Source: Eledone cirrhosa (taxonomy: Eukaryota). Taken from it: DNA of 64,000 bases. The translations under genes were made by a program, and so were the position numbers. The first letter of the stretch is position 1. Every line of letters begins with the position of its first letter. The stretch spans positions 172,236,001 through 172,300,000 of the forward strand of contig OZ024742.1 of assembly GCA_964016885.1 (NCBI GenBank), read 5' to 3'. Below are positions 1-64,000 of this stretch, in pieces. The notes under the pieces are model-generated. The model searched no databases. It was not told where the DNA came from and was given only the letters and a program-made list of their open reading frames with translations.

Positions 1-13120: not shown

Positions 13121-14654
13121 TGCGCCAATAACCGCCATCATTGTCTTATGAATCCACTCAACTGATTGATTCTTATTAATCTCTAACTTCTCCGTTCAAC
13201 AACTTCCTCACTCTATCTATCATCAATTTTCACAGCTTGCTTGACTATCTATCTATTCGTCCATATTTCTAACCCTCTCCATGCTATTCATTCAATACTT
13301 CTCCCATTCATTCGTTAATGTCAGCCCACTGTCAATCATGTATCCACCCCACTCTTCAACCCTACTTTCTTCTTTTTCTTTATTTTCTCTTCTTTTTCCG
13401 TTTAGGGCGATTTCTATATTTCCTTTATATATTAATGTCTTAACACAGCACATATAGATTAAAGAATTAAAATGTCGCTCGGTCAAATAATATATTGGAT
13501 CGTTCTGTCCGTGTCTTTAGGCCGTTTAAACGGATCTAGTGAGCACAATGGAAACCTTTGCCTTTCTTTCTATTTCTTTACAATATAGACTCTTCTTACT
13601 TTAAAAATAATGAAAGCATTTACTCATCAAATATCGAAATCTAACCAACCCTTCTGAGTGAAATTGCGTAGATGGAAATTGTACTGAAGCCCATCTGGTT
13701 TTTGTACTTTAATTCAAATGTGCAGCCTAGTTATCCCCTGTGTCACGCTGAATATTTACAAGAAATAAGATAGGGTAGATCATGTCTGTGACATACTGAA
13801 CCGCCTGAAAAATAGTACAACAACAATCGACCTGTAATTCAAATGTCCAGTCAAATCACATAAATTTCCACATTGAATCTCTCTGAGAAAAACTTAAAGA
13901 TTACATGCATCTGTAAAATATTCAGCCACGTTAACTATGAGATGGACTTTAAAAGTAAGTCAACAGTCCATGTGAATATCCTGGAGTCACGGGGAATCTC
14001 CCGGAGAATCACGTTAGAGTACGCTATCTATGTGGTATGCTCAGCTACATACACTTGGTTAGCGAGTGTTCTATTGAAAAGCTGGAATACACGTCATCGA
14101 AACCAACGGTCTCCATTTGCGTTTAATGAATCTATTGAGCCTCAATCGTTAATATCTTCTGCTCTGATTCATTTAAAGAAGGGAAATAATGCGTTGAGTT
14201 TTTGCCAAATACAACTTCTGGATGTCGCTGACCACGTGTTCTCATCTGGAAAGTTCCTCCCCAAGATGTACGCCAGATGTAGTTATTTGTAGAGCACTAG
14301 CAGCAGTCCAATCATGTTAATCTGCCTTGTCAAACATCATCGATGCTATATAAATGAAAGTCAAATGCTGACATATCTTGACACCAGTGATGTCGAAGGT
14401 GAACTCACAGTTCTAAAAGTGATATCGCAAGACAACTTCATCGATGTCTTAACAATTCGATTAAGCTACTACCCGGGACATGTAGTTTATTTATACCTAA
14501 TAAATATTAAAGGGCTCATCTAATTGTGAGAAGGCACACACAGACCCACCCTATGACGGATATGACCACCCAGGATGTGAGAGCGAGAAGGAGAAGGGAT
14601 TAAAGACAAATTCTAATCAAATTCAACGGGATAAACTACAAAGATAAGGTAAAA

Positions 14655-14820
14655 AGGCATAGCTGTATAGTTAAGGAGTTAATTCCACAACCAGTTAATT
14701 CTGAGTTCACGCTTGCTATATGGTAACTAAGGCAAGTGCCTTCTATTCAAATCTCGGGTTCACCGATGCTCCAATAAGTTGTGAATGTAATTTGGTAGAC
14801 AGAAACTACAGAAGCTGTGT
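14655..14820 (+). mobile_element. Octopod-type tRNA-derived SINE (degenerate)
   Basis: agctgtatagttaaggag...ctgagttca...ggcaagtgccttcta...tttggtagacagaaac. Related copies lie near 29800, 51570, 53845 and 54030. Confidence 0.6.
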
Positions 14821-15699
14821 GTGTCGCGTGTTTGCACCAGTGTTCATATTTGTGTTTATGTCTTGTATCTAAGCGGATAAAAGCACACAGAGAAAAAGAT
14901 ATCGATAAAATAGTTACCAATCTTGTCAGAAATACAGCCATTTGTCCCAGAATCACCGCATTTCGAAGATTGAATCAGAAAATGTATAAATATGATGTTA
15001 CTGAAATAAATGCAGCAGTGAACGCAAAAGGCCGTTACCTAAATACAAGTCCTAATTAACTACGTGTCATGCCCAGTGGTTATATTTTGAAACAATTTTC
15101 TTGTAGGGATTACTATTTTAATGAGTGTTTGACTAAGATAACGAGATAGAAATTCTACGTGTATACACATTGTATATCATGTCTCTCTAAATGAATGTAT
15201 TAATTTACATGTTATATAACTATCTATGTATTCATGTATGTATGTACGTATGGTTGGTTAACATCTCTCCCTGAATGACATTATCAATTAAATGTTTGTT
15301 AAAAATATTGTCTGTCCAGTATTTAAATAGTTCTTTTATGCTATTACACTGTTTACTACTTTATTATTATCTTCTGGCCAGGGGCGAGATTGATATTTAG
15401 TTCAAGATCTACCTAGATGTAGCTTCATATTTATTATTTATAGTTATTTATATTTATTTGTTGGCGTATCGTTTTACTTTTGTTAATGTTTCAGATTTCA
15501 TGTGATGAAACTCTGTCTAGGTGTTTATCGATGTCTACCTATTTACATACATACACCCCAACCTACATGTCTACGTACTTACATCCCTACCTACCTAACT
15601 ACATATCTACCTGCTTCTCTACCTCCACACCAATCTACATACATACATACATACATATACATCTAACCAATCTATTACTCGATCTGTATCAATCTTTGC

Positions 15700-16490
<791 letters not shown>

Positions 16491-16824
16491 TATAACGGCT
16501 ATATCGATGTGTTTTGTATACGCTCTTGTGAATACACGTATATATTATCCCTGATCACGCTGTAGATGAATGGAATAATTGTCTAATTTTGAAACAGTGT
16601 AAATATAACACAAATTCACACATACACTTGGATATAACGTGTTATATTTGTGAGTAGTAAATATGCAACTTTTAAGTGTCTGCAAATAACAACTACGTGA
16701 ATTCTATTTTTCATATTGAAATGAGACCAATCTGTCTTTTTCTCTCTCTCTCTCTCTCTCTCACTCACCCCCTGTGTCTCTCTATGTGTGCGTGTGTGTA
16801 GATCTAGATCTATCTATTTATTAC

Positions 16825-16889
<65 letters not shown>

Positions 16890-17445
16890 AGTTAAAACAA
16901 TGAAATAAAAAATCAAGTCATTAGAAATATACTTCACTGCTTTACGATCGTTTCTAGAGATGATAATACATCGTAAATATACTTCGATATAGATCTATGT
17001 AAGTTTAGTTACAAGATATCAGATAAAGAGAATATTTACTTACATGCATATCACCAGCTGTTGTCAAAAGCAATAATAGTTTTATTCAAAATTAGTAGTA
17101 AATTAGTATTATCTTTAGTTCTATGACCTTGTTTGAAGAACTAACCAATCAGATTGTTTTTTTTTCCATATGATGTTAAGATGAACAATAATTAACTTTA
17201 GTTGAGGTCATGACCCTTTGAAAGGAATGGTTGAATGGTGTTAATAACAGAATTGTCATAAACAAATCTATTAGGAAGAAAGGGATTGTCAAATTGATAT
17301 TTGAATGTATCTGGTATAGTGAAGTTTAAAAGGAATGTAAAAATTAAATGTTGAGTTGTATTGTATGGAGTCTTTAGGTGAATATAAATTAAGGTCATGG
17401 CTAGGAAAGATATTATATTAAAAGATGAGAATTATAATAAGATAA

Positions 17446-17625
17446 TTGTTTCTACTTTAGGTACAAGGCCAGCAATTACCCAGTGCATTACTGGTACTTT
17501 ATTTTATCGACCCCGTAAGGATGAAAGGCAAAGTCAACCTGGGCGGGATTTGAACTCAGATTGTAAAAGGACGTAACTATGCTGGAAAGCATGGCGTCCG
17601 ACCCTCTACCGATACTGCCAATCCA
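17446..17625 (-). mobile_element. tRNA-derived SINE with Meta-domain-like core
   Basis: Minus strand: tggcagtatcggtag (A box), gagttcaaatcc (B box), gcctttcatccttacggggtcgataaaataaagtaccag core, tail aaagtagaaacaatt. Confidence 0.85.
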
Positions 17626-18136
17626 CCGAAGATAATGAAATACAGTAATACAATAATATAATATAATGTAACACAATATAGTACGGTGTGTTAAATTGTA
17701 CTTAGTATAATACAGCGTATGATACACCTTAAAATACTTTCAAGTGTGTCTATGTATAGATAATCAAGCTCAGATAAATACATGTTGACATAGTCAAAAC
17801 GCATAAATTTCATAGTTCACAAAGTGCATATACCCACATTATATATAGAGGTATAGTTATATTGATACTCAACTAAAAATATGCATACACATAAATAGAT
17901 GCAAACATATACATACATATACACATGTGCACACAATCATATACACATATATCTATATCTATATATATATATTTACATATACACACCTATACACACATAT
18001 ATATATATATGTATGTACACACACATATATGTACACACACACACATATAAACACTCATACACATATACTCGCATATACACACATACACATACACACACAC
18101 ACAAATATATATATATATATATATATAGTAATACTA

Positions 18137-18650
18137 ATAAATTTGAAGACTGAAATCCAAAGAGGGCTCGATAAGGATAAATATATATCAAATAAATATA
18201 TATCAAGTAGAACGGTTTCCTAGTTAGAATTCTTGTCTACGACTTCAGTTATACCATTTACGTGGTTTTGTCTTTGCGTGCAATTGTTCTCTCCGCTCCA
18301 CATATGACGTACTTTCTTCATTTTTTCCGTTCATTGCCAGAGAACGTGTCTATGAACCACCTAATAGAATATTAGTCTACGACGTCCTTTATACCATAAA
18401 CGTGGTTTTCTCTTTGCGTATAATTGTTTTTCACCGCTCCAAATAATGACGTATTATATTCGCTTTTTCTCGTTCTTTGACATGGAACGTTTCCACAAAC
18501 CAAAGTATCGTGTCCCTGTCTTCCTCCGGTTGAAACGTTTTTTGAAATATTCAGTTCTGCGTTCGCGGATTCACTTTGTTAGTTTCAGAAGATCCCGTTA
18601 AGGGTGAAAGCAGCGATTCTTTGCTTAAACTTTAATCTGTTATTTTAATA
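18137..18650. repeat. Interspersed repeat with an internal ~140-bp tandem duplication; related to 40955-41166 and 53670-53730
   Basis: Shared gactgaaatccaaagagggctc start and ccgttaagggtgaaagc...ttattttaat end; 18220-18360 resembles 18361-18500. Confidence 0.65.
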
Positions 18651-18879
18651 TATATATATATATATATATATTCCCATATCATACATACATAGATACATAT
18701 TTACTCATGCAATTACGGGTGGTTGTGTACCTTGTTGCCCTTTGTCATTAACGCATAAATCTAAGGAAGCTAAAACATTAGAGGGTAAGAAATAAGCATG
18801 AATGCATATACTTAGGGGAAGGGATACTAACAAATGTTACGCTATTTCGAATTATATTGAGTTTATATTTGAAATATTT

Positions 18880-19445
18880 CATTAGGTTTATAGTATTTAA
18901 ATGTTTTTCGTAAACGGTGATTACAAATTATAATGAGTTCCTGTCTTTTATTCAATAAATCGTACTTAGATTTAGTAATTTCCAAGATATCCCTTGAACA
19001 TAAGCTGCATTCTCTTCTGTTCCCAAAAATATGGAGTTCTTTGTAGAATGGTGTTCCACGATAGCTTCAAATATATATATATATTTTTTATAGTTATTTA
19101 CTGCTTCAACTAAAGATGTGGTGTTAGCTAGATTAGGATTGTTAAAACTACTAGAGTTGCGTAAAATCTTTTCTTAAATGTGTTTGATGTAGATACTTTA
19201 TGTTTTGTTGGAGTCACTAGTAGACACAGTGCATTTATATATTACATTATTAATCAAACAGTTGCCATTTAAGGGGTAAATGCTTCTATGTCTGCAATTA
19301 CAAAATTCGTAAGATGGTTGTTGGGGGTACCTATACCATTCTCATTAATACTTGAGCTAATCCTATTGTAATTAATGTTAGCGGGAAAATGAAGGTGGGT
19401 TTGTGGGTGGTTTAGTGCTAGGCTTGTATTGTGATATCTCTGTAT
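18880..19445 (-). pseudogene. Decayed PLE GIY-YIG remnant
   Basis: Minus strand NVIYKCTVS...STSNTFKKR, similar to the 5700-6060 domain. Confidence 0.6.
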
Positions 19446-19666
19446 ATATATTTCGTTTCTGAATTTGTTTAGCAAGATTCTTTATCTGAAATCGTGTGTT
19501 GAAACCGATATTGTTATACTTTGGGAGGGTCATGTTGCCAATAAGAAACACACGCACCAGTTGCTTTCACTTCAATTTAATTTATTAAATATTTATAAAT
19601 TTACAAATTTATAAATTTCTGGTTGGTTGGTTGGTTCCACAACCAGATAGTTGTTTATATATATAT

Positions 19667-19711
19667 AGTCATAGTTCTTTCGTCACACACTCTGTGACCT
19701 CTTCAGTGACT
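19667..19711 (-). ncRNA. Type-I HHR (left arm)
   Basis: Reverse complement of 21119-21163. Confidence 0.8.
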
Positions 19712-19998
19712 GGGGATTCTTTTCTTTCTTCGTTTCTGTGCCTTTCCTTTCTTCTATCCTACGCCATTTTGTTTGTGTGTGGGTTGCGTGCTCAATTTGC
19801 GCATGCGCCACATCCGGGTGTCTGTGTGTGTTTGTGTTCATTTTTCTATTTTTCTATTTATATTTTTTTATTTGTTTGTTTATTTATTTATTTATTGTTG
19901 GTTGGTTGTTTGTTCTATGTGTGTGTGTGTTTTCATTTTGTGTGTGTTTTCAATTGTAAGTTGTTTGTTCGATGTGTGTGTGTGTTTTCATTTTGTCC

Positions 19999-20442
19999 TT
20001 AATTGTAAGTTGTGATGTTGCTGTTCCACTCATATTTTCTATTTAATTTTGGTTTTAATTCTTTTATGCTTACAGCCTCTGTAATTTGCCTAAACATTGC
20101 GTCTTTCTTGTGTGTGGATTCTATTTTTATTTCTATGCTCTCTAATTTACCCCTGTGTTCTATCTTAGCATGTTGGTAGAGCACAGATGATTCTTTATTA
20201 TCTTGGAGGTCTCGCCAGTGTTCATTTATTCGTTCCCCTATACTACGAGCTGTCTCACCTATGTACACTACATTTTTGTTTCTACATTGTCCTTCAGTAC
20301 ATCTTATGCTATATACTACATTTCTAGTTTTACAGTTAATATGGGGGCTTATTTTACAGGTTATACATTTCTTATCTATACATGAGGGTCTTTGGAACGG
20401 GTATGTCTTGCTAATAAGTGTAGCAAGACATACCCGTTCCAA
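19999..20442 (-). CDS. PLE GIY-YIG endonuclease domain (left arm; 5'-truncated, uninterrupted)
   Basis: CITC...NVVYSIRC...VYIGETARSIGERINEH...RQITEAVSIKELKPKLN. The N-terminus crosses the palindrome centre. Confidence 0.75.
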   Translation of the reverse strand: MERVCLATLISKTYPFQRPSCIDKKCITCKISPHINCKTRNVVYSIRCTEGQCRNKNVVYIGETARSIGERINEHWRDLQDNKESSVLYQHAKIEHRGKLESIEIKIESTHKKDAMFRQITEAVSIKELKPKLNRKYEWNSNITTYN

Positions 20443-20835
20443 AGACCCTCATGTATAGATAAGAAATGTATAACCTGTAAAATAAGCCCCCATATTAACT
20501 GTAAAACTAGAAATGTAGTATATAGCATAAGATGTACTGAAGGACAATGTAGAAACAAAAATGTAGTGTACATAGGTGAGACAGCTCGTAGTATAGGGGA
20601 ACGAATAAATGAACACTGGCGAGACCTCCAAGATAATAAAGAATCATCTGTGCTCTACCAACATGCTAAGATAGAACACAGGGGTAAATTAGAGAGCATA
20701 GAAATAAAAATAGAATCCACACACAAGAAAGACGCAATGTTTAGGCAAATTACAGAGGCAGTAAGCATAAAAGAATTAAAACCAAAATTAAATAGAAAAT
20801 ATGAGTGGAACAGCAACATCACAACTTACAATTAA
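20392..20835 (+). CDS. PLE GIY-YIG endonuclease domain (right arm; 5'-truncated, uninterrupted)
   Basis: Identical protein to the left arm except at the loop-encoded residues. Confidence 0.75.
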   Translation: MERVCLANKCSKTYPFQRPSCIDKKCITCKISPHINCKTRNVVYSIRCTEGQCRNKNVVYIGETARSIGERINEHWRDLQDNKESSVLYQHAKIEHRGKLESIEIKIESTHKKDAMFRQITEAVSIKELKPKLNRKYEWNSNITTYN

Positions 20836-21118
20836 GGACAAAATGAAAACACACACACACATCGAACAAACAACTTACAATTGAAAACACACACAAAATG
20901 AAAACACACACACACATAGAACAAACAACCAACCAACAATAAATACATAAATAAACAAACAAATAAAAAAATATAAATAGAAAAATAGAAAAATGAACAC
21001 AAACACACACAGACACCCGGATGTGGCGCATGCGCAAACTGAGCACGCAACCCACACACAAACAAAATGGCGTAGGATAGAAGAAAGGAAAGGCACAGAA
21101 ACGAAGAAAGAAATCCCC

Positions 21119-21163
21119 AGTCACTGAAGAGGTCACAGAGTGTGTGACGAAAGAACTATGACT
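21119..21163 (+). ncRNA. Minimal type-I HHR (right arm)
   Basis: agtca-CTGAAGA-g-gtcaca gagtg tgtgac-GAAA-gaac-TA-tgact. Confidence 0.82.
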
Positions 21164-21321
21164 ATATATATATAAACAACTATCTGGTTGTGGAACCAAC
21201 CAACCAACCAGAAATTTATAAATTTGTAAATTTATAAATATTTAATAAATTAAATTGAAGTGAAAGCAACTGGTGCGTGTGTTTCTTATTGGCAACATGA
21301 CCCTCCCAAAGTATAACAATA

Positions 21322-21376
<55 letters not shown>

Positions 21377-21454
21377 GTAATAAATAGATAGATCTAGATC
21401 TACACAGCGAGAGAGTGGGGGTTGGGTTGAGTGTTATATATATATATATATAAC

Positions 21455-21646
21455 GAAGGAAGTGTTGTAAGCAGTCAGCTGGACCATAAGGCACCAGAGT
21501 ACTCGATACTTCGGGTAGTAGAGTTGATAATAGGAAAAGAGTCAGGACCCCGACGGCTGTGCTTCGGTCGTGTCGACAGCTAAGGTCTGAACTCAGACCT
21601 ACCTGTTGAACTGGCCGGAGCTCAGCCGTCAGCGTCCTGACTCTTT
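21455..21646 (-). repeat. Palindromic ~200-bp repeat module (here 'family X'), diverged copy
   Basis: Homologous to 33151, 57991 and 62483; arms aaagagtcaggac...gtcctgactcttt; (TA)n on both sides. Confidence 0.7.
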
Positions 21647-21828
21647 GCATATATATATATATAACCAAAGATTAATATGTTTCGTTGATTACTCAACGAA
21701 TACAGTTTTACAATATATTAGAAGCACTCAACAAGAAAGAAAAAAAGTTTTCCTGGAGTTTTTAATACTATTCAAAATGTACTGAAAAAACGTACTGAAA
21801 AAATAGCACAGTACCTTTGAAATATATA

Positions 21829-22236
21829 TGTAGGGATCCCTAGCGTCGAGAACCAGAAGTAATGAGAGTTACGTCCCATGTGGACTATGAATTGAGAGAC
21901 CGAAGTTGCCCGTCCTCTTACAAAGCCAGCAATCCTGGAGTTAAGATGTACTTTTGCCTTCTCCCACTTTTAGTTCACCCACGCCATGTGGAATGAACAT
22001 ATTAAGAGCAACTCACTCACTAACTATGGTCGCAGACTACAACAACCTCATGAACAAACAACGAATAACATTGTCAACCTTCGCAACTCGTGGTAATATG
22101 TTTATAGTTCTTTTTGACTCAAGTGATGTAAACCTTTATATACAGTGTATAGAGAAAAATCATTCATTCTTGTTATTTTCATCTAACAACCATGTTAATT
22201 CCATCTAACTATTTCTTAAAAATACCCTTTGTTAAA
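21829..22236 (+). repeat. 5' LTR
   Basis: TGTAG...GTTAAA; direct repeat of 26916-27316, roughly 93% identical by eye. Confidence 0.92.
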
Positions 22237-22933
22237 TTGGTGACGCAGCCGTGGGAACTAAATGTTCCTTTTTAAAAAAATAGAAGTGGTATTTAAAAAA
22301 ACCCAAAAAAACCAAAAAAACAGAAAACAACACGCATTTTCCTGATCATGGATTCATTTGCCAACATCAACAACTTTCTCTTTCCAAGCTTGTCATCTAC
22401 ATCCTACGATATGATCAAATTTCACTTTTTAAAATTATTCACCAAACTTCCATTCTACGGAACATTTACAGTGACTTCGCTTTTATGTTTCGATTCATTA
22501 CTAGACCTTTCACCACGTGCTTCGTAATTTCAACAAAAAAAGACAATACTACTAGCTTCCGAGCAAGAGAACGATCACATAAGGAAGAGAAAACTGAACT
22601 TTTTGTAAATAATAATTATGTAAATATTTTTTTCTCTTTCCTTTGCTGAAAATTTTGAAGATGTCAAGATGGCGGTTTCTTCTTCAACGGTTTCTTTTTC
22701 GCGCGAAACTGTGAACTATGTTGGTTTTTGCTTTAGGTTCTCTGTAGATATATTGATAATGCCATTGTTTGCTTAGTCGCTCACTTACACAATATTTTGG
22801 ATACATTCTTTTGACTGTCCGATTGTTTGAAGAAAAGACAGAAAAAAACAAGTGGGTTTATTTTCTTTTTCTCCGGTGTTCGAGGTATTTTTCTTTATGG
22901 AGACGCATTTTGCCGCTTACTGAGATTGCACCA

Positions 22934-25900
22934 ATGACATCTCATTCTATTCGCCCTACTTATACGGGCGACGTGAAGATGTGGTTCGCTCAAATGGAAG
23001 CATTTTTCGAGGCTAACAACATCGCTGAGGCACAGCAACGTCTCCTCGTCCTTAGTGTCATTCCTCCGGCACTTCTCCCAACTATTAAGAATCTCGTATT
23101 GGAGAGACCGACTGACGCTACTTACAAGTCGTTAAACGCTGAAATACGCAGCCGGACTGCACAGTCCGCCGAGAAACGCTTTAGAGCTCTGGTCCATTTG
23201 GAGCATATCGAGGATGGCACTCCATCGAACCTCTTACGTCGAATGAAAGACCTAACAGAAGTGTCGGTAGCGGTCGAAAGCAGTTGTTTTTCTCACGGCT
23301 ACCGACCAACGTTCAAGCAATTTTGGCCCCCATTAGGGATACATGTTCTGTGGACCAAATGGCCGCCTCTGCGGACAAGGTTTTTGAGGTCACGGGTGCT
23401 AGAGGCAGCAAGGCCCTCGCCGCTGTTTCTCCCCTAGCTCAGGCCACACCTGGCCATGCCACCTGCGCAGCAACTCATGCAGACAGCGCAGCTATAATGG
23501 GTATGCAAAAAGCTATTCTGGAACTCACCCTGGAGCTACAGAAGCTGAAGGCCTTTAATAATACTCGTTCGCGCTCAAGCAACCGCGGTACATCTACCTC
23601 TTTCAGACACCTCCCAGGTCACCAGCTCCATCTTTATGCTGGTACCACGAGCGTTTTGCTGAGAACACGGAAAACTGTGTACAGCCTTGTTCTTTTGTGA
23701 AGTCGGGAAACACCAGAGAGGTTCGCTGAGTGCGGCAGTTGACCTCAGCGTAAAGCACCCGAACCGCCACTTCTTGATCAAGGACCTTCTGTCTCGAAGA
23801 GCCTTCCTCGTGGAATGGCCGGTCCATTGCCTAAAGGATACCCCGTGGAGTCATCCGTTACTCTGCAGGGTGTTAACCACTCGCCTATAAAGATGTACGG
23901 ACAAATCTCGCTTCCCCTCAAATTCCAAAATCTTCGTAGAGATTTTAAATGGATTTTTACGGCCGCTGACTTGCCATATCCAATCATAGGAGCGGATTTC
24001 CTCCACAATTTCTCCTTGATGTGGATGTCCGAGGCCAACGTCTAGTGGATGACATCACCGGTTTCTCAATTTGTGGTCAAAGAGCCGGTGCTTCAACGGT
24101 TAGCCCAACCCTCTTCATCGCTGCCGCTGGAAACGCCTACCATTCATTGTTAGAATCGTTCCTGGAGCTCATCGATGGAAATTTTCGAGTTACCGAGCCA
24201 ACTCACTCAACCGAACATTTTATTCCCACAACCAGTACTCCAGTATTTTCACGTCCACGTAGTTTACCGGCGGACAAGTTAAAGGCAGCACGGTCCGAGT
24301 TCGACCATATGCTGCAGCTGGGTATTATTCGCCCATCTACGATTCCTTGTGCTTCCCCGTTACATATGGTGCCCAAGAATTCTGGCGATTGGAGACCCAC
24401 TGGGGATGATCATGCCCGATAGATATCCGATTCCCCACCTCCAGGATTTCGCATCTTCGTTGAAGGGTTGTAAGATTTTCTCCAAACTCGATTTAGTGCG
24501 AACTTCCCACCAAATTCCGGTCAGGAAGGAAGACATTCGGAAAACAGCTTTTACGACTCCTTTCGGATCCTTCGCGTTTTTGACCATGCCTTTTGGACTC
24601 AGTAATGCCGCTAGCACTTTTCAGCGGTTCATAGACGAGGTTACTCCTGGTCTGGACTTCGTTTATGCATATATAGATGATCTTTCTGTCGCTAGTTCCT
24701 CTCCAGTAGAGCATATGCGTCATCTGAACCTTTTATTTTGCCGACTCCAGGATTACCGCGTTCGAGTGAATCCCGCAAAGTGTGTTTTACGGATCCGCTT
24801 CACTGAATTTTTTAGGTCACATAATCGACGCCGAGGGTATTCGACCCCTTCCACAGCGAGTTAAGTCTATACAGGATTTACCTCACTTCGCCAGTTGCGT
24901 CACTTCCTAGGCCTAATCAATTTTTATAGACGTTTCGTTCTTCAATGTGCAAAATTACTGTTTTCCCTTACCGAGATTTTGAAAGATCGTCGTAAGAAGA
25001 ATGAAGATATTTCCTTGACACAAGCACAACTCGAAGATTTCCAGACTGCCAAGACAGCACTTGCTAATTCATCTTTGCTAGCCCACCCAGTACCAGAGGC
25101 CAAACTTTCGTTTTGTGTCGATGCATCTGATACCGACGTGGGAGCAGTTTTACAACAGTATAACGCTGACAACCAACAACCTTTGGCATTATTCACCAGG
25201 AAGCTGAAACCGGTAGAAACTCGTTACAGCACATTTGGTCGGGAATTATTAGCCGTATATTTTCTCATATTCTTGCAGGGAGAAATGTTACGGTTTTCAC
25301 TGACCACAGACCTCTGACCTACGCTTTGAGGGCTAAAGCCGACAACTATTCGCCCAGAGAGACAAGGCACCTCGATTATATTTCGCAGTTTACCAATGAT
25401 ACCAATCACATTGCTGGCTCACTAAATACAGCCGCAGACGGCTCATCACGCTTGCCAGTCAGCTTGATTTCGTCATGCCACGAGATATATTTGAGTCGTT
25501 TGGCAGCAGACCACCTGCACTCGAATCGTTGGATACTTCATCAGCCGAATTTGCGACTTGCAACCTGAAATATATGCCCTTGTCGACTACCGACAGGCAA
25601 ATTATCTGCGACGTATCTACAGATTCACCACAACCTTATGTTCTCGAGACACACCGTCCAATTGTGTTCCTTGCTTTGCACAGCATTTCTCACCCAGGAT
25701 CTTCAGCCACAGTAAAGCGCTTAACGGCTAGATTTTTCTGGCAAAATATGAGGCGAGAAATTATTGCTTGGTGCTGTTCCTGAATACAGTGTCAAAAATC
25801 TAAAGTCCACAGACACATCCGGACTCCACTTGGTACTTTCAGTACCCCGGATGCTCGTTTTCGACACATCCACATCGATATCATTGGACCTTGGCTAGTC

Positions 25901-26760
25901 AGTAGTGGATATTCTTACCTTTTGACCTGCATTGATCGTTTTTAGCGATGGCTTGAAGCCATCCCCTTAAAGGAAATTACCGCCGAGACGATAGCGCGTG
26001 CCCTGGTATCAGAGTGGATTGCTCGCTATGGCGTTCCAACCACAATTACTACAGACCGTGTTAGGCAATTTGAATCATCTTTTCTCGGAGTTAATGGAAT
26101 TTACTGGCGCTCAACTCATTCGGACCACATCATATCATCCTGCTTCAAACGGAATGGTGGAGCGTTTTCACCGCCAATTAAAGGCCGCTCTTCGTGCTTA
26201 TCCAGACTCTCTACGTTGGAGCGAGTACCTTCCTATTGTGTTGTTAGGAATTCGGTCTTCAATAAAGGAGGACCTTGGGTTCTCGCCGGCTGAATTATTG
26301 TATGGTGCTCCTCTAGCGTTGCCTAGGAAAATACTGCCCCCTGTTGATCTTGCTATTCAAGATTCTCTTTCCTACGTATCTCGTTTGCGCTCGTATTTTC
26401 AGGACTTACCGCCTATGGATACCAGGAAACAACCTATTAAAATTGCAGCCCCGAGGGATATTGCCTCGTGGATACATGTCTTTGTCAGAAACAACGCTGT
26501 TAATCCACCTCTCACACAACCGTACTCTGGACCCTATTGTGTGTTAGCACGTACTGACAAACGTATCACTGTAGCCATTAAGGGATCCAGAGAAACAATT
26601 TCGGTTGATAGACTAAAAAGGGCATACACAGACGCTCATAAACTTGAGCCACAAATATCCCCAATCTTTCTCTATTGTACATACACCTGCTCCCCCCCCT
26701 CACCTACATAGAAGACCACGACCTGTTCCGGTCGAAGAGTCCACTGGCCAAAAAACTCTG
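22934..26760 (+). pseudogene. gypsy gag-pol (frameshifted)
   Basis: gag WFAQMEAFF; PR IIGADFL; [31 protein letters not shown]; RNase H VDASD, ELLAV; IN HPG, HIDIIGP, NGMVERFH. Confidence 0.93.
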
Positions 26761-26915
26761 TCAAACAGTTTTCATCTGAACTGGCCACTATGGGGTCTTT
26801 TCTTTTTTCTTGTATTGTGTATGCGTGTACCTTTTTTTGTTTCATACATTTGCTTTGATTCCGGGTTCGCTTCAATTACCGTCGGGTTGTTCTCCTATCG
26901 TCTGGAGGAGGGTAT

Positions 26916-27316
26916 TGTAGTGACCCATAGCGTCGAGAACCAGAAGTAATGAGAGTTACGTCCCATGGGGACTATACATTGAGAGACCGAAGGGGCCCGT
27001 CCTCTTACAAAGCCCGCAGTCCTGGAGTTAAGATGTAACTCTGCCTTCTCCCACTTTTAGTTCACCCACACAATGTGGAAGTGAACATATTAAGAGCTAC
27101 TCTCTCACTAACTATGGTCGCAGACTACAACAGCCTCATGAGCAAACAACGAATAAGATTGTCAACCTTCGCACTCGTAGTAATATGTTTATAGTTCTTT
27201 TTGACTCAAGTGAAGTAAACCTTTATATATAGAGAACAATCATTTATTCTTGTTATTTTCATCTAACAACCATGTTAATCCCATCTAACTATTTCTTAAA
27301 AATACCCTTTGTTAAA
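26916..27316 (+). repeat. 3' LTR
   Basis: Direct repeat of the 5' LTR, preceded by the PPT. Confidence 0.92.
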
Positions 27317-27375
27317 TATATAATAAAGTATATATTTTGATTATGCGAACATGTTTCATTTGTTAACATTTTGAA

Positions 27376-27473
<98 letters not shown>

Positions 27474-27477
27474 TATA

Positions 27478-28095
27478 TACAAATAAAATATAGAGTTATT
27501 AACTCATATAGGTACCCTGCAATTAAAACAGACTCAAAGTATAAATACCGAGCATTATATAGTAATTATATAGTAATTATATAATTACTATATAATTGTT
27601 TCTACTTTTGGCACAAGGCCAGCAATTATAAAGTACCAGTAATGCACTGGATAATTGCTGGCCTTGTGCCAAAAGTAGAAACAATTATATAGTAATTATA
27701 TAGTAATTATATAGTAATTATATAGTAATTGTAATTATAAAGTACTAGTAATGCACTGGGTAATTGCTGGCCTTGTGCCTAAAGTAGAAACAATTATATA
27801 GTAATTGTGTTTGTAACAGATAATCTGTAGGCTATCATCAGCGAGAGATAAATCAAATGAAACAAAACACCTCTAACAGCAATTTGAGGACCAAAGATAT
27901 GTCCCTCGTGGTCTGCAGGCTATACGTGGTATGAGTAGTTATGCTAGAAATAATAGCCTTATCCCACTCAGTTTATAATCTCACCCATTCAAGGAGCCGA
28001 AATACAAATAAAAATATAGAGTTATTAACTCATATAGGTACCCTGCAATTAAAACACGCTCAAAATATAAATACCGAGGCATTATATAGTAATAT
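27478..28095. repeat. Tandem-ended unit (~85-bp direct repeats) containing rearranged SINE 3' tails
   Basis: 27478-27565 resembles 28004-28092. SINE tails occur inverted and tandem at 27590-27800. A minus-strand CTGATGA lies at 27835-27841. Confidence 0.7.
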
Positions 28096-29339
28096 ATATG
28101 TATAAATAAATACAGTAAATTTCGTGTCTAAAATTACGAGGGTATAAGATACCACTAATGTTTTAAAAATTTAAGCTTAACCATACACTACGATATATTA
28201 ATTTTATACTGACCGTATCAAAAACATTTCATCTCGCGGACAGATTTTAGACTCAATCTGTTTCGCCCTGATATATATATGAATATATGTATGTATGTAT
28301 GTATACTATTTATCCAAAATAGTGTTTGGGTTTACGAAGATAAATATCTATTTTCAGCCTGTAAAAATATATATTTCGTTATAGGATTTGATGCCTTTAT
28401 TAAGGGAGTCAATGGGGAGATGAAATAAATAAATTTAAAGAGGCTTCTATCATAGACTTTTGTGTCAGTGACATTTTGCATGACAACATTCACTACATTA
28501 ACCTGTAGTGATATCTTATTCTTTTACACCATTCACTACATAATAATTTACTATGCACCTTAAACTCAAGATCTCAAAAGGGCTTCTGCATACACCGAGG
28601 AGAGGCAAAACGGGAGAAGTTTGAGAAATATGAGAATGAGTCGTCATATCCACCTGTTATAATGCTATTTATTTTTAATCAAAATGAATACGCATAGGAT
28701 AGTAAAAGGCATATGTGAATACTTTGTTAAATTCCCTTTCTATTTCTTTTTCACTTTGATAAATTTCCTTTTTGATTTTTGGCATTTCATTGTATTTCAT
28801 AGGTACATTGTAATATATATATTATTAAATGACGGACAAATTACCGAATATTAGGAAAATATATGTCTCAAAATTGATCTGCTAGAAAAGTCGGTTGTAA
28901 GCCACATGCAGCCCGTTGGCTACATGTTTGAGACCCTCTTGTACACCATTCATTACAATATATCGTACGAAGATTTTACTGTAAACCATTCACTATGTAA
29001 GTAGTCTGATGTTGTTATATGAAATGGCAATATATTTTCAATATTTCTGTAACATCAAAAGTTACATCATATTTTCCAATTTATAGCTTCAATGCATCTA
29101 TGGAATAACTGCATTACATTAAAGATTGTAGTCTATCTGCCGGGATTTATACAATCTATACATTTTCATGGTAAGCTTTGAAATAGTATTTTAACCGACG
29201 TTTAGAACAACACCATCTTATGCCAAGCACAGGCAAATGCATCCACGATAGCGAACATATTTAATGTTCAACTTTATTAGTAGCTGGGCTTATTAAACTC
29301 GCTTTTAATGTACCCCCCCCATCCCCACACACGCACATG

Positions 29340-29388
<49 letters not shown>

Positions 29389-30521
29389 ACTCCCTCTCCC
29401 TCTCTCACTCTCTTTTAGTGTTAGGACATTATTTATCACTTTATCTGAAGTATTTATTATGGCATTACATACCTGGTATACATTTTGGCCTTAGCTAAAC
29501 ATTACAGTGTTCGTCTCCTTTTTTAAGTACAATTTTTAAGTACAATAATTTCACCCTACAATTTCGTAAGTTGAAAAACGTAGATTTTGGCAATGGTTAC
29601 ACCGACCATACTGAGAAAATTAATAAGCCCGCATTTTCTACTACGCAGTCCGCACTCACAGACAGGTCGTAAAACCATACAACACACTTTACCGCTTCAG
29701 ATATTTCTACAACGTTGTTAAGTGTCAAATATAGTTAGTATTATATTTGTTGATCGTAGGATATTATCCAATATTCGGTTTAATTATACAAATATGTACG
29801 TGGATGTAGCTCGGGCGAATAGCTAATAAGACGGCTTCGTAATCCTTAAGTCACGGGTTCGATGCTACTCCGTCATATCTATGATAAATATCACTTATAG
29901 TCTCAGGTCGACCTATAGGTTTTGGTTAAAATTGTATTGATCGAATCAGTTTTGAAGCCTTTTGGGTGGAATGTAGCTGTAATTGACAGGGCCAGCCTTG
30001 TCATACAATATATGGCACTAGATGCCCCTAAGAATTCATGTACGGATCCATGTGGCATGTTAAACCACCTTCACCTTAATTCCATGAACCGGCTCTTCCA
30101 TTGATCTATAAACTGGAACATTCCTCAACATTCATCATCGAAACTGACGGAGCTCCATACCAATAAACACCACAGAATTCTATAAAACTGATCATTTAAG
30201 TTTCAGTAATACGCCTCTCTGTGACTACACACAAGGCCTCTGTCTAGTTGGCAAACTTTTAGCGTCAGCCCTTCCCATAACACGTCTGAATGGAATACAT
30301 ACAATAAGGTTTGTATGAAACATATTAAGACCATTGGCAAACAAGTCCCAACCGGTGTCTGTTCAAGGCTCGACCTTGACAGTTGTCAATATTACACACA
30401 CGCACACTGAAACATGCATAGAGGCACTCACTATCACAGACGTGTATACATATGAACACTGTCACATACATACACACATTCTCACTATCAAATACATAGA
30501 GATATATTCACACACTGACAC

Positions 30522-30620
<99 letters not shown>

Positions 30621-30799
30621 ATTATCTATACCGTCTTACAAGCTATCATGTACACGTAGAACTACACAAACAGACAACCATACACAAGCACTGTTATAAC
30701 AAAAACGGACATATAACGAATTATTTTTGACCATAAATTGTTCATGTAAGTCGTTTAGACTTAATCTATCAAGAATTAAAACATTTTAAAATGAAATTA

Positions 30800-30928
30800 T
30801 GACATTGTAGAATAGTGAGTTCCGGGATGCGTTTCCGTACATTAATTACAAAAGTGCAAAGGTGCTTCTTAAGTTATACTTTTGTAATTACTGTACGGAA
30901 ACACTTCTAAAGATTCATTATTCTGTCA
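30800..30928. repeat. Imperfect palindrome (MITE-like)
   Basis: tttccgtacattaattacaaaagt / acttttgtaattactgtacggaaa arms. Confidence 0.5.
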
Positions 30929-30960
30929 TATATACCTAGGGTGGTGGATTGGCAGTATCG

Positions 30961-31165
30961 TAGATCATGGAGAAACCTTTTCGTCATCAGGGTGTCATTC
31001 TCAGCTACGATACCTGGCGATGTGGGGACACAGGGAACCTATACAAAAATATTCAGTGGATGTAAAAGAGCAAGCGGGGACTAAATTCCAAGACACTGAA
31101 AAAAATCACTGCTTTTTTGTTCGGTGGCAAATTCAAAAGAATCAATCACGTGACATCGAGGTTAA
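30961..31165 (+). repeat. Inverted partial copy of the 32005-32537 LTR
   Basis: Reverse complement of ~32330-32534. Confidence 0.88.
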
Positions 31166-31176
31166 TCCGTACTTTG

Positions 31177-31935
31177 TTATAACCACTTATAACAAAGTAC
31201 TGGGTATTTCTGGAGAATGCAGTTGTATCGCGAAGTCTCTGACTGGCAAATTACATGGCTCACTGTGGATTGCGTGGTAAATATACCTCTCACAGTGAGG
31301 TTTGTGGTGGTGTCAATAAGCCTCCAGTTCTTCATATCCACCAGACGGTTGAAGTGGTGGATAAAATCGGCTCCTAGGATAGGGGTCGGCAGGTCTGCCA
31401 CGACGAACACCCATTGATAAAGCCGACTCAGGCCGGAATTGAGGGTCAGTGATTTTTTCCCGAAAGTCGGAATTGACAATCGGTTCACTGCCTGCAGAAA
31501 TGTCGGGGTTGGGTGTCTTTTGCCAGAGATTAGTGAAACAGGAATAACACTAACCTGGGCTCCTGTATCCACGAGGTAACGGATGCCTGTCGCCTGGTCG
31601 TTAATAAAAAATAGACGACTTTTCTTTTCAGTACCAGAGGTGAACCTCGTCGCTAGGCACTGGGTGGTATTCTGGAAAGAGCACGGGGCTTTGCACTTAG
31701 ATGCCTGTGCGCCGAAATTTGAGTGATACCAGCAGAGGTTGCCAGGCAAACGATTCTGACTGGGACTTCTGGATCTTCGACTGTGAAAAGGCCTGGATCG
31801 ATTGTTGCTGCGTCGCCGGCGTGTTTGAAAGTTCAAGTTCTCTACTTGATTCGAGAGGGCTTTAATTTGACCAGCCCGCTCTCTGATCATAGCCCGCAGA
31901 TCTGAAATATCGGCCTCTGTCGTTGGTTGCGACAT
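31177..31935 (-). pseudogene. gypsy gag C-terminus + aspartic protease fragment
   Basis: CWYHSNFGAQASKCKAPC knuckle, YLVDTGAQVSVIP, ILGADF. Confidence 0.92.
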
Positions 31936-31970
31936 GTCCGTGTTGGTATCTTCTTAGGTGCTGTCTGTCT

Positions 31971-32002
31971 GGTTGCGCGTTCGACTCACGTCCGTGTCAC
32001 CA
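31971..32002 (-). promoter_or_regulatory. Extended tRNA-Trp primer binding site
   Basis: Plus strand GGTTGCGCGTTCGACTCACGTCCGTGTCACCA matches the recalled metazoan tRNA-Trp 3' end including CCA at 27/32 positions. Confidence 0.8.
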
Positions 32003-32004
32003 AT

Positions 32005-32537
32005 TGTTTAGTCGTTATATTCCCTTTGAGAAACTATTTAGTTGGAGTGAAATTTAAGTAAGTAAGCTAATTACTATAATTTTCTTATTTTACATTTTTC
32101 ATATAATTGTTCTGCATCCCCTTCCATTGAACCACAAAGTTACTAAGACACAACCTATATATTTGCTTGCATAGGTATACATCTGTATATATATATATAT
32201 GTTGGTAGATATACTAATTCTTTATAATTATCTCCAAATTATTTTGTTGAGCAAAAATTTGCCAAAATTACTACTATAGTTCATAGTAACAGCTTGGCTA
32301 CTGTCTTTTTAACACCCCACTCCTCACTGATTAACCTCGATGTCACGTGATTGATTCTTTTGAATTTGCCACCGAACAAGAAGGCAGTGATTTTGTTCAG
32401 TGTCTTGGAATTTAGTCCCCGCTTGCTCTTTTCCATCCACTGAATATTTTTGTATAAGTTTCCCGTGTCCATGCATCGCCAGGTATCTTAGCTGAGAATG
32501 ACTCCCTGATGACGAAAAGGTTTCTCCATGATCTCCA
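32005..32537 (-). repeat. gypsy LTR (TG...CA), followed by a partial tandem copy at 32538-32745
   Basis: Ends ...TAAACA 2 nt before the PBS on the minus strand; tandem period ~524 bp. Confidence 0.75.
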
Positions 32538-32572
32538 TGTATATTCCCTTTCAGAAACTATTTAGTTGGAGT
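32501..32572 (+). ncRNA. HHR motif spanning the LTR-LTR junction (antisense to gypsy)
   Basis: actcc-CTGATGA-c gaaaagg...ccctttc a-GAAA-ctatttag-TT-ggagt. Confidence 0.6.
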
Positions 32573-32744
32573 GAAATTTAAGTAAGTAAGCTAATTACTA
32601 TAATTTTCTTACTTTACATTTTTCATATAATTGTTCTGCATCCCCTTGCATTGAACCACAAAGTTACTAAGACAAAACCTATATATTTGCGTGCATAGGT
32701 ATACATCTGTATATATATGTTGGTAGATACACTAATTCTTTATA

Positions 32745-32784
<40 letters not shown>

Positions 32785-33150
32785 AAACACATGGAAAGAA
32801 AGAGGAAAACTGCGTGGTAGCACATGGGTTACATATTATAAAATTAGTCCCTCATCAGTGATTTGCCAACCATCATTGATATTTCATCGCATTAAAAATC
32901 ATATACCTCAGGTTGGTGCGAGCAATAACTAAAATAAACTATTGGGACAAGTGAATCGCGTAAAGCGAGTGAGACAAGTAAACAACATAGAAGGAAAAGC
33001 AAACCGAATGTAGGAAAAAAGCAAGCATCATGATGGTTATCCGGTCAGCATAAACTTGGTGAATTTCATGAGCGCTCAGAAAACAAACCGTCCGACGTGA
33101 ATGAGATGTGAGAAAGAAAGAATCTCACTAATATTTATATATATATATAT

Positions 33151-33343
33151 GAAAAAGTATAACCCCGACGGCAGAACTCAAGCCGTTTCGACGGCTATTT
33201 CTGGAGTCCAGAAATAGCCGTCGAAACGGCTTCAGCTCTGCCGTCGGGGTCATACATTTTCCTATTTCCCACTCTACTACCCTAAGTCTTGAGTACTCTG
33301 GTGCGTTATGGTCTATCTGGTTCCTTACCACAATTCCTTTGTT
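33151..33343 (+). repeat. Family X palindromic module
   Basis: ~110-bp palindrome centred on ctggagtccag, plus an ~85-bp tail ending cacaattcctttgt-(TA)n. Confidence 0.85.
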
Positions 33344-33373
33344 ATATACATATTGTATATGTATATATATATG

Positions 33374-33432
<59 letters not shown>

Positions 33433-33439
<7 letters not shown>

Positions 33440-34010
33440 CGTAAAATAAGAAAATTATAAAATTGACTTACTTACTAAAATATCACTCCCAACTAATTAG
33501 TTACTGAAAGGGAATAAACAGAATAAACATACTTTCCGAAGAAGCGTACAGGGAAGTCTATTCTCAGCTAAGATTCCAGGCAAAACGTGGACACAGGGAA
33601 TATATACAAAAATAATTCAGTGGATGGAAAAGAGCAGAGCGTGGACTAAATTCCTAGCCATTGAGAAAATCACTGCCTACTGCGTCGGTGGCAAATTCAA
33701 AAGAATCAATCACGTGACATCGAGGTCAATCAGTGGAAAGTGGTTTGTTAAGAAGACAGCAGCCTGACTGTTACTATAGCAGCAGTTTTGGCTAATTTTT
33801 GCTCGACAAATAATTTGGAGATAATTATAAAGAATTAGTATATCTAGTAACATATATATACACAAATGCATATTTATGCTAGCAAATATATAGGTTTTGT
33901 CTTAGTAACTTTGTGGTTCAATGCATGGGGTTGCAGAACAATTATATGAGAGACGTAAAATAAGAAAATTATAAAATTAACTTACTTACTACATTTCACT
34001 CCCAACTAAT
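33433..34010 (+). repeat. Permuted tandem copy (~514-bp period) of the 32005 LTR family within (TA)n
   Basis: Homologous to the reverse complement of 32005-32620; terminal ~62-bp direct repeat (33433 / 33947); no gypsy internal sequence. Confidence 0.85.
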
Positions 34011-36864
<2,854 letters not shown>

Positions 36865-36999
36865 TGAAAAAAAAAGAACAAAGGAACTATTATGACATAT
36901 ATATATAAGGAAAAGAAATTGAAAATGAAGCTGGAGTATTTTACTCTATCGGTTTGACAGTTTTATGATTTTCAATAGTATTTTTAAAAATCTTACTTT

Positions 37000-37044
<45 letters not shown>

Positions 37045-38186
37045 TGAGTCAAAAATATCGGTACTAAGTCAAAATTAGATTGTGGTATAGCTGACTATTT
37101 ACATTTCAGCATGCAGTCAAACAAACAATGTACACGTAGTGTACAATTTACTTAGACACTTATATGTTGCATGGGGTCTACCGAGTCAGTTACATTTCAG
37201 TGAGCAATATACCTCAACATCAACTATCAAACCTAACCTACGAAACACGCCAGGACACTTTACATTGTGTCTCCACGAAAACTACACATTGAGTGTCCAT
37301 GAATAAATAAGAAAACCTACCAGCGCAGTCTGCTGCGCTATCGCAGGTGAGAATTTCAATATCCATCTGGTCTCTTCGATATATTTACCTGTGCTCATGC
37401 CTATCCAGAAAACATACCCACAACGTGGGAAAAACGCTGCTACGTGGGAAACTCTCTTTATTATCTATGTGCATACGCAATGTACAGATTAGAATGAAAC
37501 AAGTTAAATGATAACTACCTCGGCTGCACAATTCCACTTTTGACAATCAAAATTAAATAACAGGTCACTATTAATTCCTCGTTGTTCCGAAAACACATGG
37601 TAAATTCGGAATCAAAGATAAAAGATTTATCATCATGATAATAGCCATAGAACGCAACAGAAGCATTCTGCGGATCAAGGAACATGGATAAAAGAAATTG
37701 AACTGCTCATCAATAACATACATTAATTTGATTCGGCTAGCCAAAATAAATAAAGAAATAAATGAGTGAATAATTATACACGTAGGTTGAACAAACACAC
37801 TACACGGCAAGGAAAACATTAAACGGTTAGCTGATAGGCTGTCGCCACAATATATCCGTTTTTTTTTTTTTTTGTATTTTACTACTAGCTGTTTGCCTTT
37901 GCTGATTCCACCCATCAGCATTCTTTCAATCCTAAATTCAACGCGACCTACGTACAAGTGTCCTATTCGACATTCGCAAAGAATCCCGTGATAATGGATG
38001 TTCATCCGAAATATATTGGCGTGGTTATATATTTTTATGTTGATATTAAATCTATATTCTTTTCTCCCTTTCTTCCACTCAAACGCATTCCTCAACCAAT
38101 TCTGTTACCTTAATATTTACAACTTCACAAGTATTATAGCTGTCCTCAAGACATAACTTCATGCCCGCAAACGTACACACACGCAT

Positions 38187-38217
<31 letters not shown>

Positions 38218-38412
38218 ATATATATGTGTGTGTGTGTATATATATATAACATATTATATTATATTTGGGGATGGGCTATAATTTTCACTTCATCTTTATT
38301 GTTTGTTTCTTTTTCTATTAGCATTATTCGCAGCATGACTACTCCCAAATAGAACGATATCTGTTTCAATAGACAATTCCATGCCAAGAATCATGTAGAA
38401 CAATACATTACC

Positions 38413-38464
<52 letters not shown>

Positions 38465-38601
38465 ATACTTTGGGAGGGTTATGTTGCCAATAAGAAACAC
38501 ACGCACCAGTTGCTTTCACTCCAATTTATTATAAATTTAAAAAAAATTATAAATTTCCGGTTGGGTGGTTGGTTCCACAACCGGCCGTTTGTTCGTATAT
38601 T

Positions 38602-38644
38602 GTCAAAGTTCTTTCGTCACACATTCTGTGACTTCATCAATGAC
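38602..38644 (-). ncRNA. Type-I HHR variant (TTGATGA core)
   Basis: Minus strand: gtca-TTGATGA-a gtcaca gaa tgtgtgac-GAAA-gaac-TT-tgac. Confidence 0.6.
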
Positions 38645-39073
38645 CGGTGTTTCTTTTCTTTGTTTTGTGATTCTCCTTTGTTCTGTCCTACGCCATCTTG
38701 TTTTTGTGTGTGTTGTGTGAACATAAGGGCAAATTAGAGAACATAGAAATAAAAATAAAATCTACACACAGAAAAGACGCAATGTTGAGACACATCACAG
38801 AGGCAATAAACATAAATGAACTCCAACCAAAATTAAATAAACATGAATGGAATAGCAACATCACAACTTACAATTAAGGAAAAAATGAAAACACACACAC
38901 ATAGAACAAACAACCAACTAGTAACATGTAAATAAACAAATAAATAAACAAATAAAAACGCACACAGACACCCGGATGTAACACATGCGCAAACTAAGCA
39001 CACAACACACACAAAAACAAGATGGCGTAGGACAGAACAAAGAAGAGGCACACAACAAAGAAAAGAATCCCGG

Positions 39074-39116
39074 GTCACTGATGAGGTCACATAATGGGTG
39101 ACGAAAGAACTTTGAC
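39074..39116 (+). ncRNA. Minimal type-I HHR
   Basis: gtca-CTGATGA-g gtcac ataatgg gtgac-GAAA-gaac-TT-tgac. Confidence 0.78.
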
Positions 39117-39324
39117 ATACATGAACAACCGTCCGGTTGTGGAACCAACCAACCAACCGGCCGGAAATTCATACATTTTTTTAAATTTATAATTTAATTT
39201 TTAATAAATTGAAGTGAAAGCAACTTATTGGCAATATGACCCTCCCAAAGTATAACAATATCGGTTTCAACACACATTTTCAGATAAAGAATCTTGCTAA
39301 ACAAATTCAGAAATGAAATAAATA

Positions 39325-40857
39325 TGGGACGGTTGGAGGGTCACTGATGAAGGAGTCACTTTTTTATATGCACCACCATTTGCAACGGGCAGCCATCATT
39401 ATTATCATGTTTACACATAATTTTTCTTCTGCTGCTATCTGTCCGTTTCGTCCTTTGTACCTTTACCCTTTCTCGTTCTTTGTACCTTTTACCCTTTCTA
39501 GCAGTCTCTCTCTCTCTGTTAGCCTCCTCCTCAACTTTCACTCACTCATTCTCTGTCACTACCTCTCCTCCTCTTCTTTCCTCCTCCTCCTTCAAGTTTG
39601 ACCTGTGTGAAATTCTTTTCTCGCGCGTCCTGGTCAAGCTGGTATGGAATTTTTTTTCTCTCTCTCTTTCGTCTGCGACTTCACAAAACTTATGTTTACC
39701 GAATTCGTAGACCAGACCCCTTCTTCTTCTTCTTCTTCTTCTTCTTCTTCTTCTTCTTCCCCCCCCCCGTTAGACTTGTGCGAAATTCCTTCCTTTCTCA
39801 CATTTCAACCAGGTTTGATGGTCTTTTGTCTCTTGTTCACGATTTCACCGAGTTTATATTCATAGAGATCTGGGACTTGTCTATTTCTTCTCACTTTCCG
39901 TTGCTTAAACCATTTTGTTTGTTACCCTAACGTCCCCTTTATTTACGTGTCCCAACGACTTTTTTTAGCCGTTGTTCGCACCAACCTGAGGCATATGGCC
40001 CTTAAAGCGATGAAATGCCTGGGACGGTTGGAGGATCACTGATGAAGGACTCACTTTTTCATATGCACCACCATTTGCAACGGGCAGCCATCATTATTAT
40101 CATATTTACACATAATTTTTCTTCTGCTGCTATCCGTCCGTTTCGTCCTTTGTACCTTTACCCTTTCTCGTTCTTTGTACCTTTTACCCTTTCTAGCAGT
40201 CTCTCTCTCTGTTAGCCTCCTCCTCAACTTTCACTCACTCATTCTCTGTCACTACCTCTCCTCCTCCTCCTCTTTCCTCCTCCTCCTTCAAGTTTGACCT
40301 GTGTGAAATTCTTTTCTCGCGCGTCCTGGTCAAGCTGGTATGGAATTTTTTTTCTCTCTCTCTTTCGTCTGCGACTTCACAGAACTTATGTTTACCGAAT
40401 TCGTAGACCAGACCCCTTCTTTTTCTTCGTCTTCTTCTTCTTCTTCTTCTTCTTCTTCTTCTTCTTCTTCTTCTTCTTCTTCTTCTTCTTCTTCTTCTTC
40501 TTCTTCTTCTCCCCCCCCGTTAGACTTGTGCGAAATTCCTTCCTTTCTCACATTTCAACCAGGTTTGATGGTCTTTTGTCTCTTGTTCACGATTTCACCG
40601 AGTTTATATTCATAGAGATCTGGGACTTGTCTATTTCTTCTCACTTTCCGTTGCTTAAACCATTTTGTTTGTTACCCTAACTTTCCCTTTATTTACGTGT
40701 CCCAACGACTTTTTTTAGCCGTTGTTCGCACCAACCTGAGGCATATGGCCCTTAAAGCGATGAAATGCCTGGGACGGTTGGAGGATCACTGATGAAGGAC
40801 TCACTTTTTCATATGCACCACCATTTGCAACGGGCAGCCATCATTATTATCATATTT

Positions 40858-40860
<3 letters not shown>
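39325..40860 (+). repeat. Tandem array, ~2.1 copies of a 695-750-bp pyrimidine-rich unit
   Basis: Units start tgggacggttggag at 39325, 40020 and 40770 and differ mainly in (TTC)n length. Each has a CTGATGAAGG half-HHR. Confidence 0.92.
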
Positions 40861-40934
<74 letters not shown>

Positions 40935-40954
40935 GTAATAATAATATTAAAAGT

Positions 40955-41166
40955 GAAGACTAAAATCCGAAGAGGGCTCAACAAGGATAATATATATATA
41001 TAAAAACATATCAAACCATAGAGCAAATATTTATTAAAATAACAGATTAAACTGTAAGCAAAACATCGATGCTTTCACCCTTAACGGCATCTTCTGAAAC
41101 TCAGAAACTCCCGTTAAGGGTGAAAGCACCGATTCTTTGCTTAAACTTTAATTTGTTATTTTAATA
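40955..41166. repeat. Fold-back copy of the 18137 family
   Basis: 41032-41087 is the reverse complement of 41111-41166. Confidence 0.75.
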
Positions 41167-41175
41167 AATAAATAA

Positions 41176-41250
<75 letters not shown>

Positions 41251-41344
41251 TTTACATATATATATACATACACATACATATACGTGTTTTGCAACTGGTC
41301 ACTTTTTGGCTCAATGACAAATTAATAAATTAAACAATCAGAGC

Positions 41345-41585
41345 TATATATCATAAAACATGTCTATAGAATCACTAGATAAAATATATACTATTTCCTC
41401 TCCCAATTAGCATAATTAACTAGATAAAAAATCGAATAGACCAGGCTATACGAATGAGGCTTCTATGAAGGAATCTCCAACAAATAACCCAAAACTAGCG
41501 CTTCGCGTCGGCCGCATTGGAATATTTATCGAATATTTCGACAGCGTAATCGCCTAGATACATCTTGTGATTCTATAGACATGTT

Positions 41586-41595
<10 letters not shown>
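41345..41595. repeat. Short unit with ~35-bp inverted termini beside (TA)n
   Basis: ataaaacatgtctatagaatcac / gtgattctatagacatgttttat. Confidence 0.65.
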
Positions 41596-41624
<29 letters not shown>

Positions 41625-41891
41625 AAAGAAGGTGTAGTCAGATACCAGATCTATCATAACGCACCGCAGCAGAGTACTCAAGTAGTAGAGTGGGTAATAA
41701 GAAACGGCCAGAGCTCAGCTGTCGGGTTCCTGACTCTTTTCCTATTACCCACCCAGCTAGATTCCCACCGTTCTAAATAATGCTACTCTATCTTATAGAC
41801 TCTGAAATGATGAAATGGAAATCTAACCTCGATGGGATTTGACCTCAGAAACTACCGATTCTGCTAACAATAATAATAATAATATATGTCT

Positions 41892-42082
41892 TTGGCAGTA
41901 TCGGTAGAGGGTCGGACGTCATTCTTTGACGCATACATTTACGGCTCTTTCCATTCTGAATTCAAATCCCGACGAAGACAACTTTGCCTTTCATCCTTAC
42001 AGGGTCGATAAAATAAAGTACCAGTAATATACTGGGTAATTGCTGGCCATGTGCCAAAAGTAGAAACATTATTATTATTATT
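41892..42082 (+). mobile_element. tRNA-derived SINE with Meta-domain-like core and (ATT)n tail
   Basis: Same family as 17446; A and B boxes and gcctttcatcc...gtcgataaaataaagtaccag. Confidence 0.85.
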
Positions 42083-42479
42083 GCATGCCATGGTTGACGG
42101 AGGCTCGGCTCTGTAAGGTACAGTCATTTTTAACCGCTATAACAATTGTAAATTGTTTAAAACTTGAACCACGCTCCTACTCGTGAGAGGGGTCTTTCTG
42201 CCCGTTATTTGCCACTTCGGGGTTAAATAATCGCTTATTGGGGTTTTGTGCCCAATATTCATTTTAAACCGTAAAAAAACATGGCTATAACAAATAATTG
42301 TCACAAGTCACTCCTACTCTTTCCGTCTTCTTCTTGCTCAATCGTCATTACATCAGAGAGAAGATTGTCTCTCACCCTCCCTTCTCTAAATGTGGTGTCG
42401 CCTCTTTCGCAAGCGACGCCATTAAATAAAAATAAAAATTATAGTTTCTGGTAGCTTTCACCAAGAAAACGGGCATACC

Positions 42480-44071
42480 GTGGAACATTTCTCCACGACG
42501 ACGACAACGACGAAAAATGTGTGCGGTAAATACGGGAAGCCATTTCATTCGTATGACGTCATGAAGAATAGCAGCAGCAGCAGCCGTAACCGTAATAACA
42601 GCAGCAGAAGCAACAGTGACAAGGAAAACACTAGTAGCAGCCGCAACAACATCAGCAGCAGCATAAACAACAACACAGCAGCAGCAATAGCAACAACAAC
42701 AGCAGCAGCAGCAACAACAACAACAACCACAGCGACAGCGGCGGCGGCGGTCGTAGTTCCAGCAGCAACAACAAAAGTAACAGCAGCTCTGACGACAACA
42801 ACAACAGGACAAAAAAGAAAAACATATCTCGTTTGCAGGTATCGCAAAGAACCTGGAAACCATCCTTATAACAAATGAGGAATTACAGGAAGCAAAGAAG
42901 ATAGTGACGAAAACTGGACACTGAGCAATCTGCAAGGCAGCCGAACAATTTTTCGAAACCCAACAGCAGTGTACGGTCACGTACCGTACATTAAGCACAA
43001 CATCATGTAGGGTTGAAAGAGCCACAGAGGCTCATATACAAAAAGCTTTAGGGTCCGTGTGGCAGCGGAAAACGCATATCACCCGAGGCAAGAAATATGC
43101 CACCGTGGACGTGCTTTTTGCCACACCCCAAGAGGCAAAGGCTCAATGCTTAGTGACCCTAAGGAGCGAGGAAATGGTGTTGGTGCCCTCCTACTGCGGG
43201 CAAATAATTGTGAGGGTCAAAATGACCCACGTCCCCCCCCCCCCCCGGGATCGCCCCTTCTTGGCTGGCCGCGTCTGTCCTCGTCGGAATCGAAGATAAA
43301 ACAACTGAAATGCAAGTATAGAAAAAAGTAAGAGAAGATTGGGTCGGCTCCTCCATTGAGATGTTAATTCAAACCAACCAGGAGTGCATCGAAGCTATCC
43401 CGGATGTGATCAACTTCGATAACGGCACTCAACTGCCCATAAGTGTTGAGGGCAAACGCCCGAAATGCTTTTGCTGTGGGTTGAAGACTCACATTAAAGC
43501 CTTCTGCAATAAGAAGACCCCTAGAAAGGAGAACACTCCCCTCCTTCCGAAACCGGCTCCACTGCTACCACCAACACGACAGGCGGCAAGCAGGAAGGAT
43601 AGGTCCGTGGCACCCATACCCACGCCACGGAAATCAACAACAGCAGCAGCAGTGGAAGTATTAACAACAAAAAGAGTAATACCAACTACAGCTGCAACAG
43701 AGACTCCACTGCAACCATCACCAACAAGAACTAGTGAAAGTGTGGAGCTGGCAACCCTCCCCGACCTCACAGAATCGGACATGGAGTGTGAGGTAGGAGA
43801 GGGATGGCAAAAGGTCGCAAGAAGGCACAAACGCAGAAGCAGCGCATCGTCGCCTTCGAAAAGGGAGGAAAGAAATGAAAAAAGGGTAAAGGATACTGCA
43901 AAGAGACTTACAGCAGCAACACCAACAACACCATCACCACACACACTAGTACCACCATCACCACCGGCGACAAGCCCACCGCCAACAACAACGACACCTT
44001 CCACACCACCACCACAAACACCAACATCGCAAACACAACAACAAACACACACACCCAGCAATAACGACTAG
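42480..44071 (+). pseudogene. Tx1-like ORF1 (CCHC zinc knuckle, Pro/Thr-rich)
   Basis: VEGKRPKCFCCGLKTHIKAFC; GWQKV motif; frameshifts. Confidence 0.75.
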
Positions 44072-44483
44072 AAAATAGCAGAACCACACCCCACCCCCGA
44101 AAAAACAAATACACGGCAATAAACACAGACAACAAGAAACTAATGACTTACTTAATTGAACACGCAGACATTTCACAGCATGACTACATAATACCAGCAC
44201 CAATCAAAACTCCAACGAACATAAGACTGGTAAGAATAGCACAGAAACAACACAAATATTAAAACGAAATTCCCCAACGCAGTTGGTGATTTCAGAGACC
44301 TATGAGGGACACTGAACCGGAGCGTATATTCGGATATACTCACAGAAGAGCCGACGACCAGCCGAAGGGACGAATCAACGGTCCCTTCACCAGACGATCA
44401 AGTGAAAAGGGATGGGGAAACCATCCTTCCTCTATGAGAAGTAAGGTAAGTGGTCTTTCCCATCTTTTTCACTCCATTTCAAC

Positions 44484-47400
44484 ATGACCTCAATCAGAAT
44501 AGGCAGCATAAATGCGCGTGGCTTGGGGTCGTCATGGAAGCAGGACAATCTGCTCAACGACCTCAGGTTACTAAACACAGATGTAGTGGCAATCAGCCAA
44601 GCTAGAATCTCCGAAACACGGGCCTTCGCACCGATCTTCGGCGGCTACGATGTGTAAGCATCTCCCAGCCGTCCTGGGTCGGGGCAGGAGGAGTTGCTGT
44701 GCCTTTTCAGAGAGGTTTGGATCTCGCCATACGGGCCATCTTCCTGGACCCAGAATGTAAGTTGGTGGTGCTGTACGTGACCAGCGGAGACGGGCAAGCT
44801 TTCAGGCTAGTGGCCGTCTATGCCCCGACAGGAGCAGGGCGGCCTGATTTCTTCCGGCGTCTGGAGAGCTTTCTATATCTTTAGTGTTAGTGGGGGACTG
44901 GAACGGGATTTTAGATGCACGCTGGGACTGTGTGGGATTAGCGGATAGGGGAGGAGGGTGCAAGAGACTCACCAACCTGCTCAGGCGTTCTGAACTGTCT
45001 GAGAGGTACCGATTGGATTTCCCGAATGTGCCAATGTGGACTTGGAAAAACCGTATCGGGTCATCCAGATCATATCTAGATAGAATATTTTGTAAGGAAA
45101 TAGGTAGATCTAGCATAGGCTGTCCACAATTCAAGATAGTCAGCTACACGGACCAACATTTCGTGATCTGTGTGCTTGACTTAGATAGGCCTCATAGACG
45201 AGGACCTGGCTACTGAAAGCTAAACGCGTCCTTACCAGCGCGCAAGGCCTACAGAGACCGGATTAGCAAACGAGTTAAACGAGCGTTGACGTGCGCCATC
45301 GTCAACAACAAGTGGTTGTTTGCCCTGAAAAGAGCGATTAGAATAGAGTCGATTAGGTTTACTAAGGCATTAGCTATAGAGAAAAATAGAGCAGAGGGAG
45401 AACTAGTTAGAAAATTAGACGAGGCGCTTAGCAAAGGCATCGTGTCCGACGTACTGACGGCAAAATTACCCTTGACCAATTTTTCAATGCAAAGCACGAG
45501 GGCTGCGTTGTCAGAGCTAGGGTGCATGCTCTCAGGCACGAGGGGTCGAAAGCAGTTCAATGGGGCCCAGTGCCGGAGCGCGTCGTGGAAACAAACCACG
45601 ATCCAGTTTGGTGGACCATGACGAGCGCATGCATCTCGATCCCGGGCAAATGTGTGAAGCTTTTCAGCGACACTTCGCTCAGCTGTTCGGGGGCAGCGGC
45701 GAGCCGGATCGAGGGATGGACTTTAGTGTTTACCTCGATGGACTGTCGCGGCTCTCGGCCACTGAGGCGGAGTGTTGCGAAAAGCCGATAACAGGCGCTA
45801 ACGTACGGGAGGCAATGGCTGTCTGCACAAGGGTTAAATCGCCACGTTTTTTATGGTCTGCCCTATGAACTTTACGTACAGATGCCAGACTTGTACGGAG
45901 GCCTCTTGGCGGACGTCTACTGCAACTGGTAACAGAACGGGAGAATTCCCAGCTCTGTGAGAAAGGATCCGAACAAGGGGGATAACATAGATAATTTTAG
46001 GCCCATAACTCTGCTAAACACAGAGTTCAAGATTTTGGCCAATGTGCTAGCAAAGAGGTTGGCGCTTGTCGTTGGTGGTCTGGTGGGAGAGGCGCAGACA
46101 TTCGCCATTGCCGACAGATCCATCCACGATAACCTTCACCTCATGCGATACATCGTAGAGAGGGTAGCTAGGGCACGGGTGGGTCCTTGATCAATTTAGA
46201 TCAGTCGAAAGCTTTCGATAGGGTCGACCATCGTTACCTAGCGGCAGTCCTGAGGTCGGCTGGCTTTGGGCCTGTCTTCAAAGGCTGGATCGCTCCCATG
46301 CACAGCGACATCTGCTCTGTGGTTAGAGTGAACGGTCACCTTTCGGAACCGTTCAACATCATGCGCTCGGTCCGCCAAGGATGTCCCCTCTCGTCCCTCT
46401 TGTACGTAATGATGCTCGAGCCATTACTGCACAAACTGGAGACGTTGAGGGGGATCCCATATAAACTAGGATGCGGAAGTCCCGTGTCAGCATGTGCGGA
46501 CGATGTCACCGTAGTTGTGTCGAACGCCAGACATATCGAGGCGATCGGCACTACACTAAGAGAATACGAAGCGGTGACAGGAGCAATGATCAACCAGGAA
46601 AAGTAAGTGGGCCTGCAGCTCGGCACCTGGAGAGGCAGGTCCATGCCGTCCAACAGCGTCGTCGGCGCGCTGGACGTACGGACCAGTTCAATTGCTCGGG
46701 GTCTGGTCCGGTCCGGATCTCCAGACGGTGAAAAACTGGGACGAGGTGACGAGCAGGGTGGCTTCTCTCACCCAGAAACGGGCCGATAGGAAGCTATCCC
46801 TGAAATGTCGAGCGGAGGTGGCTAACGCGTATATCGCATCCGTCATCTACTACCGCCTGACCGTCGTACCTTGTCCTAAGCCCCGCCTGACTACGTTGGA
46901 GCGTTTGCTCTTTCGTTTTTGTGGAAGGGACTCGCTGCAATGGTCAGGCGGTCCATGTGCTGTCAACACCAGCTACGTGGTGGGCTGGGAATGCCGTGGC
47001 TGATGATGCGCAGACACGCGCTCAGGCTACGACATCTCCACCTCTTCCTCGACGGTGATCAGGTGTGGTCTCCGTTTGCTAGACGCGTCTTTCCCAGATC
47101 GTCTCCTTGATGGAGCTGCAGTCCTGGGTCAAGTGAAGACCGAGAGGGAGCGCTTGGAAACTGGAATGTCTTCAGGCGCTCACAGCCCTCGACCAATCGG
47201 GCAATGTGATCGGTGGAAACTCCACCTTGGCGTTCTATAGAGGATTAGTGGAGGGGAAGAGCGACGACGTACTTGGGAAAACTCTAGGCGTCGACGAAAA
47301 TCAACTAGCCAATCTCTTCGGAAGAACTTTCGGGCCGGGGCCTATGGACAACTTCCAGAAATCCCTGGCCTGTCACTCCTACCGAATGAGTTTTGCCAGT

Positions 47401-47828
47401 TCAGGATAAACTCTACAGGCATGGAGGTGCCGTCAGCCGGGCATGTCCGTTATGCGCGCAGGGCGATGAAACCGTCCTGCACGCACTCGTCTAGTGTCCA
47501 AGCATTGCTGACGTGTGGGTTTATGTCGAACACCTGCTGTCGCGTGTATGACGGATCCAGCTGTCAGCTGAGTCCATCGTGAGGATTTCCCCGCCCTCTT
47601 CCTTTAGCCGGGAAGGGCAGGCAGTTTTTATCTGTCTGGTGGCCATGGCGAAAGAGATAGTATGGTGGACACGTTTGAAATGCCCTGATTAACTTTTTCA
47701 AATTTCATTTAAAAAGGAAAATCTGGGTAGAAAGGGAAGTGCTCTCTTCCCAGCATTTTGTTGAAAGATGGGTGAGAGAGGCAAGAATGGCCCGAGTGAA
47801 TGGGCCTACTCTGAGTATGTGTCTGTAA
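44484..47828 (+). pseudogene. Tx1-like ORF2 (APE endonuclease + RT)
   Basis: IGSINARGL, VAVYAP, VGDWN, YLDRIF, GPGY*KLN, FRPITLLNTEFKI, LDQSKAFDRVDH, VRQGCPLS, ADD, CPLC...ETVLHAL. Confidence 0.92.
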
Positions 47829-48097
47829 ATTAAAGGTGGAACACTGGTAGAGGGTACTTGCCCTGATGGTCAGGGTCACTGTGGCTTTTTAATGGGCTTT
47901 CTTCACGAATGTCCCTCGGAAATCTCCCCCCTATTGGGGAATTTTTTCATTGTTCTATTATTACATCCTCTGTTTCTTGTTTTTTACACGCAGAAATGCC
48001 CATTTGTACCGTCCTGTATTGTCCTGTACTGTTCTTAATGTCTACCTTATGTAGACCCTTGTGGTTAATAAAGAAAGCATTATTATTATTATTATTC

Positions 48098-49030
48098 TTT
48101 GAATCTCAGCCATTGATGTTAGTTAACTGGAAAGTTTGTTGAAATGAATATCAAGCCACTACCGGCAGCCTCAGATATTCAGGACGTATCGGAGGGTTCT
48201 TGCTGTTCCCAGCAAGCATGCCTTTTGAAGCGTTCCAAAGAGCGTGAAGGGGCTAATTTTCTTTAACCATCCCTGGAAACTATTTGAGATAGTACCTAGT
48301 GCGCCTATGACAATCGGGACCACTTTGACTTCATGGCAGTTCCAAATCCTTTTTAACCTCCCATTTTAATTCCTGGTATCGGTTAATTTTCTCCCTCTCC
48401 TTCTCTTGCACTCTCGTGTCGAATGGGCAGGTCACATTCACAATCATGCACGATCTTTTTTCTTTGTCCAAAACCACCAGGTCAAGTCTATTGTGTTCCA
48501 GTTTCTTGTCCGTCTGTATCCTAAAATCCCACAGCACCTTTACTTGATCGTTTTCTATCACCGACTATGGCTTATGCTCATACCACTTCTCAGAATGTGG
48601 TAAATTGTTTACTTTGCATAGGTGCCAGTGGATCACCCTGCCCATCACATCATGTCTCCACCCCTTATAGTGAGTCTGGGCTAGGTGTTTACACTCGGAT
48701 ACAATGTGAGCCACAGTCTCCTCTCTCCACAGATCCTGTACAGTGGGCTAGCCTCCTCCTTGTAAACATGGTGTTTCAACAACTTCGTTTTGAGGGCCTG
48801 CTCTTGCGCAGCCATTAACATTCCTTCTGTAGCCTTTTTAAGGTCTCCTCTTTTCAACCAGTTCCATGTCTGTGGATCTCTGAATTCATTTTTCTCAAAG
48901 AAGGTACTATGAAGGGATTTTTCATGAAGGTTGCTCTTTTTCCTTGTTGTTATTTCCTCCTTGGACATCCCCTGGTCTATTGTCCTCTTCTTCAATACAG
49001 TTCTGAGCATTGGCTCCTTACTATCAGTCA
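48098..49030 (-). mobile_element. R4/Dong-like RLE non-LTR retrotransposon, 3' fragment
   Basis: TEGMLMAAQEQAL, CCHC remnant, VLWDFRIQTDKKLEHNRLDLVV, VIGALG, QKACLLGTA; ends at (TAA)n. Confidence 0.88.
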
Positions 49031-52000
49031 CATATTTGTGATGTCCAAATAAAATACAGCAGCAAACAAAAAGAGCATATTCTCAGATCACACCTATTAA
49101 ACTCTGATTCCTTTCCATTTCCATTTCTGATACTATTTGCCGGTCGCAACTGCTGGAATTCAACGACGTTCAGCTATTGCTTTACCGACTATGTAAGGGT
49201 AAAAGACCAGCTTGGACACGATATAAATCATATTCAGACCGTAGAGAGCCAAAGACAATATTGAAGCATCAAATCTGACTCTCTAACGTTTCTGCCAGTA
49301 CAAATTCCAAATATTCAAAAGTATTCCTAGGGGAGACAACCACGAAGACACACGGTCATTTATTTTTTCTTCCTTTTCGATGTGTCTGAGAAAGAATGTC
49401 AACTCCCATGACAATACTCAGGGCTTCCAGGAAGATGCAGAGTGACACAATGTGTGACAGTTCTGGCGCATTGAATTACAGTTGAGTCCACCCCATGGCC
49501 TGTCAAATAGTTTTTGTTTCCGACTTCAATCGCAGAATATTAAGGTTTAAGAAGGTCCTATATATATAACATAACCACAGTCTCAGTTGTGTGTATGTGT
49601 ACAGATTTGTGAGTTTAATGCATATCCACTTACATCATTTATACGCAAACAGAATCTCTGCGTTGTACAGTCTACTAAATATAGCCGTCAAAACAATCTC
49701 AAATTATACTCTAAAAAGGAAACATTAGAGTCTGCATTAAGCAATTTCTGGAAAAGCTTTAATAATGTTTATGATCTTAGTTTTATTGTTCATCCTCCGT
49801 CGGTTCCCACAACGAGTGTTCTATTTCTTTGAACAACAAAACAATCTGCTCGTCCAAATATTGTACAACTGACTCAGTATTCCAGAACCATATGAAACCT
49901 TTACGTAATTCTCAGGAAAAATCAGCATGACACTGTATGGGACTAAGCTGATCATTTGAAGTACATGGCTTTCCCAGTTGAGTAGACTGGAACAACATAA
50001 AATAAAAGCCATGCTCACGGAAACCACACTCGTCCTAGAATGGATCTCTGGAACTTGAAATCAGGAGCCGAACAGTTCTAACAAGCTAAGCCGTTAGTCT
50101 TCATGAACATCGATATGTTTGTCTAGAATAAGGCTAGGGAACGAAACAAGAGAGACACAAACATCAACCCTGAACTTGTTTATTCATCTCTATATTCGGC
50201 ACGTACCATAATTTATGGTGAGTTACCCTATTCGAGAAGAATACGTGAGTTACAATATTCGACAAGGTTCTGGAGTAACGCCAACACCGATTATTAATAA
50301 TGAATTACTATAATTCGTGGTGTTAACTGCACATATTTTTCGACTATGAGTTTCACTCCTTCACATTAGGTTTCAGCATGTTTTTACGGATATATTATCA
50401 TTTGAAAGTTTTACTATGCATTTCTGTTTATCGCTTCATATTGTCCCACAAGCAATTTCCGAGCAGCTTGTTTTTCTCTAGACCTTTGACCTACAGGAAA
50501 TAACGAAGGGATCTCCCTCTAGTTGTTCGAAATTACAGCAATCTTTTCCCTGTGTTAGTTAATATGGATGATAGAGGCTCTTCTTCTTTCCTTTTCTGTA
50601 TTTCTGATGTGTATTTTCCACCATATATCTTCATGACAAGTTGGATACTTTGCTACTGTTGAAATAATTGTGAGGGTTAAGTGAGATTGTAGAAATTATA
50701 CTGGACTTGAATCATCTACAATACTGTATGTATATATATATCATATTCGTGAAAAGAACCCCACTCTGAAAACGGTATGTAACTCAACGGAATCTTGCCG
50801 TTCTTCAAACGACGTTGACTCGTTAATATTTCGGTTCAATAATATTTGCTTCAAGACATATCACATGAACTTGCTAACTACTAATATTGCATAAAGTGTA
50901 ACAAAAAAAGTTGAAATAATTTCGTTTAGTTATGATAAAAGGTTGTTGAATGCCGGCTAAGTCTCTTTCTAAGAAGAATATTAACATATATGAATGGATG
51001 GAGGATGGGACGTTAAATGTAACAACAAAACAGTAAATGAATGCCTTTAAATAAAGATATCAATAGTATTATTCCCCAAAGCATGAAGTATAAATGCAAA
51101 ACATAGACCACAACTAGAAATATTATTTGGTTTTACATGTCATGTCAGAGGGAGATTGCGGCAATACTGGGGCAATTTCTTAATTAGATATGAACTGAAT
51201 GGCCCTTTCCAGACATCTGTTATGCTTTTCCTAATATGTTCTCCTAACATCATTATTTTGCCGTGCTTGTGTATGTGGCTGAATATGCTCGCGTATATAT
51301 ATGTACATATATGGTGAATAAACACGCAGTGTGAGTGTGTGAGAGATATTCTTTTATATTTCTCATCCTGCTGTGTCTCTGTCCTTGTCATACTTGATGC
51401 CATCATCTGCTTAGTCAATGCAATCTTTCCAGTATATAAGGTTTTGTTCATATAGCAGAGATGTTTTCTGCTGGAGGGATATAGCCAAGCACAACCTTTT
51501 ACAAAGAAATCAATCAACTTTCAATTGAATATGTGGTTATGTAATAGTGTGATTCATGATACGCAGACGCAGAATAGCTGTATGGTTAAGAAGTTCTCTT
51601 CGCCATCATAAGCTCCCAATTTGATTTTGCCGAATGGCATATTGCGCGAGTATCATCTATCATAGAAGTGAATTGACTGAAGCCATGAAAATGAAATTGC
51701 GTGGTCGAGTAACGCTCCAGAGCCCGCGAATAGACTATACCGGTAATTGAAAGAGCCAGTTTCGTTACACATACGCTGAACGCCCCTGGCGCTTACGTTA
51801 ATGCCATACTTTTCTATAGAGTGCTGAGGCACATCATTATGCAGGAGAGACGGTACTTGTAATTGTACTAGCCAGTCTTTTCAAATACTAAGTGACACTG
51901 AAAACGCCATAAGAATTACATTGTTTGTGTGTTTCTGGAATCCCACGCCATTGCCTTATAAAGGTCACTAACAGTCTGCTCCATTGATAGAACCACTGGA

Positions 52001-52039
52001 TCAAATTTGATAAAATTATTAATGTAAAATCATGAAATT

Positions 52040-52240
52040 ACGACGAGGGTGTTCATCACTCACCCATACATGCCTGTGATTATTGGGGCACTGGTATATG
52101 TTAGTAACTGCCTAAATACAAATCTTGAGAAGCTGGGCTTCACAGAAACAGAAAGAACACAACTAGTTAAGAAATTGCAAGTACAATCCATTAATGGAAC
52201 AGTAAAAATATGTAAACTATTTCAAACATTTTGCATCTAA
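52040..52240 (+). pseudogene. RLE-type non-LTR element C-terminal fragment
   Basis: MPVIIGAL...LEKLGF...LQVQSINGTVKICKLF. Confidence 0.7.
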
Positions 52241-53741
52241 TAACTACACATGTACATATACAAAGCGTATGCACATGCATACATACAACTCAAAACGTAC
52301 ACATCCCCACATACAATAACATCCATACACATGAATGCATGCATGCAGACCTGCATACATATCTACTTAGTTGATATTGTGTAAATTCCAATGAGAGTGT
52401 CTTGTAACTATGTTAGAAACCGACTCTCTCTCTACTGGTAAAAATTTGTGAAATTATATAACATACATATTCACATACATACATAATGGCTTCCCCCTCG
52501 TTATCGAGTATGACCATTGCACGTTATACCATTATTAATAATTATTAATTAATTCTATCGTCAATGCCCGTGTGTGAAGCTATTTTTTAAAGTGACGAAA
52601 TACTGTGCACTGAGCCAATTCCGCTCACTGAGCAACAGTAGCTATAACCCGAAAAGAAGAAAAGATCAACATCATCGGTAACTACTGAGCCACAGATTTT
52701 ATATCGGAGTTATCCCAGTTTCCTGAGTTGCCTTCTCATAGAATGCACTGACAAAGGCTAGGGGTACTTCACTCCCAGTGGTTTAACTGCGCGATGGGGT
52801 GTCCAGCACGACTTGTTCTTTGTCCACGCGCATACATACATACATACATACATGCATATATTGTCTGTGTTAAGGTGTGTATGATATGTGTCCCTCTTTA
52901 TTAATTCGACAAAATGAACCCTATAAAATAAGACTTGGAATGGAACTGATCAACTAAATTTTCGAGACGATGCCCCAGTTTAATGACTGAAACAAACAAT
53001 AGAAAAAATAAAAGAAGAAACATAATGTTCATAGGGTGAGAGAAAATAATAATTTCTACAAGGGTAAGTAAGATGAAACGAGAAGCAAATAATGTGTTCC
53101 AATAATATTAAAGAACATGCTGTAATCGCTTTCTTTTCGCTACGAAATATATAAGAATATGAGGAAGGGTATTAAAGAAAACTAGCTCCACGAATCAAAG
53201 ATAGCATTTAATAATGTTATTGTATTGTACACGAGTGATATGGTTTAATATTGCAGAAGAATTGATTGTAACAGAATATCTTTTCTTATGAAACGTCCAA
53301 CTTGTCTCAACAACATTCCTATTGCTTTGTGTATGTTAGAAAGAAAGTTATTAGCAATCAGCATGGTATCAATATAATGATTTCTCACACAGACATATTG
53401 ATCTCTCCCTCTCCTTCTCCTTCACTTTAAAGAGTGAGAGAGTGAGAGGAAGCGAGTTAGTTCTACAACAATTTAGCAAACCATACATGGGGACGCACGT
53501 TACACCAAGTGGATTTTCAACACGTGCTCACCGCAGCTATACACGGGTTGAAAGTCAGCTCGGTGAAACGCTAGTCCTCGAGAATGGTGTGCTAATTTGT
53601 TGTGGAAATAACTCCATACCAAACTCGTCCTCTGGACTGAGTGCTCTAATTACTACGGATATAACCGCCCGGTTCTTTAAGGGTCAAAGCAGCGATTCTT
53701 TGCATAAACTTTAATCTGTTATTTTAATGTGTGTATATATA

Positions 53742-53797
<56 letters not shown>

Positions 53798-54418
53798 CAC
53801 ACAATTATATATGCATTTGAGGTGTGTGTGTGTGTGTGTGGGGGGTTCGCACGCATGACTCTATGGCCATGGTATCCTCTTCGAAACCACCTGGTTCGGG
53901 GTTTCGGCCGACTGCCCGTCATCTAGCACAAGTATCTTCTACTTTGGCATTGGATTGTAACTGAAATTTCTAGGGGGAATCTCTATACTAATATTTACTA
54001 AAATGTATTAAGACACACGTATTCACTAGTTAGTTGCTGGTTGAAGGTTTAAGAAGTTAATTTTATAGTGATATGATCCTGTGTTCGATCTCAATGCTGT
54101 AAATCTATGGAATATGTCATTTACCATAAATACGGATCTATCTAAGCCTTGTGAGGAAACGTTGGTAGACGGAAAGCCATCGAATGGAATAAACCTGTAA
54201 TAGCAATGGCTAACTTAGCATTTTACGTTGAATCTTACTGAATATTACGTTGCAAGGACTTGTCTACAGAATAATGAGCGACTTGCATTTAAATATCACG
54301 AACAAGCAGATCCATTTCACGAAAAGCAAAATAGTCAGCGTCGTAGCGTCGAAACTCCATCCAGTTGAGCGAGAGAAACAAATTTACAGTTTACAAATAA
54401 ATGGAATTATATATATTT

Positions 54419-55070
54419 ATGAATGGAAAAGAATGAAACGAAATTTCATTTCTCACTCTTAGTACGGCTGATACGGCGTAATTCGGGCTGTTTGTTTACA
54501 AACAAACCGAACATTATAATAAATCTTCGGTAAAGCCATACGTACATATATATATATATGTGCATGTATGTATATATATATACATACTACTGTGCGTCTG
54601 TACACATAAATATATGTACGTATACATACTTATATTTAGGTATGAGCCGTACTAAGAGTGAGAAATGAAATTTCGTTTCATTCTTTTCCATTTATCGTTT
54701 TCGATATGACCGGCCGACTAGCTCACTCGATATGCAAATTAGGCTGCTCAGCCGTTAATATGCATAAGGAAAGTATATATTTCAGACGTTCAATCATCTG
54801 GCAAAAAGGAATATGATGCTGACGATAGCTAATAAGCTTGAAACCAGTATATCGTTCCTGTGTCAGTGTTGAACAAAAGGGCGACGATGGTTGCCGAGCA
54901 TTGTACGGCGTAATTCGGGCTGTTTGTTTACAAACAAACCGAACATTATAATAAATGTTCGATAAACCCATACTTACATATATATATGTGTGCATGTATG
55001 TATATATACATACTACTGTGCGTCTGTACACATATATGTATGTACGTATACATACTTATATATATATTTA
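54419..55070 (+). mobile_element. Non-coding retrozyme-like/PLE non-autonomous unit (432-bp period, inverted 5' piece, HHR)
   Basis: 54419-54469 is inverted relative to 54646-54694; 54472-54635 is a direct repeat of 54904-55070; HHR at 54808. Confidence 0.85.
54808..54858 (+). ncRNA. Minimal type-I HHR
   Basis: ggaat atgatg-CTGACGA-t agc taataa gct t-GAAA-CCAG-TA-tatcgt tcc; GUA cleavage triplet. Confidence 0.8.
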
Positions 55071-55178
<108 letters not shown>

Positions 55179-57151
55179 TGTATGTGTGTGTGTGTGTGCG
55201 GGCAAGTTTGTGTAATCATATAAAATGCACCAGAGACATTGGCGGGGAATGACACCAATTCATATTATAACATTAGAGATTCACATATCTAAACACATAC
55301 CTATGTTTCGAAGGTTTCGACTGCTATAGACTGTTCAGATTTTATGAAAATTAAGTGAAGTTACATTCTAGTTGTTACGTCAAATTGGAGGAACTTAAAT
55401 AATACATGAAGGAACGTATTAGATATGGGAGAGGTGGACGGCTGAAATGAAGAAGAACCAAGTAGTGCTAAACTAAGGAATATGCAGAATGTGTTCGTGA
55501 GTGGGGATGGGCTGTACGTGTATGTGCGCGCGCGTATGTTCGTGCATTGTAACTGGTAATAAACGTAGCAGTTGTGCTATTTGAAAATTCAAATCCCTGC
55601 TAATTTAAGATTCATAAAATCACCTTGTTGTTAAGTACGGTATATTTCTGTATATTTGCTTTTGAGGTGAATATTGATTTTTCAATGTCATAAAGTTATT
55701 TTAGTATTACAAGAATGGGTAAGGTTTCTAACTTATATTGAGATATTTATAGTAGGAAAATAATTTATTCCAATGTTTAAGCTGTAAGAATATGCCAATT
55801 ACTTTTAAGACCTTAGAAAGGATCGTTAATGATATTATTAATGGGAAGTGTTATCCAATAACATGAAGAAATTATGCAGTGACCACTGAATAATATCTGA
55901 GGTTAACTGGATGAAAGCTAAGTCTGGAGATAGAATAAACTATAATAATTCTTGGAATAACATTTTACGATCACGATGAATATAAAGCATCTGACTGAGG
56001 TTGAAGGCATTATTGAAATTGTGAATTTTTATGAAATAGGATAATATGGTAGGAGCTCCGCAAGATAGGGTGGCAGTTGTATCGAGTGTCGCAAACATTG
56101 TCCGCGGAAATGCCTTTGCAGATTTGTCCGCGGGGCGCTGTCGTAACAGCGTACTGACCTAGGGGTAGAGTCTGTCACCCCTCCCCTTTCCCCCTCTCTC
56201 TCTTTCTTCTGTTGCCTAATAGTCCTTGCTTTTTCCTTATATTCGTGCTCTTTCCGTCCTTGTCATCTCATTTATGGCATTTATAAACTTCTTTAATTTC
56301 CAACACAGCCAAATTTGCCCTTATTTAACACTTCCCCATTTTATTTCGTTAATTTTGTTTGAATATTTCCATCATTGTATAACTTCTGTTTGAAAATATA
56401 GTTAACATAAACTATTAATTATCGACTCTTTAAAACATAAATCCGTTACGATAACATTGTGTTGTAGATATACAGGCCCCCCAAAAATAACCAGTTTCCA
56501 GAGATCCGGAAAATCCAGAAAATCGACTTTATTCTGAAGTTACAGGCTTCGTATTTGGTGCTTTAGTACCCAGTAGTCCGTTTTCTTTCTGATACTCTAT
56601 GTTTCGCACTCACCCGCCGATTTTATTTTAAGAATTTTCAAAGGATGATTAAATATTAAATAGATATTATTTTAGAGTAATATGTAGTAATTTCATTTGT
56701 AAAATACAGTTTCGTTCTCTACTTTTCATTGTTCCTTTACATAATTTAAAGTATATATGTGTTTATATATATATACAGTTCCGGTGATGGGGACAAACTT
56801 CGAAATCAAACTTGCCGGAAAAATGGGTCGGAATGATGTTTTCTTTGTTGTTTCGTCGGAATATCAAGAGAAATGCTCATGACGATGTCTGCTAAGGAGG
56901 AGGGTTTAACCGAAATGGACATTTGGTTTGGATGAATAAAACAATGTGAATTCTGCTACGTTCATAGGAGGGCTATGCGGGGAAGTTGAACACGTGAGTT
57001 GAAAAGCTAATCAATGTAGTCAATGATGACATTTCATCTCAGAAAAATTATGTCTATAAGTACTAATCACAAACGATCTCATCCGGCGTCTGCTAGCGTG
57101 GAATGCTACTTTATATTAGCTAGCAGCATAACTAGACATATTATATACAGA

Positions 57152-57220
<69 letters not shown>

Positions 57221-57229
57221 TATAAATAT

Positions 57230-57992
57230 TAATAAAATAGATGTTCTTTTGATCAATTACATTTTATTATACATATTTCAGATGTACAACAGTACGTCCT
57301 CATCAGACAAAACATAATGATACATGCCATAACCTGAGATGTTAAATGGTTAAGATTTAATCAACTAGTGATTAACCTAAGAGAAAATTTAACATATATA
57401 CCCTAATAATGAGAAAATGCGAAAACGTAATAAATTCAATAGAGAATGTGTGAGTAAGAAAAACGTTGCTTAATGTAACAGTTATAGAGATTTTAAAATG
57501 TATGATACTACAATATATCTAGGAAAATATCTCATGAATCATAACAGCCAGTGATAGCCCCTGGAAAAGGATTTATAAAGAGGGAAAGATAACGGGGGTG
57601 TGATATATGCAGAAGGGGATTTTTCCCGAAAGTTAAACGGTTAATTTTGAAAATATTTAATTTATAATATAGGGTGAAGACTCAAGATTTAGGGATTTTT
57701 TTTGCTGGGTATTTATATATTCGTTTTATAAATTCTATAAGTGTGTTAACATTTCTAAGCTTCTGAGTTTTATGAGGGTAACATTTAAAGGATTTAGCTG
57801 GCACATCAAGAATGAAATTTTATACTGTTGATTATTTTCCTAAATTTAAACTTTAACTAAGATACCAACATATTAGGTATGTAAAGCTTTTGAAGTACTT
57901 ATTGTTAGAAATATTTAAATAACGATTATGTATATAGATATATATTATTTCTAACAATAAGTACTTTAAAAGCTTTACATACCTAATATGTT
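57230..57992 (-). mobile_element. Decayed PLE 3' end with HHR and a 5' fold-back
   Basis: Weak GIY-YIG-like remnant (VIFPLYK); HHR near the left end; inverted arms 57868-57915 / 57945-57992. Confidence 0.6.
57256..57318 (-). ncRNA. Type-I HHR
   Basis: Minus strand: attatgttttgt-CTGATGA-ggacgtac tgtt gtacatct-GAAA-tatgta-TA-ataaaatgtaat; 12-bp stem I. Confidence 0.85.
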
Positions 57993-58136
57993 TCGACGGC
58001 TATTTCTGGACGCAGTCGAAACGGCTTGAGCTCTGTCGTCGGGCCATATATTTTTCCTATTTCCCACTCTACTACCCTAAGTATTGAGTATTTTGGTGCG
58101 TTATGTTCCATCTGGTTCCTTACCACAATTCCTTTG

Positions 58137-58139
<3 letters not shown>
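57991..58139 (+). repeat. Family X module (partial)
   Basis: tttcgacggctatttctggac...gtcgaaacggcttgagctctg...cacaattcctttgtaa. Confidence 0.85.
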
Positions 58140-58216
<77 letters not shown>

Positions 58217-58218
<2 letters not shown>

Positions 58219-58597
58219 CAGAATTAGAATTTAGCTAACTTGAAAACAGGCAAAAATATATAGTTTTCTCGTTTGTGTAAATGAGATTATTAATCTCATT
58301 TGTATATGAAGCTGTATAAGTTGGCTAAAAGTATACTAGAATAGAATTATGATTTAGCTTCGAGCATACCTGAATACAGATATGTCTTGGAATTTCGTAT
58401 CTCTAAAGAAATATCGAATGTTTATAAATAAACATTTAGAAAGCCGTAGATGCATTTCGAACTGAGCTGGTTCTCACCAAGACGATCCTCCCCGTTCTTG
58501 CAACTGGTGGACTTGAAAACAGGCGCGAATATATAGTTTTTTCGTCTGTGCAAATGACATGATTAATATCATTTATATATGAAGTTGTATTAGTTGA
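58217..58597 (-). repeat. Tandem-ended ~273-bp unit with a degenerate HHR (58444-58485)
   Basis: 58238-58323 resembles 58511-58596; minus strand TTGGTGA-gaac..gttc-GAAA-tgca-TC. Confidence 0.65.
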
Positions 58598-58600
58598 TAC

Positions 58601-58652
<52 letters not shown>

Positions 58653-58761
58653 ACATATATATGTATATATATATATATGTGTGTGTGTGTGTATGTGCGT
58701 GTGTGTGCATACATACGCATATATATATACGCATACACACATATATATATATACATATATT

Positions 58762-58822
<61 letters not shown>

Positions 58823-59001
58823 ACATTCGTATGCATGCATGCGAGGATTTGTGCGCGCGCATGAGTGCGTTTTTTTTATTCCCAAAAAGGTTTGATAAAA
58901 CCAGTAGCAGACTTGATCAAATGTGTAGTGGGCGTCAATATGATCGATTACATCTCTCTAAGTCGGTAGTGTGGCAACACTGGAGTCATTTAACTAAAAC
59001 C

Positions 59002-59075
<74 letters not shown>

Positions 59076-60917
59076 ATGTGTGGGTGGGTGTAAATTGTAA
59101 TTGTTCAACAATTTGTTATATACCAATATTTTTCAAACTGTATCCTTGTCAGTGCGTGTAAGAATATTTCCAGGAGACACTGATGGAAATCTAAATAGAA
59201 TTTGGTTTATTTCACTTTAATCCATTTATCTAGCGAATCAAAATGAAACAATATTTTGAATTTAGAATATTTAATAACTCATCACAAACTGAGGTTATAT
59301 TTAGGAATAATTTCCTGAATGTTCTCTAAATATCAAATTAAAAATTTAGCATTGATTGAGTTGGAAATGCGTTGAGCGAATATAAATCGAGATTCTTAAA
59401 TATAATATAATCTTTGAAGAGGAGTGTCGAAAAGTATATTATTCCCGAATAAATGTTCATGAAAGCTAAAAAGAAAAAAAAAAGAGCCGCATTTGTGTTA
59501 GTAACAGTTATAAAAATGATGCATTTTTACCGACTTAATTAACATATTTAGCACATTAACATATTCTAATTCATGCTATAATTATTAGCAAATGAATTAA
59601 TATCATTGACAGTAAAAATAGTATTTCCCGGTGTTTCTGATAATACATCACTAAACTAAATATTTATCCCTGAATTGATTTGTTTGTTGGTTGAATTTGA
59701 TCATTTCTATGGCAGTATTTTTGGACTCGCGGATTATTTTCTATAATTCATTTTAGCTGATTTCAATCATTAGACTGCGATTATGCTGGGGCACACCCTA
59801 AAAGTATTTAATCGATCATATTCATCTTGGAAATTATTTCCTCAAATACATTTCCAGTTCTAAAGTTATCAATTGCTTTTCATTGAAGCCTTAAATTGCG
59901 GGACGTAACCACAGACTTACTCACATACACAGACATACAAACAAATATCGAAGAGGAGCTATTGAGGTTTCTCTCTACCAAGCTTTACACGCACCGCATT
60001 TATCAACTCAATGATATAGTAGAAGATACTGGCCCTAGGTGTTACCCATCGACTGTGAACACGAAATTATGATTGCGAAGCGACCACCTTTAACACACAT
60101 CAATCGCTGCGCCTATACACACACGCACGCACGCGCACACACACATACACACACACACACACAAACACTCGTGAATATATATATATTATTACCGACATAT
60201 TTAATACATTTTAAACTACATTACTTTTATATTTTAACATTTCTCTCTGATATTATAATTTTATTGTTCATCTCTGGTTTATGTATTATGGTTTGATGAG
60301 ATTAATTCATCATTTTTACATAACAGACATTGAGAAACAACAATGAAAGAAAAATGTAATTTATCTAATTCATATTGCTTTTTATAAATTTATATATGAA
60401 CACAGTCATCAGAAAGAAAATATTTGTCTGTGCCTGTTAATGCGCATGAATATATGTGTATCATATATATATATATATATATAGATATATATATATGACT
60501 GCGTCTGTGTGTGCGTGTGTGTGTGTGTGTGTGTAGGCAGCGTAACGTCATAGGTTCGATTGGAGGACCAGCCGATGCTCTCGAGTAAAACGTTGATCCT
60601 GTACACTCAGCTGATAATGTGTATCATCGGTAGCTGGGGGTTAACCATATGATCAATGAGCCTCATGGCCAGGAGGGAATCTCATTCTCAGAGTCACTTA
60701 ACTCCAATTTTATCATGTCCTCCTGTTTTATCTGATGAAAAAACAAATATTATTGCATGATGATGTTTGTTTTTGAAATGCGCATAATAAAATACATGGA
60801 ACTCCTTTAACCATCTTTTGATCTTATATATTATGTATACTCCAGTCCTACCAACTGTAGAGTGCTTCTTATCCGATATCTGCATTGCTTTATTGTACTA
60901 CAATAAAACTCACCTCC

Positions 60918-60986
<69 letters not shown>

Positions 60987-60999
60987 GTGTGTGTATATG

Positions 61000-62480
61000 T
61001 AAAAGGTAAACAGAAATAACAACACAATCGGTACAGTATATGGAAGGTATATATTAGGTTAACGCTTGGTATAGCAGGAAGAGGGTCTTAACATTTTGGA
61101 CGCTATTCCTTCATCAGAAGAAAGAATGAGAAATGAAATAGATTGAGGGGACGGGCGGGATGTAATTGGAAAAAAATAACAGGTCCATTCATGTTGACAC
61201 CTCTTGCAAAACTGTTGGGGCTGGCTTTTTGTGTATGATTTTTTTTTTTAGAAAAGTGAAGGATGCGTCTACCGGAAATGAAAAAAAAAACGTTTTGTAA
61301 AAAGAGCTATATTTGAGCACGTGCGTAAGCATGTTTGTGTGTGTGTGTCTTATAGGTTCGTACGAAGCTAACAAGAAATGTGTGTGTATATGTGAGTAAA
61401 AGAGCGTGTGTGCATGCAAGTACGAAGCTATGAGCAAAAGTATGTTAATATAGGGGTGTGTATCGGCATGTATTAGTTGTAAGAGAAGCTGCTAATGAAC
61501 AAACGAAAGCGATAGGAATCTAGTGGTGTGATAATGGACAGGGTATTAGAGAAATTGGGGAGGTGAGTTGAGTCCAATAGGGGAATAGGACCCAATGCAG
61601 TGAATCAGACTTTGTTCGATCCTGGTGCGCGAGGCCTGTGATCCATGATTTAAAAGGCCACCCAGAACTGAAACATGTAGGGAAGAATGACCAGGAGAAC
61701 AGAAATGACGGGCGACAGAAATGATTTCCTCAAATGTTCGCCAAGACGGTCCGCCATACGCTGTCCCGTTTGTCCGATATATAAAGACCCGCAAAGGGAA
61801 CACCGGAGGGCATAGACAGCGTGGGTGGATGTGCAGGTGATGGAATGGCGGATACGGAAAGACCCGTTAGGGCCTGTAAGAGTGGTGATGGTGGAAATAA
61901 AGGGACAAGTGTTGCAGCGAAATTGGGAACAAGGATGAGAGCCGGGTGGGGTCGTGTGAGAGGACGAAAAGGTAGTTCGAACCGGAACGTCGCGGAGGTT
62001 GCGGGCGCGCTTAGAAGCAGTAATGGGTGGGTTTGGAAAGAAGCGAGAAGTGACGGGAGGATAAGTCGCCGGAGTTGTAGGCTGATGGGGTGATAGGTGA
62101 GAGGGAATGGAATACGGGTGTTGGGAGGGCGAGGGTGAGGTGAGACGGCTGTGATGCGGTCTGTTTCACGGGCGCGGATGAGAGCAGCTAGGATCAATGT
62201 GGGGCATTTCCACGCTGGATGAAGCAGGAAGACATGCGAAGGGAATGGGTTTCGAAATCGTCGTCCTGGCTACAGAGTCGACGAAGACGGAGGAATTGGG
62301 AATACGGTATGGAATGTGTGGTGTGGGTTGGATGGGAGGAGGTGAAGTCTTGATAATATTGGGAGTCTGTTGGTTTAATGAAGACGGAAGTAGAGAGGGT
62401 GTGGAGAGTGTGATTAATAGATAGAGAGAAATCTAGAAAAGCGACAGAAGAATCGGAGACGGAGGCGGTGGAATTGAGAG
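61000..62480 (-). mobile_element. 5'-truncated Penelope-like element (RT thumb + GIY-YIG + 3' pLTR)
   Basis: FIKPTDS, IPYSQFLRLRRLCS, IPFPLTYHP, CPLCGSLYIGQTG, E..LIHCIGSYSPIGLN; HHR with GAAA->AAAA at 61085-61122. Confidence 0.9.
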
Positions 62481-62482
62481 CA

Positions 62483-62686
62483 GGGGAAAAGTGTCAGGAC
62501 CCCGACGGCAGAGCTCAAGCCGTTTCGACGGCTATTTCTGGACATAAATAGTCCAGAAATAACCGTCGAAACGGCTTGAGCTCTGCCGTCAGGGTCATAC
62601 TTTTTCCTATTTCCCACTCTACTGCCCTAAGTATTGAGTACTCTGGTGCGTTATGGTCCATCTGGTTCCTTACCACAATTCCTTTG

Positions 62687-62689
<3 letters not shown>
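62483..62689 (+). repeat. Family X palindromic module
   Basis: gaccccgacggcagagctcaagccgtttcgacggctatttctggac-ataaata-gtccagaaataaccgtcgaaacggcttgagctctgccgtcagggtc plus tail, then (TA)n. Confidence 0.88.
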
Positions 62690-62769
<80 letters not shown>

Positions 62770-63189
62770 AACAGATGTTTAAGCGAATACACTATGCTTT
62801 TACACTTACATGGATCTTTAGATACTGACAGAGGCCACTTAAAATTTGTAGACGCATATGTAACCATTTCAGAGTATTACGGACGCATTTTAATGTGAAT
62901 ACCGTATTCAAATATTTCTGATTAATGTTTGTTTGCGCATGTATCTCTCACTCCCACGTCTCTATCTCCTTCCCTCGTATATTACCCTCGCTTTCAGTTT
63001 TTCTCTCTCTCCCTTACACCCTCTGTATCTTTCACTCTTTCTCTCTCTTCCTTTTACTCTTTCTCTCTACTATGCAAAGTAACATTACTATATTTAACAC
63101 ATCATATTAATAGAGTGCAATAACCTGCACACTACAGCAGTGATGCACTAAATGGAGTATAATAAACTGCATGTTACTGCAGTGATGTT

Positions 63190-63990
63190 CTAAAATATAG
63201 TTCTCAGTTGCATTTAGACATTGGTATAGCAATATCGATCACATAATTGGTTGCAGCTGCATTTGTGCAGATATCAGCAAAAATGACATCAACAATATTA
63301 ACATCAACACTAGCATCTCTAACAATAACCACAACAACAATACTAAGAGCGACACAAACAATAACAACAACATGAGCAACACTAACAGTAACTGCAACAA
63401 TATCAATACTGGCCTCTCTAACAATAAATACAACGGCAAACCCGGCGTCACTATCAATAACGACAACACCAACAACATCAATATGAATAACTACAACTAT
63501 AACAGCAAAAACTAAATGAACGCCCACACTATCAATAATTACAAAACAAACATTAATATCACACAAGCTTCATTAAGTATAACTACAATAACAACAGCAA
63601 TACCAACATTACTATAAATAAATAAATACAGCAGCAACAACATAAACAATATCAGCAACAGCCTCACCAACAATAACGACAGGAATTACGACAGTAACAA
63701 TAACAATTTTATCAACAACAACCTTTCTAATAATTACTACAACATAAACACCAGCCTCACTAACAATAACACCATCACTAACAATGATATTAAAGACAAC
63801 TACATCAACAATAGCAACACTAACAGATAACTGCAACAACTATGTGAGCATCAGCAACATTAATATTATTAACTGAAACTACTGCAACAACAATAACAAC
63901 TGCAGCTATATCGATAGCAACAACAAAAAAACATTAGCAACAACACCAAAATCATTGATAGTCGTAACAAAGACACAATAGAAGCAACGA
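63190..63990. repeat. Degenerate (AAC/AAT)n low-complexity tract
   Basis: Trinucleotide-periodic, A/C-rich sequence. Confidence 0.85.
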
Positions 63991-64000
63991 ATTTTTTTTT

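What the first reader, a model, noticed from the sequence alone, without database searches (positions are those of the whole stretch)
30961..34010. Gypsy LTR whose two ends hold a split antisense hammerhead, arranged like a Penelope/retrozyme product
Seen: 32005-32537 behaves as a gypsy LTR (TG..CA, tRNA-Trp PBS, gag-PR downstream on the minus strand). On the plus strand its left end has ccctttga-GAAA-ctatttag-TT-ggagt and its right end has actcc-CTGATGA-cgaaaagg. These are complementary HHR halves. They could close as a type-II HHR around the whole LTR, or as a compact type-I HHR across an LTR-LTR junction, which exists at 32501-32572. The locus reads inverted partial repeat (30961-31165), antisense gypsy fragment, full repeat, partial tandem repeat, (TA)n. 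A second copy (33433-34010) is a circularly permuted 1.1-mer inside (TA)n, with no gypsy coding sequence and a decayed core. Known: this layout typifies PLE insertions and metazoan HHR retrozymes, while integrase-driven gypsy insertion yields direct LTRs or solo LTRs. Inference: an LTR acting as a self-cleaving, possibly circular, RNA monomer that is mobilised in trans by PLE machinery, i.e. an LTR/retrozyme hybrid.
Basis: partly seen in the sequence, partly recalled or inferred. Interest (0 to 1): 0.78.

Follow-up and report, generated by a model that had tools for sequence, protein, structure and literature searches.

The report
Hammerhead retrozyme with captured gypsy scrap
The repeat is not a gypsy retrotransposon's end but one copy of a very abundant non-coding repeat that carries a conserved hammerhead ribozyme motif and is likely copied around the genome by Penelope-like jumping genes, a known kind of element; the gypsy piece next to it is a one-off captured fragment.

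Summary
The sequence features are real; the LTR reading is wrong. All 29 other gypsy copies examined continue past the primer-binding site into a different LTR. Genome-wide, that junction pattern occurs 108 times and the junction to this repeat once. The ~520-nt unit is a non-coding tandem repeat with one contiguous type I hammerhead (32501-32572). The motif's core pattern has 10,755 exact matches against 0 controls, and helices I and II covary across subfamilies. Copies end at two fixed sites against (TA)n (73 of 77) and often carry an inverted 5' head (47 of 77), the Penelope-like signature. This is an animal non-LTR retrozyme, likely a non-autonomous Penelope-like element. Here an 808-nt gypsy fragment sits in the inversion junction, the only filler over 100 nt among 88 junctions. 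Cleavage, circles and the partner element are untested or not found. Side lead: a sister subfamily gains (CT)n only at insertion ends, possibly by reverse-transcriptase stutter. The scan noted comparable Penelope-type repeats in other genomes.

The parts
30940..30961 (+). Left flank: head of a SINE-like repeat, cut off at the insertion's 5' junction (3-4 nt of possible microhomology; no target-site duplication seen)
   Evidence: Similar head at window ~17605-17627; 7 contigs continue differently behind 30960 (table 7). 'SINE-like' is my recalled label.
30962..31170 (-). Inverted 5'-truncated monomer (monomer positions 100-308), holding only the 5' half of the hammerhead
31169..31200 (.). Junction filler forming a 13-bp hairpin; present in no other gypsy copy
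   Evidence: sequence; 28 other gypsy copies read differently here; junction found only here
31200..32007 (-). Gypsy-type LTR-retrotransposon fragment: 3 nt of LTR end, primer-binding site (about 31985-32002), gag-like stretch, protease, broken off shortly after; no LTR
   Evidence: 93.6% median identity to 27 other copies, within the family's range. tRNA-Trp assignment of the primer site is recalled, not tested.
32008..32015 (.). 8-nt filler between gypsy fragment and repeat
   Evidence: junction pattern unique in the genome
32016..32226 (+). 5'-truncated direct monomer (positions 314-518) with the 3' half of a hammerhead; one helix II pair broken
32227..32744 (+). Full 518-nt monomer, subfamily A, ending at the family's far fixed end
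32501..32572 (+). Type I hammerhead motif: helix I 5 bp, helix II with a C.A mismatch at its base and a long loop, short helix III (family palindrome broken by one change in both window monomers); predicted cut after 32567
32741..32784 (.). (TA)n at the 3' end
33429..34012 (-). Independent insertion of subfamily B (positions 333-518 then 1-403), ending at the near fixed end, between (TA)n runs; hammerhead core deleted

Best explanation
The ~520-nt unit is a high-copy, non-coding tandem repeat with a conserved type I hammerhead motif, likely a non-autonomous Penelope-like element (animal non-LTR retrozyme), and the gypsy piece is a single fragment likely captured while this one copy was being inserted. 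Shown: family size, absence of an ORF between tandem units, covarying helices, two fixed 3' ends against (TA)n, head-to-head inverted 5' ends, uniqueness of the gypsy junction. Inferred: a multimeric or circular RNA is bound by the reverse transcriptase/GIY-YIG endonuclease of an autonomous Penelope-like element; TA-rich DNA is nicked; copying starts at one of two internal sites about 60 and 180 nt past the ribozyme cut site. At this locus a second priming or fold-back event made the inverted piece, whose break (position 308) abuts the start of the direct piece (314), and the gap was filled by a snap-back hairpin plus 808 nt copied from a gypsy template. Untested: self-cleavage (predicted to need a dimer or protein help) and circular RNA.
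For: True gypsy LTR differs in 29 of 29 other copies and shares only TA runs with the repeat; junction counts 108 vs 1. Search of the unit gave 3,014 candidates, 40 scored; one array holds 16 consecutive near-full units plus partial ones with no ORF between. Core pattern 10,755 vs 0 control. On 26 distinct rows, 97.7% of cells pair, 5 pairs change on both sides, one helix II pair takes four types, covariation score above all 500 shuffles and all slid controls. Of 77 parsed insertions, 73 end at two fixed sites, 74 abut TA, 47 have an inverted head and 38 of those start at the same two sites. These features match Penelope-like elements as described in PMC8557442 (passages), PMC3846280 (passages) and PMC11167929 (parts 1-2: two internal start sites, both strands cut and extended). 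The genome encodes RT plus GIY-YIG proteins whose ends also abut (TA)n and some of whose neighbouring hammerhead-like motifs have the same mismatch at the base of helix II. Both direct window monomers share a change seen in none of 157 other instances, which fits one template.
Against: No autonomous element sharing this terminal sequence was found among 46 GIY-YIG loci examined of 150 listed. Rfam finds no hammerhead here, at gathering score or at E up to 10. The hammerhead fold is not the predicted minimum-energy fold of the 72-mer (-3.7 vs -12.3 kcal/mol), and the monomer is not unusually structured (z -1.35), unlike the 'highly self-paired' circles of PMC7229834. Core and helix III are invariant in the alignment by construction, and the covariation counts are sequences, not independent events. 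The window locus is atypical: its inverted head does not start at a fixed end and its left flank is not TA. Within-locus divergence is only slightly below between-locus divergence.
Confidence: 0.85

Rival explanations
1. The unit is the LTR of a gypsy element and doubles as a self-cleaving circular RNA.
For: It directly follows a primer-binding site and gag-protease, begins and ends with TG..CA in one reading, and is about the length of the true LTR.
Against: 29 of 29 other copies have another LTR; 108 vs 1 junction matches; 0 of 149 other repeat loci hold gypsy DNA; unit ends are fixed elsewhere.
Confidence: 0.02
2. The repeat family is as described, but the gypsy fragment came in by later DNA rearrangement or repair (inversion plus deletions), or by read-through from a lost source locus where the repeat lay inside a gypsy element.
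For: Left flank is a truncated SINE-like head, no target-site duplication, atypical start of the inverted head; a filler of this size is unique among 88 junctions.
Against: Neither flank holds the rest of the gypsy or its LTR; no second locus with the junction; the two breakpoints abut (308/314), as one insertion event predicts; short templated fillers occur at other junctions (e.g. L011).
Confidence: 0.3
3. The copies are truncated terminal repeats of an autonomous Penelope-like element not yet found, rather than an independent non-autonomous family.
For: Same end signature as autonomous elements; an earlier scan note reached this verdict for another genome.
Against: Unit-to-unit junctions are contiguous with no ORF in dimers, trimers and a 16-unit array; at least six helix II variants mark separately amplified subfamilies; the PLE protein hits near 6 of 151 loci belong to families with other terminal sequences.
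Confidence: 0.1

Closest known systems
Animal non-LTR retrozymes (Cervera and de la Pena 2020, PMC7229834; Li, Clavereau and Pollet 2026, 10.64898/2026.07.22.740005)
   Same: Non-coding tandem repeats, one type I hammerhead per unit, dimers to long arrays, low GC, thousands of copies, co-occurring with autonomous Penelope-like elements; a mismatch at the base of helix II has precedent (axolotl HHR_Amex2).
   Different: Unit of about 520-560 nt is above the 170-400 nt given in PMC7229834 but within the 51-972 bp of the preprint; ribozyme is of the Penelope type (long helix II, 5-6 bp helix I); monomer not predicted to be strongly self-paired; cleavage and circles not shown here.
Endonuclease-positive Penelope-like elements and their pseudo-LTRs (PMC4209133, PMC8557442, PMC3846280, PMC11167929)
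   Same: Partial tandem plus inverted 5' copy, two alternative 3' ends ('tail'), microsatellite target bias, palindromic helix III, capture of unrelated DNA between terminal repeats.
   Different: No ORF; the tail is about 115 nt rather than 30-40; partner element not identified.
Plant LTR retrozymes (as summarised in the 2026 preprint's introduction)
   Same: Superficially: a hammerhead beside a gypsy primer-binding site.
   Different: Those have type III hammerheads in true direct LTRs with 4-bp target duplications; none of that holds here.

Membership tests
Gypsy LTR | Same sequence precedes the primer-binding site in other copies | tested here: not met
   0 of 29; 108 vs 1
Gypsy LTR | Occurs as direct pair around coding region or as solo LTR with short target duplication | tested here: not met
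   tandem/inverted copies in (TA)n; no gypsy DNA at 149 other loci
Type I hammerhead | Conserved core boxes and cleavage triplet | tested here: met
   intact in 37 of 53, 47 of 50 and 44 of 51 copies of three subfamilies (6 further rows not parsed); 10,755 vs 0
Type I hammerhead | Three helices supported by covariation | tested here: met
   helices I and II; helix III never varies, so gives no covariation
Type I hammerhead | Match to curated Rfam hammerhead models | tested here: not met
   likely due to the long loop II and the C.A mismatch (inference)
Type I hammerhead | Self-cleavage | not testable with these tools
   needs an assay
Non-LTR retrozyme | ORF-less tandem units each with a hammerhead | tested here: met
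Non-LTR retrozyme | Two consecutive complete hammerheads at this locus | tested here: not met
   one complete motif only; other loci have two or more
Non-LTR retrozyme | Expressed as circular RNA | not testable with these tools
   needs RNA data
Penelope-like insertion | Partial tandem, inverted 5' copy, two alternative 3' ends, microsatellite bias | tested here: met
Penelope-like insertion | Sequence shared with the terminal repeat of an autonomous element | tested here: inconclusive
   none in 46 of 150 listed GIY-YIG loci

The most novel reading that the evidence does not exclude
The Penelope-type reverse transcriptase that copies this family stutters like telomerase on a short template patch when it starts, and so writes new microsatellites into the genome. 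In sister subfamily C the far end carries four or more CT units at 21 of 24 terminal ends and at 0 of 22 internal junctions, while the opposite flank is plain (AT)n. With over ten thousand hammerhead-bearing copies, the family would be a natural record of repeat addition by telomerase's closest retroelement relatives.
Probability: 0.4. Interest if true: 0.6.

Novelty: new member of a known kind. Interest (0 to 1): 0.33.

Why it matters
An LTR that doubles as an animal retrozyme would have been new; that is refuted. What remains is a large, well-conserved retrozyme family with unusually clear covariation and the full Penelope insertion signature. It extends to an invertebrate-looking genome the view that animal retrozymes are non-autonomous Penelope-like elements, which the 2026 preprint tested mainly in vertebrates. 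It also offers many natural copies for studying where Penelope-type reverse transcription starts and whether it stutters.

Tried and rejected
LTR identity: rejected. Type II closure around the unit: formally possible, but it is only the permuted reading of a truncated tandem, and the upstream half has a broken helix II pair. Source locus with the same gypsy-repeat junction: none found (only 4 candidates scored). Autonomous partner: blast of both window subfamilies against 46 GIY-YIG loci gave only two neighbouring repeat copies; the first run was swamped by TA runs; a short-loop pattern returned only deletion variants. Expression: no RNA holder listed, which is no evidence either way. Contigs of three runs were too fragmented to bridge the junctions. 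Circle versus multimer template: within-locus divergence (medians 4.1, 1.8, 2.6%) versus between-locus (5.0, 2.9, 2.9%) does not decide it (overlapping loci dropped). Stutter control: in background, long TA runs preceded by in-phase TC show 0 with two units, 2 with three and 34 with four or more among 3,072 sides, so ordinary host slippage after insertion is not excluded; out-of-phase TC ends stay unexpanded in 23 of 27. Two 'intact core' counts for the long array used a mis-sized pattern and are disregarded; the constrained fold was off by one and was redone. Paper searches for stutter by Penelope-type enzymes found no such report; slippage is noted for the LINE UnaL2 (PMC3747384, passage). 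Subscription papers and the preprint's supplements were not visible and may already list this family.

Full report
Observation. The minus-strand frame 31177-31953 has a retroviral-type protease match. The hammerhead motif is at 32501-32572 with the predicted cut after 32567; my descriptor gave 1 hit in the region and none in 500 shuffles. Rfam did not detect it.

It is not an LTR. A genome search with the gypsy fragment (259 candidates, 40 scored, 30 loci returned including this one) showed every other match stopping at window position 32007 or just before it. All 29 other loci continue into one shared, different sequence. That sequence stays alike for about 490-505 nt, as an LTR would, is absent from the window, and shares only TA runs with the repeat. 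Exact patterns count 108 primer-site/true-LTR junctions and 1 primer-site/repeat junction, this one. The gypsy match also stops at 31200; the 29 nt beyond form a hairpin found in none of 28 other copies. None of 149 other loci of the repeat family holds gypsy DNA within about 1.5 kb.

What the repeat is. The unit has thousands of candidates (3,014 and 2,724 scored each). It forms contiguous head-to-tail dimers, trimers and an array with 16 consecutive near-full units. The ribozyme is contiguous inside each unit; it looks split in the window only because the first direct copy starts inside loop II. The core pattern has 10,755 exact matches against 0 for the reversed control; the window copy itself is not among them, because its helix III palindrome has one change. 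Subfamilies about 77-82% alike keep helix II through double changes: one pair is A-U, U-A, G-C or C-G, two others also switch, and helix I changes on both sides. In one search, 97.7% of 390 cells pair and the covariation score exceeds all 500 shuffles and all slid controls. Caveats: 24 of the 29 rows came from the 30 loci of the pattern search (6 near-duplicate neighbours left out), so core and helix III are invariant by construction, and counts are sequences, not events. The C.A mismatch at the base of helix II is atypical, but a U.U mismatch there is reported for axolotl HHR_Amex2 (PMC7229834, part 3 read), and hammerhead-like motifs beside Penelope-type ORFs in this genome show T.T there. 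A palindromic helix III suggests dimer-dependent cleavage (PMC4209133, parts 1-2 read).

How it moves. Among 77 parsed insertions of three subfamilies (top hits; overlapping loci and the window's own dropped; 1 not parsed), 73 end at one of two fixed positions, 74 abut TA, 47 carry an inverted 5' head, and 38 of those heads begin at the same two positions. Partial tandems, inverted 5' copies, an optional tail and microsatellite bias are the described marks of Penelope-like insertion (PMC8557442, passages). A purified Poseidon protein cuts and extends both strands and starts copying at two internal sites that define the tail (PMC11167929, parts 1-2 read). The genome has many GIY-YIG matches (150 scored of 10,597 candidates), some in RT-bearing ORFs. 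I found no autonomous element sharing the repeat's sequence in the 46 loci checked. The 2026 preprint (parts 1-3 of 5 read) argues that such retrozymes are non-autonomous Penelope derivatives; only 1 of its 9 tested dimers cleaved, so activity cannot be assumed.

This locus. The inverted piece covers unit positions 100-308 and the direct piece begins at 314, so the breakpoints abut, as one insertion with a second priming or fold-back predicts. Both direct monomers share a change absent from 157 other instances. The left junction cuts a SINE-like head without target duplication. Of 88 head-to-head junctions in 131 loci, 76 have no filler, 11 have up to 100 nt and only this one has more (845 nt; loci reach only 1.5 kb each side). 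Capture of unrelated DNA between Penelope terminal repeats, and microhomology-joined 5' ends, are described in PMC3846280 (passages). I put capture during insertion at about 0.65 and later rearrangement or read-through at about 0.3. With one complete ribozyme, a broken palindrome and a damaged upstream half, this copy is likely inactive. The second window copy is an independent subfamily B insertion whose core is deleted.

Side lead. In subfamily C the far end of the unit has two CT units at internal junctions (21 of 22) but four to thirteen at 21 of 24 terminal ends in that tally (Fisher p 3e-10), while the opposite flank is plain (AT)n. Reverse-transcriptase slippage at initiation would explain it. 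Host slippage next to a long in-phase TA run is not excluded, because background TA runs also show an excess of long TC neighbours. Slippage is known for some LINEs (PMC3747384, passage); three searches found no report for Penelope-type enzymes.

Verdict. New member of a known kind: a large animal non-LTR retrozyme family with Penelope-type insertions. The LTR/retrozyme hybrid is refuted. The host looks to me like a cephalopod-type genome (AT-rich, 3.0 Gb, microsatellite-dense); that is an impression, not a test.

Noticed in passing
L142-L171 and L178, L190, L218, L220 (subfamily C-type far ends): (CT)n expansion at terminal but not internal copies of the far end; two near ends (L086, L176) show a short (CA)n instead.
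   Followed up: partly
window 54819 (+); L136 7368-8853; L127 6000 and 6459; window 21124, 39078 (+) and one on the minus strand: Other hammerhead-like motifs, some in tandem repeats of about 460-510 nt, pointing to further retrozyme families in this genome.
   Followed up: no
L096, L099, L103, L120 (about 430-460 nt after the stop): Penelope-type family whose hammerhead-like motif appears to carry the U3-A8 core variant described in PMC4209133 (read by eye).
   Followed up: no
L203-L232, loop II: A second small hairpin inside loop II appears to covary between subfamilies and is mostly deleted in the window's variant.
   Followed up: no
window 33160-33430, 57990-58217, 62485-62769, 21327-21664: A repeated element with a long internal palindrome, usually next to TA runs.
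   Followed up: no
window 34372-35610 and 25946-26711: A LINE-type reverse-transcriptase frame (Pfam RVT_1) and an integrase-like gypsy remnant (by eye; no Pfam hit).
   Followed up: no
L224-L226: Two different subfamilies of the repeat joined tail to tail across one short TA run.
   Followed up: no
L202 (G000:C2:226738000-226747999): Array of 16 consecutive near-full units plus partial ones, 92-95% alike to the window unit.
   Followed up: partly
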